In this document: positions 1 through 64,000 of the stretch, piece by piece
How the letters are laid out: the number at the start of each line of letters is the position of its first letter
Position numbering within the stretch: position 1 is the first letter of the stretch
NCBI GenBank assembly: GCA_021832345.1
Contig: JAKBKY010000001.1
Coordinates: forward strand, 22,385 to 86,384
Direction of reading: 5' to 3'
Length of the DNA: 64,000 bases
From: a bacterium
Lineage (GTDB): Bacteria > Vulcanimicrobiota > Vulcanimicrobiia > Vulcanimicrobiales > Vulcanimicrobiaceae
Program-made: the position numbers and the translations under genes
Notes under the pieces: model-generated
What the model was told of the DNA's origin: nothing
Seen by the model: only the letters and a program-made list of their open reading frames with translations
The model's database searches: none

Positions 1-229
1 GCCACCGCCGCCGCCGCGCCCGACGGCGGGATAGCCATCAGAAACTGCCCCGGGCGTGCCGCTTTGCCGAGATCCGGTGCATGCAAGCCAAGCAGCACGA
101 CACCCGGTGCAAGTTCGCACCGGTCGCTGATCGTCGTGACATGGACGCGCGCGCGCGTCTGGAGCGATGGCATGATTGACAGCTTTCTCCAAATCTTTAT
201 GAAAATCCGTGGCGACGGCATGAACTCTC

Positions 230-258
230 TTGCCACGAATGCCGTTATACGCTATAGA
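230..258 (+). promoter_or_regulatory. Candidate sigma70-type promoter TTGCCA-N17-TATAGA upstream of small ORF
   Basis: TTGCCA at 230-235 and TATAGA at 253-258 with a 17-nt spacer. A GGAAAGGAGG Shine-Dalgarno at 272-281 and an ATG at 290 follow. This is a locally AT-richer stretch. Confidence 0.35.
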
Positions 259-289
259 GACAGTAAACCTCGGAAAGGAGGAACCGCAC

Positions 290-430
290 ATGGCAGGGCT
301 CATGGTCTTCAAATCGTTAGCCGACGCGTTACGAGCGGGCTATCAGGTCTACGACCGTACGACGGACGGATACTTGGTCCGAACGAGAACTGCTGCGGGA
401 TGGGCGATCGCTCTCGTCTCTTGTAAGTAG
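290..430 (+). CDS. Small hypothetical protein (46 aa, MAGLMVFKSLADALRAGYQVYDRTTDGYLVRTRTAAGWAIALVSCK)
   Basis: Strong SD (AGGAGG) 8-9 nt upstream of the ATG. A stem-loop terminator follows the stop. The ORF is bracketed by a promoter-like motif. Nothing can be said about function. Confidence 0.35.
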   Translation: MAGLMVFKSLADALRAGYQVYDRTTDGYLVRTRTAAGWAIALVSCK

Positions 431-452
431 CTTCGTTCCTAGCAGCATTCAC

Positions 453-496
453 GCAGAAGCTCGCCGGGGTGCGCCCCGGCGAGCTTCTGCTTTTCC
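453..496. terminator. Rho-independent terminator (17-bp GC stem, TGCG loop, TTTTCC tail), potentially bidirectional
   Basis: gcagaagctcgccgggg / ccccggcgagcttctgc perfect inverted repeat followed by ttttcc. It lies between the small + ORF and the convergent minus-strand membrane-protein gene. Confidence 0.55.
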
Positions 497-509
497 CGCG
501 CGAGCGAGG

Positions 510-1094
510 CTAACGCTTGGGCGGCTGCGGGGGTTTGGGAAGCTCCGACAATCCGCCCGGCCGCCAACCGGCTGCCCCCGGCGATCCGGCGCGCGGAGGC
601 TCACCGGCGAAACCGCCGGGTTGGTTGGATGCGCCAAACCCGCTCGTCGGCGGCGCCGCCATACCCCCAAAGCGAGCCCCCTCTAAGAGCGCCGTCACCA
701 CCTGCGCCAGACCCACGAACATCGGAATCAATCCGCCGAGCAGCCACGGCCCAAGCTGGAAGCTCGGCCCGCCGAGAAACCCGCCATACGAACGGACGCC
801 TACAAACAAGAATGCTAGCGTCAGCCCCAACCCCAGCACCGCGATCCGGACGCCCTTGCGCAGCCGGCGCTGCGCGCCGTAGATGTCCGCCGCGTAGGGA
901 TCGACGAACGAGGGATCGGCCCAGCGCGCTGCGCGACGTGCACCACGCGGATCCGACGGCGGCACGTAGCCGTGACGAATCATCTCCAGGCGCTCCCGGT
1001 GCGCAAAGACCCGAGCGATGATCCATGCAACCAGCAACATCGGTACAACGAAGACCGAGAGGATCGCAACGATGGGGACGGCGGGGACGATCAT
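510..1094 (-). CDS. Hypothetical membrane protein (N-terminal TM, Gly/Pro-rich C-terminus)
   Basis: 194-aa ORF with hydrophobic N-terminal helices (MIVPAVPIVAILSVFVVPMLLVAWII...) and a low-complexity G/P tail. No recognisable family. Confidence 0.45.
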   Translation of the reverse strand: MIVPAVPIVAILSVFVVPMLLVAWIIARVFAHRERLEMIRHGYVPPSDPRGARRAARWADPSFVDPYAADIYGAQRRLRKGVRIAVLGLGLTLAFLFVGVRSYGGFLGGPSFQLGPWLLGGLIPMFVGLAQVVTALLEGARFGGMAAPPTSGFGASNQPGGFAGEPPRAGSPGAAGWRPGGLSELPKPPQPPKR

Positions 1095-1270
1095 GGCAGG
1101 CTCCGTCGACAGGCGGCTTGCTCCTGCCGATCTCGACCGGCCGAGCCGGGAACCCTCTCTCTCCTGGTGAACGCCATCTTCGTGCTCCTCTGCCTCCGTA
1201 GGGTAGGTCGTTCCATGTACGACGAGATGCGCTTGAAGTTTCGCGCTCCGGGCCGAAACCTCCGACGCCG

Positions 1271-1882
1271 TTGCGCCGTACTCTCTACGTGTCGGCAGCA
1301 GTGGCGCAGCACCCGTTCCCTTCGACGATGACGACGTCCGCCCAGGACGCCGGACTCGTGGCCGCGACGCTGTCGGGCGAGCGCGACGCCTTCGCCGGGC
1401 TCGTCGAGCGGTACGACCGGGCCGTCTACCATCTGGCGCTGCGCACCCTGCGCGACGCCGAAGAGGCCCGCGATGTGGCCCAAGAGACCTTCTTTAAGGC
1501 GTACCGCAGTCTGCGCACCTTCAAACCCGGCGCCAAGTTCTCGACCTGGATCCTGGCGATCGCCTACCACGCCTGTTGCGACCGCCTCGCCAGGCGCAAG
1601 CGCTATGCCCAAGACGAGCTGGCCGACCGCGCCGATACGGCACCGGGGCCGGAGGCCCAAGTCCTGGCAGACGACGATGCCCGCCGCCTGCGGGCCGCCA
1701 TCGACGCGCTCCCGGAGAAGTACCGCACCGTCATTACGTTGTACCATCTCCAAGGGCACCAATACGAGGAGATCGCGGCGGTCCTCGGCGTACCCCTGGG
1801 AACCGTCAAGACGCATCTCTTTCGAGCGAAAGAGCAGTTACGACAACGTCTGAGCCAAACCGAAGAGGAGGCGCGATCATAA
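1271..1882 (+). CDS. ECF-type RNA polymerase sigma-70 factor
   Basis: Sigma70 region 2 (DVAQETFFKAYRSLRTFKPGAKFSTWILAIAYHACCD) and region 4 (YRTVITLYHLQGHQYEEIAAVLGVPLGTVKTHLFRAKEQLRQRL) motifs. The true start is probably internal (MTTSAQD...). Confidence 0.9.
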   Translation: MRRTLYVSAAVAQHPFPSTMTTSAQDAGLVAATLSGERDAFAGLVERYDRAVYHLALRTLRDAEEARDVAQETFFKAYRSLRTFKPGAKFSTWILAIAYHACCDRLARRKRYAQDELADRADTAPGPEAQVLADDDARRLRAAIDALPEKYRTVITLYHLQGHQYEEIAAVLGVPLGTVKTHLFRAKEQLRQRLSQTEEEARS

Positions 1883-2238
1883 TGTACGATGACGAACTCG
1901 ACCGAGCGATTCTCGCGCTACCGCTCGAAGAGCCTCCGGCCGACTTGCGCGACGCCATCCTAGCGTCGACGGTCTATCGCCCCGCCTTCCCGTTCTCGCC
2001 GCTCGAGGTGAGCTTGCTGGGCGCGTGCGCCGGCGTCCTCGTCTGGTTGATCGCGCTGCTGGTGACGACCGATGTCGGCCCGCTCTTCGCGCAAGTCGGC
2101 GATGCCATTCTGAGCGGCGCGGGGGTCATCTCGCATCCCATGACCCTCGCGTGGCTGGCGCTTGGCATCGTCGTGGCAGCCTATCTCTCGGTCACGATGC
2201 AGCCTCCGATCGGGCCGCCCCGCACCGTCGGCCGCTAA
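1882..2238 (+). CDS. Putative membrane anti-sigma factor
   Basis: The ATG overlaps the sigma-gene stop (TAATG). The 118-aa product has a short cytosolic N-terminus and then two TM helices. Its position immediately after an ECF sigma is canonical. Confidence 0.55.
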   Translation: MYDDELDRAILALPLEEPPADLRDAILASTVYRPAFPFSPLEVSLLGACAGVLVWLIALLVTTDVGPLFAQVGDAILSGAGVISHPMTLAWLALGIVVAAYLSVTMQPPIGPPRTVGR

Positions 2239-2248
2239 CGCAGCGCAC

Positions 2249-2926
2249 GTGGAGAAAAGCGCCGAGCGCCGCATCCTGGTGATCGAAGACGATGCCGCGA
2301 TCAGCCGTGTGCTTCAATTGGAGTTCGAACATGAAGGCTACCACGTCGACGTTGCGCGCGATGGCCTGAGCGGCTTAGAGAAGGCGCTCAAAGAACCCGA
2401 TCTCATCGTCCTCGACCTGATGCTGCCGCGCATGGACGGCATCGAGGTCTGCCGGCGCATCCGCGCCAAGAGCCGCGTGCCGATCATCATGCTCACCGCC
2501 AAGGATCGCGTGCCGGACCGCGTCACCGGCCTCGACGTAGGCGCCGACGATTATCTCACCAAACCCTTTGCCACCGAAGAGCTGCTCGCGCGCGTCCGAG
2601 CGCGCTTGCGCGAACGCGCCCCGCAGACCAACATCATCGAATACCGGGATGTCGCCATGGATCGGGACCGTCACGAAGTCCATCGCGCCGGGCAGGCGAT
2701 TGCGCTCACCGGCAAAGAGTACGCGCTGCTCGAATACCTGCTCTTGCATCGTAACAAAGTGCATACGCGCGACGAACTCTTTAACGGCGTGTGGGGCAGC
2801 GACTTTCTCGGCGACTCGAATCTCATCGATGTCTACATCCGCTACCTGCGCGGGAAGATCGATGACGGCTTTGACGATAAGCTCATCACCACCGTACGCG
2901 GCGTCGGCTACACGATCAAGGATTAG
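2249..2926 (+). CDS. OmpR/PhoB-family response regulator
   Basis: Receiver domain (RILVIEDDAAISRVLQLEFEHEGY...LIVLDLMLPRMDGIEV) plus winged-helix C-terminus (GYTIKD). Alternative GTG/ATG starts lie between 2162 and 2249. Confidence 0.9.
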   Translation: MEKSAERRILVIEDDAAISRVLQLEFEHEGYHVDVARDGLSGLEKALKEPDLIVLDLMLPRMDGIEVCRRIRAKSRVPIIMLTAKDRVPDRVTGLDVGADDYLTKPFATEELLARVRARLRERAPQTNIIEYRDVAMDRDRHEVHRAGQAIALTGKEYALLEYLLLHRNKVHTRDELFNGVWGSDFLGDSNLIDVYIRYLRGKIDDGFDDKLITTVRGVGYTIKD

Positions 2927-2950
2927 CGCGCTCGCCGTGGACGCCGGCCG

Positions 2951-4375
2951 ATGACGCACTCCTTACGGTGGCGCATCGCGGCCTGGTATGCGCTCTTATT
3001 GATCCTGGCAATCTCCGCCGTCGGCGGCCTGATCGCATGGCGCTTCCAAACGATCCTCTACCAAGAAGCGCGCGCACGCATCGCTCACACGATGACGGAG
3101 ATCGTCTCGCCGAGCCCTGAACTCTTCTCCCTCGAAGACCTGGGCTTGAGCCCGCTGGACCGGATCATCTCGAGCAGCAGCATCTCCACCTGGGCATCGC
3201 CGACCACCTTCATCGAGATCGATACGACCAAGGGGCAGGTGCTTAATAAGAGCACGAATCTCGGCAGCGGGCGCTTTCCGCCCAATCTCTCCGTCTCGCC
3301 CAAGCATCCGCGCTCCTTTCGTCAAGTCAACGTCGGCACGGCTCCGTTCTTAGTCGAAAGCCGCTATCTGTCGCTGGGCTCCGGTCAAGCCGCCATCGTG
3401 CGCGTCGGCGAGCCGCTGGACGCGCTGCGCCGCACCTTCCAGGCCACCCAACAGACCCTGGCCGTCATCTTGCTCGGCACGGCGGCGGCCGTCATTCTGC
3501 TCTCGATGTTCTTGGCCACGCAAGCGATCAATCCGATCGTAGCGCTCGCTCGCGCCATGCGTGAGATCGGCTCGGATCGGCTCGACCGCCGCATCGCGTG
3601 GGGCGGACGCGACGACGAAATCGGACGGTTGGCGGCTAGCTTCAACGACCTGCTCGCCAGACTCGAGGAGGCTTTCGCGCGCGAGCGGCAGTTCATCTCC
3701 GACGCCTCGCACGAGTTGAAGACACCGCTGACGTCCATCAACGCCAACGCGCAACTCCTGCTGCGCTGGGGTGAGGGCGACCCACAGATTCGCAGGGAGA
3801 GCTTAGAGACGATCGCGCGCGAAAGCACGAGCCTCGCAGCGATGGTCAACGGCATGCTCACACTGGCAAGAGCCGATCGCGGAGATGCGATTCCCAAGGA
3901 GCCGGTGTCGCTAGCCTACGTTGCGGGTGAGGCGGTCCGCGCCACGGCGCACCGGGCGGCCGCGAAGGGATTGTCGCTGCGCTTCGATCCGGGCAGCGGC
4001 AACTCCATCGTGCTCGGAGACGAAAGTCTCTTGCGCCAGAGCGTGAGTAACCTCATTGACAACGCCATCAAGTTTACGGATGCGGGCACGATCGAGGTGC
4101 GCGTCGGCGCCCAAGACGGAGAAGTCTGGATCGAGGTCAGCGACTCCGGTCCCGGCATCGCCACGGAGGACCTGCCGCACATCTTCGAGCGCTTCTACCG
4201 AGCCGACAAAGCGCGCTCGCGCGAGATCGCCGGCACGGGGTTGGGCCTGGCGATCGTCCGTTCGATCGCGCGCGTCCATGATGGACGCGTGGAGACGACC
4301 TCCCATCCGGGCGAAGGAACTTCGTTCCGTGTGACGCTCCCGCAACTCGACCCGATCCTCACAGAACCCTCATGA
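2951..4375 (+). CDS. Sensor histidine kinase (TM-HAMP-HisKA-HATPase)
   Basis: H-box SDASHELKTPLTSI, N/G boxes (IDNAIKFT, SDSGPGI, GTGLGLAIV) and N-terminal TM segments. The stop overlaps the next gene. Confidence 0.9.
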   Translation: MTHSLRWRIAAWYALLLILAISAVGGLIAWRFQTILYQEARARIAHTMTEIVSPSPELFSLEDLGLSPLDRIISSSSISTWASPTTFIEIDTTKGQVLNKSTNLGSGRFPPNLSVSPKHPRSFRQVNVGTAPFLVESRYLSLGSGQAAIVRVGEPLDALRRTFQATQQTLAVILLGTAAAVILLSMFLATQAINPIVALARAMREIGSDRLDRRIAWGGRDDEIGRLAASFNDLLARLEEAFARERQFISDASHELKTPLTSINANAQLLLRWGEGDPQIRRESLETIARESTSLAAMVNGMLTLARADRGDAIPKEPVSLAYVAGEAVRATAHRAAAKGLSLRFDPGSGNSIVLGDESLLRQSVSNLIDNAIKFTDAGTIEVRVGAQDGEVWIEVSDSGPGIATEDLPHIFERFYRADKARSREIAGTGLGLAIVRSIARVHDGRVETTSHPGEGTSFRVTLPQLDPILTEPS

Positions 4376-5448
4376 CCGGGAGACAAGCAGAGGGCTACAC
4401 TCATCCCGTGTCAGGGATCGTGTGGCGACGAGCGGCCGTGTGGGCCGCCTGCGTCGCCTTTGCCGTCGTGCTCGGTGCCCCTCGCGCGGCCCGCGCGAAT
4501 CAGGGGCTTATCGACATCGGCTCATCGCCCGTCGTCAACGTCCATATGCGCAGCGGCATCCTCGTCATACGCACCTGGCAACGTCCCCAGGTGCGTATCG
4601 TCACCGGCGGCGCTGCCCACTGGACGCGTTTCAGTTCGGTCGAGGTCGCCGGCCACGTTCCAAAACAACTTCGTCTGCCACAGCGCTCGATTGCGACGCG
4701 CCGCGGCCCCATCAACGTTCCGGCCGAAACCTTCGTCCTGCCCCCGCTCTCGCCCGGAGAGCATCGCGGCGTGATGATCCGCGGATACGGCCGGACCATC
4801 GTCACCGTGCCGGCGAAGACGGCCCTGCTCTTCCTGCGCATGAGCCACGGCCGCGTGACCGTCAACGGCTACCGCAACGGGACGTTCGTCGCCTATGTCG
4901 GAGGTGGGTCGATCCATCTGCAGCGCGTGAGCGGAACGGGCTTCGTGCAGATTCTGCGTGGACCGTTGATCGCGCAGAACTCCGATTTTACGCGGTTGCG
5001 CGCACGCTCGGCCTTTGGGAACCTCATCTTCAACCATTGCACGGCAACGCAGATCGAGGCGACCACGGGCCTGGGCTCCGTCTACTACAACGATGGAAGT
5101 TTCCACCCGGGCCTAGCGCGTTTTGAATCGCAGTACGGCGATGTGGCGCTCGGCATCGGCAGCGGAGGTGCCGATATCGGCGTACACGACTCCGGCAAAC
5201 CGGTCCTCTCGCAGTTCGGCAACGCTGCCGTAACAACCACCGCGCACGGCGCTCGCGCCCGCGTGGGCGGAGGAGGAGCGTTCGTGACGGCAAGCGCCCC
5301 CGGCGGACGCGTCGTCCTCTACCAGGGCCAACTGCAGGCGCACCCGGCGCTGCTGCGCAGCCTCCATCGACTGCCGCCGATCGTGCGCCGGAACTTCTCC
5401 GCGCGCCGGCCGCCCAAACGCATCGCGCCACGCACTCGCCCGCCGTAG
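4372..5448 (+). CDS. Secreted DUF4097-like (putative adhesin/beta-helix) protein
   Basis: Signal peptide, repetitive V/G/T-rich beta-strand pattern, and location downstream of the sigma/two-component cluster (typical of YvlB/DUF4097 proteins). Confidence 0.5.
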   Translation: MTGRQAEGYTHPVSGIVWRRAAVWAACVAFAVVLGAPRAARANQGLIDIGSSPVVNVHMRSGILVIRTWQRPQVRIVTGGAAHWTRFSSVEVAGHVPKQLRLPQRSIATRRGPINVPAETFVLPPLSPGEHRGVMIRGYGRTIVTVPAKTALLFLRMSHGRVTVNGYRNGTFVAYVGGGSIHLQRVSGTGFVQILRGPLIAQNSDFTRLRARSAFGNLIFNHCTATQIEATTGLGSVYYNDGSFHPGLARFESQYGDVALGIGSGGADIGVHDSGKPVLSQFGNAAVTTTAHGARARVGGGGAFVTASAPGGRVVLYQGQLQAHPALLRSLHRLPPIVRRNFSARRPPKRIAPRTRPP

Positions 5449-5458
5449 CGCCGCAACC

Positions 5459-5520
5459 GTGCCCGCAAGGCCGGAAACCGACAACTCGGGGTCGAAAAAC
5501 TCAGCCATATGGGGAATACC
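5459..5520. repeat. Copy 1 of a ~62-nt intergenic repeat (gcccgcaaggccggaaaccgacaactcggggtcgaaaaactcagccatatggggaat)
   Basis: About 85% identical to 11126-11187. Contains the small hairpin gccggaaaccg. Confidence 0.5.
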
Positions 5521-5558
5521 GGCTAAGCATAACGAAGAGCAGACCCCGGGCTGACGAT

Positions 5559-5594
5559 ACATACGCACCGTGCAAGACATACGCACCGTGCAAG
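5559..5594. repeat. Perfect 18-nt tandem direct repeat x2 (acatacgcaccgtgcaag) in 5' leader
   Basis: Units at 5559-5576 and 5577-5594 are identical. They sit about 20 nt upstream of the SD (aggag, 5613-5617) for the gene starting at 5631. Confidence 0.55.
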
Positions 5595-5630
5595 GTGGGC
5601 GACCTCGCAAGTTGCAGGAGACTATTTGAC

Positions 5631-6344
5631 ATGCGCTCGATTGCATCAATGACACTCTTGGCGCTCTGTGCGCTGATCGGCCTTCCCGCGTCTGCCGGCG
5701 AACCGGCTCACGTGACCTTTGCGCCCGTGCCGCCGGGGACGGTGGTAACGAGCAAAGTCGTCTATCTCGCGGGCGAAGCGATGCACAGTCAGTGGCGCGC
5801 GGTGCTTAGTAAACGACGCCTGGGCGCCGCCTACGGCCAGACGTCGTATCAATGGTACCTTTCGATCTACGCCATTAGCGGCGCTACCTATCACTTGCGC
5901 TACCAATCGCCGCGCGATGGGGCGCCCCTCGCTCGCGTGACCAAAGCGAACGGATCGCCGACAATGTGGTTCCCCATGCAGGATGCGTCAATCGTCGGCG
6001 CTGCCGAACTCATGCAGCCGGGCGTACAACAGCTCGTCTTTCAATCGCATCAAACCGGCGCAGACTGCGGCACGGCCAACATCACTATATTTACTACGAA
6101 CGGGAAAACCGGAAAGGTCGTTCCGGCCGTCTCGATCGAAAACGGTTGTGAACTCAACGCGACCATCGTGCATGGGAAGCGCGGCGATGCGGTGCAGCTT
6201 ACCGGACCGTACTACTCACCATCCGCTGCGCTCTGCTGTCCTACCAAACCGAAGGCGACGGCAACGCTGCGCTATCGCAACGGCGCATGGGTCGAAACAC
6301 CCAAATACTTTACGTTCTATCCACGTCGCTTTTCCCCAATGTAG
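5631..6344 (+). CDS. Secreted hypothetical protein
   Basis: Signal peptide MRSIASMTLLALCALIGLPASA. No recognisable domain. Confidence 0.5.
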   Translation: MRSIASMTLLALCALIGLPASAGEPAHVTFAPVPPGTVVTSKVVYLAGEAMHSQWRAVLSKRRLGAAYGQTSYQWYLSIYAISGATYHLRYQSPRDGAPLARVTKANGSPTMWFPMQDASIVGAAELMQPGVQQLVFQSHQTGADCGTANITIFTTNGKTGKVVPAVSIENGCELNATIVHGKRGDAVQLTGPYYSPSAALCCPTKPKATATLRYRNGAWVETPKYFTFYPRRFSPM

Positions 6345-6429
6345 CGTCTCACCGAAAGATTTCACATGCGCGTACTTCGGATTGCGCGGTACCGCCGCCG
6401 TTTCCGCGCTACGAAATAAATCGGACCCG

Positions 6430-6906
6430 TTAGAGGAGAAACTTTCGCATGACGGCCATATCGATCTTAAAATCGTGTTGCGGGAGAACGACCTCTTCGT
6501 GGAATCCGCATGCTTGGAAGAACGCTTGCGCGGCACTGCGATGCGGCACTTCGATAGTGAGTTTATGGCAGTTGTAGTACCTGGCGATCTCCGCTAAGCC
6601 ATCAACCAACGCGCGCCCGATACCGCGCCGCCGGCGCGCTGCTTCGACGACCACGGCTTCGATACGGCCTAAGGACGCGCTGATGCGCATGCGCCCGACG
6701 CCCGCAAGCACCCCGTCGGCAAGCGCGCTCACGCTATGGGTCTGCTCGTGCGGCACGACCGGGAAGCCGTAGAACGTGCGCAACGCTTCGCGTTCGTGCT
6801 CGCCGAGGAAACGCTCGGCGCTCTCGTCCTGCCGGCGAACGATCTCAAGCGACAACGGCGGCCACCTCCGTGTCGAGGTCGAGTTCCAGGCCGTCATCGG
6901 CGGCAA
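6430..6906 (-). CDS. GNAT-family N-acetyltransferase
   Basis: Acetyl-CoA binding motif RRRRGIGRALVDGLAEIA and a C-terminal GNAT beta-strand pattern. The start is uncertain because it overlaps the upstream MBL gene by ~60 nt. Confidence 0.65.
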   Translation of the reverse strand: MPPMTAWNSTSTRRWPPLSLEIVRRQDESAERFLGEHEREALRTFYGFPVVPHEQTHSVSALADGVLAGVGRMRISASLGRIEAVVVEAARRRRGIGRALVDGLAEIARYYNCHKLTIEVPHRSAAQAFFQACGFHEEVVLPQHDFKIDMAVMRKFLL

Positions 6907-7654
6907 TCACTCGCAGACCAAGGCGATCTTCCAGATCGACGGCCAAGCGCGAGGGATCGCGCTCCAACATCTTCGTTCCGAAGTGCTGGAAGACGACCAC
7001 CTTCGGACGCACGCGTTCGACCAGGCTTTGTGCATCTTCCCACGTTAAGTGATCGACATCCATGCCGTCGGCAAAACGTAAGACATTGACGACGAGCACA
7101 TCGGGGGCCGCCCGCGCGTAGTCTTCGGCCAACTCGTCAAAGTAGCGGCCGCAGGGAAGATACGAGATGCGCATGTCACCGTGGCGAAAATGCAGACCGT
7201 AGGTTTCAACCGCGTGCTGATGCGCCAGTGACGTGAAGAGATCGACCTCGCCGATGCGATACGGCCCGGCGGACGGCCGCAGCACCTCGATGCGCTCGGG
7301 AAACCTCTGCGCGTAGGGCAATACCACGAACTCGCCGCTTAAAGCATCCTGCGGAGCGCAGAGCACGCCACGCTTGCGGAAGCCGCCCGACGTCATCGCC
7401 TCGATCATTACGTTGACGTCGCCGGAGTGATCGAGATGCTTATGCGAGAGCAGAATGGCGTCCAGCTCCCGCGGGTTACAGGGCGGGATATGGGAGAGCG
7501 CGCGAACCAGCGCACCGGGGCCCGGATCGACGTGCAGTTGAGTCGCGCCCAGGCGCAACCACATGCCACCGGAGGCGCGAATCTGCCGCGCGACCACAAA
7601 GCGTGCACCACCGGTGCCCAGAAACAGGATCGATCGCATCCTCGCGGGCTTCAA
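6845..7654 (-). CDS. MBL-fold metallo-hydrolase
   Basis: HKHLDHSGD metal-binding motif (HxHxDH) and ILFLGTGGA N-terminus. Confidence 0.8.
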   Translation of the reverse strand: MKPARMRSILFLGTGGARFVVARQIRASGGMWLRLGATQLHVDPGPGALVRALSHIPPCNPRELDAILLSHKHLDHSGDVNVMIEAMTSGGFRKRGVLCAPQDALSGEFVVLPYAQRFPERIEVLRPSAGPYRIGEVDLFTSLAHQHAVETYGLHFRHGDMRISYLPCGRYFDELAEDYARAAPDVLVVNVLRFADGMDVDHLTWEDAQSLVERVRPKVVVFQHFGTKMLERDPSRLAVDLEDRLGLRVIAADDGLELDLDTEVAAVVA

Positions 7655-8106
7655 CCGCGATGAGCAAGCCTCCCGTTAACGACGTCCGGAGCTTCGTACA
7701 TGGCAAAGAAGGCGTCGAGATGGGTACGGTACTGCTCGAGCGCCGCACTCCACATCTGCAAGGCGAGCCTGCCCGACTCGATCAAGGTATAGACCCGCCG
7801 CGCCGGGCCCTGCTCCCTAGAGTCCCACCAAGAGCTGATGTAGCCGTCGCGCTCGAGCTGGCGCAGCGCTCGATAGATTGTCCCCGGGTCGGTCGAGACG
7901 TTGAATCGCTCGCGCAGCAGCTTCATGATCTCGTAGCCGTGCAGGTTACGCTCGTTGAGCATCACCAAGAGCCACGCCATTAAGTAGTTCTTCGGCGTGG
8001 CCTTCGGGGGCAAACCGCTCTCCCGAAGGTGCTTGGGCTGGGGGAGTATCGAATCGATCACGCTCTCCGCCTTCTCGGGGAAACCTAGGGCTTTCGGCCT
8101 AGGCAT
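7651..8106 (-). CDS. PadR-family transcriptional regulator
   Basis: Winged-helix PadR signature (HGYEIMKLLRERF...GTIYRALRQLERDGYISS). Divergent from the methylcrotonyl-CoA carboxylase operon. Confidence 0.85.
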   Translation of the reverse strand: MPRPKALGFPEKAESVIDSILPQPKHLRESGLPPKATPKNYLMAWLLVMLNERNLHGYEIMKLLRERFNVSTDPGTIYRALRQLERDGYISSWWDSREQGPARRVYTLIESGRLALQMWSAALEQYRTHLDAFFAMYEAPDVVNGRLAHRG

Positions 8107-8216
8107 ACACCCGGTTTCTTGATCGACTCTTAATCACTGCGAGATTGGCCCCCTGCGAGAAAGGTCCACAATACGCCAAAAATCGCCCCATGGAGAGGGA
8201 GAATATCGGAGCGCCC

Positions 8217-8260
8217 GGCAATTAGGAAAGCCTAACTAATGTTAGCGCGTCCTAATTGCC
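8217..8260. promoter_or_regulatory. 11-bp perfect inverted repeat (ggcaattagga-N22-tcctaattgcc): candidate operator in the PadR / liu intergenic region
   Basis: Arms at 8217-8227 and 8250-8260, in the 560-nt non-coding gap between the divergent PadR and carboxylase genes. Confidence 0.4.
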
Positions 8261-8667
8261 GAAAGAAGCGCCATGATGTTCGCAGGCTGCCGGCGCCGGC
8301 TCAAGCGATGGCAGGCAGCGTCGGAAAGACTCCCCATGCGGTCTGCCGGATCTCCGTCGAGCGATGCCGGTCTGCGGGCGCACCGAGTACATGCGGTCGC
8401 CATGCGGCACCACGCAATTGAGCCCGTTATTGCCGCCCGCTACGTTCACCAACAGCAGGCGACGCGATCGCCGCTGCCGGCCCCGATGAGAAAACTCCCG
8501 CGTTTCATGATTGAGAGTTCGTTGCGGGCCGCACTGGGATCGTACACGCGGCTCCTTTCGCCGGCATCGTTAACGACAGTCTACTGCGCCCTCCCGCCAC
8601 TGCGTCCTGAGAGCGCGATGAAACGCAACCGGGAGCGCTCGACCGAGCACCGAATGAGGCCGCTACG

Positions 8668-10251
8668 ATGAGCGTACTTCTGAGCCACATCGACCGGACC
8701 AGCGAAGCCTACCGTGAAAATCAGGCGCACATGGACGCGCTCGTCACCGATCTGCGGGCGCATCTGCGCACGGTCGCCGAAGGCGGCGGCCCGGCAGCCG
8801 TCGCCAAGCATCGCAAGCGCGAGAAACTCACGGCACGCGAGCGCATCGCCAAGCTCATCGATCCGGCCGGCGCCTTCCTCGAGTTCTCTGCTCTCGCTGC
8901 ACACGAGATGTACGGCGGTGGCTGCGCATCGGCCGGCATCGTCACCGGCATCGGGATCGTCGAGGGCCAACACTGCGTCATCATCGCCAACGACGCTACG
9001 GTCAAGGGCGGAACTTACTATCCCCTGACCGTGAAAAAGCATCTGCGCGCTCAGGAGATCGCCGAGCAGAATCACCTTCCATGCATCTATCTCGTCGATT
9101 CCGGCGGGGCGTTTCTCCCCCTACAGGCAGAGGTTTTCCCCGATCGCGACCACTTCGGCCGCATCTTCTACAACCAAGCGCGCATGTCGGGCAGGCGCAT
9201 CCCGCAGATCGCCGCCGTCATGGGCTCATGCACGGCCGGCGGCGCCTACGTGCCCGCTATGAGCGACGAAACGGTCATTGTGAAGGGCCGCGGCACGATC
9301 TTCCTCGGCGGTCCACCGTTGGTGAAGGCGGCCACCGGCGAAGAGGTGAGCGCCGAAGAGCTCGGCGGTGCCGACGTCCACACGCGCATCTCCGGCGTAG
9401 CGGATCACTTCGCAAACGACGATCCGCATGCGCTGGCCATCGTACGCGAAATCGTCGCCAACCTGCATCGCGAGCAGCCCATCCAGTGGGACACCTGCGA
9501 CGCACAGCCGCCAACCTGCGATCCGAGAGAGATCTACGGAGTCGTGCCGCGCGATAGCCGTATCGGCTACGACGTGCGCGAGATCATCGCGCGCTTGGTG
9601 GACGGCTCGGCGTTCCATGAGTTCAAAGCTCGCTACGGAACGACGCTGGTCTGCGGCTTCGCTCGCATCGAAGGCCATCCCGTCGGCATCATCGCCAACA
9701 ACGGCATTCTCTTCAGTGAGAGCGCCCTCAAGGGCGCACACTTCATCGAACTGTGCGTGCAGCGCGGCACGCCGCTGGTCTTCTTGCAGAACATCACGGG
9801 ATTCATGATCGGCAAACAGTACGAAAACGGCGGCATCGCCAAAGACGGAGCGAAACTCGTGACGGCAGTCGCATGCGCCGAGGTTCCCAAATTCACGGTT
9901 GTCATCGGAGGGAGCTTCGGTGCCGGCAACTACGGCATGTGCGGGCGCGCTTACTCACCGCGCCAGTTGTGGATGTGGCCCAACGCTCGCATCAGCGTGA
10001 TGGGCGGCGTGCAGGCCGCAAGCGTGCTCTCCAGCGTCAAAGACGAGATGACCCCGTCGGAAAAGGCGGCCTTCGAAGCACCGATCCTCGAGAAATACGA
10101 GCGGGAGGGCAGCCCCTACTATTCGAGCGCTCGACTCTGGGACGACGGCATCATCGATCCGCTGGATACGCGACGGGTGCTGGGCATCGGCTTGTCGGCG
10201 GCAGCGCATGCACCGATTCCACGCACCGAGTTCGGCGTCTTTCGCATGTGA
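8668..10251 (+). CDS. Methylcrotonyl-CoA carboxylase beta subunit (acyl-CoA carboxyltransferase)
   Basis: Carboxyltransferase N- and C-terminal domains. Clustered with MCC-alpha, a methylglutaconyl-CoA hydratase-type enzyme and HMG-CoA lyase genes, which is the standard leucine-catabolic set. Confidence 0.9.
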
Positions 10252-10560
10252 GCACCCGCATGGACACTCGCACTCGCGCGCACGTGGTTGGGTGCCGCTA
10301 TCGCCTTCTCGGCGTCGCGGTCGTTTCACTGGCCGGCGGGGCGGGCAGGGCCCCGCTCTATGTGTTGCCAGCAGTGGGCGCGGCGCTTGCGTCGGCATCG
10401 CGTTCTCAACCTCTGGGTGCTGCGCCGCGTTCCGATGGGCATCATCTTCGGCGGCGGACACTTTGGCCGCATTCACCGGATGGGGTTGCGAAAACAATGC
10501 GGCCGCGCAGGGAGTTTGCTATACTTAGCAAGTGATTTGCGCTGATGATGTGACGCCAAA

Positions 10561-11053
10561 GTGACGAACCTGACGGGTGAAGATCCAAACGGCGTTCTCA
10601 GCCGGGATTTCAACCGTCATGTCATGCTTGAGTTTCGCGGATCAGTTGTCACGTCGGATGCGGGTCTGCTTGCGTATCGCGAACTCGATGATGCACTTGG
10701 ATTGACTCCGGCAGTCGGGAACTCCTCGCCGATGCACGCACGGGCAGGAACGGTCGGCACGCACTCGTCGGCATGTTCCGTCAATCCGTCTTCGGCAGAC
10801 TTGCGGGATATGAAGATGTGAACGATGCATTGCGCTTACGTCACGACCGCACACTCGCGACTCCCGAAGCGATTGCGGACTGGTCGCTGACGAGCCTGCG
10901 CGAGAAGCTGATCAAGATCGGTGCAAAGGTCGTCAGTCACGGTCGCTATGTCACGTTCTAGATGGCGGAGGTCGCGATTCCGCGCAAGTTGTTCGCTGCG
11001 ATCATGCAGAGCATTGTCGCTTTGCGATCGCCTCCAATGGCAACGGCAACATG
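10561..11053 (+). pseudogene. IS1380-family DDE transposase relic (frameshifted, central DDE domain deleted)
   Basis: N-terminal motif [19 protein letters not shown], the middle motif [18 protein letters not shown], and the family-typical C-terminus LREKLIKIGAKVVSHGRYVTFQMAEVAIPRKLFAAIMQSI lie in different frames. Together they total under 170 codons. Confidence 0.6.
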
Positions 11054-11125
11054 AGCGCCTCAGCGATCGTGCCCGCCTCTCGCGCCCCCAACGGGGTTCG
11101 AACCCCGAATGACCTTGCCGGGCCG

Positions 11126-11187
11126 CGCCCCGTAAGGCCGGAAACCGGCAAGCCGGGGTCGAAAAGCTCGCTCCTATGGAGAATGTT
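11126..11187. repeat. Copy 2 of the ~62-nt intergenic repeat, immediately 3' of the IS relic
   Basis: ccccgtaaggccggaaaccggcaagccggggtcgaaaagctcgctcctatggagaatg. It is preceded by the 16-nt perfect palindrome cggggttcgaaccccg (11092-11107). Confidence 0.5.
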
Positions 11188-11208
11188 GCTTGAGTTAGGA
11201 GAGTCACG

Positions 11209-11679
11209 ATGGAACCGGGTTCGCAGCCACCTCAGGGGACCGATCCCTTGGTCGATGCAAAGGCACAGGCGCTGGCCTTGGTCGAGCGCTACGGGCGCGA
11301 GCGCATTGCCCTGGCCGGATGTGGCCTTCTCGGCGCGCTCGGTACGCTGCTGCCGTTTGCCGCAGGGGGAAACCCCTTTGGAGGCGCCAGTTCGTTTACG
11401 CTCATGCAGTTCGGATTCTGGGGCTTCGTCATGTTGCTGATTCCGTTGGCCTTAGGTGCGTTGCCGTTTCTTCCCATCATGCTGAGCCATAGCCGGATGA
11501 CGCTTGCTTTCGGCGTGAGTTGCGCACTGTTGGGAGTGTTTGTGGCCATGTGGATGGCGGGCTCTGAGATCGCAGCATTTGCGGGAGGAGCGATCGGCTT
11601 TGCCTTCGGTTTCTACTGCTCGCTGATCGGGTATGCGGGATTGGCCGTACTCTACTTCCGGCGGGTTGTCGCTGATTAG
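11209..11679 (+). CDS. Hypothetical integral membrane protein (4 TM)
   Basis: Hydrophobic helices and a G/A/F-rich composition. High GC. Confidence 0.5.
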   Translation: MEPGSQPPQGTDPLVDAKAQALALVERYGRERIALAGCGLLGALGTLLPFAAGGNPFGGASSFTLMQFGFWGFVMLLIPLALGALPFLPIMLSHSRMTLAFGVSCALLGVFVAMWMAGSEIAAFAGGAIGFAFGFYCSLIGYAGLAVLYFRRVVAD

Positions 11680-12383
11680 TGCGGTGTGCGCGCGCGTGCC
11701 TTGCGGCACTCTTGCTCGGAGCGCTGGTTGGGTGTCATGAAAGCGCCGTGGAGCGCATAGACATTCACGCCAACCACACCGCAACAGTGACGATCACGTC
11801 GGTTACCGATCGCCAGCTCTACGAGTTTGCGTCGGCCATGAGCGCAACCAATCCGTTCGAGAACATCGAGCCGAGACATGCCGGGTGGACGATCGTCTCT
11901 TCCACCGACGCGCATGGTGATTTCGTCGTTCGCGCCACCAAAATCGTGCCCGTGGCGCAAGTCTGGACAATGCTTCCGGGCGGCAGCGGCCGCTATTTTG
12001 CCAATGCGACGGTACACCCATCGATCTCGCGCAAATCGATGTTCTTTTCAACGACGACACACGTGCATTTCGTGCTTCCTCCGGCCGTCGGCACTCACGA
12101 CGTCGGCAACGACGTGGCACAGGCCGCGCAGATCGTGCGTTTGAGATTCGAGATAACGACGCCCGGAACGATTGTGACGACCAACGGCATACGCATGCCG
12201 GATGGTGTCATGCGTTGGAACGACGACCTTCTGCACCCGACCGTCGTCGATTATCGCGTGCGCACGCTGCGCGTCGCGCGCATCGTTGCGGCAGCCGGGC
12301 TCGCGTTCGTGCTGCTGCTTCTGGCTATCACGCTTGGGAAGCGTCGAAAATCCGCCGTGCGAAGTCGCGCACCACTTGTGTAA
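11679..12383 (+). CDS. Hypothetical lipoprotein-like protein with C-terminal TM anchor
   Basis: N-terminal signal ending LVGC. C-terminal IVAAAGLAFVLLLLAITLGKRRK. The start overlaps the stop of the previous gene. Confidence 0.5.
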   Translation: MRCARACLAALLLGALVGCHESAVERIDIHANHTATVTITSVTDRQLYEFASAMSATNPFENIEPRHAGWTIVSSTDAHGDFVVRATKIVPVAQVWTMLPGGSGRYFANATVHPSISRKSMFFSTTTHVHFVLPPAVGTHDVGNDVAQAAQIVRLRFEITTPGTIVTTNGIRMPDGVMRWNDDLLHPTVVDYRVRTLRVARIVAAAGLAFVLLLLAITLGKRRKSAVRSRAPLV

Positions 12384-12640
12384 ACTCCATACGACACCGG
12401 AGATGAGATGAAGCGCGGCGTTGGGCGTAGAGTGGACGAAGCGTCCCTCGTATTCCCCGGCGTCTGGATTGCGCTCAGCGGAAGCCATATTTCGGCTCAC
12501 GCGACTGCCGGAAAGAGCTTGCTGGGGGAACGCACCCTCGCGAAGGACCCACAGCGATCGTACCCGGCGATTACATTAGCGCGGGTGCGCCTCAATAAAA
12601 CCACGAAGTAGCTCCTACCGAGGCATGTCAAGTAAGAGAG

Positions 12641-13213
12641 GTGCGCAGCTTGGATAGCCGACGTCTCGCCGACCGCCTAATTCAACCAGGAAACGTCCGG
12701 ACATTCTTGAAGAGCGAGGAACTTTTTCATCTGGCTGCTGCTGATTTCGAGCAACGCGGAGAGATTATAGTGACCCGCAAGCCCAAGACACTACGGGATA
12801 TTTTCTCGGAAGTAGGCGATCCACCTCGCCCTAGATCACGCCCGTTGGGTATAGAGCCAGACGAAGAAATTCTGCATTCCCCTAGCGGTAGACGCCTCTT
12901 CTTTGAGGTGAAAAATCAGGGAGACGAGGGAAATGCGGAGGAACGAGCTTACAAGCATCACACGTCGAGATTTACTCGGCGCCTTCAAGAAAAACTCGGC
13001 CTCGAATATCATCCATTTTTCACGGTTTTCACTGGGGCATTAGCGAAGAATCCGCGATACACGCTTAAATTTAGGTTCCTCATCGAAGAAGGGCACTATT
13101 TTCTATGGGATAATTACGATTCGCCCGAAGGCATCGCGGCAGTCTCCCGCTTCATCGGTGAATGTATAGACCGCTATCTCTTTAGGCGCCAAAAAGACGT
13201 GGCTGGACGCTAG
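12641..13213 (+). CDS. Type II restriction endonuclease, EcoRI/MunI-like PD-(D/E)XK fold
   Basis: PD...EVK catalytic motif (GIEPDEEIL...FFEVKNQGDEGNAEERAYKH). The EVK-QG...GNAxER arrangement mirrors EcoRI's EAK-HQG...GNAIER. The region is of lower GC and the gene is convergent with, and tail-overlapping, an MTase gene. Confidence 0.6.
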   Translation: MRSLDSRRLADRLIQPGNVRTFLKSEELFHLAAADFEQRGEIIVTRKPKTLRDIFSEVGDPPRPRSRPLGIEPDEEILHSPSGRRLFFEVKNQGDEGNAEERAYKHHTSRFTRRLQEKLGLEYHPFFTVFTGALAKNPRYTLKFRFLIEEGHYFLWDNYDSPEGIAAVSRFIGECIDRYLFRRQKDVAGR

Positions 13214-13895
13214 AAAACTTTTCTTCCTCAACGCCCCATGCATCCCACCCATCTACCCGCTCCCTTGCGAAGAGCTCGATACGCGGCCGGTCACCACATA
13301 AGCGCACGATCAAATCTCGAAAAACCGCCGGCTTACGACTATGCTCGGCACGCTGGTGCAAGATAACCTGCGGGTGAGCCAGATCAAGAATTTGGAATGG
13401 GCGCCCCGTCGGCATGGTTGTAGCCGCAAGAATAAACTCGCTCGTCGGCTTGGTAAAGGTAGGCGCCACGCCTTGCCCGACAATAACCTTGCCCTTCTTG
13501 TTTATCTTGACCCAAACGTAAGCGACTCCTCGGTAGTGCAGCCCCCATTTTTCAATAAGACTAACGGCGTAATGCAGTCGCGGTCCGGTTGCCCACATGA
13601 AAAGCACGGCGCGCTTATTAAGGATACGGCGAATATCGAGACCTGCTAGTTCATCTACCGTAAGCATCGCATAATGCTTGCCGGCAGCGGCATCCTTGAT
13701 CGCGCTACCGTAATAGGACCACGGAGGGTCCGCGTAAACGATATCGTAGCTCTTCTCGGGCAAAGGAGCAACTTCAGCAACCGGGGGTGCTTCCTGTCTG
13801 CGTGCAAGTCGCTTGAGTTGAGCAAGGTTCTTACTTGAGTAACTACTTGGCTGCACAGGCAAGGCGCGTTCACGCATACGCCCGTCATTCGGCAT
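13182..13895 (-). CDS. DNA methyltransferase, MT-A70-like with DPPW motif (N6-adenine/N4-cytosine class)
   Basis: The catalytic motif IV DPPW in IVYADPPWSYYG, an SAM-binding region, and low GC. Partnered with the endonuclease. Confidence 0.85.
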   Translation of the reverse strand: MPNDGRMRERALPVQPSSYSSKNLAQLKRLARRQEAPPVAEVAPLPEKSYDIVYADPPWSYYGSAIKDAAAGKHYAMLTVDELAGLDIRRILNKRAVLFMWATGPRLHYAVSLIEKWGLHYRGVAYVWVKINKKGKVIVGQGVAPTFTKPTSEFILAATTMPTGRPFQILDLAHPQVILHQRAEHSRKPAVFRDLIVRLCGDRPRIELFARERVDGWDAWGVEEEKFSSVQPRLFGA

Positions 13896-14155
13896 GAAAA
13901 GACGGGCTCCTCGATATGTTTGTGCTCGTCAGTTGCTGCGCCCGAGGCAAGACTCAGGTCAACGCCCACGAGCAACCCGTTGCGATAGCGCAGCATGGCC
14001 GTGGCTTTGGGCGATTGGGCAGAGCGGAGCACCCGCCGCAGATCGTAGGGCGGCCGAGAGCTGCCACGTATACCAGCAGACCACGGCCACCCGGGCCACC
14101 CGGTCGTCACGTATCCCAGGCCGCAGCGGATTGTAGGCCGAATCGCCTTCCCGCT

Positions 14156-14938
14156 ATGCCCGATCCGACGCTTACTTTCTCGGTCACCCACGGGGTGGCG
14201 CGCGTGACGCTCGCGCGCCCCGACGTTCGTAACGCCTTTAACGCAGCGCTCATCGCCGAACTGCACACCGCCTTCGACACCCTCTCAGCCGACCCGGCGG
14301 TGCGCGCCGTCGTGCTGGCGGGCGAAGGCAAGGTCTTCTGCGGCGGCGCCGACATTGCATGGATGCGTGGTTCGCTTGCGCTCTCGCACGAGGAGAACAT
14401 GGCCGATGCGCGCGCTATGAGCCTCATGTTTCGCGCCGTCGATCGCTGTCCAAAACCAACCATCGCTCGCATTCAAGGTGCGGCGCTGGGCGGTGGTGCA
14501 GGCCTTGCGGCGGTCTGCGACATCGTCATCACCGCGCAGGATGCACTCTTCGGATTTACGGAGGTGAAGCTGGGCATCATCCCCGCGGTCATCTCGCCCT
14601 TCGTCATCAGCAAGATCGGTGCCTCGCACGCGCGTGCGCTCTTTCTCACCGGAGAGCGATTCGATGCGCAGCGGGCGCTCGCGATCGGTCTAGTGCATCA
14701 GGTCGTTGCGCCCGAAGCCCTGGATGCGGCGGTCGAGTCTACTCTAGCGCAACTGCGTACGGCCGGGCCGCAGGCCACCGCTGCGGCGAAACGCCTCGTC
14801 TTCGATGTGTGTGCGGCCGGCTATGACGACTCGCTCGACCTCACCGCCAAGGCAATTGCAACTCAGCGCACCACCTCGGAAGGCCAAGAAGGGTTACGGG
14901 CCTTCCTCGAACGCCGCCCCGCAGAGTTTGCAGAATGA
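14156..14938 (+). CDS. Enoyl-CoA hydratase (methylglutaconyl-CoA hydratase-type)
   Basis: Crotonase fold (VRAVVLAGEGKVFCGGADI, oxyanion-hole motifs). Lies between the MCC beta and alpha genes. The ATG at 14156 is taken as the start. Confidence 0.85.
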   Translation: MPDPTLTFSVTHGVARVTLARPDVRNAFNAALIAELHTAFDTLSADPAVRAVVLAGEGKVFCGGADIAWMRGSLALSHEENMADARAMSLMFRAVDRCPKPTIARIQGAALGGGAGLAAVCDIVITAQDALFGFTEVKLGIIPAVISPFVISKIGASHARALFLTGERFDAQRALAIGLVHQVVAPEALDAAVESTLAQLRTAGPQATAAAKRLVFDVCAAGYDDSLDLTAKAIATQRTTSEGQEGLRAFLERRPAEFAE

Positions 14939-16869
14939 TCCACCGCTTGCTGATCGCCAACCGAGGCGAGATCGCGGTGCGCATCGCGCGTGGCGCGCAC
15001 GAGCTGGGCATCGTTCCGCTCGGCATCTATTCGCAAGCCGATGCCGATGCCTATCACCTGCGCTTTGTCGACGACGCGCTCTGCGTCGGCCCGCCTGCCG
15101 CCGCTGCGTCGTATCTCAATACCGAGGCGATCATCGCCGCCGCCAAGAGTTTGCATGCCGATGCCATCCATCCCGGCTACGGTTTTCTCTCCGAACGCGC
15201 CGCCTTCGCTGCCGCCGTCATCGACGCGGGCCTGATCTTCGTCGGCCCGACGCCTGAAGCCATGGCCACGATGGGCAGCAAAATTGAGGCCAAGCACTGC
15301 GTGCGCAAGGCCGGCGTTCCGACCGTTCCGGGTTACGACGGCGACGAACGCGCGCCGGCGCAACTGCTGCGCCGGGCCGAGCGCATCGGCTTTCCGATCC
15401 TCATCAAAGCCAGTGCGGGTGGAGGCGGGCGCGGCATGCGGGTGGTCGATACGCCGGAGCAGTTCGATGAAGCCTTGCAAGCGGCGAAGCGCGAGGCGCT
15501 CGCCGCCTTCGGCGACGATGCGGTGCTGCTCGAACGCTACCTCACCGCGCCGCGCCACATTGAGTTCCAGGTTCTCGCCGACATGTACGGCAAGACGATT
15601 CATCTGGGCGAACGCGAGTGCTCCATCCAACGCCGTCACCAAAAGATCATCGAGGAGGCGCCCTCCGTTGCGCTCACCCCGGAGTTACGCACAGAGATGG
15701 GAGCGGCGGCCGTCCGGGCCGCGCAGGCCGTCGGTTATGTCAACGCCGGAACGATCGAGTTCATGCTGGACGAAGACGGCTCGTACTACTTCCTTGAGAT
15801 GAACACGCGCTTGCAAGTCGAGCATCCGGTAACCGAACTCGTTCACGGCGTCGATCTCGTGCATTGGCAGCTACGCATCGCCGGCGGGCAGCCCTTGACG
15901 CTGGAGCAAGATGAGATCCGCCCGCGCGGTTGGGCCATCGAAGCCCGCATCTATGCGGAGGATCCTGCGCAGGGCATGCTGCCGTCAATCGGCACCATCT
16001 CGCAGTGGGAGGCGCCGCAGGGGCCCGGCATTCGCGTCGATGCGGGCGTCTGCAACGGCAGCGACGTCTCGATCTACTACGACTCGATGCTGGCCAAACT
16101 CATCGCCTTCGACAGCGATCGCCCTGCAGCCATCGTGCGCCTTGACGCTGCGCTACGCGATCTGTGCGTCGAGGGCATCCGGACGAACGTGCCGCTCCTG
16201 CTCTGGATCGCCCGTCAGCCGCAGTTCCGTGCTGGACAGACGACTACGCGCTTTCTGGATGACTCCTTCGATGCGTCCATCTTTGCACCGCGCGCCGTCG
16301 ATGACGCAACCCTGCTGGCCGCAGTCGGCGGGCTGCTCTCCAACGGATGGATGCCCTGGCGAATCGGCGACGCCGGCATCCCGCTGGCGTTGGCCTTCGG
16401 CGACGCCGAACGAACCGTACTCGCCTCGCGGCTTGGGACCGGGCGCTGGCAGCTCGAAGGCGCTCTGCAGGGGGAATGCGTCGTCACGCAGCGCGGCGAG
16501 CTGGTGCAGGCGCAACTGGGCGAACTAAAATGCAGCGCACGCATCGGTCGCAACCACGGCGGCTTTCTCTTACATCGCGACGGAGAGACGCTCACCTTCG
16601 CCTTTGCACCACCACCGAGCACCGAGGTCACTCACGCAGCCGGCGCAACGGACGGAGCCGGCACGATTCGCGCTCCGATGCCGGGGAAGATCGCTAAGGT
16701 CGCGGTGGGCGAAGGTGAAGCGGTCGATGCGCGAGCGCTGTTAGTGGTTTTGGAGGCGATGAAGATGGAGCATCGGATCGAAGCGACGGGGAAGGCCACC
16801 GTCGGGCGGGTTCTGGTTCGGGAAGGGGAGATCGTGAGCGCCGGAACTGCGCTTGTGGAGTTGACATGA
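14935..16869 (+). CDS. Methylcrotonyl-CoA carboxylase alpha subunit (biotin carboxylase + BCCP)
   Basis: ATP-grasp biotin carboxylase domains plus a C-terminal biotinyl-lysine motif EAMKMEH. Confidence 0.9.
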   Translation: MIHRLLIANRGEIAVRIARGAHELGIVPLGIYSQADADAYHLRFVDDALCVGPPAAAASYLNTEAIIAAAKSLHADAIHPGYGFLSERAAFAAAVIDAGLIFVGPTPEAMATMGSKIEAKHCVRKAGVPTVPGYDGDERAPAQLLRRAERIGFPILIKASAGGGGRGMRVVDTPEQFDEALQAAKREALAAFGDDAVLLERYLTAPRHIEFQVLADMYGKTIHLGERECSIQRRHQKIIEEAPSVALTPELRTEMGAAAVRAAQAVGYVNAGTIEFMLDEDGSYYFLEMNTRLQVEHPVTELVHGVDLVHWQLRIAGGQPLTLEQDEIRPRGWAIEARIYAEDPAQGMLPSIGTISQWEAPQGPGIRVDAGVCNGSDVSIYYDSMLAKLIAFDSDRPAAIVRLDAALRDLCVEGIRTNVPLLLWIARQPQFRAGQTTTRFLDDSFDASIFAPRAVDDATLLAAVGGLLSNGWMPWRIGDAGIPLALAFGDAERTVLASRLGTGRWQLEGALQGECVVTQRGELVQAQLGELKCSARIGRNHGGFLLHRDGETLTFAFAPPPSTEVTHAAGATDGAGTIRAPMPGKIAKVAVGEGEAVDARALLVVLEAMKMEHRIEATGKATVGRVLVREGEIVSAGTALVELT

Positions 16870-17780
16870 TGCCCAAGCGCGTCACCATCTGCGAGATGGG
16901 CGCACGCGACGGCCTGCAGAACGAAGCCACGCTCGTCTCGGCCGACGATAAGATACGCTACATCGATCTGCTCTCGCAGACCGGCCTGCGCTACATCGAA
17001 GCGACCTCCTTCGTCAGTCCCAAAGCGATTCCCCAACTCGGCGATGCACAGGAGGTTTTCGCTCGCATTCACAAGGCGCCGGGTGTGCGCTACCCCGTGC
17101 TGGTTCCAAACGCCAAAGGCTATGCGCGCGCGCGAGAGGCCGGGGTTGAGGCGATCTGCGTCTTTACGGCAGCCTCGCAGATCTTCACCCGGCGCAATAT
17201 CAACATGACGATCGAACAGTCCCTGGAGGTCTTCCGCGAGGTGGTGCAACGCGCGAAAGCCGATGGGCTCTGGGTGCGAGGGTACGTCTCGACGGCATTT
17301 GGTTCACCCTTCGGCGACGCGGTCAGCCCCCAGGCGGTCGTCGATGTCGGCGTCGCGCTCATGGAGATGGGCTGCGATGAACTCTCTATCGGCGATACGA
17401 TCGGCGTGGCGGTACCGAGCCACGTGGAGACGCTGGTGCCGATGCTTGCAGCCAAACTGCCGATCGAGCGGATCGCCATGCATTTTCACGACACGCGAGG
17501 CACGGCACTAGCCAACATCTATGCGGCTCTGCAGCAGGGCATGACGATCTTTGACGCCAGTAGCGGAGGCCTCGGCGGCTGCCCCTACGCACCGGGTGCG
17601 ACAGGCAACGTCGGCACGGAAGACGTGCTCTATCTCCTCCATGGTCTGGGCATCGACACGGGCGTCGATCTCGACCGCGTACGCGCTGCATCGCGCTTTA
17701 TCGCCGGCGTGTTGGATCATCCCCTGACGAGCAAGACCTACCAAGCCTTGGAAACCTCCCGGATTGGAGCTGCCACATGA
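16866..17780 (+). CDS. Hydroxymethylglutaryl-CoA lyase
   Basis: HMGL-like TIM-barrel N-terminus (VTICEMGARDGLQNE) and metal-binding residues (HFHDTRG). Confidence 0.9.
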   Translation: MMPKRVTICEMGARDGLQNEATLVSADDKIRYIDLLSQTGLRYIEATSFVSPKAIPQLGDAQEVFARIHKAPGVRYPVLVPNAKGYARAREAGVEAICVFTAASQIFTRRNINMTIEQSLEVFREVVQRAKADGLWVRGYVSTAFGSPFGDAVSPQAVVDVGVALMEMGCDELSIGDTIGVAVPSHVETLVPMLAAKLPIERIAMHFHDTRGTALANIYAALQQGMTIFDASSGGLGGCPYAPGATGNVGTEDVLYLLHGLGIDTGVDLDRVRAASRFIAGVLDHPLTSKTYQALETSRIGAAT

Positions 17781-18943
17781 TCGTCCGCGCCGGAGTATTC
17801 TACGACGGAACCCTCGAGACGCCGGGGCGCAACGTCGATCTTCGCATTGAAGGCGGCCGCATCGCGCAGATCCTCGCGGCACAAGAGGGCGCCGGCGCCG
17901 ATCTGCAGGCGAACTGCGTCACTCCCGGGCTCGTCAATGCGCACGTGCATTTGGAGATGAGCGCACAGCCCGATACGCTGGCCGCACTCACGAGCAGCTC
18001 GCAGAATCAGCGGCTCCTGCACGCAGTCGAGAATGCACGCACATCGCTGCAAGCCGGCGTCACGACGGTCCGGGATCTGGGCAGCTCCAACGCCATCGCC
18101 ATGGCGCTTCGCGATGCAGTCAACGCCGGCCGTGTCAGTGGCCCTCGCATACGCGCCGCCGGAGCGGTGCTCTGCATGACGGGCGGGCACGGATGGTTCA
18201 TGGGCCGTCAAGTCGACGGGCCCTGGGACGCCCGCAAAGCCGTTCGCGAGCAGTTGCGCGACGGCGCCGACTGCATCAAGCTCATCGCCACCGGCGGCGT
18301 CTTGACGCCCGGCGCCGTTCCGGGCAACGCTCAGCTTACCGAAGAGGAGCTGCGCGCCGCCTGCGAAGAGGCACACCGCCATGGGCTGCGCATCGCCTCG
18401 CACGCTATCGGTGCCGAAGGGATCAAGAATGCGCTGCGCGCCGGCGTCACATCCATCGAACACGGGCATATGCTCGATGAGCAAGCACTCGCGCTCTTCA
18501 AAGCACAGGGAGCCTATCTCGTGCCGACGCTCACCGCACCGACCTGCATCCTCGAACACCTCGCCGACGGGACGCAGCCGGCCTACGTTCTAGAAAAAGC
18601 CAAAGTCGTCGGCGACGCGATGCTCGTCAACATCCGCCGCGCGTTCGAAGCCGGCGTCAAGATCGCGGGCGGCTCCGACGCGGGCACGCCGTACAACCGG
18701 CACGAGAACTACGCCTACGAGATCGAGTTGATGCACCGCCTGCTCGGCATGACTCCGCAGCAGGCGCTCCATGCGGCAACGGCGGTCGCAGCCGAACTCA
18801 TCGGCTTGCACCGCGGCGTGCTGGCCGTGGGCGAACCTGCCGATCTGCTCCTGCTCGACCGCGATATCGCGGACGATATGCGAACGCTCGCGCGGCCACA
18901 GGGCGTCCTCAAGGACGGTCGCCTCGTCGCGCTTGCGGCGTGA
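17777..18943 (+). CDS. Amidohydrolase-family metal-dependent hydrolase
   Basis: NAHVHLEMS metal-binding motif and further H/D ligands (HAIGAEGI...). Confidence 0.8.
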   Translation: MIVRAGVFYDGTLETPGRNVDLRIEGGRIAQILAAQEGAGADLQANCVTPGLVNAHVHLEMSAQPDTLAALTSSSQNQRLLHAVENARTSLQAGVTTVRDLGSSNAIAMALRDAVNAGRVSGPRIRAAGAVLCMTGGHGWFMGRQVDGPWDARKAVREQLRDGADCIKLIATGGVLTPGAVPGNAQLTEEELRAACEEAHRHGLRIASHAIGAEGIKNALRAGVTSIEHGHMLDEQALALFKAQGAYLVPTLTAPTCILEHLADGTQPAYVLEKAKVVGDAMLVNIRRAFEAGVKIAGGSDAGTPYNRHENYAYEIELMHRLLGMTPQQALHAATAVAAELIGLHRGVLAVGEPADLLLLDRDIADDMRTLARPQGVLKDGRLVALAA

Positions 18944-20088
18944 GCCACGACCTGCGCGGTCTGCGCCTGGCGATTCTCGCGCCGATCTCTCGACCCACAC
19001 CGCCGCTCGGCTACGGGCCGTGGGAGCAGATCGCGTACTCGATCGCGGTCGGCATGCGTCGCCGCGGGCTCGACGTAACGCTCTTTGCAGCCGGCAACTC
19101 GCAGTTTGAGGGGAAACTCGCCTCGGTCGTCCCGGTCGGCATCGAAGAAGATCCGGCGCTCAGCGGCGAGGTGTTTGGAGCGCTGCACACGGCGGAACTC
19201 CTGCGTCGAGCCGATGAGTTCGACCTCATCCACAACAACTTCGACTGGAAGCCGATGACCTATGCGCTGGCGCGAGAAACCCCGCCGTTGCTCACGACGA
19301 TTCACGGCTTCTCCTCACCGCAGATCTTAGCCGCCTACTACGCCTGCGCCTGGCGCAGCTTCTACTGTTCGATCAGCGATGCGGACCGGGATCCCGGCCT
19401 CGCCTATCTTGCCACCACCTACAACGGCATCGACGTCAACGAGTTTACCTTCGTCGACCGGCCGGGAGCGTATCTCGTCTTTCTCGGCCGCTTCCACCCC
19501 GAGAAGGGCGCGCATCTCGCGATCGAGGTGGCGCAGCGCACGAAACTGCCGCTCGTGCTGGCCGGTATCGCCCAGGACGAACGCTATTTCAGAACGGAGA
19601 TCGAACCACACCTCGACGGGGAGCAGATTCGCTATATCGGCGCGGTGGAACGGAGCGCTCGCGATGCGCTGCTGCGCAATGCGCTGGCGCTGGTCCATCT
19701 CACCACCCGGCCCGAGCGCTTCGGGCTCACGCTGATCGAAGCGATGGCCTGCGGCACTCCGGTCCTGGGCGCGCGCATGGGCTCCATCCCCGAGATCGTC
19801 ATCGACGGCGTCACCGGTTTTCTCTGCGATTCCACCGATGATGCCGTCGCGCGAACGGCGGAGCTGGCGTCGCTGGAACGGCGCGCTTGCCGCGCACACG
19901 TGGCTGCGAACTTCTCGGTCGAACGGATGATCGACCGTTATCTTGAAGCATACGCCTGCGCGCTCGAACGGCGGCTTCCCGAGCCGCCTACGCCTTCGCA
20001 ACTCGCTTGGCGACAACACGATTGGTGGGACCGGCCGATGGCCTTCACCGACCTGCCGGCGAAACCGCGCTCCTTACACTTTGATTAG
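18940..20088 (+). CDS. Glycosyltransferase family 4 (GT-B)
   Basis: FLGRFHPEKG and EAMACGTPVLGARMGSIPEIV signature. Confidence 0.8.
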   Translation: MSHDLRGLRLAILAPISRPTPPLGYGPWEQIAYSIAVGMRRRGLDVTLFAAGNSQFEGKLASVVPVGIEEDPALSGEVFGALHTAELLRRADEFDLIHNNFDWKPMTYALARETPPLLTTIHGFSSPQILAAYYACAWRSFYCSISDADRDPGLAYLATTYNGIDVNEFTFVDRPGAYLVFLGRFHPEKGAHLAIEVAQRTKLPLVLAGIAQDERYFRTEIEPHLDGEQIRYIGAVERSARDALLRNALALVHLTTRPERFGLTLIEAMACGTPVLGARMGSIPEIVIDGVTGFLCDSTDDAVARTAELASLERRACRAHVAANFSVERMIDRYLEAYACALERRLPEPPTPSQLAWRQHDWWDRPMAFTDLPAKPRSLHFD

Positions 20089-20093
20089 GAGCG

Positions 20094-21233
20094 TCACGAA
20101 GAGGCCGTCCAGAAGAGCAGACGATGGGCGGCTTGAGCACGCGCCACCACGGCATCGTCCACGGCACCGTCGACCACCATCGTGAAGTGGCCCATCTTGC
20201 GCCGCGGCGCGGCATGACGCTTGCCGTAGACGTGGAGCACGATGGACGGATCGGCGAGCAGCTCTGCGATGCCGCCGAGGCGGTCCCCCGAACCGTCTCC
20301 TAATATGTTGCACATGACGGCATTCGCCAGCATGTGAGGCGGCGAGAGCGGCAGCTCGCAGATCGCGCGCACGTGCTGCTCGTACTGCGAGCAGGGTGTC
20401 ACGTCCATCGTGTAGTGCCCGCTGTTATGCGGACGCGGCGCGATCTCATTGACCAGCAGCTCGTCGTTTTCCGTCAAGAAGAACTCCACGCAGTAGGTGC
20501 CGACGATGCGCAGTCGCCGGCCGATGGTCACGGCGGCCTCCCGCGCCCGGCGTGCAACGGCTTCGGAAATACGTGCGGGAGCGATCGTCATGGTAAGGAT
20601 GCCGTTATCGTGGCTGTTCTCGCAGACCGGATAGGTGATGACCGCGTCACGCGCATCGCGCGTGGCGATTACGCTCAGCTCCTGCTTAAACGACACGAAC
20701 CGTTCGAAGATGAGCGTCTTGCCGCGCGCTTGCGCGAAGGCGGCTCGCGCCGAGGCCATGCCCTCGACACGCCACTGCCCCTTGCCGTCGTATCCGCCGT
20801 GCGAGGTCTTCATCACGGCGGGAAAGCCGATCGTCATCGCCGCACGTGCGATATCTTCGAGGCGTTCGATGGCTTCAAAGTCCACCGTCGGGATGCCGCA
20901 CTCGCGCACGAAGCGCTTTTCGGCGAGCCGGTCTTGCGTGGTACGCAACACGCCGCTCGATGGAGTCACCTGATGGCCCGTTCGTTCGAGATGCTCGACG
21001 GCGCCGATGGCGATGTTCTCGAACTCGTAGGTCACGATATCGCTCATGCGGCCCAAGCGTTCGATCGCCCCAAGATCGTCATAGGCTGCAACGATCTGCT
21101 CGTCGGCGACCTGCCCGCACGGTGAGTGCTCCTGTGGGTCGAGGACGCTCACGTGATACCCCATGCGCTTGGCATCGAGCGCAAGCATGCGGCCGAGCTG
21201 GCCGCCTCCGATGACGCCGATGCGGCCCGTCAC
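20094..21233 (-). CDS. purK: N5-carboxyaminoimidazole ribonucleotide synthase
   Basis: ATP-grasp protein with N-terminus [17 protein letters not shown]. Co-oriented immediately downstream of purE. Confidence 0.9.
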
Positions 21234-21724
21234 GCGTTGGGATCGCTCGTCAGCGCTGCCTCGTGCATACGCTTGGTGTACTCGCTCAGGCGGTCGGCGA
21301 TGGACACATCGCGCAGCGCCAGGATGCGCGCAGCTAAGAGCGCCGCATTGGCGGCATTGCCGATGGCGACCGTGGCCACGGGCACGCCTTTGGGCATCTG
21401 CACGATCGAGAGCAACGAGTCCAGCCCGCCGAGCGCCTTCGTCGGCACCGGCACGCCGATGACCGGCAGGCTCGTTTTCGCCGCCGTCATTCCGGGCAGG
21501 TGCGCCGCTCCGCCGGCGCCTGCGATGATGACCTGGATGCCGCGAGCTGCGGCGCCCTGCGCGTAGGCGAACATCTCGTCGGGCATACGGTGGGCCGAGA
21601 CGACCCGCACTTCGCAGGGGATCAAGAGTTCGTCGAGCAGCAAACGGGCGGCCGACATCGTCTCCATATCCGTAATGCTGCCCATGATGATGCCGACGAG
21701 CGGCTTCGGGTTACTCTGCGCCAT
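21230..21724 (-). CDS. purE: N5-CAIR mutase
   Basis: [16 protein letters not shown]...GGAAHLPGM motifs. The start MAQSNP was chosen; the longer upstream extension in the ORF track has no homology. Confidence 0.9.
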
Positions 21725-21787
21725 GCTCGCCTGCGCTTCGCCCCGGACGAGCAAGCGCCCTCGCATCCCGCGGCGAAAGGCGGCTCC

Positions 21788-23020
21788 ATGCCCCCATTCT
21801 TGCTCGGCATCAACTACTGGCCTCGGCGTAGCGCCCTCTCCTGGTGGGAGCGCTTCGATCTGAACGAGATGTGCGACGACTTCGCGCAGATCGCCGCCCT
21901 CGGCTTCGATGTCGTGCGCTTCTTCCTGCGCTGGGAGAGCTTCCAGCCGAGCCCGGAGCAGATCGATGCCGGAGCACTCGCACACTTCGAGCAGGTGATG
22001 ACGGCACTCGATGAGGCCGGCCTGCGCGGGATGCCCACGCTCTTCTGCGGCCATATGAGCGGCGTGAACTGGCTGCCGGAGTGGACCTTGGACCCCGGCA
22101 CGCCGGCCGGGCGCTTCCGTACCATCTCAGGCGGACGAGAGCGCGCCTGCGGCATCGGCGACTTCTATGCCGATCCGAACCTCCTGGGCGCCCAGGAACG
22201 CTTGGCGCGGGCACTCGGTGAACGCGTCTGCGCCCATCCGGCACTCTTGGGTTGGGACCTAGGCAACGAGTTCTCCAATCTGCGGCAGCCCACGAGCGCG
22301 GCCGATGCGGCGGGTTGGAGCGCGCGCTTGAGTTGCGCACTCGAGGAGAGTTCGGCGCGACCGGTCAGCGCCGGCACGCACGGCGAGGATCTCTCGCAAG
22401 ATCGCAACCTGCGTCTCTCCAGCCTCTGTGCGCCGTTCGCGTACGCGACCATGCACGGCTATCCCGTCTACAGCAGCTTCGCTCGCAATCGCCTCGATCC
22501 CAACGTCGTGCCGTTTCTCGCCGAGCTTGCGTCGGCATGCGCAGGCAAACCGGTGCTCTTCACGGAGCTTGGCAATCCCGGTGCGCCGCGCGGCACGGTC
22601 TCGCCAGGCGATCGCGTGCCGCTGCCGGGCGAAGCGCTGCTGCGCGCAGATGCATTGCCGAAGAACGCCGCTCCCTATGCTTGCGCGACGGATGAAGAGA
22701 TGGCGCGCTACGCGTACGAAACGATCGCGCGGCTGCACGCGCGCGGGGCGCTGGGCGCATTCTGGTGGTGCTTTGCCGACTACGCGCGCGATCTTGCCGA
22801 TCAACCACCGTTCGACCGCGCACCCCACGAACTGCACTTCGGCATCGTCGACGCCGATGGGAACGCGAAACCGGTCGCCCAAGCACTGCGACGATTCGCC
22901 CAAGAGCAACGCCGGGTGGTCGCTGCTCCCCCGCCGCTCGTCGATGAAACGACCTATTACACTGCACTTCCGCAAGGGCTTGAGGGGCTCTACCGTGGCT
23001 ACTGCGCGCTCTATCCGTAA
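21788..23020 (+). CDS. Glycoside hydrolase, clan GH-A TIM barrel (GH5/GH113-like)
   Basis: WDLGNEF catalytic acid/base region and a (beta/alpha)8 pattern. Start at [12 protein letters not shown]. Confidence 0.6.
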
Positions 23021-23024
23021 AGCG

Positions 23025-24113
23025 ATGATCGTCACCGGTGCGAGCAGCGGCATCGGCCGCGCGCTTGCGCTCGCCGCCGCGCGCGCCGGCTACGGCGTCA
23101 CCGTCGTCGCACGCCGTGCCGAACGACTCGAAACGCTTCGCACCGAGATTCACGCATTCGGTGGGCTCTGCACGGTCGTCGTGGCAGATGTGTGCGCGCT
23201 CGATGCGCCGAGGCGCATCGTTGAGGCAACCGTGGCTGCCTTCGGGCGCGTCGACATCCTCGTCAACAATGCCGGCGTCGGCGCACCGGGGCGGTTGTTG
23301 GAGCAATCCCAAGCCGACCTCGATGCGCAATGGCAACTGCACGTGGTGGCGCCGCTGCGCCTCACGCGCGCTGCGCTCGACGAGCTGCGCGACGTTCGCG
23401 GCGGCGTTGCCTTCGTCGGTTCCGGGCTTGCGCGCGTACCGCTGCCGGAGTTCGGCGCCTACTGCTTAGCCAAAGCCGCCGTCCGCGGCGCGGCCACGCA
23501 ACTACGCCGCGAACTGCACCGGGACGGCATCGCCGTCAGCTACATCGATCCCGGCACCGTCAACACCGAGTTTTCGCAAGCCTCCGGAACGGGCAATCGC
23601 GCCCCTGCGCGCTTTCTCGTTCCCGCCGAACCGGTCGCGCGTGCGATCCTGCGCGGCCTCGAGCGCCGCTCCGCGAACATCAATGCGGTTCCGTCACAGG
23701 CCGCGCTCGTCGTCCTGGGTGAGTGGTGCTGGCCGCTGGTCGATCGCCTCGTCATGCGCCCGCGGGCTGCAGGCGCGCGGGTTCCAGAGGCACCGCCGAT
23801 GACGGTCGGGAGCACGGTCGGTGAACCGGCATCAGTAAGCGACACGAAGCAGATGCCGGCGAAGGTATCATTCTCTGAGGCGCTCGCACCGGTCGCTCGG
23901 CGGATGGAACGCGTCAAGCTTTCGCCTGCGTTTCTCCAAGACAGTCTCGTGGCCGGCACGACGCTCGATCTGCATGAGCTGGCGATGCGTTGGGCCGGCA
24001 TGCCCAACAAGAATGAGCGCGCGGTACTGCGCGAAGCGCTCGAAGCGCTTGCCGCTGCACGGTTCCTAGAGCCAACGGGCGAGACAACCTGGCGCGTGCT
24101 GCGCGATGATTAA
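23025..24113 (+). CDS. SDR-family oxidoreductase with ~110-aa C-terminal extension
   Basis: TGASSGIG Rossmann motif, NNAG and YxxxK (YCLAKAA). It continues for ~110 residues beyond a normal SDR. Confidence 0.8.
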   Translation: MIVTGASSGIGRALALAAARAGYGVTVVARRAERLETLRTEIHAFGGLCTVVVADVCALDAPRRIVEATVAAFGRVDILVNNAGVGAPGRLLEQSQADLDAQWQLHVVAPLRLTRAALDELRDVRGGVAFVGSGLARVPLPEFGAYCLAKAAVRGAATQLRRELHRDGIAVSYIDPGTVNTEFSQASGTGNRAPARFLVPAEPVARAILRGLERRSANINAVPSQAALVVLGEWCWPLVDRLVMRPRAAGARVPEAPPMTVGSTVGEPASVSDTKQMPAKVSFSEALAPVARRMERVKLSPAFLQDSLVAGTTLDLHELAMRWAGMPNKNERAVLREALEALAAARFLEPTGETTWRVLRDD

Positions 24114-25009
24114 GGCGTGGCGCTTGGCTCCGTTTGAGCGCCTTTCAGGGCAGCCACGATCGTATCGGTATCATGGCGCAGCATGGAGATGTAGGTCGCA
24201 ACGCGTGGGTCGCTGCCGACGGAGTCGACATAGAGAGAATCCACAACCCGCAGGGCACTGCCCGCTCCGAGTGCGCGCTCGAGTTTGGCCCCCTGGCGCG
24301 GCCCGGCAAAGACCACGTGGACGTTGTAGCGCTCGGCAAGCGCTGCGATCCGGGCGAGTTGCGCTGCACTGGGCGCCGCACCCTGCGCAACGGGAACGAG
24401 AATGCTGCGAACTCCGAAGCGAGCGTCGTAGTACGTAAAACGGCGATTGAGTGCGATCATCGTCCGTTGCGCGGGGGTGAGCGCGTCGATCTTCTTCGCG
24501 ATCTCGGCGGTGAGCGAAGCCAGTTTGCCGTCATAGTCGAAGGCGTTACGAGCGTAGGTGTCGCGGTACTTGGGATCTTCATAGATCAACGCATTGCGAA
24601 TCTTGCGTATGTAGGCTTTGGCCGCGACCGGATCCATCCAGAGGTAGGGATTGCCCTTACGAATCGGCTGATAGCGCGTCAGCACGACGTGGGCGAGCTT
24701 CGGCGCGGCCGCATCCCCCAATAACCGGCCGAGCCACGGCTCCAGACCGACGCCGTTCTCGACGAGCAACTGCGCGGCGCGCACCTGGGTGACGTTCTGC
24801 TGCGTTGGGCGGTAACTGCGAACCGGTGTACCGACGGGCACGAGGCTGCTCACGCGAACGCGCGAGCCGCCGACGGCGCGTACCAGCGAGGCGAAGGTCG
24901 ATGTCGTCGTGACCACCCGCACACGCGGCATATGGGGACCGCAGCCGGAGAGAAGCAACGTTGCGGCAAGCAGAGCGAGTGCACGAATCTTCAGCGGCAT
25001 GTATTGCAA
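24110..25009 (-). CDS. Metal (Zn/Mn) ABC-transporter substrate-binding lipoprotein, ZnuA/TroA family
   Basis: Lipobox LLLSGC and a TroA-like fold. Adjacent to a Fur-family gene. No permease or ATPase genes are nearby. Confidence 0.75.
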   Translation of the reverse strand: MQYMPLKIRALALLAATLLLSGCGPHMPRVRVVTTTSTFASLVRAVGGSRVRVSSLVPVGTPVRSYRPTQQNVTQVRAAQLLVENGVGLEPWLGRLLGDAAAPKLAHVVLTRYQPIRKGNPYLWMDPVAAKAYIRKIRNALIYEDPKYRDTYARNAFDYDGKLASLTAEIAKKIDALTPAQRTMIALNRRFTYYDARFGVRSILVPVAQGAAPSAAQLARIAALAERYNVHVVFAGPRQGAKLERALGAGSALRVVDSLYVDSVGSDPRVATYISMLRHDTDTIVAALKGAQTEPSATP

Positions 25010-25443
25010 ACTCCTGAAAACTCCATCGCGTGGCCGTCGAGTTCAAAACCGTATCTCTGCTGCAAGGCTGAGGCAAACTCATCCAGCGCGCGACACGGCA
25101 CGTCCTCAACGCGGCCACAGATACGACAGATGGCGTGGTGGTGGTGGTGCTCGGGTTCGCAGAGCATATAGGTCGTCTCGCCGCGTTCATCCACGCGAGC
25201 CGATACGGTGCCCTTGGTATGCAGGCGTTCCAAGGTACGATAGACGGTCGCCAGCGATACGCGCGCCTGTTCCACGTCCAGACGCGTGTGAATCTGGGTG
25301 GCCGAGAGGTAGCGCCGGTCGCTCTCCAAGAGGCGCTCGATGGCTCCACGCGGCCGGGTGGCGTAGTCAGCCCGCATATGATGTGGGGTTTTGCGAATGT
25401 TTCGCAAATCCTGCGCGGCGGTTGCAGGGCCCGCCGCCGCCAC
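24991..25443 (-). CDS. Fur-family metalloregulator (Zur-like)
   Basis: HHHH...CxxC motifs (EPEHHHHHAICRICG...CNTC) and a winged helix. Confidence 0.85.
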   Translation of the reverse strand: MAAAGPATAAQDLRNIRKTPHHMRADYATRPRGAIERLLESDRRYLSATQIHTRLDVEQARVSLATVYRTLERLHTKGTVSARVDERGETTYMLCEPEHHHHHAICRICGRVEDVPCRALDEFASALQQRYGFELDGHAMEFSGVCNTCR

Positions 25444-25466
25444 GTATAATCAGGCCCGTCGCCCCT

Positions 25467-25542
25467 GGGGATGTAGCTCAGCTGGTAGAGCACTTGCTTC
25501 GCATGTAAGGGGTCAGGAGTTCGAGTCTCCTCATCTCCACCA
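25467..25542 (+). tRNA. tRNA-Ala (anticodon CGC)
   Basis: 76-nt cloverleaf GGGGATGTAGCTCAGCTGGTAGAGCACTTGCTTCGCATGTAAGGGGTCAGGAGTTCGAGTCTCCTCATCTCCACCA with G3:U70, a CGC anticodon and encoded CCA. Confidence 0.9.
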
Positions 25543-25548
25543 CGTGGG

Positions 25549-25582
25549 AGCCCGCGTCGTTAATAATGACGCGGGCATTTTC
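25549..25582 (+). terminator. Hairpin (cccgcgtc-N9-gacgcggg) followed by a short T tract, 3' of the tRNA
   Basis: 8-bp perfect stem followed by cattttctt. Confidence 0.4.
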
Positions 25583-25696
25583 TTGACCCAGCCCTCCTTA
25601 GAGCTACTTTACAACTCTTTAGATGTGAGGGGATAGGGACCATCTTATTGCCCCCTATCCTAGAACGGGTAACCCAGGATCCCACATACCACCGTC

Positions 25697-25867
25697 TTAT
25701 CGCTTTTTTGTCGTATTCTGCTTTGCCACCGCAGCGGTGATGTCGCGCTGCCGCATTTCGATCTTAAGATCCTGATAGCTCGGTATCTCCCGGAGGGATT
25801 CCGGCCAACTGTTAATTTCCTGCTGTACGCGCTCATATTGGTGCTGAATCATTTCGCGGTCGGTCAT
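25697..25867 (-). CDS. 56-aa protein (MTDREMIQHQYERVQQEINSWPESLREIPSYQDLKIEMRQRDITAAVAKQNTTKKR), candidate partner of the deaminase
   Basis: Not in the ORF track (under 60 aa). Its ATG overlaps the TGA of the upstream deaminase gene (ATGA). An AAGGAA RBS sits inside the 3' end of the upstream gene. Low GC. Confidence 0.45.
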   Translation of the reverse strand: MTDREMIQHQYERVQQEINSWPESLREIPSYQDLKIEMRQRDITAAVAKQNTTKKR

Positions 25868-27603
25868 CTTTTATTTCCTTTACTAACAGCTGCTTTGCGA
25901 TGAGGTGCTTTTTTCTGAGGTTGTTTATTACGTGAGTTCGCGTGCGCCTTATTGGTCAGAGGAAGGGACACTTGGCGCGGCGCCCGCTCTAGGAAAGCGC
26001 TTACGGCATCGGTTTCTGCGACCGAAATCGCGCGAGGCGTCGGCGCGTATTGCGGCAGGCGAAGCGTGGCAACTGCAGCATTAAAGTCTACCGGTTCTCC
26101 TCTTGTGGTTTTTCGGTCCATGGACATAGCGAAAAAATCCAAGTAACGGCTGGGCGCTATTCCCACAAACGAATGAAAGTGAACTTTCAAGTCTTTTTCA
26201 GGGCGCTGTTTATTGATATCGATCGAATCGTCGTAGAGATCAGCGACTAGGCTTTTTGGATATGCTTCGAAATAAATCAGTTCCCTCAATCCGCTTGCAA
26301 CAATATGCTTTGCGCAGTCATGGCAAGGAAAGGTCGTTGTGTACATGGTGCATCCTGAAATTTCTATGCCGTTTCGTGCTGCATCCGTAATGGCTGCCAT
26401 TTCCGCGTGCACAGCGCGTACGTAATCAATTGTCCCAGTCAGGAACGCACCTTTTAGTACGGCTTTATGAGGCAACTTTGAGCCCGCAATCTCCCTTTGC
26501 GCCGCGACCGATTGTTTGTTTTCCTGCTCCCAGCTACCAAAGAACAGTACGTCTAGCAGTTCTTCCGGTTCCTTGTTATTCAGGGTCGCATCGAGATACT
26601 TCGCATCTCGTAGGCGTTTTAGAAAATCAACAATTGCTCGCTGCCGAAAATAATCGCTCGAGTCACGATCGCGGTGGAAGTCGCGTCCCTTTTCATAGGT
26701 TTTATCATCGCATTCCCAGTACTGTCCGCCGAATGGTCGCGCAACCTCGTTCGTTCCGACAGCGGCGACCGAACCTTCTTCGCGCAAGACCGCAGCACCC
26801 ACTTGCCGAGCCATGGAGCCAGACCTCGCCTGAGCAGCACGCGCAAGGAACATCCCATACTCTTGTTTCGTAGGCGTTAAGTAGGGGTAACCAAAAAGCA
26901 ACTGAATGACACGGCTTATCTGGTCGCGTACGTCGTTCTTCCGGGAAGTATCCACGACGACGTCAGAAAGCTCGAATGCCTTCCTAAGGCGCTGGCCAAA
27001 TTCACGATGTTCGTCCTCGTCGCGCTCCATCAGATCCCGCACAAGATCGTATTTGACCTTACCTGTTTGAGAGATAGATTTCTGGAGCTTGCGCTCGCGA
27101 ACCTCAGGAGGCTCGTAAATACCGATAGCCACGAACGACGGCCCGTAAATCGACCGCAAGCGCTCTACTTCGGCGGGATGCTTAAGCGAGTCAATGATAA
27201 ATGCTGTGTGCGTGTGCATCCTATTTTGCTTCTCTACGCGACCATCTTTTACCAACGCATCGCGCTGTTCTTGGATCGCTACAACCGCGATCATCGCAAC
27301 AGCTTCTTCGATCCCTTGCTGCTCACGTATCGCGTTCCCGGCCCTCATTAACAGATCTTTTCGTTCGAGCGAGTTCTTAAATCGCGGATCTTTAGTGATT
27401 TGAAGAAGAGATTCGCGCTCCGGAAATGCGCCCACGTAGCGCGGAATCTTGTCGCTTAACTTAATGGGATCAGGGACGTTATACTTGAAACTGCTTAGTT
27501 CGTTGCGAAGCGCCTTAATCACCAAATCGCGATCAGCGCCAATAGGAACAATGAGACCGAAAACCAGGTCCTGCCCCATAGGTGATGGTTTTTTAACCTT
27601 CAT
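25864..27603 (-). CDS. P-loop-kinase-like N-domain (degenerate Walker A) fused to dCMP/dCTP deaminase domain; candidate nucleotide-depletion defence effector
   Basis: C-terminal half carries the cytidine/dCMP-deaminase zinc motifs HAEMAAI ... FPCHDCAKHI and the upstream deaminase core EYGMFLARAAQARSGSMARQVGAAVL..AAVGTNE. The N-terminal ~250 aa carry LVFGLIVPIGADRDLVIKAL, a P-loop-like motif with GKST replaced by ADRD. The tail is basic. The start MKVKKP forms an ATGA overlap with the upstream HTH gene. Confidence 0.7.
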   Translation of the reverse strand: MKVKKPSPMGQDLVFGLIVPIGADRDLVIKALRNELSSFKYNVPDPIKLSDKIPRYVGAFPERESLLQITKDPRFKNSLERKDLLMRAGNAIREQQGIEEAVAMIAVVAIQEQRDALVKDGRVEKQNRMHTHTAFIIDSLKHPAEVERLRSIYGPSFVAIGIYEPPEVRERKLQKSISQTGKVKYDLVRDLMERDEDEHREFGQRLRKAFELSDVVVDTSRKNDVRDQISRVIQLLFGYPYLTPTKQEYGMFLARAAQARSGSMARQVGAAVLREEGSVAAVGTNEVARPFGGQYWECDDKTYEKGRDFHRDRDSSDYFRQRAIVDFLKRLRDAKYLDATLNNKEPEELLDVLFFGSWEQENKQSVAAQREIAGSKLPHKAVLKGAFLTGTIDYVRAVHAEMAAITDAARNGIEISGCTMYTTTFPCHDCAKHIVASGLRELIYFEAYPKSLVADLYDDSIDINKQRPEKDLKVHFHSFVGIAPSRYLDFFAMSMDRKTTRGEPVDFNAAVATLRLPQYAPTPRAISVAETDAVSAFLERAPRQVSLPLTNKAHANSRNKQPQKKAPHRKAAVSKGNKR

Positions 27604-27848
27604 TGTTGTATGAGGGCGAGCAAGGTAAGCTGTTCTGGGAGCTCCTCGATGACACTCCCGAGCTTGCGGGATCGGTATTGTGCGTGGCGCGATAGGCGCG
27701 CAAGTTCGAAGCAACGCTCGATGTCTCTTGGGGCGTAGACACGCCGCCCGCGGCTATCACGTTGAGGTAGAAGCAATCCATCCTTTTCCCACCGTCGTAG
27801 CGTGTCGGGCGAGCGACCGATCATCTCGCAAACCGCCCTAATCCCCAT
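27600..27848 (-). CDS. MerR-type HTH DNA-binding protein (excisionase-like), first gene of the deaminase cassette
   Basis: MGIRAVCEMIGRSPDTLRRWEKDGLLLPQRDSRGRRVYAPRDIERCF is a MerR HTH. The stop overlaps the deaminase start. The ORF track also allows an upstream start at 27908. Confidence 0.6.
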   Translation of the reverse strand: MGIRAVCEMIGRSPDTLRRWEKDGLLLPQRDSRGRRVYAPRDIERCFELARLSRHAQYRSRKLGSVIEELPEQLTLLALIQQ

Positions 27849-28265
27849 ACTAATTAAGATTCGCCCTCTGCCCCTTCGATGCCTATGCAAAGGGGGCAAA
27901 GGGAACATGCGTTCGCATTAGAGTGTACCTCGTATTATGAGCCAGCGCAATGGTGAAGACCCTTGGGATAAGTCGATTTTCTTGTGGTCTGCTTGTGTAG
28001 AACCCACGCCCGCTCCGCAAAAATTCCCGCAGTTGGGCGTCGTCGCATCGCAAGCGAGGCACACCGCACCGTCGCCCAGTCTCGCCGCTCGAACGGCAGA
28101 ACGAGGATATCCTGCACACTAGAACCGCCCTCGCGTGCTTGAATGCTCGCCGTGGTGGCCGGGAAACCTGCAGCGAGAATCCCGGCTTGGTGGATTGCTA
28201 GGGTGCAGTCAGAGTTGGTTCAGCGAAAGGGGGTTAGCGGCACGACTTGCCGGCCTGATATGCAG

Positions 28266-28745
28266 TCATGCGGTGACGCTCTCCTTGATATGTTCGATGC
28301 GCTTAGTCTTGTGGGCTCTGATTGCGCGCGACACGTTCTTAACGATCCGATTGACGGTTTCGGCATCGAGATTTAGGCTTTGGTCGAGCGCGGCGAAGAT
28401 GGCCTGTTCGATGGACGACTTTTTCTTCAGGCGCTCGCCTTCAAGTCGGCGCTCCACGAGCGCAGAAATCGCCGATTCGCGAATACGAACGAGGAGGCGG
28501 AGGTTGTCGGGATCGAGGGCGATGAGGCGCAAGACATCGTCGGCCGCCTTGCTTTGCACGGCCGTACCGTTCTCCCAACGCACGACCGTCTTCGGCCCGG
28601 TCCCAATCGCTTGCTCGAGCTCCGCTTGCGAAAGGCGCAGTGCTTGACGCAGACCACGCACGTCGTCCGACGTCAGTAAGCCCTCGGCGCGGCGACGCGC
28701 GTCGATCAGTTTTCGATGCTGATCCCGCGTTACCGGCATGTTCAA
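28266..28745 (-). CDS. XRE/MqsA-like HTH protein with uncharacterised C-terminal half
   Basis: [40 protein letters not shown], then a coiled C-terminus. Confidence 0.55.
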
Positions 28746-28964
28746 CCAGCGCTGGCGTATCGGCTGAGAAACTCTCGACTTAGTCAGCGCGAATCTGCAC
28801 GCTGGCCGGAGACAATTACCCTGGCCACACGGTCAGTTGTCGCCGAGCACGGGCCTGCGGCCGAACCCCGGCAACAGCCGGCAGTTTCGCGAAATGCACC
28901 ATGTCCGTGCGGCAGCGGAAAGAAGTATAAGCGCTGCTGTGGCTCAAGCCTGCGCGCCGTTTAG
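28716..28964 (+). CDS. Small SEC-C motif protein ([14 protein letters not shown])
   Basis: C-terminal SecA/YecA-type zinc-binding motif. The start is uncertain; it overlaps the divergent HTH start. Confidence 0.3.
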
Positions 28965-29041
28965 TTCAACCACTTAAGACGGCGGGCGATTTGACACCGT
29001 ATTGACACCCAATGGGGCGAACCGAGGCGAGGTGCCATAAC

Positions 29042-29401
29042 ATGGCTCGCACGTTCAGTGAACTCCGCGCGAAGATGTCGCCAACGGCTCAGATCAAGAG
29101 CGAAGTGATGGCGCGTGATATCTTGCGTCAACTCCCGCTGCAAGAACTGCGCCGTGCCAGCGAGTACTCGCAGCAGACGCTCGCCGATGCCATGGGCGTG
29201 CCGCAATCAGCGATCTCGAAGATTGAACGGCGCACCGATGCGTATGTCAGCACCTTGCGCAAGTACCTTCGCGCGATGGGCGGCGAACTCGAAATCGTTG
29301 CCGCCTTCCCCGACGGCACGCGCGTTGAGATCAAGCAGTTCCAAGACATCGGCGAACCCGCTCCGGAGTTCGTCGACGCATGGCTGATTGGAGGGAGGTG
29401 A
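29042..29401 (+). CDS. XRE-family HTH protein (antitoxin-like), apparently orphan
   Basis: MARTFSELRAKMSP...ELRRASEYSQQTLADAMGVPQSAISKIERRTDAYVSTLRKYLRAMGGELEIV. This is a family typically paired with RelE/HigB-like toxins. No toxin gene is adjacent. Confidence 0.6.
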   Translation: MARTFSELRAKMSPTAQIKSEVMARDILRQLPLQELRRASEYSQQTLADAMGVPQSAISKIERRTDAYVSTLRKYLRAMGGELEIVAAFPDGTRVEIKQFQDIGEPAPEFVDAWLIGGR

Positions 29402-29704
29402 ACAGAGATTACAAGTAAGCGCATCGCAAAGAAGGCGTCAAAGCTTGGCCGCAAAGCTAAGAACCTACGGAAAGAGTACGCAGGCATCGAGAAAGACACG
29501 AAAGCGCTCGCTGCCGCTGACGGTCGGCATCCTCAGTGGCCTGATGTGGCTCCCGTTCTCATGGATGATCGATCATTGGATCGGCATATTTCACAGTGTT
29601 GTTCGCACGGTGTCGATCGTCGCTTTGTGGTACGCGTTCCCCCACGACCGCTTCGTCGTTATCCCTGCGGTGCCGGCCGTGTGCCGACCGCAAAATTGTC
29701 GCTC

Positions 29705-30019
29705 TTATGCGGGGACCCCTTCGCGCGGTTGCACTTCACGGTCGATGATTGCAGCCTTTTCATCCTCAGCCGTCGCGAGATCGTAGTACGCCTGGAGGTT
29801 CATCCAGAACTCGCGGGTGGTGCCGAAGTAGCGCGCGAGCCGCATCGCGGTTTCTGCTGTGACGGATCGCTCCCCCTTCGTGATCGCTGCGATGCGCGAA
29901 GCGGGAACACGGATCGCCATTGCAAGGGCGTTGGGCGTCATCCGCATCGGTTTCAAAAAGTCTTCCCGTAAAATATCGCCCGGATGCGGAGGTGCAATCT
30001 TTACTATTGCTTTTTTCAT
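29705..30019 (-). CDS. higA: HigA-type antitoxin (XRE HTH)
   Basis: GDILREDFLKPMRMTPNALAMAIRVPASRIAAITKGERSVTAETAMRLARYFGTTREFWMNLQ. Confidence 0.8.
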   Translation of the reverse strand: MKKAIVKIAPPHPGDILREDFLKPMRMTPNALAMAIRVPASRIAAITKGERSVTAETAMRLARYFGTTREFWMNLQAYYDLATAEDEKAAIIDREVQPREGVPA

Positions 30020-30031
30020 ACTCTCAATCCC

Positions 30032-30307
30032 TTAGTGAAAATCACCGATCTCGACGTCGTGCGCGTCCTTCCCGTCCCAGCGAAAGCGTATGCGATGCTG
30101 TCGCTCGATGCGGATTTGCCACACGTCGCTCCCGCCGAGTTTCTTAAGCTGGTTCCCCGGCGGTTTCGCGAGGTCGTCGATACGACCGGCGGCATTGATT
30201 TGGGCGAGCTTGCGGATCGCGGCTTCGGCGTATGGAGCGAGGCGCTTCGACGCAACGCGACTCCTAAACAACGCTTCGGCTTCCCGGTCCTTAAAGGACG
30301 CTATCAC
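30032..30307 (-). CDS. higB: HigB-type RelE/ParE-family toxin
   Basis: MIASFKDREAEALF...PPGNQLKKLGGSDVWQIRIERQHRIRFRWDGKDAHDVEIGDFH. Upstream of higA. Confidence 0.8.
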   Translation of the reverse strand: MIASFKDREAEALFRSRVASKRLAPYAEAAIRKLAQINAAGRIDDLAKPPGNQLKKLGGSDVWQIRIERQHRIRFRWDGKDAHDVEIGDFH

Positions 30308-30515
30308 TCGAGTAGTATAGCACGTACAGCGGTGACCACAAGGCGGTAGACGCGCGGCGTAGGCACACCCAAGGGTGTCCGAAGGCGCGTGGGCTCGCGT
30401 GGGTTAAGGAAAGGGGGCCGGCGCTACCCCCCCCCCTACACCGCCTTGACCCTTATGCTTCCAGGCCTTTCGCCTACCTGCTGCAGTAAGTTAACTTAAC
30501 AAAAATACTGCCCAC

Positions 30516-30938
30516 TCAGAACGGGATTTCGTCTTCGGCTTCGTCGTCGATATCACGCACGGCACCGGACGCCGGCGCAGCGCCACCGGCACCGGCGTGC
30601 CCGCCGCCTTCGTCACCGTCGCGGCGCGAGCCGAGCATCTGCATATTGTCGATGACGACTTCGGTGGCTTTACGTTTGTTGCCGTCTTTGTCATCGTAAG
30701 AACGGATGACCAGGCGTCCCTCGACCAGGGTATTTGAACCCTTCTTTAGCCACGTATTGCACGTCTCGCCAAGTTTTTCCCAAGCGATGATGTCGACGAA
30801 CGTCGTTTCCTCTTTATTACGCGGATTGTTGACGGCCAGCGTGAACTTGGTCACGGATTTGCCGGACTGCGTGTAGCGGATCTCGGGATCGCGGGTCAGG
30901 TTACCGACCAGGATGATCCGATTATAGGAGCCTGCCAT
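30516..30938 (-). CDS. ssb: Single-stranded DNA-binding protein
   Basis: OB-fold N-terminus (NRIILVGNLTRDPEIRYT), Gly-rich linker, acidic tail DDEAEDEIPF. Confidence 0.9.
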   Translation of the reverse strand: MAGSYNRIILVGNLTRDPEIRYTQSGKSVTKFTLAVNNPRNKEETTFVDIIAWEKLGETCNTWLKKGSNTLVEGRLVIRSYDDKDGNKRKATEVVIDNMQMLGSRRDGDEGGGHAGAGGAAPASGAVRDIDDEAEDEIPF

Positions 30939-31025
30939 GGTGCCTCTCCTTCAATGGAAATGTGCAAGCGACGGGGAGAGTCTCTCCCACCGGTGTGCCA
31001 CCACTGTGGCACGACGCCGGCGCGT

Positions 31026-31376
31026 CTAGAGCGGGGCTGCGGCAGGGGGCGGAGCGGCCGCCTGCGCGGCCTTCATCGCGGCCAATGCCTGCTTATCGAG
31101 GCTGACCAGCAGCTCGCGCAGGACGTCTTCCTGAAGCTTGAGCTGACGTTCGAGTTCCTTGGCAACGGCCGGCTCGCCGCGAAAGTGCATCGCCACATAC
31201 GAACCCTCGCGCACATCGGCGATGGCGTAGGCCAGGCGTTTCTTGCCGAGCTTCTCGATCGCGACGATCTCGCCGCCTTGGCCGGTGACAATCTCGGCGA
31301 CGCGCGCAGAGTACGCCTCGACATCGCTCTCTTCGAGCGCCGGGCGCAGGATATAGGTGACCTCGTAATCGTTCAT
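31026..31376 (-). CDS. rpsF: 30S ribosomal protein S6
   Basis: MNDYEVTYILRP... S6 signature. Upstream of ssb. Confidence 0.9.
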   Translation of the reverse strand: MNDYEVTYILRPALEESDVEAYSARVAEIVTGQGGEIVAIEKLGKKRLAYAIADVREGSYVAMHFRGEPAVAKELERQLKLQEDVLRELLVSLDKQALAAMKAAQAAAPPPAAAPL

Positions 31377-31607
31377 GGGTTGCCCCCTTCGGACGCCCGT
31401 AACGGACGGCCCGCCGAACGCGGCGGGCAGCGGGTGACGGCCCCTCGAAAGGCGCCGAAAGCGACCCTGACTCTACCACAGCCCGGCCCCTGGCGGCAAG
31501 GACCAACCCCCCATCTAAGGCTCGCGCCGGAGGTTCGTATCGCGCCCTGAAGGGTATGCATACACCACAGCCGCGCACCGCCTCCTGCGGCACAGAAAGA
31601 CGACCTC

Positions 31608-32393
31608 ATGCCGCCATCAGTTCCAATCCTCATTCTCTACTTCGTCGTTTTGTTTCTTTTGGTCTCGTCCGTCAAGGTTCTGCGCCAGTACGAACGCGCC
31701 GTGCTCTTTCAGCTTGGGCGCTTTCGTGCGGTAAGGGGGCCTGGCCTCATCATCGTGGTGCCGTTCATCCAGCAGATCGTTCGCGTGGATCTGCGCGTGG
31801 TGGTCATGGAGGTTCCGAGCCAAGACGTGATCTCGAAAGATAACGTCTCCATAAAGGTCGACGCGGTGCTCTACTTCCGTGTCGCCGACGCGGAGAAGGC
31901 GGTCATCGAGATCGAAAACTATATGGCGGCCACCAATTTGCTCGCTCAGACGACGCTGCGTTCGGTCGTGGGAGAGCATGAGCTCGACCAGCTCCTCTCG
32001 GAACGAAACAAACTCAATGCCGACGTTCAAGCCATCGTGGACTCACGCACGGAAGCGTGGGGACTCAAGGTGAGCCACGTCGAGATCAGAACCGTAGAGC
32101 TCACCGAAAACATGGTTCAGGCGATCGCCAAACAAGCCGAGGCGGAGCGGGACCGGCGCGCGAAGGTCATCCATGCCGACGCCGAGTTCCAAGCCGCCCA
32201 GAAACTCGTGGATGCGGCCAAAATTCTCTCATCGAACGCCGCCGCCATGCAACTGCGCTACCTGCAGACCCTCACGGAGATCGGCGCCGAGCACAACACC
32301 ACCACCGTCTTCCCGATGCCGATCGACATCATCAAACCGTTCCTACAGATCATCGAGCATACCGCCGACGGCACAACGCATCCACCGGCATAG
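31608..32393 (+). CDS. SPFH/band-7 (stomatin-like) membrane protein
   Basis: N-terminal TM plus SPFH domain (VLFQLGRFRAVRGPGLIIVVPFIQ...). Confidence 0.85.
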   Translation: MPPSVPILILYFVVLFLLVSSVKVLRQYERAVLFQLGRFRAVRGPGLIIVVPFIQQIVRVDLRVVVMEVPSQDVISKDNVSIKVDAVLYFRVADAEKAVIEIENYMAATNLLAQTTLRSVVGEHELDQLLSERNKLNADVQAIVDSRTEAWGLKVSHVEIRTVELTENMVQAIAKQAEAERDRRAKVIHADAEFQAAQKLVDAAKILSSNAAAMQLRYLQTLTEIGAEHNTTTVFPMPIDIIKPFLQIIEHTADGTTHPPA

Positions 32394-32467
32394 CAAGAGC
32401 AGCAGCTACTCTCACCACGCACACATCAGCCATATCGCCACCCACTTCCGCGATGGATAACGAGTAT

Positions 32468-33208
32468 CTAGCGAAGAAAGAAGACCGCCGTCATCCCAAA
32501 GCCGATGGTAATGACGACGGCGCGGCCAACCGAGGGATGCAAGCGCCGGAAGAGCCGTGCGCTGAAGTAGCCGCCTAGGAGCGCCATCACGGCCATGGGA
32601 ACGGCGTAGGGCCAGCTCACGATCCGTGCCAGCGCAAAGGGCACCAGCGCGACGCCGTTGATGACCACCGAGAGCACGTTCTTCACGCCGTTGGCGGCAT
32701 TGATGTTGGGCAGCCCCGAGAACGCGAGTACCGCGAGCATCAGGATGCCCATGCCTGCGCCAAAGTAGCCGCCGTAGACGGCGACGCAGAACTGCACCGC
32801 AAACTGCCACGAGCTATGTCGCGGCGTCTGCGGCTTGCGCCCGACCAGCCACGGGCTCAAGGTGAACACGATGGTGGCAAAGAGCAGCAGCCACGGGATC
32901 ATCCGTTCGAAGAGGGTCGGCGGCGTGACCAACAGCAAGAGCGCACCGAGTACCGCACCCACCGCGCTGACGGCCGCGATCGGCAGCAGAATCGCGCGCT
33001 GCGCGGCGATCTCTTCCCTGAAGCCCCGGGCGCTGCCCAGCGTCCCCACCCACATCGCCGCGTTGTTGGTGGCGTTGGCCGAGATCGGCGGCACCCCAAC
33101 GAGCACCAGCGCCGGAAACGAGACGAAGCTGCCGCCGCCGGCGATGCCGTTCATGGCGCCGGCGATCAGGGCGGCCGCCGAGGCCAAGGCCAGGTGCTCC
33201 GGCGTCAA
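32468..33208 (-). CDS. TauE/SafE-family (DUF81) sulfite/anion exporter
   Basis: Two-repeat TM topology with GGG and PPISANATNN motifs. Confidence 0.8.
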   Translation of the reverse strand: MTPEHLALASAAALIAGAMNGIAGGGSFVSFPALVLVGVPPISANATNNAAMWVGTLGSARGFREEIAAQRAILLPIAAVSAVGAVLGALLLLVTPPTLFERMIPWLLLFATIVFTLSPWLVGRKPQTPRHSSWQFAVQFCVAVYGGYFGAGMGILMLAVLAFSGLPNINAANGVKNVLSVVINGVALVPFALARIVSWPYAVPMAVMALLGGYFSARLFRRLHPSVGRAVVITIGFGMTAVFFLR

Positions 33209-33212
33209 TACG

Positions 33213-35381
33213 CTACGAGCTCGCCGCGTTCTTCTCGCGTTTGGTCACGCGATAGACCCGCCGCACGCCCTTCAAGCCTTCGATCTTCGTCAGCAGACGA
33301 TGCAGGTGCTCCAAATCGCGAATCTGCACGGTGAGGCCGGTCACTGCCGTGCCGTCGCGTTTGACGCGCGCGGTCACCGCGCTAACCTGCGTCTTGAGTT
33401 CCGCAAAGACGCCCATGATGTCTTGCAGGAGGAGCGCTCGATCGATGGCCTCGATCTCGATGTCGACCGCGTGGGTAACATCATCGCCCACATCCCAGGA
33501 TGCCTGCAGAATCCGTTCCGGCGTCGCGCTCATGTAGGCGACGTTCGGACAGTCGGCGCGATGGACGCTCACGCCGCGGCCGATCGTCACGTACCCCATG
33601 ATCGGATCTCCAGGCACCGGGCTGCAACACTTTGAAAGGCGCACGAGTACGTCGTCAACGCCGGCGATGCGGATGCCGCTGCGCTTGCGCGCGGTGCGCC
33701 GCGCGGGGACGGCCCGCGTCGCTCGAGCGATCTCCACAACGTTGTGGGCGCTTAGCTCGTCCCGAATGCGGTTGGCTACCGACTGCGCCGAGGCATCGCC
33801 AAAGCCGATCGCAGCGTAGAGATCCGTGGGGCTCGGGTAGTTCATGCGCGCTGCGATGCGCTCGAGCACTTCGCCGCGAGCAAGCTCGGGGCGAAGGTGA
33901 GCCCGCGCAAGTTCAGCTTCCAACGACTCTTGCCCGGCCTGCACGTTCTCTTCACGGCGTTCCTTGCGAAACCACTGCTTGATCTTATGCTTTGCGCTGG
34001 ATGTCTTCACGATCGCGACCCAGTCGAGTGACGGGCGCGCATTCGCCTTGCTGACCAGAATCTCGCAGATGTCGCCGTTCTGCACCTGATAGTCAAGCGG
34101 AACGATACGCCCGTTGACCTTGGCTCCGATGCAGTGGTTGCCGACATCCGTATGGACGGCGTAGGCGAAGTCCAACGGCGTCCCACCGGCTGGAAGCGAG
34201 AAGACGTCTCCGCGTGGCGAGAAGACGAAAACTTGGTTATCGAAGAGGTCGAGTTTGAGGTTCTCCATGAAGGCGCGCGAGTCGCGCATATCCTTCTGCC
34301 ACTCAAGCAGTGCCCGTAGCCACGAAAGCTTGTTCTCGAACTGGTCGGCCTTGCCGCCTTCTTTGTAGCGCCAGTGGGCCGCAATGCCGTACTCGCCGGT
34401 TCGGTGCATCTCCCAGGTGCGAATCTGAATCTCCAGCGGCTCGCCTTGAGGCCCGACCACGGTTGTGTGGAGCGACTGGTACATATTCGGCTTGGGCATG
34501 GCGATGTAATCTTTGAATCGCCCCGGCAGGGGCGTCCAGAGCGCATGCACCGCACCCAGGGCCGCATAGCAATCTTTCACTGAATCCACAATGATGCGGA
34601 TCGCGGTCAGGTCGTAGATCGTGGAGAAGTCGCGACCCTTTTTAAGCTTGGCGTAGATCGAATAAAAGTGTTTGGGCCGGCCTTGAATCTCGGCGTTCAC
34701 CTTCAAGTTGGCAAACTCGGAGCGTAGGGCCAGGATGGCCGCTTTCACATCCGCTTCGCGCTCGCGCCGCGTCTTGGCTACGCGCTCGACGATGTCGCGA
34801 TAGGCCTCAGGATCGAGATAACGCAGACAGCAATCCTCGATCTCCCACTTGATCTTCCAGATGCCGAGGCGATGCGCGATCGGCGCATAGATGTCAAGCG
34901 TTTCGCGCGCGATAGCCTGCTGCTTTGCCGGTGGGAGGCTCGCAAGCGTACGCATGTTGTGGAGGCGATCCGCCAGCTTGATGATGATGACGCGGATGTC
35001 CTTGGCCATCGCCATGAACATCTTGCGCAGATTCTCCACCTGCGCATCTTCCTTGGACTGGTAGGGAATCCGAGTGAGTTTGGTGACGCCTTCCACCAGC
35101 GTCGCGATCTCCTCGCCGAACCGCGCGGCGACCTCGTCGCTGGTGACGATGGTATCCTCGACGACATCGTGCAGCAGTGCTGCCGCGATCGTCTCTCGGT
35201 CCATCTCAAGCTCGGCGAGAATCCCGGCGACGGCGAGGGGATGGCCGATGTAGGACTCGCCCGAAGCTCGCCGCTGCCCCTCGTGCGCGCGGTCGGCCAG
35301 CTCATAGACGCTCTGTAACCACGCCCCGTCGAGGGAGGGGTCGTAGCTGCGGACGCGTTCTGCGAGTTGGGCGATGCTCAT
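33213..35381 (-). CDS. rel: Bifunctional (p)ppGpp synthetase/hydrolase RelA/SpoT family
   Basis: HD hydrolase (HDVVEDT), synthetase (RIKHFYSIYAKL-like), TGS and ACT regions. 722 aa. Confidence 0.9.
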   Translation of the reverse strand: MSIAQLAERVRSYDPSLDGAWLQSVYELADRAHEGQRRASGESYIGHPLAVAGILAELEMDRETIAAALLHDVVEDTIVTSDEVAARFGEEIATLVEGVTKLTRIPYQSKEDAQVENLRKMFMAMAKDIRVIIIKLADRLHNMRTLASLPPAKQQAIARETLDIYAPIAHRLGIWKIKWEIEDCCLRYLDPEAYRDIVERVAKTRREREADVKAAILALRSEFANLKVNAEIQGRPKHFYSIYAKLKKGRDFSTIYDLTAIRIIVDSVKDCYAALGAVHALWTPLPGRFKDYIAMPKPNMYQSLHTTVVGPQGEPLEIQIRTWEMHRTGEYGIAAHWRYKEGGKADQFENKLSWLRALLEWQKDMRDSRAFMENLKLDLFDNQVFVFSPRGDVFSLPAGGTPLDFAYAVHTDVGNHCIGAKVNGRIVPLDYQVQNGDICEILVSKANARPSLDWVAIVKTSSAKHKIKQWFRKERREENVQAGQESLEAELARAHLRPELARGEVLERIAARMNYPSPTDLYAAIGFGDASAQSVANRIRDELSAHNVVEIARATRAVPARRTARKRSGIRIAGVDDVLVRLSKCCSPVPGDPIMGYVTIGRGVSVHRADCPNVAYMSATPERILQASWDVGDDVTHAVDIEIEAIDRALLLQDIMGVFAELKTQVSAVTARVKRDGTAVTGLTVQIRDLEHLHRLLTKIEGLKGVRRVYRVTKREKNAASS

Positions 35382-35456
35382 AGCTATGAGCGCTTATCAT
35401 ACCCTGAGCTGCCCCGGCACGCAAAGCACTCCTGTCGTGCGCGCCGGCACCGGCGA

Positions 35457-35936
35457 CTACTTCTTCTTCGGCATGGCTCCATGGAGGGCACCGAGGTTGC
35501 GCAGATTGTCGGCATAGAGGATACGAGCGATCTTCCCCTTGGGGTCGAGCGCCAAGAGCATATAGACTTTCCCGCTGGCGCAGATCGCGCGGTAGATGTA
35601 GCCGCTCGCACCCGGCGGCATGTGGGCGGCGACCGCCGACCCAACGTACTGAAAGTGCAGGAGGCTGCCGAGCCGGCCAAGCTCTGCGCCGGTCTTGCTG
35701 ACGACCGCGGGCGTCGCCGCAGACGCAAGTTCGCTCGTATAGCGTGTGGTATCGACGCTCCCGAGCTGCCAATCGAGAAACTGACGACGAGCCGTCGCCG
35801 TCACCGCGGGGTTGGCGGTCGGGGCCGGCAGCGGCACGGGCGCCGGTGGGGCTCGATGCGCCGACGCCGGCACGCTCGATCCGCCTGCCGACGCCAGCAG
35901 AAGCACTCCAACCAACGTCGCGCGAGATAGCATCAT
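35457..35936 (-). CDS. Secreted hypothetical protein
   Basis: Signal peptide MMLSRATLVGVLLLASAGG. Confidence 0.45.
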   Translation of the reverse strand: MMLSRATLVGVLLLASAGGSSVPASAHRAPPAPVPLPAPTANPAVTATARRQFLDWQLGSVDTTRYTSELASAATPAVVSKTGAELGRLGSLLHFQYVGSAVAAHMPPGASGYIYRAICASGKVYMLLALDPKGKIARILYADNLRNLGALHGAMPKKK

Positions 35937-36029
35937 AACGTCACTCCGCCTTTTGCCCGAATACTTCGTTGCTCGTCTCCGAACAAAATTCGGCACCAAA
36001 TCCGAAAACAGCTCAACTCCGACAGCCTC

Positions 36030-36542
36030 CTAGTAGTGTAGAAACGAAACGATCTCGGCATTCGGTAGCGCCGCTCGACCGTTCAGGCCATCAAGTTCGA
36101 TCAGAAACGCAAAGGCCTCGATCTTCGCACCGAGCCGTTCGAGTAAGCGTCTGGTGGCCGCAGCGGTGCCTCCGGTTGCCAGCAGATCGTCCACAACGAT
36201 GACCCTCTCTCCCGCGTCGACCGCATCTTCATGGATCTCCAGCGAGTTCGTCCCGTATTCTAGGGCGTACGACTCGGCGAGGCGACTATGCGGCAGCTTG
36301 CCTGGCTTACGTACCGGCACGAACCCGGCACCGATGGCGACGGCGAGCGGCGCTCCAAACATGTAGCCGCGGGACTCGATGGCCACAACGCGGCCGATGC
36401 CGCGTCCCTGGAAACGCTCGACGAAAAGGTCGACTGCGGCGCGATACCCTTGCGCGTCCTGCAATAACGGGGTAATGTCACGGAAAAGGATCCCCGGAAT
36501 CGGAAAGTCGGGGATCGCACGGATCAAACGTTCAAGCTCCAC
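36030..36542 (-). CDS. apt: Adenine phosphoribosyltransferase
   Basis: PRPP-binding motif VIVVDDLLATGGTA. Confidence 0.9.
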   Translation of the reverse strand: MELERLIRAIPDFPIPGILFRDITPLLQDAQGYRAAVDLFVERFQGRGIGRVVAIESRGYMFGAPLAVAIGAGFVPVRKPGKLPHSRLAESYALEYGTNSLEIHEDAVDAGERVIVVDDLLATGGTAAATRRLLERLGAKIEAFAFLIELDGLNGRAALPNAEIVSFLHY

Positions 36543-36623
36543 GGGGCGCGTGGATTCCGTGCGAACCTCAGGCAGGCCTCTTCCGGCTTCTTTGCAGCGC
36601 TACGACCACCAGGAGACACGGCC

Positions 36624-36920
36624 ATGAAGCAACGACTCGGCGCCGCAGCCCTCGTCCTCACGATGATGCTCGGCACGATGGCCCCGGCGCTGGCAAACGG
36701 CGCCGCCAGCACCAGAAACATCCTCCTCCTCGGCACCGCCGCCGGCCTGCTCATCACCAACTACAATCATAAGGTACGGGCCAAGCGCGCCGAACAACAC
36801 GAAGCGGCCCGCCGCCAGACAGCGTACCGCGATTGGTTCTACCACAAGTACGGATACTATCCAACGTACGCGCAGTTCAAGAAGTGGTACTTCGAAACGT
36901 ATCACGTCAACCCCAGCTAA
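36624..36920 (+). CDS. Small secreted protein
   Basis: Signal peptide and aromatic-rich C-terminus. Confidence 0.45.
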   Translation: MKQRLGAAALVLTMMLGTMAPALANGAASTRNILLLGTAAGLLITNYNHKVRAKRAEQHEAARRQTAYRDWFYHKYGYYPTYAQFKKWYFETYHVNPS

Positions 36921-36954
36921 GATCCCACCGACAGGCCGCGCCGAGTCGTCCCGC

Positions 36955-37785
36955 GTGGGATGGCTCGGCGCCTTTGCGGGCGAGTCCAACGGGCGAAGGC
37001 TCCTGGTTGCGCTGGCGCTATCGGTGGCGATCCACGAAGTCGCGATGGCGCTCTTGCCGCCGGTGCTGCCGCCTCCCGGAGAGCCCAAGCGCGCGGCCAC
37101 GCAGATCGCCTTGCTGCAGATCAAACGCCGCCCGCAACCCACGCCGACCCCAACACCGCAACCGCAGCCGACGCCGGTAGCGATCGTGCACACCCGCGTC
37201 ATCGCGCCGGTGGCGACGGTGCTGGTGCATCAGACGCCGGGCAAGGCCGCGCACGCCGAACGCATCCATCATCAAGGGGCGGCACGCCCGAAACCACCGC
37301 ATCTCACCCACGCCACACCGATTCCGCAGGTCGTGCCGACCGGCGGCCAGGGCGCCGGGGCCGGCCATGCCGCGGGAGCCGGAAGCCTTGGCCACGGCGG
37401 CAGCCAAGGCACCGGCAGCGGCGCGAGCGGTACGGGCAGCGGCGGCGGCGGCCAACAGCCCTGCGGCTACGTCGTGTTTATCAACCGGAACGGCCTCTCG
37501 CTCTACGACAAGCAGACCGGCGGCTTCTTCGTCAACATCAAGATGGAGGTGCACTTCCCGGATGGTCGCACGGCCGCCGTCAACCTCGACTACCCGTGGT
37601 ACTACCCGAACCAAGCCGAGAACCCATGGTCGAGGCAGAATCTCGATAATCCCGACTTCCCCGTGACGTTCCAATCGCCGCCGCCGGGCAAGCGCTCGGG
37701 CCAACCGCCGCTCGTGCAATACGTCATGGCGCACTCCACCGCCCACGGCTTCACGCTGCTACGCCAGTGCCCTAAGGCGCCGTAG
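36955..37785 (+). CDS. Secreted Pro/Gly-rich protein
   Basis: Signal/TM N-terminus, PTPTPTPQPQPTP linker, G-rich region, globular C-terminal domain. Confidence 0.45.
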   Translation: MGWLGAFAGESNGRRLLVALALSVAIHEVAMALLPPVLPPPGEPKRAATQIALLQIKRRPQPTPTPTPQPQPTPVAIVHTRVIAPVATVLVHQTPGKAAHAERIHHQGAARPKPPHLTHATPIPQVVPTGGQGAGAGHAAGAGSLGHGGSQGTGSGASGTGSGGGGQQPCGYVVFINRNGLSLYDKQTGGFFVNIKMEVHFPDGRTAAVNLDYPWYYPNQAENPWSRQNLDNPDFPVTFQSPPPGKRSGQPPLVQYVMAHSTAHGFTLLRQCPKAP

Positions 37786-37876
37786 CGCAATCGTGGTGCC
37801 GTCACCTCGGGCACAAGTCTAGCCGTGCGGCCACCTCGCGGCAGTAGGTCATCGACTTACTCGCTCAGGAGGCCTC

Positions 37877-39109
37877 ATGGACAACCTTACGGTCGCACCC
37901 GCGCAGCATCGGGCGCTGGAGTTTGGAATCTATCGCGACGGCGATAATAATCTCGACGCCGTTCAGGAGACGGCACTCGGCCAAGCTCTGCAGACGAGCG
38001 CCGCCGACCACCACATCGAGTTCACCATACAGGACACCACGGCACTCCGGCTGGGCCACGGCGACACGGTGAGCTCCGGTCCGCTGCACACCAACGAGTA
38101 CACGATTGCCGGCGGACGGCTGCGCAACGTTCGTACGGAGGCACCGCACGAGATGAGCGATGCATCCAACCTTGCCAAGTTCGTGGCGCACACGCTCGAC
38201 AACGCGCAGCGCTCCGGCGCCAAGCAGACCTGGATCGATCTGGTCGACCACGGCGGCGGTGACGGCGGCGGGCTGCAGACCAGCGACGGGCATGTGATGT
38301 CGATGCCGGGTATCGCCAAAGCGATCGCCGAGGGCGTCGCCCTCCACGCCAAGGAGCACCCCGAAGATGCCGCTCGCGGCGTGGACGGCGTCGTCGCCAA
38401 TCAATGTTTGATGTCGACGCTCGGCTTCGCCGACGCGCTCTCGCATGCGGGCGTCAAGTACCTGGCAGCCTCGCCGGAGACCATGGTGGCGCCCGGCGCG
38501 CCCTCGTCCATCGCCCATACCATCGCTGCAGACGAGGGGCATCCCGGCACGATGGCTCGCCAAGTCGTCGGTGCCGTCATGTCCCAACGCTACGGCGTTG
38601 ACGGCCAGAGCTGGGGCCCCGCGGCAGCGTTTGATGTGCTCGATCTCGATGCCGCCAAGCTTGCGCGGGTCGAGCGTTCCGTGAAAGCACTCAACGACAC
38701 CGTCGTCCACGCCGCGCAGAATCCAGATGTCCGGGATGCCGTCCGCGAGGACGCCAAGAAGGTCGACGGCATGGTGCGCTTCCCGGGCTCCAAAGGCTTG
38801 CCGTGGCAGGCGGATCGCCCGGCGATGGCCTTCTACGACACGCTCGCCGGCGACACGCGTTTGGACCCGCAGATTCGCGCACGGGCTCGCGATGCATCGC
38901 AGAGCGTGGGCAACATGGTCCTCGCACACAAGGAGTCATCCGCCTTTGGTCCGTTCGGTGGCGCCGACTACGCCGACGCCGCCGGCCCGACGGTGCATGT
39001 CCCAACCTCGCCCAAAGAGATCGATCCGTGGGCACCGGCGGTCAGCGAAACCAACAACGCCTTCTACCACCGCACCGACGAGGATGCGCTGGCACGCATC
39101 ACCGCTTAA
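37877..39109 (+). CDS. Clostripain-like (C11-family) cysteine peptidase homologue
   Basis: DGDNNLD N-terminal motif, a His in LVDHGGGDGGG and a Cys in VVANQCLMSTLG spaced as in the C11 catalytic dyad. Confidence 0.5.
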   Translation: MDNLTVAPAQHRALEFGIYRDGDNNLDAVQETALGQALQTSAADHHIEFTIQDTTALRLGHGDTVSSGPLHTNEYTIAGGRLRNVRTEAPHEMSDASNLAKFVAHTLDNAQRSGAKQTWIDLVDHGGGDGGGLQTSDGHVMSMPGIAKAIAEGVALHAKEHPEDAARGVDGVVANQCLMSTLGFADALSHAGVKYLAASPETMVAPGAPSSIAHTIAADEGHPGTMARQVVGAVMSQRYGVDGQSWGPAAAFDVLDLDAAKLARVERSVKALNDTVVHAAQNPDVRDAVREDAKKVDGMVRFPGSKGLPWQADRPAMAFYDTLAGDTRLDPQIRARARDASQSVGNMVLAHKESSAFGPFGGADYADAAGPTVHVPTSPKEIDPWAPAVSETNNAFYHRTDEDALARITA

Positions 39110-39391
39110 CAGGTCGCGGAAAAAGGCTGGTGCGGCTATCGCGCCGTGGTTTTGAGGCGGTTTCGAGGAGCGAGGAGCGCAGAATGACCGCGTCATTTCA
39201 GTAACGAGCGACGACGAAAGCGACCAAAAGCGGGGTGCGAGAGATGTGCGGGCCTTTCCCCGCAACCTGTTAAGGCCACACCATCCCGATCACCGGCGAG
39301 AGCTATCGGACCAAAGATCGCACACCGCCGGCAGCGGGAGCCAAGCCGAAATCCGCAACATCAAACGCCGAGGTGAGGGCGATTCGATTAC

Positions 39392-40068
39392 CGAGCCTGG
39401 GGCATTTCGGTTATGGCGCGCAACCGAGCGCGAAATCGTTGTGCCTCAGTCCGATCACGTTTGGCCGTGAGCAAGAACTCAGCGGCGGGTATACCACGGT
39501 CCCGGAGTTGGCGCAAAACCGGGCGGTTCGCCGGCGCGAATGATGTAGGGGTTGTCCCCAGGTTCGTAAAAATTATTTGGAAAGCGACCGCTGTTGAGCA
39601 CCCAATAGCCAGGCGCAACATCTAGGCAAGGTCCATACTGCGCGTCGAAGATAATGAGACGATGGTTGTGTCCTAAGAAGACGAAGCGGATAGTCTTCGA
39701 GTGGATATAGCGCTGGATTCGGTGCAACAGATGCAGTTGGTCTTCGGTTAGTGGCGGCACGCCTGACTTCCCAATATCAGCGACGTTGTAGCTCGCCGGA
39801 CCGAGTGCGTTCGGATACTCGTAGCTTTTGCATGCTACGCCGTAACGAGAAACACGGACGGCGACTGCGTGGAAAGCGAGAGAGTCGTTGCTCGTCGGAG
39901 CGCCAGGAGTCGCTTCAGATGCCCGGGAGTGCGCGTTGCTAGAGGAGCGGGAAGCACAGTCCCCTGTTCCGAGAAGCATGGCTAGAATCGCTGCCAGAGC
40001 ACTAAAGCGACTCAGCGTCATATAACCCTCCGACAATCACACACGTTTACGAGCCTGCATCCCTGTGT
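39392..40068. repeat. Direct repeat copy A (~680 bp, ~93% identical to 41062-41739), spanning a secreted-protein gene
   Basis: The repeat extends from ~90 nt 3' of the gene to ~30 nt 5' of its start. Confidence 0.7.
39479..40036 (-). CDS. Secreted hypothetical protein, paralogue A (185 aa)
   Basis: Signal peptide MTLSRFSALAAILAMLLGTGDC. About 93% identical to the 41150-41707 product. Confidence 0.6.
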   Translation of the reverse strand: MSEGYMTLSRFSALAAILAMLLGTGDCASRSSSNAHSRASEATPGAPTSNDSLAFHAVAVRVSRYGVACKSYEYPNALGPASYNVADIGKSGVPPLTEDQLHLLHRIQRYIHSKTIRFVFLGHNHRLIIFDAQYGPCLDVAPGYWVLNSGRFPNNFYEPGDNPYIIRAGEPPGFAPTPGPWYTRR

Positions 40069-40230
40069 GTCAATCATCGCATTGACCTCGGAGACTGCCG
40101 CGTCTACACTCGCCGGATCATTCGGCTTGAAATGCACGCTTCCGATTTTCCCATCGAGCGCCTTAAGAGCATCCGATGCATCCCGAAGCCCGCGTTGAAG
40201 CTTGTCGAGGCCGTTGATTTCGAATTTCAT
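40018..40230 (-). CDS. Small hypothetical protein (70 aa)
   Basis: Unique ORF immediately upstream of paralogue A. Coding status uncertain. Confidence 0.3.
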   Translation of the reverse strand: MKFEINGLDKLQRGLRDASDALKALDGKIGSVHFKPNDPASVDAAVSEVNAMIDTQGCRLVNVCDCRRVI

Positions 40231-40369
40231 GCGTTCACCTCAGACTTCAGAGTGAACCTTGTCCATGCCATAGGGGTTGACATTGACCGTCACCGTTCCT
40301 GGGAGAACTCGGGTGCTTCGCGCGCATCGGCCCCTTGACACTATGCGAGTATTAGCATAATCTAGGCCT

Positions 40370-40732
40370 GTGTCCAAAGAACTCGTCTGGCTCGGCTCGA
40401 CGCTTGAAGACCTCCGAGAGCAGCCGGAGAGCGTCCGCGACTTCATGGGCAGTGCTCTCCGAGATGCCCAGGAAGGCGGCAAAGCCGACGACGCTAAGCC
40501 CATGAAAGGTAAGCTCCGCGACGTTATCGAGGTTCCATACGACACGCCGGACGGGACGCTTCGGCTGATGTATACCGTGAAAATCGCTGAGGACATCTAC
40601 GTCTTGGACTTCTTTCAGAAAAAGAGCAAATCGGGGACAGCAACACCACAAGCCGATCTCGAACGCATCGAACAACGATTGAAGCACGCTCGCGCTCTTG
40701 CGGCAGAAATAAAGAAAGCGAAGAACTCATGA
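40370..40732 (+). CDS. Gp49-like / HigB2-type RelE/ParE-family toxin
   Basis: C-terminal motif DIYVLDFFQKKSKSGTATPQADLERIEQRLKHARAL, typical of the phage Gp49-like toxin family. Followed by an overlapping XRE HTH gene. Confidence 0.7.
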   Translation: MSKELVWLGSTLEDLREQPESVRDFMGSALRDAQEGGKADDAKPMKGKLRDVIEVPYDTPDGTLRLMYTVKIAEDIYVLDFFQKKSKSGTATPQADLERIEQRLKHARALAAEIKKAKNS

Positions 40733-41058
40733 GCGAAAAGATCAAAATTACCCGCAGCAGTGGCAACGTGTTTGCCGATCTCGGACTTCCCAACGCCGAT
40801 GAAAGATTGGCCAAAGCAGACCTTGCCATCGCGATCAAACGCGAGCTAGACGCTCGTAAATGGACACAAGCTCAAGCCGCGGAGTATCTCTTCCTGACGC
40901 AGCCGCAAGTCTCTAAAATCCGTAACGGGAAACTCGAAGAGTTTTCACGCGACACGCTGCAAAAGATTTTACGCAACCTCGGAATCGATGTTGAAATCTC
41001 GCTGCACAAGCGTGAAGACGGCGGCATTGGAACGCTTCGTGTACTTCAGGCCGGATAA
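40729..41058 (+). CDS. XRE-family HTH antitoxin (HigA2-like)
   Basis: GNVFADLGLPNADERLAKADLAIAIKRELDARKWTQAQAAEYLFLTQPQVSKIRNGKLEEFS. The ATG overlaps the toxin stop. Confidence 0.75.
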   Translation: MSEKIKITRSSGNVFADLGLPNADERLAKADLAIAIKRELDARKWTQAQAAEYLFLTQPQVSKIRNGKLEEFSRDTLQKILRNLGIDVEISLHKREDGGIGTLRVLQAG

Positions 41059-41061
41059 CAC

Positions 41062-41739
41062 CGAGCCTGGGGGCATTTCGGTTACGGCGCGCAACCGAGC
41101 GCGAAATCGTTGTGCCCCAGTCCGATCACGTTTGGGCGTGAGCAAGAACTCAGCGGAGGGTGTACCACGGTCCCGGAGTTGGCGCAAAACCGGGCGGTTC
41201 GCCGGCGCGAATGATGTAGGGGTTGTCCCCAGGTTCGTAAAAGTTATTTGGAAAGTGACCGCTGTTGAGCACCCAGTAGCCAGGCGCAGCATCTATGCAC
41301 GGCCCGTGCGTAGCATTGAAGAGAGCGAGACGATGGTTGTGTCCTAAGAAGACGAAGCGGATAGTCTTCGAGTGGATATAGCGCTGGATTCGGTGCAACA
41401 GACGCAGTTGGTCTTCGGTTAGTGGCGGCACGCCTGACTTCCCAATATCAGCGACGTTGTAGCTCGCCGGACCGAGTGCGTTCGGATACTCGTAGCTTTT
41501 GCATGCTACGCCGTAACGAGAAGCACGGACGGCGACTGCGTGGAAAGCGAGAGAGTAGTTGCTCGTCGGAGCGCCAGGAGTCGCTTCAGATGCCCGGGAG
41601 TGCGCGCTGCTAGAGGAGTGAGAAGCACAGTCCCCTGTTCCGAGAAGCATGGCTAGAATCGCTGCCAGAGCACTAAAGCGACTCAGCGTCATATAACCCT
41701 CCGACAATCACACACGTTTACGAGCCTGCATCGGCGGCA
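41062..41739. repeat. Direct repeat copy B
   Basis: See copy A. Confidence 0.7.
41150..41707 (-). CDS. Secreted hypothetical protein, paralogue B (185 aa)
   Basis: About 93% identical to paralogue A. Confidence 0.6.
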   Translation of the reverse strand: MSEGYMTLSRFSALAAILAMLLGTGDCASHSSSSAHSRASEATPGAPTSNYSLAFHAVAVRASRYGVACKSYEYPNALGPASYNVADIGKSGVPPLTEDQLRLLHRIQRYIHSKTIRFVFLGHNHRLALFNATHGPCIDAAPGYWVLNSGHFPNNFYEPGDNPYIIRAGEPPGFAPTPGPWYTLR

Positions 41740-41817
41740 AACGGTTGATGTCCTAGACGACAAAACGCAACCAGGGAGCACTCTAGGCATCCCTCCTAAG
41801 ACCGGCCGAGGAGCTGC

Positions 41818-43809
41818 TCAGCGCAGCAGTGCCACACGCTGCGGATAGATCGGGCGATTGACGATGCGTTCGAGCACTTCGGCGCCGGCGCCGAGCGCAA
41901 GTTCGCAGTACTTTGCCAGGCTCTCGCGCTCGGCTTCTCCTTCGGCAAACCGTTCCGTCTGCGCGAGGTCGACCTTGCCGGTGACGCGCCGGAAACGCAC
42001 GTAGCGCCCGTCATCATCGAGCCCGGCCTCGACCAGCCCCGCCTCTTCAAAGATGCGCAGCGCGGCTGCCACCGTGCGTTCGTCGGCGCGGTCGAGTTCA
42101 AGCGTGCGCGCAACGTCCACGGCGCTTGCGCGCAGCAGATCCTCGCGAGCCATGTCGCGCATCCCGCGATAGAGATCGCGCAGCGTCGGCAGGGTGGGCG
42201 ACGAGCGGTCGATGATGAACTCGTTGAGATTGCGATCGCGCTGCCCGTAGAGCAGATGGATGCGCGCCGGTTGGCCGTCTCGCCCGGCGCGCCCGGCCTG
42301 CTGATTGAACTCGGGAAAATCGAAGTTGAGGTGGTAGAGAACGACATCCCGCACGTCGGGCAGATCGATCCCTTCACCGAAGGCCGAGGTCGCGACGACC
42401 ACTCGTAACTGCCCACTGCGAAAGTACTGCTCCACCTCGTGCCGCTCTTTTGTCGGCATGCCGGCGTGGTAGAACATGACCTTGTCGCCGAGCGTAGCGC
42501 GCAGTGCCTCGGCCACCTTGGTGGCCTCGTTACGAGAGTTGCAGTACACGATCGTTCGCCCATCGTCCTCTGCGGTCAGCTCGCGCAGATAGCCGATCTT
42601 ATTCTTCGTTCCGCGAGCGTCATGAACGTGGAGATTCTCTCGAATCGTCGGGTCGATGACCCAGGCGTCGATATGCAACTCGCGCACGATGTGCGCGAAC
42701 GCCTCGTCGCCGGCGGTCGCAGTGACCGCCAACACCTGGGGCGACCCAAGCGATGCGATCGTCTCGCCCAGCCGGCCGTAGGCTGCACGATGGCGCGATT
42801 CATAGAGGTGGTGAGCCTCGTCCACGACCACCAGCGAGGGGACGCTTGGCCCGGTGAACGCGCTTCGATGGAACTCCAGAAACTCAGGGGTGGCAAGAAT
42901 GATATCCCACTCCCCCGTGCGCAAGGCGCTGAAAAGCTCTTCTCGCTGCGGCGCGGAGATCGAGCCGTTGGCGCGATGGATGCGAATCCCCAGCGGATCG
43001 AGCATGCGCATGAGCGCTTCGTACTGGTCGTTGGCCAGCGCCCGCAACGGATAGAGGACCAGCGTCTTCTCGCCCGCATTGAGCGCACGCAACGCCGCAG
43101 GATAGTGGAAGCAGAATGATTTGCCGCGGCCGGTTCCCATGATGCCCAGCGCATGGTGCCCCGCTTCGACTCGCTCCAAGAGCGCCAGTTGCGCCTCGTG
43201 CGGTCGATAGTCGCCGATCAAGGCGCGGCGCACGCGTTGCGCATCACCGTCCCACGACTCGCGCGCCATGCGGTCACCGCTCGCGGTGGCGCTCGAACCC
43301 GCCGTGCGCCACACGTAGAGATTCACGCCGCGATGGATCTTCTGCGTCGCAGACTCGGGCGCCGGCCCGCCGGTCAACGACGCGATCTTCGCGCGATAGA
43401 GCACGCCTGCATCCATCGCCGGCGCGAGGTGTTTAGCGATGCCCGCCCGCAGATACCCGAGCTGCAGGTTGCCGTAGTACACCGCGACGGCGTTCGAGTC
43501 GTGCGCATTCTCGGCTTGGCGTTTGAGTTCGAGCCCGAACTCCGGCTGCAATCCGGCCAGCACATCCTGACGCCCCTCAAACGACACCCCGACGACCTTG
43601 GTGTAGAAGCCGTCGACCGCACCGATCGACGCATAGGGATCTCGTTCGAGAAACGAGTCTTTGGCCGCGAACGCCGCGTCGACGAACGTTGAGAGCGTCG
43701 TCGCCTCGGGTTGTTCCAAGGAGCCGAGCAATCGTTCGAAGGCCGCCTCCGACGGCGTCGGCGGCGGCTTCGACTCAGCCGTGTGGTTGGACGGCCTGCG
43801 GTTGCGCAT
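41818..43809 (-). CDS. RecQ-family DNA helicase with N-terminal HIRAN domain
   Basis: DEAH box (VVVDEAHHL) and helicase C motifs. The N-terminal HIRAN-like region is VVGVSFEGRQDVLAGLQ...ENAHDSNAVAVYYGNLQLGYLRAGIAKHL. The start is uncertain (43809-43866). Confidence 0.8.
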   Translation of the reverse strand: MRNRRPSNHTAESKPPPTPSEAAFERLLGSLEQPEATTLSTFVDAAFAAKDSFLERDPYASIGAVDGFYTKVVGVSFEGRQDVLAGLQPEFGLELKRQAENAHDSNAVAVYYGNLQLGYLRAGIAKHLAPAMDAGVLYRAKIASLTGGPAPESATQKIHRGVNLYVWRTAGSSATASGDRMARESWDGDAQRVRRALIGDYRPHEAQLALLERVEAGHHALGIMGTGRGKSFCFHYPAALRALNAGEKTLVLYPLRALANDQYEALMRMLDPLGIRIHRANGSISAPQREELFSALRTGEWDIILATPEFLEFHRSAFTGPSVPSLVVVDEAHHLYESRHRAAYGRLGETIASLGSPQVLAVTATAGDEAFAHIVRELHIDAWVIDPTIRENLHVHDARGTKNKIGYLRELTAEDDGRTIVYCNSRNEATKVAEALRATLGDKVMFYHAGMPTKERHEVEQYFRSGQLRVVVATSAFGEGIDLPDVRDVVLYHLNFDFPEFNQQAGRAGRDGQPARIHLLYGQRDRNLNEFIIDRSSPTLPTLRDLYRGMRDMAREDLLRASAVDVARTLELDRADERTVAAALRIFEEAGLVEAGLDDDGRYVRFRRVTGKVDLAQTERFAEGEAERESLAKYCELALGAGAEVLERIVNRPIYPQRVALLR

Positions 43810-45121
43810 CGCGCACGGCAGGATCGCTCTCGTCGGCCGGCGCCGGCGTCTGCAGCTCGTAGGCATCGAGGTTCAGGGTGATCTCCTCGTGCCCCTGATC
43901 GAAGGCCGCTTCATCGAGTCCGGCGTTCTGCGCGTCGAGCGGATCGACATCGCCAACCTCGGTATACGATTCGACGAGCGGAACGGCTGCCGGCTCACTG
44001 CGTTTGCGCTTGTACTTCGCAGGCGCAGGCGTTGGCGTCGTCCGTGTCGACTTCTGCTTGGCACGGCGCTCCTTACGAGCAGCCACGATATCCTCATGCG
44101 CTACCCCACCGCGATGCTGCAGCGCCTGCGCTTGGGCACCGGCGCGCGCCGAGGTTGCACCGCTCGTCGCAAGCCCGGCGTGCCGCCGGCGTGAGGCCGT
44201 CTCCATCTGGCGTTTGCGGAACCCGAGCACGAGCGGAGCCGAGAAGAAGATCGAGTGGTAACCGCCGGAGCAGATACCGACCAGCAGCGCGAAGGCGAAG
44301 TTCTTCAAGCTGGCTCCGCCGAGCGCCAGCAGCGCCACCAGCGTGATGACGACGGTGGCCAAGGTATTAAAGGAGCGCGTCATCGTCTGCAAGATCGAGG
44401 TATTGACGATCTTCTCGTAAGCGACGCCGGCCATCAACTTGGTGTTCTCTCGAATACGATCGAGAATGACGATCGTATCCATCACCGAGTACCCGATGAC
44501 GGTCAGCACGGCGGCCAGGAACGCGTCGTCTGCGCGGCGATCGGCCAGCGCGTAGATACCGATCATCATCAGCGCGTCTCGGACGAGCGCAATGACGGTC
44601 ACCAAGCCGAAGATGTAGTTCCAGCCGAAACGGAAAGCGATGTAGAGGAACTGGATGCTCAGCGCAATGACCAAGGCCCAGATCGCTTTGGTCAGATACT
44701 CGTGCCCCAGCGTCGGGCCGATCGCGCTGATCTGCGAGGCGTTGCGGTTGATCGGCGCAACCCCGCCGAGCGCGTTCCAGAGCGGAGACGAATGGTTGGC
44801 GAACGGCGTTTGCGTGGTGATCGAGAAACTCGTCCCCTTCGTCCCGAGCGTATTCACCCGTTGATCGGCCAAATGCAGCGGCGCGATGGCCGTCTTGACG
44901 CTTGAGGTTGGAACGGGATGCGTGTACGTGACATTGATGTCCGTACCGCCGGTAAACGAGAGGCCCAACCGCAGCATGTGCGAAGGCTGGAACCCACCGC
45001 CGGGTGCGGTAAAGCCGTGATAGAGCATCGCCGCGATACCCAGGCCGATGACCAGGTATGAGATCGTCGAAACGATCCGGAACCAACCGACGATATTCCA
45101 GTTCAGCTTACGAAAGAACAT
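43775..45121 (-). CDS. secF: Protein translocase subunit SecF with ~130-aa low-complexity C-terminal extension
   Basis: SecF TM core. Directly downstream of secD. Confidence 0.85.
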   Translation of the reverse strand: MFFRKLNWNIVGWFRIVSTISYLVIGLGIAAMLYHGFTAPGGGFQPSHMLRLGLSFTGGTDINVTYTHPVPTSSVKTAIAPLHLADQRVNTLGTKGTSFSITTQTPFANHSSPLWNALGGVAPINRNASQISAIGPTLGHEYLTKAIWALVIALSIQFLYIAFRFGWNYIFGLVTVIALVRDALMMIGIYALADRRADDAFLAAVLTVIGYSVMDTIVILDRIRENTKLMAGVAYEKIVNTSILQTMTRSFNTLATVVITLVALLALGGASLKNFAFALLVGICSGGYHSIFFSAPLVLGFRKRQMETASRRRHAGLATSGATSARAGAQAQALQHRGGVAHEDIVAARKERRAKQKSTRTTPTPAPAKYKRKRSEPAAVPLVESYTEVGDVDPLDAQNAGLDEAAFDQGHEEITLNLDAYELQTPAPADESDPAVRDAQPQAVQPHG

Positions 45122-45124
45122 GGC

Positions 45125-46534
45125 TTACGCTCCCATCTTTGCAAGGGAGCCGATCTCTTCGGTTTTCACGCCATAGAACTCCGGCGCCGTTAAGATATCG
45201 TTGTCGACCAACGTGTCAACGAAGAAGCGCGTGATGAAGACCGCCGTCACGAGCGAGAACACCGTGCCCCAGAAGAGCGTGTAGGCGAAGCCTTTCACCG
45301 TTCCGCTCCCAAGCGAAAACAGAACCCCCGCACCGACGATCGTCGTGAAGTGGCTGTCGAAGACCGCCGAAAACGCACGCGCGAAGCCGGTGCGCACGGC
45401 AGCGCGCAGCGTACGGCCCGCCCAGAGTTCCTCTTTAATGCGCTCGAAGATCAGCACGTTGGCGTCGACGGCCATACCGATCGAGAGCACGAAGCCCGCG
45501 ATGCCCGGCAACGTCAGCGTCGCTTGCGAGAGCGCCAACAGCCCGAACATCATCAGCACGTAGATGGCAAGCGCCAGATCTGCCAGCAGACCCGGCAGGC
45601 GATACCACAGCACCATAAAGACGAGGACCAAGCCCAGTCCCAACATCGCCGCATAGAGCGACTGCACGAGATCGATCTTGCCCAGCGTCGGGCCAATCGT
45701 CTCCTTCTCGATGATCCTCACGCGCACGGGCAGAGCACCCGCATTGAGTTCGTTCGCCAGCGTAATCGATTCTTTTTGGGTGAACTGGCCGGTGATCTGG
45801 CCGCTGTCGTAGATCGCCCCGTTCACCACCGGCGACGAAAGGTAGCGCTTATCGAGGAACATGCCCAGGCGCTTGCCGATATTAGCGTTCGTCAACTTGC
45901 CGAACTTCGCCGGGTTCTTCGTTTGGAAGAGGATGTCCGGATTGTTGGCCTGATCGTAGCCGGCCTGCGCGCCCTTGAGGTCTTTGCCCGCGTAGACGAT
46001 CGGGCCGCTGGCTTTATACGCGCCGATATCCACGTACTTGCGTGCAGCCGCCTTCTGCTTTGCGGTTGCGCTCGGGTCGGCGAGCGTCGCTAGGGCAGCG
46101 TCAGCCTTCTGACCCACCGAGTTCGGGACGATCTTAAAGGCCAGAACCGCGACCTGTTTGAGCAGCTTCTCGGCTTGTTTCGGATTCTTCACATCGGGCA
46201 GCTCGACAAGAATGCGATTCATGCCGACTTTGCTGATCCGCGGTTGAGTGACGCCCAGGCCGTTGATCCGGCGATTGATCACCTCTTTGGTCTGCTCTTG
46301 AATCTGCGGCGTGATCTGCGGGACGTCGGAGGTCGGGTAGAGCTGCAGCAAGAGGCGCGAGCCGCCTTGCAGATCGAGCCCGAGGTGGATCTTCTGCTGG
46401 ATCGGCAGCATGAGCCAGAGTGAGATTGCGACAATCGCAACCACCACGAGCGCTCGAATCGGGGTCCGAAGGTTATTCCAGGTCATCATCGTTCCAAGGA
46501 GAAGCAGCGCCACGATGGAGGTCGCGGCGGACAA
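45125..46534 (-). CDS. secD: Protein translocase subunit SecD
   Basis: Periplasmic domain plus six TM core. 469 aa. Confidence 0.9.
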   Translation of the reverse strand: MSAATSIVALLLLGTMMTWNNLRTPIRALVVVAIVAISLWLMLPIQQKIHLGLDLQGGSRLLLQLYPTSDVPQITPQIQEQTKEVINRRINGLGVTQPRISKVGMNRILVELPDVKNPKQAEKLLKQVAVLAFKIVPNSVGQKADAALATLADPSATAKQKAAARKYVDIGAYKASGPIVYAGKDLKGAQAGYDQANNPDILFQTKNPAKFGKLTNANIGKRLGMFLDKRYLSSPVVNGAIYDSGQITGQFTQKESITLANELNAGALPVRVRIIEKETIGPTLGKIDLVQSLYAAMLGLGLVLVFMVLWYRLPGLLADLALAIYVLMMFGLLALSQATLTLPGIAGFVLSIGMAVDANVLIFERIKEELWAGRTLRAAVRTGFARAFSAVFDSHFTTIVGAGVLFSLGSGTVKGFAYTLFWGTVFSLVTAVFITRFFVDTLVDNDILTAPEFYGVKTEEIGSLAKMGA

Positions 46535-46566
46535 CCACCCGAGTCTACCAAGGCCCTAAAGGGCCG

Positions 46567-48615
46567 TCAAATCGCGCGGCCCGGGGAGGTTCCGCACCGA
46601 TCGCCCACACCCTTGCCGTCGAGCACCGCAAGCGGCACAAGGGCCATCTCGCCCGGGAGCTCCGCATAGGCATAGACATCGGCCGCCATCCCGGAACCTG
46701 CCAGCAACTGCGCCATCGCTGCCCGCAACGCCGCCGTGCAGACCACGACCGGGCGATGGCCCTCCAGTGCCGCTAGGAGCGCATTGCGCAGCGCGATCGC
46801 CGCCCCCGGCTCCGGCGCCTCGCCTTCCCAGGTGCCGAGGAGCTGCCGCTCGTAACCGGGGTCGAACACCACCGCCTCCAACCGTTCCACGCCGCCGCGG
46901 CGCAGCAACGTTGGAACCAACGCCCGGCGCGCCGCCTCGGCAAGCTCCACGGGATCGCGGCAGCCGCTGTCGATCATCGCCTCGAGCGCCCCCACCGGAT
47001 CGCGCGGCCAGATGCGCTCGCGCAGCAGCAGGGTGAAGGCCTTATGGACGGCGGGCAGGGGCAGCCCGTCGGCGCCGATCTCCTTCACCAGCGCCGGCAC
47101 CGCGGAACGTAGGTGTTCGAGGAGCGTTTGGAGCTCCTGGCGCCCCAGCAGAGCGGCCGCGCGCCGCCGAGCGACCTCCGCTAAGTGCGAACCCAAGACC
47201 GAGACCGCATCGAAGACCAGCGCGCCGCGCGCCTGGGCGCTCTCACGCCGCGCAGGGTCGATCCAGGCCGCCGGCAGTCCGTAGACCGGCTCCTCGACCG
47301 GCTCGCCGCCCAGGCCTACAAGCACCTGCGGTTCGGCGACCGCCAGCATCGCCTCCAGACGCAAGCGCCCTTCGCCTGCCAGTTCGTCGCGCACGCGAAT
47401 GGCGTAGGTGTCCGGATCGCGCGCCAGATCGTCACGCAGGCGCACTCCGGGCAGCAGGACGCCGATCTCACCCGCCAGCGCCCGCCGGACCTCGCCCACG
47501 CGATCTAAGAGCGCATCGGCGAGCGGCGCCTCCAAGAGCTGCAGCAGGTTTGCGCCCATCTCGATGGCCACCGCATCGACGCCGACCAAACCCAGGGCCA
47601 CCTCGGGGCGACGCAGCGCTTGGCGCCTGTCGCGCGCACGGCTATCGAGTGCCGTCGCCAGTTCCGCTCGACGGCGCCGGCGCGCGGCCTCCGCCGCGAG
47701 AAACGCCAGCGCCCCCAGCAGCAAGAAGACCGGGCGCGGCAGTCCGGGGACGAACGAGAGCACCAGCAGCAACGCGCCGGCACTGCGCAGGATCTCCGGC
47801 CGCGCAAAGAGCTGCGCGGCGAGATCCGTTCCAAGGGCGCCGTCCGAGGCGACCCGCGTCACCATCATTCCCATCGCCGTCGAGATCAGGAACGCCGGTA
47901 GCGTCGTGACCAAGGCGTTGCCGATGGAGAGCAACGCGAAGGTCTGCAGTGACTGCAGCGGCGAGAGCGCGTGGTACGCGATGCCGACGATCACCCCGCC
48001 GACCAGATTCAAGCCGACGATCACCAGAGCCGCCACCGCATCGCCTTTGACGAACTTCCCCGCACCGTCCATCGCACCGTAGAAATCGGCTTCGCGTTGG
48101 ACGATCTCGCGCTTGCGCCGTGCGCCGTCGGCATCGAGCGCACCGGCATGCACGTCGGCGTCGATCGCCATCTGCTTGCCGGGCATGGCGTCGAGCGTAA
48201 AGCGAGCGGCGACCTCCGCCACGCGCTGCGAACCGCTCGCGATGACCACAAACTGAATCGTGATGAGAATGGCAAAGACGATCAGCCCAACGACCAAGTT
48301 CCCACGCACCACGAAATCCCCAAAGGCGGGGATGATGGCGCCGACGCCGCCGGGCGTCGCGCCGCGCGTGAGTATCAAGCGCGTCGCCGAGACGTCGAGC
48401 GAGAGGCGAAAGAGCGTGGCTACCAACAGGGCCGGAGCAAAGGCCGAGAACTCAAGAGGGTCTTCGACCGTCACCGCCAGCAACAAGACCAACGCCGACG
48501 CAAAGATGTTGACGGCCAGGAGCAGATCGAGCAGCGGCGGCGGAAGCGGGACGATCAGGATCGCGACAATCGAGAGCAAGACGCCGGCAAACCCATAGAC
48601 CGGAACGCGGCTCAC
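46567..48615 (-). CDS. flhA: Flagellar/type-III export apparatus protein FlhA
   Basis: FHIPEP family. Eight-TM N-terminal region plus cytoplasmic domain. Confidence 0.9.
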   Translation of the reverse strand: MSRVPVYGFAGVLLSIVAILIVPLPPPLLDLLLAVNIFASALVLLLAVTVEDPLEFSAFAPALLVATLFRLSLDVSATRLILTRGATPGGVGAIIPAFGDFVVRGNLVVGLIVFAILITIQFVVIASGSQRVAEVAARFTLDAMPGKQMAIDADVHAGALDADGARRKREIVQREADFYGAMDGAGKFVKGDAVAALVIVGLNLVGGVIVGIAYHALSPLQSLQTFALLSIGNALVTTLPAFLISTAMGMMVTRVASDGALGTDLAAQLFARPEILRSAGALLLVLSFVPGLPRPVFLLLGALAFLAAEAARRRRRAELATALDSRARDRRQALRRPEVALGLVGVDAVAIEMGANLLQLLEAPLADALLDRVGEVRRALAGEIGVLLPGVRLRDDLARDPDTYAIRVRDELAGEGRLRLEAMLAVAEPQVLVGLGGEPVEEPVYGLPAAWIDPARRESAQARGALVFDAVSVLGSHLAEVARRRAAALLGRQELQTLLEHLRSAVPALVKEIGADGLPLPAVHKAFTLLLRERIWPRDPVGALEAMIDSGCRDPVELAEAARRALVPTLLRRGGVERLEAVVFDPGYERQLLGTWEGEAPEPGAAIALRNALLAALEGHRPVVVCTAALRAAMAQLLAGSGMAADVYAYAELPGEMALVPLAVLDGKGVGDRCGTSPGRAI

Positions 48616-49625
48616 CCTGCAAGCGCCCCGCTACGAATCAACGCGCAGACCACTTCGGCCACCGCGATGAACTGCTCGGCCGGGATCACCTCGCCCGGTC
48701 GCGCGCTCACATACAAGATGCGCGCGAGTGCCACGTTCTCGATGACCGGAATGTGGCATTCCTCGGCGAGTTGCCGGGCACGCAAAGCAGCGGCGTCGGC
48801 AGCGCGGACCAGTACGCGCGGGACCGGCTCCCGCGGCGGATCGTACGCCAGCGCAATCGCGACATGGGTTGGATTGACGAGCAGAAACGCGGCTTCGCGC
48901 ACGCGCGCCACGGCTTCACGCGAAAGCGATCGATGCGCCGCCAGGCGACGCCCGCGCGTATGAGGGTCTCCCTCTTGCTCGCGCATATCGCGCCGGAACT
49001 CTTCGAAGGTCATGCGCAGGCGCGCCGACCAGCGCCGTCGCGCAAGCGCTAGGTCAATCAACGCGAAGGCCGCACCCACCGCACAGGTCGCGCCCATCGC
49101 CGCGAGCGCCCCGTTCCAAGCACCTGCGGCCGATGCGGTCGGGTTGGCGTCACGCGTCGCAGCAGCGAGTGCTCCAAGGAGAATCGGCCGCAACGCGAGC
49201 GCCGCAATCGCGAAGGCCACAAGCGCGCGCAGCATCTGCACGACCGTTTCGCGCGACGCGATGCGCTTGAGCCCTTCCAACGGGTTGAGCCGCTCGAGCT
49301 TCAGCGTGGGAGCGACGATGTGCACCCCGCCGACCTGCGCGAATCCCACCAGCGCGGCAGCCAGCGCTCCGGCGGCAACCGGGAGGAGCGCGTACGCGCC
49401 CAGCACCGCATAGGCGGCACCGTCGATGCGCCCGTACGCCGCGGCGTTCAGGGCCGGCCGCAACGCGGAGCCGAGCAACGGAACGAACGCAACCACGACC
49501 GCTGCAGCGGCGCAGAAGGCAGCGACGGCACTCACCTCGCTCGAGCGCGCTACGTTGCCGTCGGCACGAGCCTTGCGCAAGCGCGAAGGCGTCGCCTCGA
49601 AACGCTTCTCACCCTCATCGCTCAC
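48612..49625 (-). CDS. flhB: Flagellar export protein FlhB
   Basis: NPTH autocleavage motif (LLVNPTHVAIAL). Confidence 0.9.
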   Translation of the reverse strand: MSDEGEKRFEATPSRLRKARADGNVARSSEVSAVAAFCAAAAVVVAFVPLLGSALRPALNAAAYGRIDGAAYAVLGAYALLPVAAGALAAALVGFAQVGGVHIVAPTLKLERLNPLEGLKRIASRETVVQMLRALVAFAIAALALRPILLGALAAATRDANPTASAAGAWNGALAAMGATCAVGAAFALIDLALARRRWSARLRMTFEEFRRDMREQEGDPHTRGRRLAAHRSLSREAVARVREAAFLLVNPTHVAIALAYDPPREPVPRVLVRAADAAALRARQLAEECHIPVIENVALARILYVSARPGEVIPAEQFIAVAEVVCALIRSGALAG

Positions 49626-50341
49626 CGCACGGCACCTGCCGGCAACGCAAGCAACGGATGCGTCGCCAGGAGCAGTAAGGCGGGCACGGCTACCACCGTC
49701 GCGATCAAGGCGGCGGCATACACCAGCGGAAAGGAGAGCGAGAAGCCGCCAAAACGCGGAACCGTGCGCGAGATCGCGCCGAGCGCTATCTGAACGACGA
49801 AAGCGAGTGCCAGCGCCGGCGCCGCGACCGCCAGCGCCGTCTCGACGATCGTCGCCGGCAGGAGCAACGCATAGGCCCAGAGACCCTGGGCGCTTGGAAC
49901 CGCACCGACGGGCAGACGGTCGAAGCTCTGCGCAAAGGCGAGAATCACGACGCGGTAGACGCCCAGCAAGAAGAATGCGCCGGTGAAGGCCAGCGACCAG
50001 ATGCGCCCATAGCCGCTGGGCGCAACCAGATCGATGCTCGGTGCGATCGCACGAATCCCGACGTAATCGTCGATGAGCCGGCCACCGGCATAGGCGCCGT
50101 CGTAGACGAGCGCTGCAGCAAAGCCGACGGCGGAGCCGATTCCAAACTCCATCGCAAGAGCCACGAGCAGGGGGCCTGTGGCGACCACGTGCGTGTCATG
50201 GAGGCGCGGCAAGACGGCGAGCGTCAACGCGAGCGCCATCAGCGCGCGAACCGTAGGTGGAACGCTGGGATGCGAAAGCCCGGGTGCGCGAAAGGCAAAT
50301 CCCGCGCACCGCACAAAGGCGAGCAGCGCGCTCGCAATCAC
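49622..50341 (-). CDS. fliR: Flagellar export protein FliR
   Basis: Polytopic membrane protein, adjacent to fliQ in an fliPQR-flhBA cluster (fliP separated by the intervening metF). Confidence 0.85.
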   Translation of the reverse strand: MIASALLAFVRCAGFAFRAPGLSHPSVPPTVRALMALALTLAVLPRLHDTHVVATGPLLVALAMEFGIGSAVGFAAALVYDGAYAGGRLIDDYVGIRAIAPSIDLVAPSGYGRIWSLAFTGAFFLLGVYRVVILAFAQSFDRLPVGAVPSAQGLWAYALLLPATIVETALAVAAPALALAFVVQIALGAISRTVPRFGGFSLSFPLVYAAALIATVVAVPALLLLATHPLLALPAGAVR

Positions 50342-50613
50342 GGTCCGTTCGCGATGCGCGGCAACGCCGCAACGACGTCGGTCAAGAGACCGGCACAGAG
50401 GCGCATCCCAAACGCCCCGAAGAGCGCGATCAATCCACCGACGAAGAGCAGTTTCGGAAGAGCGGTGAGCGTCTGCTCCTGGACCTGTGTGGCCGCCTGC
50501 ACGACGGCGACCGCCGTGCCGACGATCGCGGCCAGCCCCAAGACCGGTAAGGCGAGCAATGCAACGACGCCCAACGTCTCGCGCAGCAATGCATCGAAGG
50601 TCTCCATGGGCAC
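50338..50613 (-). CDS. fliQ: Flagellar export protein FliQ
   Basis: 91-aa two-TM protein. Confidence 0.85.
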   Translation of the reverse strand: MPMETFDALLRETLGVVALLALPVLGLAAIVGTAVAVVQAATQVQEQTLTALPKLLFVGGLIALFGAFGMRLCAGLLTDVVAALPRIANGP

Positions 50614-50678
50614 GAGCCTAGGGCACGCACGTTGCCGTAGGACGTCAGCGCGATGAACGCCGCGTGACGCTCGGCGAA

Positions 50679-51566
50679 CTAGCTAAACGATGCGCGCCAG
50701 GCCGATGCCGCCAGCAGCGCGGAGACGATGGCGCGCGTCGCGGGGGAGCGATTGAGCGTATAGAAGTGGACGCCCGGAGCGCCTCGGCGCAGCAGGTCGG
50801 TGCATTGCAGCGTCGCGTAGGCGACGCCGAGATCCTCCACGGCGCCGGGTTCATCGCGGCGCGCATCGAGTTCGACGCGCAGCTTCGGCGGGATCGAGGC
50901 GCCGCACATCGCGATGAACCGATCGATCTGGCGATAGTCGGTAATCGGCATCACGCCGGGGAGAATCGGAACGCGAATCCCGGCTTGCCGCGCCCGCGCC
51001 ACAAACGCAAAGTAGGCGTCGTTGTCAAAGAAGAGCTGCGTGATGAGGAACTGCGCGCCGGCCTGCACCTTCTCGACGAGATGCTGTAGGTCGCTCTGCG
51101 CGTCAGCAGCTTCAACATGCGTCTCCGGATAACACGCCGCGCCGATGCAGAAGTGATAGTTGCGCGCCAGCATGGCGATCAGCTCGCCTGCATGTTGGAA
51201 TCCACCCGAGGCCGAGTCGGCGGCTTCGCCTTTGGGTGGGTCCCCGCGCAGCGCCAGGACGTTCTCGATCCCCGCTCGCGAAAGATCGTCGAAGAGCGCG
51301 CGCAACTGCGCGCGCTCGGCACCCACGCAGGTCGCATGAGCCAAAACGCCCAGACCGAGATCCTGGCGAATGCGCTTGGCCAATCCAACCGTGCGGGCGC
51401 GCGCCGACCCACCGGCTCCGTAGGTGACCGAGACGAACGCTGGGCGCAGCGGGCGCAAAGCCTCGATCGTCGCAAAGAGCGCAACCTCTCCGGCGTCATC
51501 CTTCGGCGGAAAGAACTCGAAGGAGAAGAACGGGCGCGCCGTCGCCAGGGCTTCGTCGATGCGCAT
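50679..51566 (-). CDS. metF: 5,10-methylenetetrahydrofolate reductase
   Basis: FSFEFFPPK...VSVTYGAGGS N-terminal signature and a TIM-barrel. Embedded between fliQ and fliP. Confidence 0.85.
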   Translation of the reverse strand: MRIDEALATARPFFSFEFFPPKDDAGEVALFATIEALRPLRPAFVSVTYGAGGSARARTVGLAKRIRQDLGLGVLAHATCVGAERAQLRALFDDLSRAGIENVLALRGDPPKGEAADSASGGFQHAGELIAMLARNYHFCIGAACYPETHVEAADAQSDLQHLVEKVQAGAQFLITQLFFDNDAYFAFVARARQAGIRVPILPGVMPITDYRQIDRFIAMCGASIPPKLRVELDARRDEPGAVEDLGVAYATLQCTDLLRRGAPGVHFYTLNRSPATRAIVSALLAASAWRASFS

Positions 51567-51577
51567 CCCCGCACTCT

Positions 51578-52234
51578 TTATCGAAAACTCGCGACGACGC
51601 CTCCGCAGACCAGCGCCCAACCATCGGCCATGACGAAGAGCAGGAGTTTGACCGGCAGCGAGACGACCGGCGGGCTGAGCATCACCATCCCGAGCCCCAT
51701 GAGAATTGCCGCCACCACCAGGTCGATGGCGACGAAGGGCAGATAGAGAGCAAAGCCGATGGCAAAGGCACTGCGCAACTCGCCGACGACGAAGGCCGGC
51801 ACCAAGATATCCAGCGGTGCGCGTTGCGGATCGACCCGGGCATGGCGAGCGACCCTCTCAAAGAGCGACAGATCGGCGACGCGCGCTTGGCGCAGCATGA
51901 AGCTGCGCAACGGCTCCGCGGCTCGCTCCAGCGCCTGCGAAGGCAGCAGTTGTCCGCGCGCATAGGGAGCGATGGCCTCGCGTGCGACGCGATCGAAGGT
52001 GGGGCCCATCGTCACGCCGGTCAACACGAGCGCGAGCCCCGCAAGCACCGCGTTCGGCGGCAGCGCCGAGGCACCGAGCGCCGAGCGCACGAGCGAAAGC
52101 ACCACCACGATCCGCACGAACGACGTGCATGTCACGAGCAGCAGCGGGATAATGGAGAGCAGCGTCAAGCCGGCCAATACGTCTAAGGGCATCGTCGCAT
52201 GTGAGCGGTCGACGGCGCTGAGAAGTTCCTGCAT
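51578..52234 (-). CDS. fliP: Flagellar export protein FliP
   Basis: FliP family; four TM segments. Confidence 0.9.
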   Translation of the reverse strand: MQELLSAVDRSHATMPLDVLAGLTLLSIIPLLLVTCTSFVRIVVVLSLVRSALGASALPPNAVLAGLALVLTGVTMGPTFDRVAREAIAPYARGQLLPSQALERAAEPLRSFMLRQARVADLSLFERVARHARVDPQRAPLDILVPAFVVGELRSAFAIGFALYLPFVAIDLVVAAILMGLGMVMLSPPVVSLPVKLLLFVMADGWALVCGGVVASFR

Positions 52235-52304
52235 GCAACGAGGGTAACGCCCCGGCGTTACCCTCGTGTTACCACTGCGTGGCGCCCACGCGCCGGTGCC
52301 TACA

Positions 52305-52580
52305 CTACGTTGGACGAGCGATCAACTCGGTGATGCGCACACCGAAGTTCTCGTCGACCGCCACGACTTCGCCGCGCGCAACGAGGCGCTCGTTCACCAA
52401 GAGATCGACGGGACCGCCGGCGAGCCGGTCGAGTTCGATGATCGAACCCGTCCCAAGTTTGAGGACCTCCTCCACCGACATACGGCACTTGCCCAGCTCC
52501 GCTGTAATCTGCAACGGAACGTGCATGAGGACGTCGAGATTGGCGCTCGGGCCGTTCTTCTTCTTTGGATCGGATGCCAT
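52305..52580 (-). CDS. fliN: Flagellar motor switch protein FliN (SpoA domain)
   Basis: SpoA/FliN C-terminal domain (LPLQITAELGKCRMSVEEVLKLGTGSIIELD). Confidence 0.8.
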   Translation of the reverse strand: MASDPKKKNGPSANLDVLMHVPLQITAELGKCRMSVEEVLKLGTGSIIELDRLAGGPVDLLVNERLVARGEVVAVDENFGVRITELIARPT

Positions 52581-52595
52581 CGGTTGCTCTCTCCC

Positions 52596-53363
52596 CTATT
52601 CGTGCGCGAAATCCTGGTTTATCCGCAGCGCCGCGCGACCGCCGCGAGCGCCGGCCTCCCCGGTGAGCAGCGTCCGCGCCCCCAGGCGCAGCTGGGCCCG
52701 CTGGAGATTCACGGGGGCAAGCACCGCACCGGGTTCCAGGGCGCAGAGCAGGCCGGCCGGTCGTTCACCGGCGGGCAGGAGGACCGCCAGCTCCACTTCG
52801 ACGTCGCCGAGGTCCTCAAGGCGAACGGTCGCGCGGACCTCGCTCGTAGGTTCGCGTGTCAGCGCGATGCCGATCCGCGCACATGACGCACCCACCAACT
52901 CCAACTCGAAGTACGAAACGAACCCGCTGCACCCGCTGCACGCTTCCAGCGCCGGCATCTGCGAGAAACCACAGACCGGAGCCAGGGCGCCAGACACCGC
53001 CGCAACGGCACGCTCCACCACGCGGCGTTCCACCGCCGAGAGCGCACGGTCGCTGCCTCCCGGCTCGCCGAACGCGGCGTGTGCCAACGCGCCCGCATCC
53101 TCCGGGCGTAGGACCACGGCGGCGTCGCTCGCCGGCCCGCGCACGCGATAGGCGAGGGCGCCCGCAAAGATGGCCTGCCATGCCGTCGGACTGGGCACGA
53201 GCGGTTCGAACAAGCGCACCTCAAGCGGCGCGGCCAGCAACGCGCTCAGCGTTTCACGAACGCCGTTGGCGACCACGCAGGCCGCCGCGACCGGCAGTTG
53301 CGAACGCGCTTCAAAGTGCGCCGGGCGCACGCCCCTGCCCGGTTCGAACGCCAAGAACTTCAC
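52596..53363 (-). CDS. Putative FliM-like switch protein (divergent, lacks N-terminal CheY-binding segment)
   Basis: Call rests on its position between the rod-protein gene and fliN, and its CheC/FliM-like size. Only weak direct similarity is visible. Confidence 0.4.
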   Translation of the reverse strand: MKFLAFEPGRGVRPAHFEARSQLPVAAACVVANGVRETLSALLAAPLEVRLFEPLVPSPTAWQAIFAGALAYRVRGPASDAAVVLRPEDAGALAHAAFGEPGGSDRALSAVERRVVERAVAAVSGALAPVCGFSQMPALEACSGCSGFVSYFELELVGASCARIGIALTREPTSEVRATVRLEDLGDVEVELAVLLPAGERPAGLLCALEPGAVLAPVNLQRAQLRLGARTLLTGEAGARGGRAALRINQDFAHE

Positions 53364-54106
53364 TTCAGCAGGTCGATTGCCGTTTTGCTGACGCCCGCGC
53401 GAGCGACCTGCGCCGCGCGCATCGCATCCAGCGCCAAATAGGCTTGACGCAGACGATCCAGGCTGCGATCGGTATCGATGCCGCCTTCGTCGCGGGCAAA
53501 CGGCTCGAGCGAGCCGAAGTTCCCGTCGCCCGGCCGGCCGACATGCGGGACGATGCCCACCGGCGCGCCGCCGTGCGATGCATCGACGGGCTCGAGGCGC
53601 GTTCCGGCGGGAAAGCGCGCCAACAGGATGCGCCCAACGACGACACGCTGCTGCGCAGCCGTACCCGTCCGCGGTTCGACCACGCGACGATCGTAGACCA
53701 GATGCCCATCCGCTTCGATGCGCAGATCGCGCGCTCGGCCCAGCGCCACATCCACGGGATCGATGCGCAGCTCCTGAGGCATCGGCTCGCCGCCCACGGT
53801 GCCGAGCACCGGCCGCCCCGATCCGTCGACGAGCCGGCCATCGTGCACCGCGAGGCTGCCGTCACGCGTGTAGCTACGCCGCCCGTCGCTGCCGTTCGTC
53901 AGAAAGTACGCATCGGCAGGGGCAACGACGGAGAGCGGGTCAAGCATCGGCCGCGATGCCGTATGTGTGCGCGCTACATCATCGTTGCGCGCTCTGGCAC
54001 CGGGGCGATACGCATTGTCGGCATCGGCTTGGCGCGAGAGTACCCGAGCTTGCGCGAGAGAGACCGCCGGATCAACGTACATCGTCACGCACCTGCGTAC
54101 GAACAT
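53360..54106 (-). CDS. Flagellar rod/hook-family protein (divergent)
   Basis: DGS..YTRDGSLAVHDGRLVDGSGRPVLG and a C-terminal flg-rod-like segment. Confidence 0.45.
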   Translation of the reverse strand: MFVRRCVTMYVDPAVSLAQARVLSRQADADNAYRPGARARNDDVARTHTASRPMLDPLSVVAPADAYFLTNGSDGRRSYTRDGSLAVHDGRLVDGSGRPVLGTVGGEPMPQELRIDPVDVALGRARDLRIEADGHLVYDRRVVEPRTGTAAQQRVVVGRILLARFPAGTRLEPVDASHGGAPVGIVPHVGRPGDGNFGSLEPFARDEGGIDTDRSLDRLRQAYLALDAMRAAQVARAGVSKTAIDLLK

Positions 54107-54629
54107 CGAGCGTCATGCCGCGCCCGGCGAGCGCATAGCGCGCCTGCTCGAGCGCACTTGCGACCTCCCGGCGCGCGTTCGGCGCACAGAGCGCAACCAA
54201 CCGCGCACGCGGTCCGCGTACGTCCAGCACGACATGGATGCGGCCGAGCGAACCATCGAGCTTGAGCGTCGCGCGACGCACTCGCCGTTGCCGGCCTCCA
54301 AAAGTGCGTTCGATCGCCTGCGCCAAGCGCAGCCGGGCCGCTCGCCGGTCGACGATGCCTTCGCCGTGCACGTCGGCGTCACGGGTGAGCGCAACCGAGC
54401 CGACAGGTGAAGCCACGTGCGTCTGAGCGCATCGCAGCGGCACCCGCTGGGGCAAACGGCGTGATGGAGATGCCGGCCCTTGCTCACGGCTCGTCGCTGC
54501 TCCCGGCACCGTGACGCCGCGCTGCACGTGCAGCGCCGAATACCAAGCTTGCGAGAGCGTGCGGCGGTCGGTAGCCGCCAGCGGTGCGGTCAGGACGTCG
54601 TAGGCGATGCGACCAACAAAAGTGCTCAT
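54072..54629 (-). CDS. Hypothetical protein within flagellar cluster
   Basis: ORF with no identifiable domain. Overlaps its neighbours. Confidence 0.3.
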   Translation of the reverse strand: MSTFVGRIAYDVLTAPLAATDRRTLSQAWYSALHVQRGVTVPGAATSREQGPASPSRRLPQRVPLRCAQTHVASPVGSVALTRDADVHGEGIVDRRAARLRLAQAIERTFGGRQRRVRRATLKLDGSLGRIHVVLDVRGPRARLVALCAPNARREVASALEQARYALAGRGMTLDVRTQVRDDVR

Positions 54630-54828
54630 GCGGCGATGCTACGCCGCGCTCGTGAACGTCAGGTCGCTGCAGTGTTTCCGAGAGATTGTGGGAGGTTCCG
54701 TTCCAGTTTTCAAGACCTCCACATTGCAATCATTCCGTGATTGCGCTCATGTTCCGATCGAACGCGAGATAATCGCCGCCACCCAACCACCCGGCGAGCC
54801 CCGTTAAAAGTTTCACCCGGTGAGCTTG

Positions 54829-54858
54829 TTGACAGTCGAGGGATGAAACGGATATAGT
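54829..54858 (+). promoter_or_regulatory. Near-consensus sigma70 promoter TTGACA-N18-TATAGT for the Phd/VapC pair, with a 6-bp inverted repeat (agtcag/ctgact) over the -10/+1 region
   Basis: TTGACA at 54829-54834, TATAGT at 54853-54858, SD aggag, ATG at 54894. AT-richer segment. Confidence 0.5.
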
Positions 54859-54893
54859 CAGACCAGGGCTGACTAGTTTCAAGGAGATCCTGC

Positions 54894-55175
54894 ATGCGCA
54901 AACACGCCATTCGCAAGCCCAGCCGAAAAGAGGTCCCGTGGACGCTCACTGAAGCCAAGGCAAAGTTCAGTGCGCTCGTTGATGATGCGTTATGCGGAAA
55001 ACCTCAACGTGTGCTCCGCAACGGCCGCGAGGAAGTCGTCGTCGTGAATGCATCCACGTTCGACGCGCTCGCCAAGCCAAAACGATCCCTTATCGATCTC
55101 TTTTCGGCGTTGCGCGGCGTTGATATCGATCTCGATCGTCTTGAAGATGACACGCGAGAGGCTCCCAAATTTTGA
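54894..55175 (+). CDS. Phd/YefM-type antitoxin
   Basis: WTLTEAKAKFSALVDDALCGKPQRVLRNGREEVVVVNASTF (Phd fold). The stop overlaps the PIN toxin start. Confidence 0.7.
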   Translation: MRKHAIRKPSRKEVPWTLTEAKAKFSALVDDALCGKPQRVLRNGREEVVVVNASTFDALAKPKRSLIDLFSALRGVDIDLDRLEDDTREAPKF

Positions 55176-55603
55176 GCGGGTTTCTTCTCGATACGTGCGT
55201 GTTGTCGGAGTTCAAGGAGCCGAAACCGGATATCGGTTTGTATTCGTGGCTGGCCAACGTCGATGAAACGACGGCATTCATTAGCGCGATTACAATCGGC
55301 GAGTTGCGATTCGGAATTGCGCTTTTGCCGAACTCCGCGAATCGCCGTGAACTTGAACGCTGGCTTACCTCCGATGTCATGCTCAATTTTGCGGGGCGCA
55401 TCGTCGCGTTCGATCACCACGTGGCCGACCGCTGGGGAAAAATTCGGGCCCAGGCGCGTGCGCGAGGGAATACCGTTCCGGCAATCGACGCAATGCTCGC
55501 CGCAACCGCACAGCATCGAAACCTCACGATCGTGACCCGAAATGAGGCGCACTTCGCGATCACCGGCGTAACAGTCCTCAACCCCTGGACAAGCAAAACG
55601 TGA
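55172..55603 (+). CDS. vapC: VapC PIN-domain toxin
   Basis: LLDTCVLSE...TIGELRFG...AIDAMLAATA...TRNEAHF with conserved acidic residues. Confidence 0.85.
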   Translation: MSGFLLDTCVLSEFKEPKPDIGLYSWLANVDETTAFISAITIGELRFGIALLPNSANRRELERWLTSDVMLNFAGRIVAFDHHVADRWGKIRAQARARGNTVPAIDAMLAATAQHRNLTIVTRNEAHFAITGVTVLNPWTSKT

Positions 55604-55657
55604 GTTCGACCGCTTCACGATGCTCGTTGGTGCAGAGAACGGCGCCGCTCAGAGCGG

Positions 55658-56338
55658 CTACTGCGTCGGGTTCCGGCGATACTTCTCGTAGCTGGACAGA
55701 ACGTTCTGCACGTAGTTCTGCGTCTGTGCGTAGGGCGGAATGCCACCGTACTTTTCCACGGCCCCCGGCCCAGCGTTATACGCCGCAACCGCAAACGGAA
55801 CGTTCCCGCCGAAGCGATCGAGCAGACCGCGCAGGTACCGTGTGCCGCCCCAGACATTCTGCACCGGGTTGTAGGCATCGGTCACGCCTAACCCCGCAGC
55901 GGTCGAGGGCATGAGCTGCATCAACCCCTGCGCACCGACGTCCGAGGTCGCGTTCGCATTGAACCCCGATTCGTTGGCGATCACGGCTTTCACCAGCGCG
56001 GGATCGACGCCCCAGGTTGCGGCGTTGGCTGCCACAAGCTGATCGATCTGCGCGGGCGGCACCGGTGCAGGGCCTCCCGGCACGCTCGGGGTCTGCACAT
56101 CTGCCGACGCGAACGAATCCGACGTCGGAGGGCCTCCCGCCGAAGCCAGCGCATCGCGCACCAACTGGCGGAAACGCGTCGCGCCGACATCGGCGGCGTC
56201 GAGGATCGGCAGCCCGTCGGGACCGGCCGGAGCACCCACCGGCGACACGGTCGCGGCAGCCGGAGCGGGCGCCATGTCCATGCCGGTGATTTGCGCGATG
56301 CGCCGATCGATCGATGCCAAGTCGTGAGCGATGTTCAT
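55658..56338 (-). CDS. Lytic transglycosylase (SLT domain), likely flagellar rod-assembly associated
   Basis: ESGFNANATSDVGAQGLMQLMPSTA...AYNAGPG SLT motifs. Directly upstream of fliI. Confidence 0.8.
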   Translation of the reverse strand: MNIAHDLASIDRRIAQITGMDMAPAPAAATVSPVGAPAGPDGLPILDAADVGATRFRQLVRDALASAGGPPTSDSFASADVQTPSVPGGPAPVPPAQIDQLVAANAATWGVDPALVKAVIANESGFNANATSDVGAQGLMQLMPSTAAGLGVTDAYNPVQNVWGGTRYLRGLLDRFGGNVPFAVAAYNAGPGAVEKYGGIPPYAQTQNYVQNVLSSYEKYRRNPTQ

Positions 56339-57582
56339 AAGGCTTCTCCTAGTCTATCGGCAAGTTCATGAAGCTGGGCCAGGGTCTGCTCGGGAGCGCT
56401 CGCTTGGTCGTCTTGGCCCAAGAAGGCTTCCAGAGCCGGCTCATGCGCCAGCACGCGCTGCGCCCACGCCTCCCCCGGAAGGATCCCAAGCTCGCGCGCC
56501 TCGGCCGTGCGCTCGAGCCAGGCCAGCGCCGCGCGCACTCTGGCTGCGGCCTCACTCTGCTCATCGGTCACCACCTCCGCCATCGTACGGCTGGCACTGC
56601 CAAGCACGTCGATCGCCGGGAAGCGGCCGGTCGCAGCCCGCCGCGCGCTGAGTTGAAGGTGCCCGTCGAGCAGCGAGCGCGCAGCCTCCGAGAGCGGATC
56701 GCGATCGTCGCCGTCGGAGAGCACCGTCGCGAGCAATGTCACGCTACCCTCGCACGTGCGGCCGGCCCCTTCGACGAGCGCCGCCAACTCGGCAAAGACG
56801 CTGGGCGGATAGCCGCCGCGCCCGGCGCTCTCGCCTCGTGCCACGGCCCCTTCGCGCAGAGCCGCGCCGATCCGCGCCAAGCTATCGACGACGAGCAACA
56901 CGTCAAGCCCGCGGCCACGCAGCGCCGCCGCTTGAGCGAAGGCGACACGGGCCGCTTCAACGCGCTCGGCTGCCGACCGATCGCCGGTGGCAACGCAGAT
57001 CGTCATTCGTGCATCCAACTGCGCGATCCAGGCAGCCGCTTCGCGCCCGCGCTCGCCCACCAGCGCAACGACGACTGCGTCCGCCTGCACGTCGCGCACG
57101 ATGCGTCGCAACAACTGCGATTTGCCGAGCCCCGGGCCACCGAAGATGCCGGCGCGTGCGCCCCGACCGATCGCGAGCAAGCCGTCGATGGCGCGCACTC
57201 CGGTCCACAGCGGGCAGCAGATCTCCACGCGAGCATCGGGGCGCGGCGCGCTCCCGCTACGCTGACTCCTCTGCCGGCACGGCGCCGGTGACGGCGCGCC
57301 ATCCAGGCTCGCGCCGCCGGCATCGACGGCACGCCCCAGCAGAACAGTGCCCAAAGCCGTGCGCGGTGCGCAGGGATCGAACTCCACCCGATCGCCGACG
57401 CGAACGCCTGTGGTAGAACCAAGAGCCGCAATCGTCACGCTTCCGTCGCGCACCGCCGCGACGCGTCCATACAGAGCGCTGCGCGCCGTGCCGATACGCA
57501 CCATATCTGCGCAGGCGGCACGCGGCAGACGCGCCAGCAGCATCGCGCCTTCAACGGCGAGAATCCGCCCGCGCAGAATCAC
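56335..57582 (-). CDS. fliI: Flagellum-specific ATPase FliI
   Basis: F1/T3SS-type ATPase with Walker A (GGPGLGKSQLL) and Walker B (VLLVVDSLARI). Confidence 0.9.
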   Translation of the reverse strand: MILRGRILAVEGAMLLARLPRAACADMVRIGTARSALYGRVAAVRDGSVTIAALGSTTGVRVGDRVEFDPCAPRTALGTVLLGRAVDAGGASLDGAPSPAPCRQRSQRSGSAPRPDARVEICCPLWTGVRAIDGLLAIGRGARAGIFGGPGLGKSQLLRRIVRDVQADAVVVALVGERGREAAAWIAQLDARMTICVATGDRSAAERVEAARVAFAQAAALRGRGLDVLLVVDSLARIGAALREGAVARGESAGRGGYPPSVFAELAALVEGAGRTCEGSVTLLATVLSDGDDRDPLSEAARSLLDGHLQLSARRAATGRFPAIDVLGSASRTMAEVVTDEQSEAAARVRAALAWLERTAEARELGILPGEAWAQRVLAHEPALEAFLGQDDQASAPEQTLAQLHELADRLGEAL

Positions 57583-58100
57583 GCGCCGAGCTCCGCCAGA
57601 ACCTCTGCTAAGCGAACGCCAAGGCCGGCATCAACCTCACCGTCGCGCAGGTCGATCAAAAGATCGCCGCGTTTGAGGCGCTCATCGCCCTCCACCGGCA
57701 CGCCGCCATAGGTCGTGGCGAAACGCTCGTCCGGATGAACGCGCAGCCGCAAGGGTATCTCATCACCGATCCGAGCGAGAGTACGCGCGACGATCGCTGC
57801 AAGCTGCGCCGGAGAGCTGCTCAGCTCCCGCCCGAGAACATCCGCCGCCAGATCGACCAGCAAACGCTGCGCACAGGCCTCAACGCATTCGGCGACACGC
57901 GCACGGAAGAGACGCACATCGCGCAGCAGTTGGGTCTGCGTCTCGACAAACGGCGCGTCGCTACCACGCTGCGGCAACGCCTCGCATACCGCGCTAGCCG
58001 CGTCGCGTGCAGCCGCATCGTCGCGCAGATCGGGCTCCACGCCGCCCTGCACGATCGGCGGGCGCAGCCAATCTCCCAGCGGCACAAACGCTTCAGGCAC
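57579..58100 (-). CDS. fliH: Flagellar assembly protein FliH-like
   Basis: Position between fliF and fliI. C-terminal GDLLIDLRDGEVDAGL. Confidence 0.55.
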   Translation of the reverse strand: MPEAFVPLGDWLRPPIVQGGVEPDLRDDAAARDAASAVCEALPQRGSDAPFVETQTQLLRDVRLFRARVAECVEACAQRLLVDLAADVLGRELSSSPAQLAAIVARTLARIGDEIPLRLRVHPDERFATTYGGVPVEGDERLKRGDLLIDLRDGEVDAGLGVRLAEVLAELGA

Positions 58101-59553
58101 GCTCGATCACCTCATCGAGATCCGCCAACAGCGGAGCGTTGCTGCGTTGCATGCGCCGGATGATCGCCGCTCGTTCGTGCGGCGGATAGAGATCGAGCAC
58201 GGCGGCCGCCGTGGCAGCCGGCAACGCACTTAAAATGGCGGCTGCGGCATGCGGCGGCTCCTCGCGCAGCGCACCGGCGACCTGTGCCGGAGCAAACCCG
58301 CTCACGGCGGTGCGCGTTCGGGCGATGCCGGCTCGTTCCACCATGCTGCGAATCGTGCGACCGACCGGCGGCCCCACCCACCGCACGACGATCAGCGCGG
58401 CGACGACGAGCATCAATGTCGGCAGGAGCGTCACCACCGTCTCGTAGGTGAGCAACCAGCCGTCACGCCGCGGCGGGTGATGCGTGGCGAAATCCACTGC
58501 GCGCACGGCGAGGGTGTCGCCACGCTGCCGATCGTATCCGACGGCGGCCGCCACCAGGGTCGCAATGGCCGGAACCTCGGCGCGTCGGCGCGCGTCCACA
58601 AAGACCGCGACGCTCAAGCGTGCCACCCCACCGGCCGGCACCACCAGTGCGACCGTGCGCTTCGCGCTGCCGCGGTCTTGGCGCGTCACGTGCTTTGCAT
58701 AGCGCAGGCCGCGCTTATCGTAGCGTTCGTCCTGCGCTTGGAGCAGAATCGGCGCGCCGAGTGGAGCGCGGGTCACCAATCGCTCGCGCCGACGCTGCGT
58801 CTGCCGATCCACATGCACCGTCACGATCGTCATGCCGACGCCGAAGGCACGGTCTAAGGCCGACTGCACGCTCTTCTCGATCTCGCCTGCGTCCTGGCCG
58901 AAGGAACTCCCGAGTGCCACGCCGCGGTCATCCATGAGCATCACCGCTGCCGGGCGTAACCCGGGGACGCTGGCCGCGACGAAGGCTCGTATGCCCGCAA
59001 TCGTGGCGCGGTTTAAACGCGCGCCCGGCGTTAAGCGCAAGCGTACGCTGGCGCTGGAATCTCGCGGTCGTTGGTCGGCGAACTCCGGCTCGCGCGCCGG
59101 CGCAACGATCACATCGGCATCGGCCACGCCTTCGATGCCGCGCAGCGCCAGTTCGATGTCTGCACTGAGCCCCGCGCGCGTCTGCGCGTCGATCACGGAG
59201 GCGGGAGTGAGCGCGCCCACGCCGGCCAGCAGTTGCTGGCTGGTCGCAATGTAGCGATGCGGAACCCCGGCAAGCGAGAGGCGCAGCAACAGCGAGCTGC
59301 GTTCTCCGGCCGCAACCTGAAGATTGTCGCTCGTCGGAGCAAAGACGACGTGCCATTCGGCCAGGCGTTCTTCAACCTCCCGTACTTGTTCGGCGTGCAG
59401 GGGTTCGGGGAAGAGCGCAACCCGGTTCGGTCGCGCCGCCAATCCTACGAAGAGCAGGATCGCGCCCAGCACCACCCCCAGCGTCACCAGCGCGATGCGA
59501 GTCGTGCGCCCTGCCCGGTCCCATCGCGCTACGAGCGCTGCGAGCATCGGCAT
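58093..59553 (-). CDS. fliF: Flagellar MS-ring protein FliF with C-terminal FliG-N/MgtE-N-like segment
   Basis: YscJ/FliF N-terminal domain and two TM segments. The C-terminal ~70 aa (AAAILSALPAATAAAVLDLYPPHERAAIIRRMQR) resemble the FliG N-terminal helical domain. No separate fliG lies between fliF and fliH. Confidence 0.75.
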   Translation of the reverse strand: MPMLAALVARWDRAGRTTRIALVTLGVVLGAILLFVGLAARPNRVALFPEPLHAEQVREVEERLAEWHVVFAPTSDNLQVAAGERSSLLLRLSLAGVPHRYIATSQQLLAGVGALTPASVIDAQTRAGLSADIELALRGIEGVADADVIVAPAREPEFADQRPRDSSASVRLRLTPGARLNRATIAGIRAFVAASVPGLRPAAVMLMDDRGVALGSSFGQDAGEIEKSVQSALDRAFGVGMTIVTVHVDRQTQRRRERLVTRAPLGAPILLQAQDERYDKRGLRYAKHVTRQDRGSAKRTVALVVPAGGVARLSVAVFVDARRRAEVPAIATLVAAAVGYDRQRGDTLAVRAVDFATHHPPRRDGWLLTYETVVTLLPTLMLVVAALIVVRWVGPPVGRTIRSMVERAGIARTRTAVSGFAPAQVAGALREEPPHAAAAILSALPAATAAAVLDLYPPHERAAIIRRMQRSNAPLLADLDEVIERA

Positions 59554-59556
59554 CGC

Positions 59557-59829
59557 TTAGAGTTGCAAGTTCAACACAGAGGAGACGGCCTGTGCGCTAC
59601 GCTGCGCGGCCGCGGTCGCTACCGAGAGCGCCACATCGGCGCGCGCGCGTTCGTAGACGGAGTCGGCCAAGCTCCCGGTACCGCGCGCGAATCGATCTTC
59701 GGACTGCTCGGCAGCGTGTAGGGTCTCTGCGAGGTTATCCAACGTGTGTGCGAAGGCGTCCGAGAGTTCCGCATGCGCGTGTCTTGGCGCAAGCGGTGCG
59801 CTATCCGGCAGCAACGGCTCGACCCTCAT
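59557..59829 (-). CDS. fliE: Flagellar hook-basal body protein FliE
   Basis: 90 aa. Position and a conserved C-terminal helix. Confidence 0.65.
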   Translation of the reverse strand: MRVEPLLPDSAPLAPRHAHAELSDAFAHTLDNLAETLHAAEQSEDRFARGTGSLADSVYERARADVALSVATAAAQRSAQAVSSVLNLQL

Positions 59830-60155
59830 AGCTGTCCCATGCGGATGGTCTGCTGGACGAGATGCTTATCAGCATCGAAGAGCGCCGCATCGCTTTCGTA
59901 GGTGCGCGTCGCTTGCATGACGGCCAGCATCTCGGTCATCGCGTCGGCATCTCGTCCGCGCTCGCGGCGCATCCCCACAACTTTAACCTGCGCCGTGCCG
60001 CCGGCATCGACGACGCGAAAGATCGGCGTCTGCCGCTCGTAGGTGCCCTTGGGGCCGGCCGCCTCTTCGGCGGCGAGGTTGCGAGCGGCGGCATCCAGAG
60101 CCGCGCGTTGCGCGCTCATCGCACCGGCAGCCGCTTCCATCAGCGGAAACCTCAT
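59826..60155 (-). CDS. flgC: Flagellar basal-body rod protein FlgC (short form)
   Basis: C-terminal motif MTEMLAVMQATRTYESDAALFDADKHLVQQTIRMG. Confidence 0.7.
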   Translation of the reverse strand: MRFPLMEAAAGAMSAQRAALDAAARNLAAEEAAGPKGTYERQTPIFRVVDAGGTAQVKVVGMRRERGRDADAMTEMLAVMQATRTYESDAALFDADKHLVQQTIRMGQL

Positions 60156-60364
60156 GGGCGGCTCACGGCTTTGATCTCGGCCAGCCGCGCGTGAACGGCG
60201 CCAAAGAGCGCTTCGCTGAAGAGTTCGGCTTGTGCGGCTCGGGCCATCGAACCGTCGGTGGCGCCGCCGTCGGCATTGGCGCGCGCAACGCTCTGCGCGG
60301 CGGACTGTAATTGGTCTCTCGCATCGGTTAAGCCGTTGCGCAGAGAGGCTGCTACATCGAACAT
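60152..60364 (-). CDS. flgB: Putative FlgB (very short)
   Basis: Position upstream of flgC. 70 aa. Weak. Confidence 0.4.
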   Translation of the reverse strand: MFDVAASLRNGLTDARDQLQSAAQSVARANADGGATDGSMARAAQAELFSEALFGAVHARLAEIKAVSRP

Positions 60365-60428
60365 GAGGGAAGTCTAGGCCCGCCGTGTTGCCGCCGCATG
60401 AAGCTCGTGTAGCCGAAGGATTTTGTGG

Positions 60429-61616
60429 CTAAGAGCGAACGCGCGGCAACCCCGCACGGTTCAGCGGAATACCGAGTACGAGACGCGTCACTTCATTGTA
60501 GTTGGCGATCCCGGAAGCGACGTGGTTACTCTTCAGATAGGTGTTATACGTACCCCAGGAGAAGCGCGCAAACGCGAGGTTGATGTGCCGCGCGTTGCGC
60601 CGGCGAATGGCGGCGAAATCGCTCCAGACCAGCGGCGTGAAGGTATCGGCGGCGTAGTGCTTCTTCGGCGGCAGGTACATGAAGAGTTCGAGCCAGCCTG
60701 AGTAACGGTCCACCACGTCGCGCGATCGCAGGCAGGTGAGGACGGCTGCGTAGTTGGCTTCATCCTCGCGCGCGAATCCCGCGATGTGCGTCCACTCGTG
60801 CGCCAGGTCAAAGGGACGCTCAAACCAGAAAAGATCCGGCGCGAGTTGTGCCTCCAGCGTGAGTGGATTGATAAAGCCGGAGGTTCCGTTGGCGACCATG
60901 AACGGTCCCGCAAGCGTGAACTTCGGCGCACCGACGTGCGGTTTCCAGTCGTCGCCGAAACGTTGCACGACCGGTAACCACGCCTTGCGCAGCGCGACGA
61001 GATTGAGCGGCTGCTTGGCCTGCGCGTGCGCGAGCGGTGCCAGTGCGTTGATCTGCGCGATGGCAAGCGTGCGCAGGCGCACGGCTGCGGCGGTTGTCAC
61101 CGCCGATGGGTGGTACGCGAGGCGCGTCTGGAGTGGGGCGCGTTGGTAGCACCAGCCCCAGGCAACGAGAAACCAGATGAGGTAGAAGGCCGCAAGCGCG
61201 AGCGCATCGAGCGCCAGGATGCCGCTCGCGCGCCAGGTCCGCCGGCGTAGCGCAATCGCGATGCGCCACGCCAACCAGCCAACGCCGAGCAGCACCGCAC
61301 TATCGCCGAGCGAGAACGGGACCGCCGACGCGATCGCGGCGGCAGCGTGCTCCCAGATCGGGTAGATGCCGTTGACGTACGGGCCGCCGACCCATGCGGG
61401 ACTCGGTCGAAAGGTGAACGCGACGATGCCGGCCACGACAAGCACGACACGCAGCCAGAAGGCAAAAGAGCCGCCGTGAATCGGCGACTCCTTTGTCGAC
61501 TGCCTCCGCTCGCGCGGCACGCTCTTAGCGCTTGCTAAACTGGAAGCGCTTACGCGCGCGCTTGCGACCGTACTTCTTCGACTCTTTTTCGCGCGGATCG
61601 CGGGTGAGAAACCCAT
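60429..61616 (-). CDS. DUF3810-like membrane protein with HExxH motif (AHEWTH)
   Basis: N-terminal TM and the putative zinc-metalloprotease motif. The start is probably internal, because the longest ORF overlaps rpsI by ~90 nt. Confidence 0.5.
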
Positions 61617-61914
61617 GCTTGCGCATGACCGCCTTCATCGACTCGTCGATACCGACCAAGGCCCGAGCGATCCCGTGACGCACTGCGCCGGCTTGGCCGG
61701 ACATTCCGCCGCCCTCTGCCTTGACGGTGATATCGAAACGCGATGCACCCTGGATGGCTTCCAGCGGCTGGCGCACGATCTGCTGCAACTGCGGGCGGGG
61801 GAAGTACTCATCCATCGGCTTGCGGTTGATGGTGATCACGCCCTGACCGATGGCCAGCTCAACGCGCGCGACGGCACGCTTGCGACGACCGGTGGCTTGG
61901 ATGGAATCGCTCAC
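61525..61914 (-). CDS. rpsI: 30S ribosomal protein S9
   Basis: C-terminal [19 protein letters not shown]...RKRFQFSKR. Confidence 0.9.
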
Positions 61915-61923
61915 GCGGAACTC

Positions 61924-62349
61924 CTAGACGAGGGCATGCGGCTGTTGCGCCGCATGCGGGTGGGTATCGCCGGCATAGACGGCCAGCCGGCCCAGTTGGA
62001 CATCGCGCATCCGATTGGTCGCGAGCATGCCGCGCACGGCCTGTTCGATCAACCGCTCGGGATGCTTCTCATGGAGCTGACGCGCCGTCTGCGTGTGCAG
62101 CCCTCCAGGGAAGCCGCTGTGCCGACGGTAGAGTTTCTGCTCCCACTTATCGCCGCCCAGTTCGATCTTCTCGGCGTTGATCACGACCACATGGTCGCCG
62201 GCATCGATATGCGGCGTCCAGGTCGGCTTGGTTCTGCCGGAGAGGGCCCGTGCGACGCGCACGGCCAGCGTGCCGAGACGCTGCCCGGCGGCATCGACGA
62301 TGAACCAGTCGTGGGTGGCTTGCGCCGTCGTCTGTTGGTAGGTCCGCAT
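61924..62349 (-). CDS. rplM: 50S ribosomal protein L13
   Basis: WFIVDAAGQRLGTLAVRVARAL N-terminus. Confidence 0.9.
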   Translation of the reverse strand: MRTYQQTTAQATHDWFIVDAAGQRLGTLAVRVARALSGRTKPTWTPHIDAGDHVVVINAEKIELGGDKWEQKLYRRHSGFPGGLHTQTARQLHEKHPERLIEQAVRGMLATNRMRDVQLGRLAVYAGDTHPHAAQQPHALV

Positions 62350-62582
62350 CTGCTAGTTTCCTAAAAAGTGCGCTCGGGGAGTCGAATCGAAGCCAAACCA
62401 AGGGCACGGGCCCCGGCGGCAGCCCTGGTAGTCTACCGAGAAGCTCCCCCCGCGTCAAGCGGAAGGGTCCCCGCGAAGAGCAGCGGCCTCAGAATCTAGC
62501 GGTTTCTCATCATTAGTTCTTGGAAGCGAAGGCGCAATCCGATAGGATGAGGATGAGGATGAGTTTCGATAAGGGGCAAAGC

Positions 62583-62813
62583 ATGGGACAACTCGATCGC
62601 ATCACCCAGCAGCCCGAGGTGATGGGCGGGAAGGCGTGCATTCGCGGGATGCGCGTCACCGTGGGTATGATTGTCGGCCAGGTCGGCACCGGTCAGAGCA
62701 TCGATAAACTCCTGGCCGATTACCCGTACCTCGAACGCGAGGACATCCTGCAAGCGCTTCGCTATGCCGCCTGGCGGGCCGACGAGCGTGAGGTTCTGCT
62801 GGCCGGAGCATGA
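62583..62813 (+). CDS. DUF433 protein (putative antitoxin)
   Basis: ITQQPEVMGGKACIRGMRVTVGMIVGQ DUF433 core. The stop overlaps the next gene. Confidence 0.7.
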   Translation: MGQLDRITQQPEVMGGKACIRGMRVTVGMIVGQVGTGQSIDKLLADYPYLEREDILQALRYAAWRADEREVLLAGA

Positions 62814-63184
62814 GACTGCTCCTCGATATGAACCTCTCGCCCCGATGGGTCGAGGTACTGGCCGAGGCGCAGGTCGAGGCGGTGCACTGGTCATCCGTCG
62901 GGCCCGCGGGTGCAACCGACGCACAGATCATGGCCTACGCACGCGCGAACGACTATGTGATCCTCACACATGACCTCGACTTCAGTGCCATTCTCGCCGC
63001 CACTCGCGGCGAAAAGCCCAGCGTCGTGCAACTCCGGGGCGACGACATCAGCCCGGAGGCAATCAGTGGGCAGGTCATCGCTGCATTGCGGCAGATGGCG
63101 CTTGAACTCGAAGAAGGCATCTTGCTCACCGTCGATCCAAGCCGTACGCGCTTACGCGTGTTACCGCTGCAGTCGAGAGGCTGA
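62810..63184 (+). CDS. DUF5615 (Mut7-C/PIN-like) protein, putative toxin partner of DUF433
   Basis: MRLLLDMNLSPRWVEVL...YVILTHDLDF pattern, typical of DUF5615. Confidence 0.7.
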   Translation: MRLLLDMNLSPRWVEVLAEAQVEAVHWSSVGPAGATDAQIMAYARANDYVILTHDLDFSAILAATRGEKPSVVQLRGDDISPEAISGQVIAALRQMALELEEGILLTVDPSRTRLRVLPLQSRG

Positions 63185-64000
63185 CAGGCCGTGTTCAGCT
63201 AGGTCGTATCGAATCGGCGAAGTCATAGCGAAGAGCGGCGGCGGCGCAAAGGAGTCGTAGCCGTCCGGGTAGCGCACCCCGGCCAGGTAGAGCCCCTGGG
63301 CCGGCGCCGTCTTGCCGGCGGCGGCGCGGTCGGTCGCAGCCAGGATCTTCGGAATCGAACCTGAGTCGCGCCGGCCTATCGCGCACTCCAGGAGCGTCCC
63401 CACGATGGTCCGCACCATCCGGTGCAGGAAGCCGTCCGCGGCGATCTCGATGCGCAGCAGATCACCGACGCGCTCGATCCGCAGATCGCGGATCCGGCGC
63501 ACGGTGCGCCCTCCGGGCGGCAGCACGCCGCAGAACGAGCGGAAGTCATGCTCGCCGATGAGGTGCGCGGCGCCACTTGCGAACGCTTCGATATCCAGCG
63601 GAACCCAGACGTGGGCGGCATAGCGGCGCAAGAACGCGCTGCGCTGGGGCCGATGGGCGATCGCGTAGATGTAGCGCCGGTCCAGCGCCGAAAATCGCGC
63701 CGAGAAACCGGCCGGCACCACCGTAGCCTCGCGAACGGCGAGGTCGGGCGGGAGAGCGGCGTTGAGCGCGACGGCGAGACGGTCGAAACGAAACGGGCGC
63801 GTCGTCCGAAAGGAGATGACCTGCCCGCTTGCATGCACGCCCGCATCGGTGCGGCCGGCGGCCGTGACTTTGATGGGTTCGCCAAGGAGGCGCAGGAGTG
63901 CCGCCTCCAGCTCGCCGGCAACCGTGCGCAGCTCAGGCTGAAACTGAAACCCGTGGAATGCCGTGCCGTCGTATTCGACGGCACAGCGAACGGTGGTTAG
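63161..64000 (-). CDS. truA: tRNA pseudouridine(38-40) synthase TruA (5' end truncated by window edge)
   Basis: The reading frame is open to the window end (TTVRCAVEYDGTAFHGFQ...AGRTDAGVHASGQV). The catalytic Asp region RTDAGVHA is present. Confidence 0.85.
   Translation of the reverse strand, partial: LTTVRCAVEYDGTAFHGFQFQPELRTVAGELEAALLRLLGEPIKVTAAGRTDAGVHASGQVISFRTTRPFRFDRLAVALNAALPPDLAVREATVVPAGFSARFSALDRRYIYAIAHRPQRSAFLRRYAAHVWVPLDIEAFASGAAHLIGEHDFRSFCGVLPPGGRTVRRIRDLRIERVGDLLRIEIAADGFLHRMVRTIVGTLLECAIGRRDSGSIPKILAATDRAAAGKTAPAQGLYLAGVRYPDGYDSFAPPPLFAMTSPIRYDLAEHGLSASRLQR

What the first reader, a model, noticed from the sequence alone, without database searches (positions are those of the whole stretch)
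12641..13895. Low-GC EcoRI/MunI-like Type II restriction-modification pair inserted into the leucine-catabolic operon
- **Endonuclease.** The 190-aa protein has PD...EVK followed by QG...GNAxER. This is the same order as the EcoRI catalytic/recognition region (EAK, HQG, GNAIER).
- **Methyltransferase.** The convergent, tail-overlapping partner is an MT-A70-like MTase with the DPPW motif (amino-methyltransferase).
- **Likely target.** EcoRI-family enzymes recognise sites with an AATT core, which would be very rare in a ~68% GC genome.
- **Context.** The pair is AT-richer than its surroundings and sits in a larger insertion that splits the liuB-like gene from the rest of the operon.
Basis: partly seen in the sequence, partly recalled or inferred. 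Interest (0 to 1): 0.6.

Follow-up and report, generated by a model that had tools for sequence, protein, structure and literature searches.

The report
MunI-like Type II restriction-modification gene pair
Two overlapping genes of foreign, low-GC origin in an uncultured Eremiobacterota genome encode an ordinary restriction-modification defence pair: a small DNA-cutting enzyme related to MunI and a DNA adenine methylase that protects the host's own DNA.

Summary

- **Motifs.** Catalytic P73-D74...E89-V-K91 and the AATT-reading G97-NAEER102 align with MunI residue for residue.
- **Methyltransferase.** Window 13182-13895 (-) encodes an MT-A70 m6A methyltransferase with DPPW (Pfam 100 bits). This is the same MTase clade as M.MunI.
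- **System.** PADLOC's Type II REase and MTase models match both proteins (3e-33 and 4.5e-47). Every R homologue whose context I could read lies next to an MT-A70 gene.
- **Origin.** The module is 52.7% GC in a 63.5% GC window and lies near an IS1380 remnant.

Corrections:
- EcoRI is related only at fold and motif level.
- The window is about 64% GC, not 68%.
- The liuB/hydratase split predates this pair, because relatives carry other cargo at the same spot.

An AATT core is inferred. The outer base is unknown, because MunI's Arg115 is Glu here. GAATTC is depleted (1 site in 73 kb, against 20 in 84 kb in relatives), but that is only suggestive.

This is a new member of a known kind, of low interest.

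The parts
12650..13213 (+). R gene: a 187-aa MunI-like Type IIP restriction endonuclease. The mechanical ORF starts at GTG 12641; the likely true start is TTG 12650.
   Evidence: - PDB: MunI is the only hit.
- PADLOC REase_II PDLC03567: 3.4e-33 over the full length.
- Pfam PF11407: 18.6 bits, below the 25-bit cut-off in the local copy, but listed without a weak mark for the 187-aa product in the precomputed table.
12633..12640 (+). Shine-Dalgarno-like AAGAGAGG, 9 nt upstream of the TTG start of R.
   Evidence: Read from the sequence. Its function is inferred.
12857..12862 (+). Codons for P73-D74, the first catalytic acid of the PD...(D/E)XK motif.
   Evidence: Aligned to MunI P82-D83 (Ala in the crystallised mutant). 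P73 is invariant, and position 74 is D or E across the family.
12905..12913 (+). Codons for E89-V90-K91, the catalytic E-x-K.
   Evidence: Aligned to MunI E98-I-K100. Invariant in 9 of 9 sequences. Present in 125 of 155 wider relatives.
12926..12946 (+). Codons for E96 plus G97-N-A-E-E-R102. GNAxER is the recognition motif for the AATT core. E96 occupies the position of MunI Arg115.
   Evidence: Aligned to MunI R115-GNAHER121. GNAEER is invariant. The residue before it is variable across the family: R 39, A 24, G 14, S 9, K 8, Q 7, E 4 and others.
13182..13895 (-). M gene: a 237-aa MT-A70 (beta-class, M.MunI-like) N6-adenine DNA methyltransferase.
   Evidence: - Pfam MT-A70: 1.5e-28, 100.3 bits against a 23.9-bit cut-off.
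- PADLOC MTase_II: 4.5e-47.
- PDB: MT-A70 DNA 6mA MTases and METTL3/14.
13719..13730 (-). Codons for D56-P-P-W59, catalytic motif IV of the methyltransferase.
   Evidence: Read from the sequence. Aligned to the DPPW of MT-A70 structure 7f4r.
13182..13213 (.). 32-bp tail-to-tail overlap of the convergent R and M genes.
   Evidence: Coordinates. The same convergent overlapping layout is seen in L004, L005, L006, L008, L090 and L091.
10561..10961 (+). Decayed IS1380-family transposase. Only N- and C-terminal fragments remain, at the left side of the variable segment.
   Evidence: Pfam DDE_Tnp_1_4 and NCBIfam IS1380 match profile positions 2-41 and 374-412 only.
10252..14155 (.). Variable 3.9-kb segment between liuB (8668-10251) and the enoyl-CoA hydratase gene (14156-14938). 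It holds the IS remnant, three unconserved ORFs and the R-M module.
   Evidence: - Relatives L009, L011, L012 and L013 have 3-3.4 kb of unrelated cargo here, and L033 has none.
- The ORFs upstream of R are not found with R-M elsewhere.

Best explanation
This is a horizontally acquired, two-gene Type IIP restriction-modification system of the MunI kind, in a Candidatus Eremiobacterota genome.

**Nuclease (inferred mechanism).** The 187-aa nuclease is expected to act as a homodimer. It would approach DNA from the major groove and read a short palindrome with an AATT core through the invariant GNAEER segment. It would cut both strands with Mg2+ through D74, E89 and K91, probably leaving 5'-AATT overhangs as MunI and EcoRI do.

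**Methyltransferase (inferred mechanism).** The convergent MT-A70 methyltransferase would put N6-methyl on an adenine of the same site, using S-adenosylmethionine through its DPPW motif. Host DNA is then protected, while unmethylated incoming DNA is cleaved.

**Shown:**
- family membership of both proteins;
- conservation of the catalytic and recognition motifs;
- strict R-M linkage across homologues;
- foreign base composition.

**Inferred:**
- enzymatic activity;
- dimeric state;
- cleavage geometry;
- the AATT core.

**Unknown:** the outer base pair. MunI reads the outer C:G with Arg115 (my recollection of Deibert et al. 1999, which is not held in the library), and this protein has Glu96 at that position. 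My ranking is GAATTC about 0.35, bare AATT or a degenerate NAATTN about 0.3, CAATTG about 0.15, and something else for the rest.
For: - MunI is the sole PDB sequence hit, with motifs in register.
- PADLOC Type II REase and MTase models match at 3.4e-33 and 4.5e-47.
- MT-A70 scores above the Pfam cut-off.
- M.MunI is related to MT-A70 according to the literature (PMC7145601, PMC4738411).
- An R homologue lies next to an MT-A70 gene in all 7 other loci read. They are convergent in L004, L005, L006, L008, L090 and L091, and tandem in L007 and L089, in otherwise unrelated neighbourhoods.
- R and M group the same way, (L090, L091) and (L089, L007), so they are inherited as a unit.
- All 52 invariant family residues are kept in the window protein.
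- GC is 52.7% against 63.5%, and GC3 is 0.50-0.56 against 0.73-0.79.
- An IS1380 remnant lies nearby.
- For GAATTC: 0 sites in the 64-kb window and 1 in 73.5 kb, against 20 in 83.8 kb of orthologous sequence from relatives (p = 7e-5). CAATTG is 5 against 4.
Against: - No activity or methylome data exist.
- The window protein scores below the Pfam gathering threshold for PF11407 in the local Pfam copy (18.6 against 25 bits).
- The first catalytic acid is Glu rather than Asp in most family members. This is unusual, though not disqualifying.
- The GAATTC depletion is not exceptional. It ranks 191st of 2080 hexamers under an order-2 model, the maximal-order expectation is only 1.0, and GAGCTC, TCGCGA and CAGCTG differ from relatives at least as strongly.
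- Contigs that carry Arg-type homologues show no clear CAATTG avoidance (6 observed against 11 expected). Site avoidance is therefore a weak indicator here.
- Very close solitary MT-A70 homologues exist. The methylase family evidently functions without a nuclease as well.
Confidence: 0.85

Rival explanations
1. The methylase is the functional part, acting as an orphan or epigenetic m6A methyltransferase like its solitary Eremiobacterota relatives. The nuclease gene is then a decaying or silent passenger.
For: - Homologues of M at 63-64% identity are solitary, in a conserved housekeeping neighbourhood in sister genomes.
- The M family is far larger than the R family: 2491 hits at 1e-20 against 8 word-indexed clusters, or 149 profile clusters.
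- R carries a 3-residue insertion in a low-confidence loop, relative to its 95%-identical relative P0001.
Against: - R is full length and keeps every invariant family residue, including the catalytic and recognition motifs.
- The M gene has the same foreign composition as R, so the two arrived together.
- The identical gene pair is found in several independent assemblies.
Confidence: 0.08
2. It is a straightforward MunI isoschizomer that recognises CAATTG.
For: MunI is the closest characterised relative by sequence and structure. Most family members carry Arg directly before GNAxER, as MunI does.
Against: - The window protein has Glu, not Arg, at that position.
- CAATTG is not depleted: 5 observed against 4.7-11 expected, and the same density as in relatives.
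- The loop between E-x-K and GNAxER is 5 residues here, against 15 in MunI. The outer-base contacts therefore need not be the same.
Confidence: 0.15
3. The nuclease is not a restriction enzyme. It would be a PD-(D/E)XK nuclease of another role (repair, mobile-element or toxin) that merely shares the fold.
Against: - The MunI match is well separated from the rest and includes the DNA-recognition motif GNAxER, not only the catalytic core.
- Linkage to a DNA methyltransferase is obligate.
- A full-length PADLOC Type II REase model matches.
Confidence: 0.03

Closest known systems
MunI restriction-modification system (R.MunI, PDB 1d02, with M.MunI; site C/AATTG; Mycoplasma)
   Same: - Same order and register of P-D, E-x-K and GNAxER.
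- Similar small size (187 against 202 aa).
- The methyltransferase belongs to the same circularly permuted MT-A70/M.MunI clade.
- Two-gene Type IIP organisation.
   Different: - Only about 22% identity.
- The loop between E-x-K and GNAxER is 5 residues instead of 15.
- Arg115, the outer-base reader, is replaced by Glu96, so the specificity may differ.
- The host is a high-GC Eremiobacterota genome.
EcoRI / RsrI (G/AATTC)
   Same: - Alpha-class PD-(D/E)XK fold.
- Motif order E-A-K-H-Q-G ... G-N-A-I-E-R, compared with E-V-K-N-Q-G ... G-N-A-E-E-R here.
- AATT core.
- GAATTC is the NAATTN word most depleted in this genome.
   Different: - No detectable sequence similarity by profile search (E above 10).
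- EcoRI is 277 aa, with extra elements for the outer G:C pair that have no counterpart here.
- To my recollection (not tested here), M.EcoRI is not an MT-A70 enzyme, although M.RsrI is beta-class.
MluCI / Tsp509I-type AATT enzymes
   Same: These are cited as evolutionary relatives of EcoRI and MunI (PMC4081073). A minimal protein with a very short recognition loop would fit a 4-bp AATT site. AATT density in this genome is 2.3-fold lower than in relatives.
   Different: No sequence of these enzymes was available to compare. The AATT depletion is uneven across flanking contexts, and CAATTG and TAATTA are not depleted.
Solitary MT-A70 methyltransferases conserved in Eremiobacterota (P0095, P0099)
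   Same: 66-67% core identity to the window M, with the same length and motifs.
   Different: They have no adjacent nuclease. They sit in a conserved arginase / DUF92 / haem-biosynthesis neighbourhood rather than in a low-GC variable spot.

Membership tests
MunI-like Type II restriction endonucleases (Pfam PF11407) | Significant sequence match to the family model or to MunI itself | tested here: met
   - MunI is the only PDB hit: E 7e-4 for the single sequence and 4e-6 for the profile.
- The local Pfam copy gives 18.6 bits, below the 25-bit cut-off.
- The precomputed PF11407.15 hit for the 187-aa product is listed without a weak mark.
- 6 of 9 family members hit PF11407.
MunI-like Type II restriction endonucleases (Pfam PF11407) | MunI fold | tested here: met
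   [not shown]
MunI-like Type II restriction endonucleases (Pfam PF11407) | Catalytic PD...(D/E)XK triad (MunI D83, E98, K100) | tested here: met
   D74, E89 and K91 are aligned to those positions. E89 and K91 are invariant, and position 74 is D or E.
MunI-like Type II restriction endonucleases (Pfam PF11407) | GNAxER segment that reads the AATT core | tested here: met
   G97-NAEER102 is aligned to MunI G116-NAHER121 and is invariant in the family.
MunI-like Type II restriction endonucleases (Pfam PF11407) | Arg115 equivalent, which reads the outer C:G pair and gives CAATTG specificity | tested here: not met
   Glu96 occupies this position. It is Gln in P0001, Glu in P0008 and Arg in the six other close homologues. 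This lowers the claim 'MunI isoschizomer', but not the claim 'MunI-family enzyme'.
MunI-like Type II restriction endonucleases (Pfam PF11407) | Site-specific Mg2+-dependent cleavage | not testable with these tools
   This needs biochemistry.
EcoRI family (EcoRI/RsrI) | Sequence similarity to EcoRI/RsrI | tested here: not met
   [not shown]
MT-A70 / M.MunI-like beta-class N6-adenine methyltransferases (Pfam PF05063) | Family model match above the curated threshold | tested here: met
   100.3 bits against a 23.9-bit cut-off, covering profile positions 1-172 of 172.
MT-A70 / M.MunI-like beta-class N6-adenine methyltransferases (Pfam PF05063) | Catalytic DPPW motif at the N-terminal side of the domain (permuted order) | tested here: met
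   D56-P-P-W59 is aligned to the DPPW of 7f4r.
MT-A70 / M.MunI-like beta-class N6-adenine methyltransferases (Pfam PF05063) | Methylates DNA rather than RNA, at a defined site | not testable with these tools
   The PADLOC Type II DNA MTase model matches at 4.5e-47, and linkage to a REase argues for DNA. No methylome is available.
Type II restriction-modification system | Separate R and M genes, adjacent and co-inherited | tested here: met
   They are adjacent in the window and in all 7 other homologue loci read. R and M group congruently.
Type II restriction-modification system | R and M share one recognition sequence | not testable with these tools
   This is inferred only from the linkage.

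The most novel reading that the evidence does not exclude
The small MunI-like scaffold may have diversified its outer-base specificity through the single residue before GNAxER. That residue is Arg in MunI and most close homologues, Glu here, Gln in a 95%-identical variant, and Ala, Gly, Ser or Lys elsewhere.

On this reading the window enzyme is a minimal 187-aa GAATTC (or other non-CAATTG) cutter that reaches EcoRI-like specificity without EcoRI's extra recognition elements.

In addition, its methylase may belong to the same specificity group as a lineage-wide solitary MT-A70 methylase of Eremiobacterota. The nuclease would then be a rare add-on to, or the ancestral partner of, a conserved epigenetic methylase.
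Probability: 0.25. Interest if true: 0.45.

Novelty: new member of a known kind. Interest (0 to 1): 0.2.

Why it matters
Mostly it does not. This is a routine annotation result: a Type II R-M pair of a catalogued family in a mobile, variable spot.

Three points give it modest value:
1. It documents a compact MunI subfamily with a 5-residue linker between the catalytic E-x-K and the GNAxER recognition segment. The family has about 150 clusters at 50% identity. The position equivalent to MunI Arg115 varies across them, which makes a convenient natural series for studying how AATT-family enzymes choose the outer base pair.
2. It shows an active-looking defence module in the poorly studied phylum Eremiobacterota.
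3. The closely related solitary MT-A70 methylases in conserved synteny hint at an epigenetic methylase in that phylum that may derive from, or give rise to, such R-M systems.

Tried and rejected
- **Viral contigs.** A scan with the R alignment found no relatives.
- **Plasmids.** tblastn of R against the plasmid collection found no match.
- **Promoter and terminator scan** of 12300-14200 found nothing.
- **orf67 (12408-12611) as a controller protein.** It has no Pfam or PADLOC hit and is not conserved next to R-M elsewhere. Rejected.
- **Flanking repeats.** A search of the 10.2-14.2 kb segment for repeats marking a mobile element gave only short, imperfect matches typical of chance.
- **CAATTG avoidance** in contigs carrying Arg-type homologues was not convincing: 6 observed against 11 expected.
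- **GAATTC absence as a decisive signal.** It was weakened by one site just outside the window, by an unremarkable all-hexamer rank, and by equally large differences from relatives for other palindromes.
- **Extending the genome sample** past the right end of the window failed. Two look-ups found no record.
- **Metagenome scan with M** returned only 8 loci, none with an R gene.
- **PMC3299994** (non-specific adenine methylases) does not concern MT-A70 enzymes.
- **The MunI co-crystal paper** (PMC1171646) is not held. The role of Arg115 therefore rests on my own recollection.

Full report
**Observation.** One is a 190-aa ORF at 12641-13213 on the plus strand. The other is a 237-aa ORF at 13182-13895 on the minus strand. 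They are convergent and overlap by 32 bp at their 3' ends. The quoted motifs are present:
- R has P73-D74, E89-V-K91-N-Q-G and G97-N-A-E-E-R102.
- M has D56-P-P-W59.

The likely true start of R is TTG at 12650, giving 187 aa. It lies 9 nt downstream of AAGAGAGG, it matches the MDSRR/LDSRR N-termini of homologues, and the public assemblies call the gene as 187 aa.

The module is 52.7% GC, against 63.5% for the window. Its GC3 is 0.50 and 0.56, against 0.73-0.79 in the flanking genes. It falls in the lowest 2% of same-size windows. The window is about 64% GC, not 68%.

**The nuclease.**
- *Pfam.* The only hit is the MunI family PF11407. In the local copy it scores 18.6 bits, below the 25-bit cut-off. 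The precomputed annotation for the 187-aa product lists PF11407 without a weak mark.
- *Solved structures.* MunI (1d02) is the only sequence match, at E 7e-4. With a profile of the nine family sequences the E-value improves to 4e-6, and MunI remains the only hit up to E 10.
- *Alignment register.* P73-D74 aligns to MunI P82-D83 (Ala in the crystallised mutant), E89-V-K91 to E98-I-K100, and G97-NAEER102 to G116-NAHER121.
- *Conservation.* E89 to G94 and G97 to R102 are invariant in all nine sequences.
- *PADLOC.* The model REase_II PDLC03567 matches the whole protein at 3.4e-33, and a second REase_II model matches the C-terminal half at 3.8e-4.

The protein is therefore a member of the MunI family. 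It resembles EcoRI only in fold and motif order.

**The methyltransferase.**
- MT-A70 matches at 1.5e-28 over the full Pfam model.
- PADLOC MTase_II matches at 4.5e-47.
- The solved relatives are MT-A70 DNA 6mA methyltransferases and METTL3/METTL14, with DPPW aligned.
[quoted passage not shown] It also groups M.MunI with the circularly permuted Ime4/MT-A70 clade (PMC4738411).

An MT-A70 enzyme next to a MunI-like nuclease is therefore the canonical MunI arrangement, not an odd pairing.

**Linkage.**
- The word-indexed search found only 8 clusters of R relatives among 5.8 billion proteins.
- The exhaustive profile search found 149 representative clusters at E 1e-3 or better, 18 of them at 1e-30 or better.
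- In all seven other loci I could read (six distinct R proteins), an MT-A70 gene is adjacent. The pair is convergent and overlapping in L004, L005, L006, L008, L090 and L091, and tandem in L007 and L089.
- The surrounding genes differ from locus to locus and include IS110 transposases, serine recombinases, HTH genes and Cas1-like proteins.
- R and M group the same way, (L090, L091) and (L089, L007), so they are inherited together.
- The three ORFs upstream of R in the window (memb156, hyp234, orf67) are not found with the pair elsewhere. The module is therefore just the two genes.

**Context.** The window matches an uncultured-organism assembly (GCA_027422205.1) and a 600-kb metagenome contig. 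The nearest liuB relatives are Candidatus Eremiobacterota MAGs at 80-82% identity.

The segment between liuB (8668-10251) and the enoyl-CoA hydratase gene (14156-14938) is 3.9 kb. It carries:
- an internally deleted IS1380 transposase;
- three unconserved ORFs;
- the R-M module.

The closest relatives (L009, L011, L012, L013) also have 3-3.4 kb at this spot. There it holds four minus-strand genes: a hypothetical protein, an alpha/beta hydrolase, a molybdopterin oxidoreductase and a cytochrome b561. A more distant Eremiobacteraceae genome (L033) has the two liu genes about 150 bp apart.

The operon was therefore already split at a variable spot. What is specific to this genome is the cargo, not the split.

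**Specificity.** The invariant GNAxER supports an AATT core by analogy with MunI and EcoRI. This is an inference. In MunI the residue before GNAHER, Arg115, reads the outer C:G pair; that is my recollection of Deibert et al. 1999, which is not held in the library. The position varies as follows:
- Glu96 in the window protein;
- Gln in the 95%-identical P0001;
- Glu in P0008;
- Arg in the six other close homologues;
- across the wider family, R 39, A 24, G 14, S 9, K 8, Q 7, T 6, E 4, D 4.

Site counts:
- GAATTC is absent from the 64-kb window. The expectation is 7.1 (order 0), 16.2 (order 1) or 5.8 (order 2), but only 1.0 at maximal order.
- GAATTC occurs once in a 9.5-kb extension beyond the window.
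- Relatives have 20 GAATTC sites in 83.8 kb, giving p = 7e-5 for the difference.
- CAATTG is 5 against 4.
- Total AATT density is 0.49 per kb, against 1.11 per kb in relatives.

Reasons for caution:
- GAATTC ranks only 191st of 2080 hexamers for under-representation.
- GAGCTC, TCGCGA and CAGCTG differ from relatives as much or more.
- Contigs with Arg-type homologues show no clear CAATTG avoidance.

I treat GAATTC as the leading but unproven candidate. CAATTG is the less likely one.

**Side finding.** Homologues of M at 63-64% identity (66-67% over the core) in sister Eremiobacterota genomes are solitary. They lie in a conserved neighbourhood: arginase, a 234-aa hypothetical protein, MT-A70, DUF92, uroporphyrinogen methylase/synthase, hemA and hemL. 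In a neighbour-joining tree, R-linked and solitary methylases are interleaved within one tight family. This suggests repeated gain or loss of the nuclease partner. It also suggests, without showing, a lineage-conserved epigenetic methylase related to this R-M system.

**Verdict.** This is a MunI-like Type IIP restriction-modification pair of foreign composition. It is a new member of a known, already catalogued kind. The open questions are the outer-base specificity and the relationship to the solitary methylases. Interest is low, at about 0.2.

Noticed in passing
L093 6001-6699, L094 1590-2288 and L095-L099 (for example L095 6001-6708): Close homologues of the window methylase (63-64% identity) are solitary in sister Eremiobacterota genomes. 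They sit in conserved synteny: arginase, a 234-aa hypothetical protein, MT-A70, DUF92, uroporphyrinogen methylase/HEM4, hemA and hemL. This looks like a lineage-conserved orphan m6A methylase related to the R-M methylase.
   Followed up: partly
window 25000-29500, chiefly 25864-27714 (-): This is the only other low-GC island in the window (GC 0.50-0.53). It encodes a 616-aa protein with a C-terminal cytidine/dCMP deaminase domain. The protein matches PADLOC's dCTPase (dCTP deaminase anti-phage defence) model at 6.4e-139. An HTH_3 gene lies nearby at 29012-29401. It is probably a second acquired defence gene.
   Followed up: partly
window 1-64000 plus 9.5 kb upstream (L092): CAGCTG (the PvuII site) is the most depleted palindrome in this genome sample. 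There are 3 sites against about 20 expected, and 26 in 84 kb of relatives. GAGCTC (15 against 56) and TCGCGA (56 against 124) also differ strongly from relatives. Other R-M systems or compositional drift could be responsible.
   Followed up: no
window 10561-10961: An internally deleted IS1380-family transposase. Only the first 40 or so and the last 40 or so residues of the profile remain, in two short ORFs directly downstream of liuB.
   Followed up: partly
L009 11604-14929, L012 11606-14962: In the nearest relatives, the liuB-hydratase gap carries four minus-strand genes: a hypothetical lipoprotein-like protein, an alpha/beta hydrolase, a molybdopterin oxidoreductase (MsrP/YedY-like) and a cytochrome b561 (MsrQ-like). 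This intergenic spot of the liu cluster is therefore a recurrent site of cargo exchange in the lineage.
   Followed up: partly
L005 5864-7441, L007 2149-3861: Unusually long Cas1-domain proteins (525 and 570 aa) lie a few kb from the R-M pair in two unrelated contigs. Each has an HTH gene and several unannotated ORFs nearby. They may be casposon-like or another mobile or defence element.
   Followed up: no
P0001 (JGI contig of 2006 bp) compared with window 12650-13213: A 95%-identical variant of the nuclease differs at the putative specificity position (Gln instead of Glu96). It also lacks the 3-residue insertion in the 58-69 loop and differs at the C-terminus. A change at that position between near-identical proteins is notable.
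   Followed up: no
window 11209-12383: Two overlapping ORFs (156 aa, apparently membrane-spanning, and 234 aa with a lipoprotein-like N-terminus) have no family match apart from a faint LppM hit. They lie between the IS remnant and the R-M module and are not conserved with the R-M pair elsewhere.
   Followed up: partly
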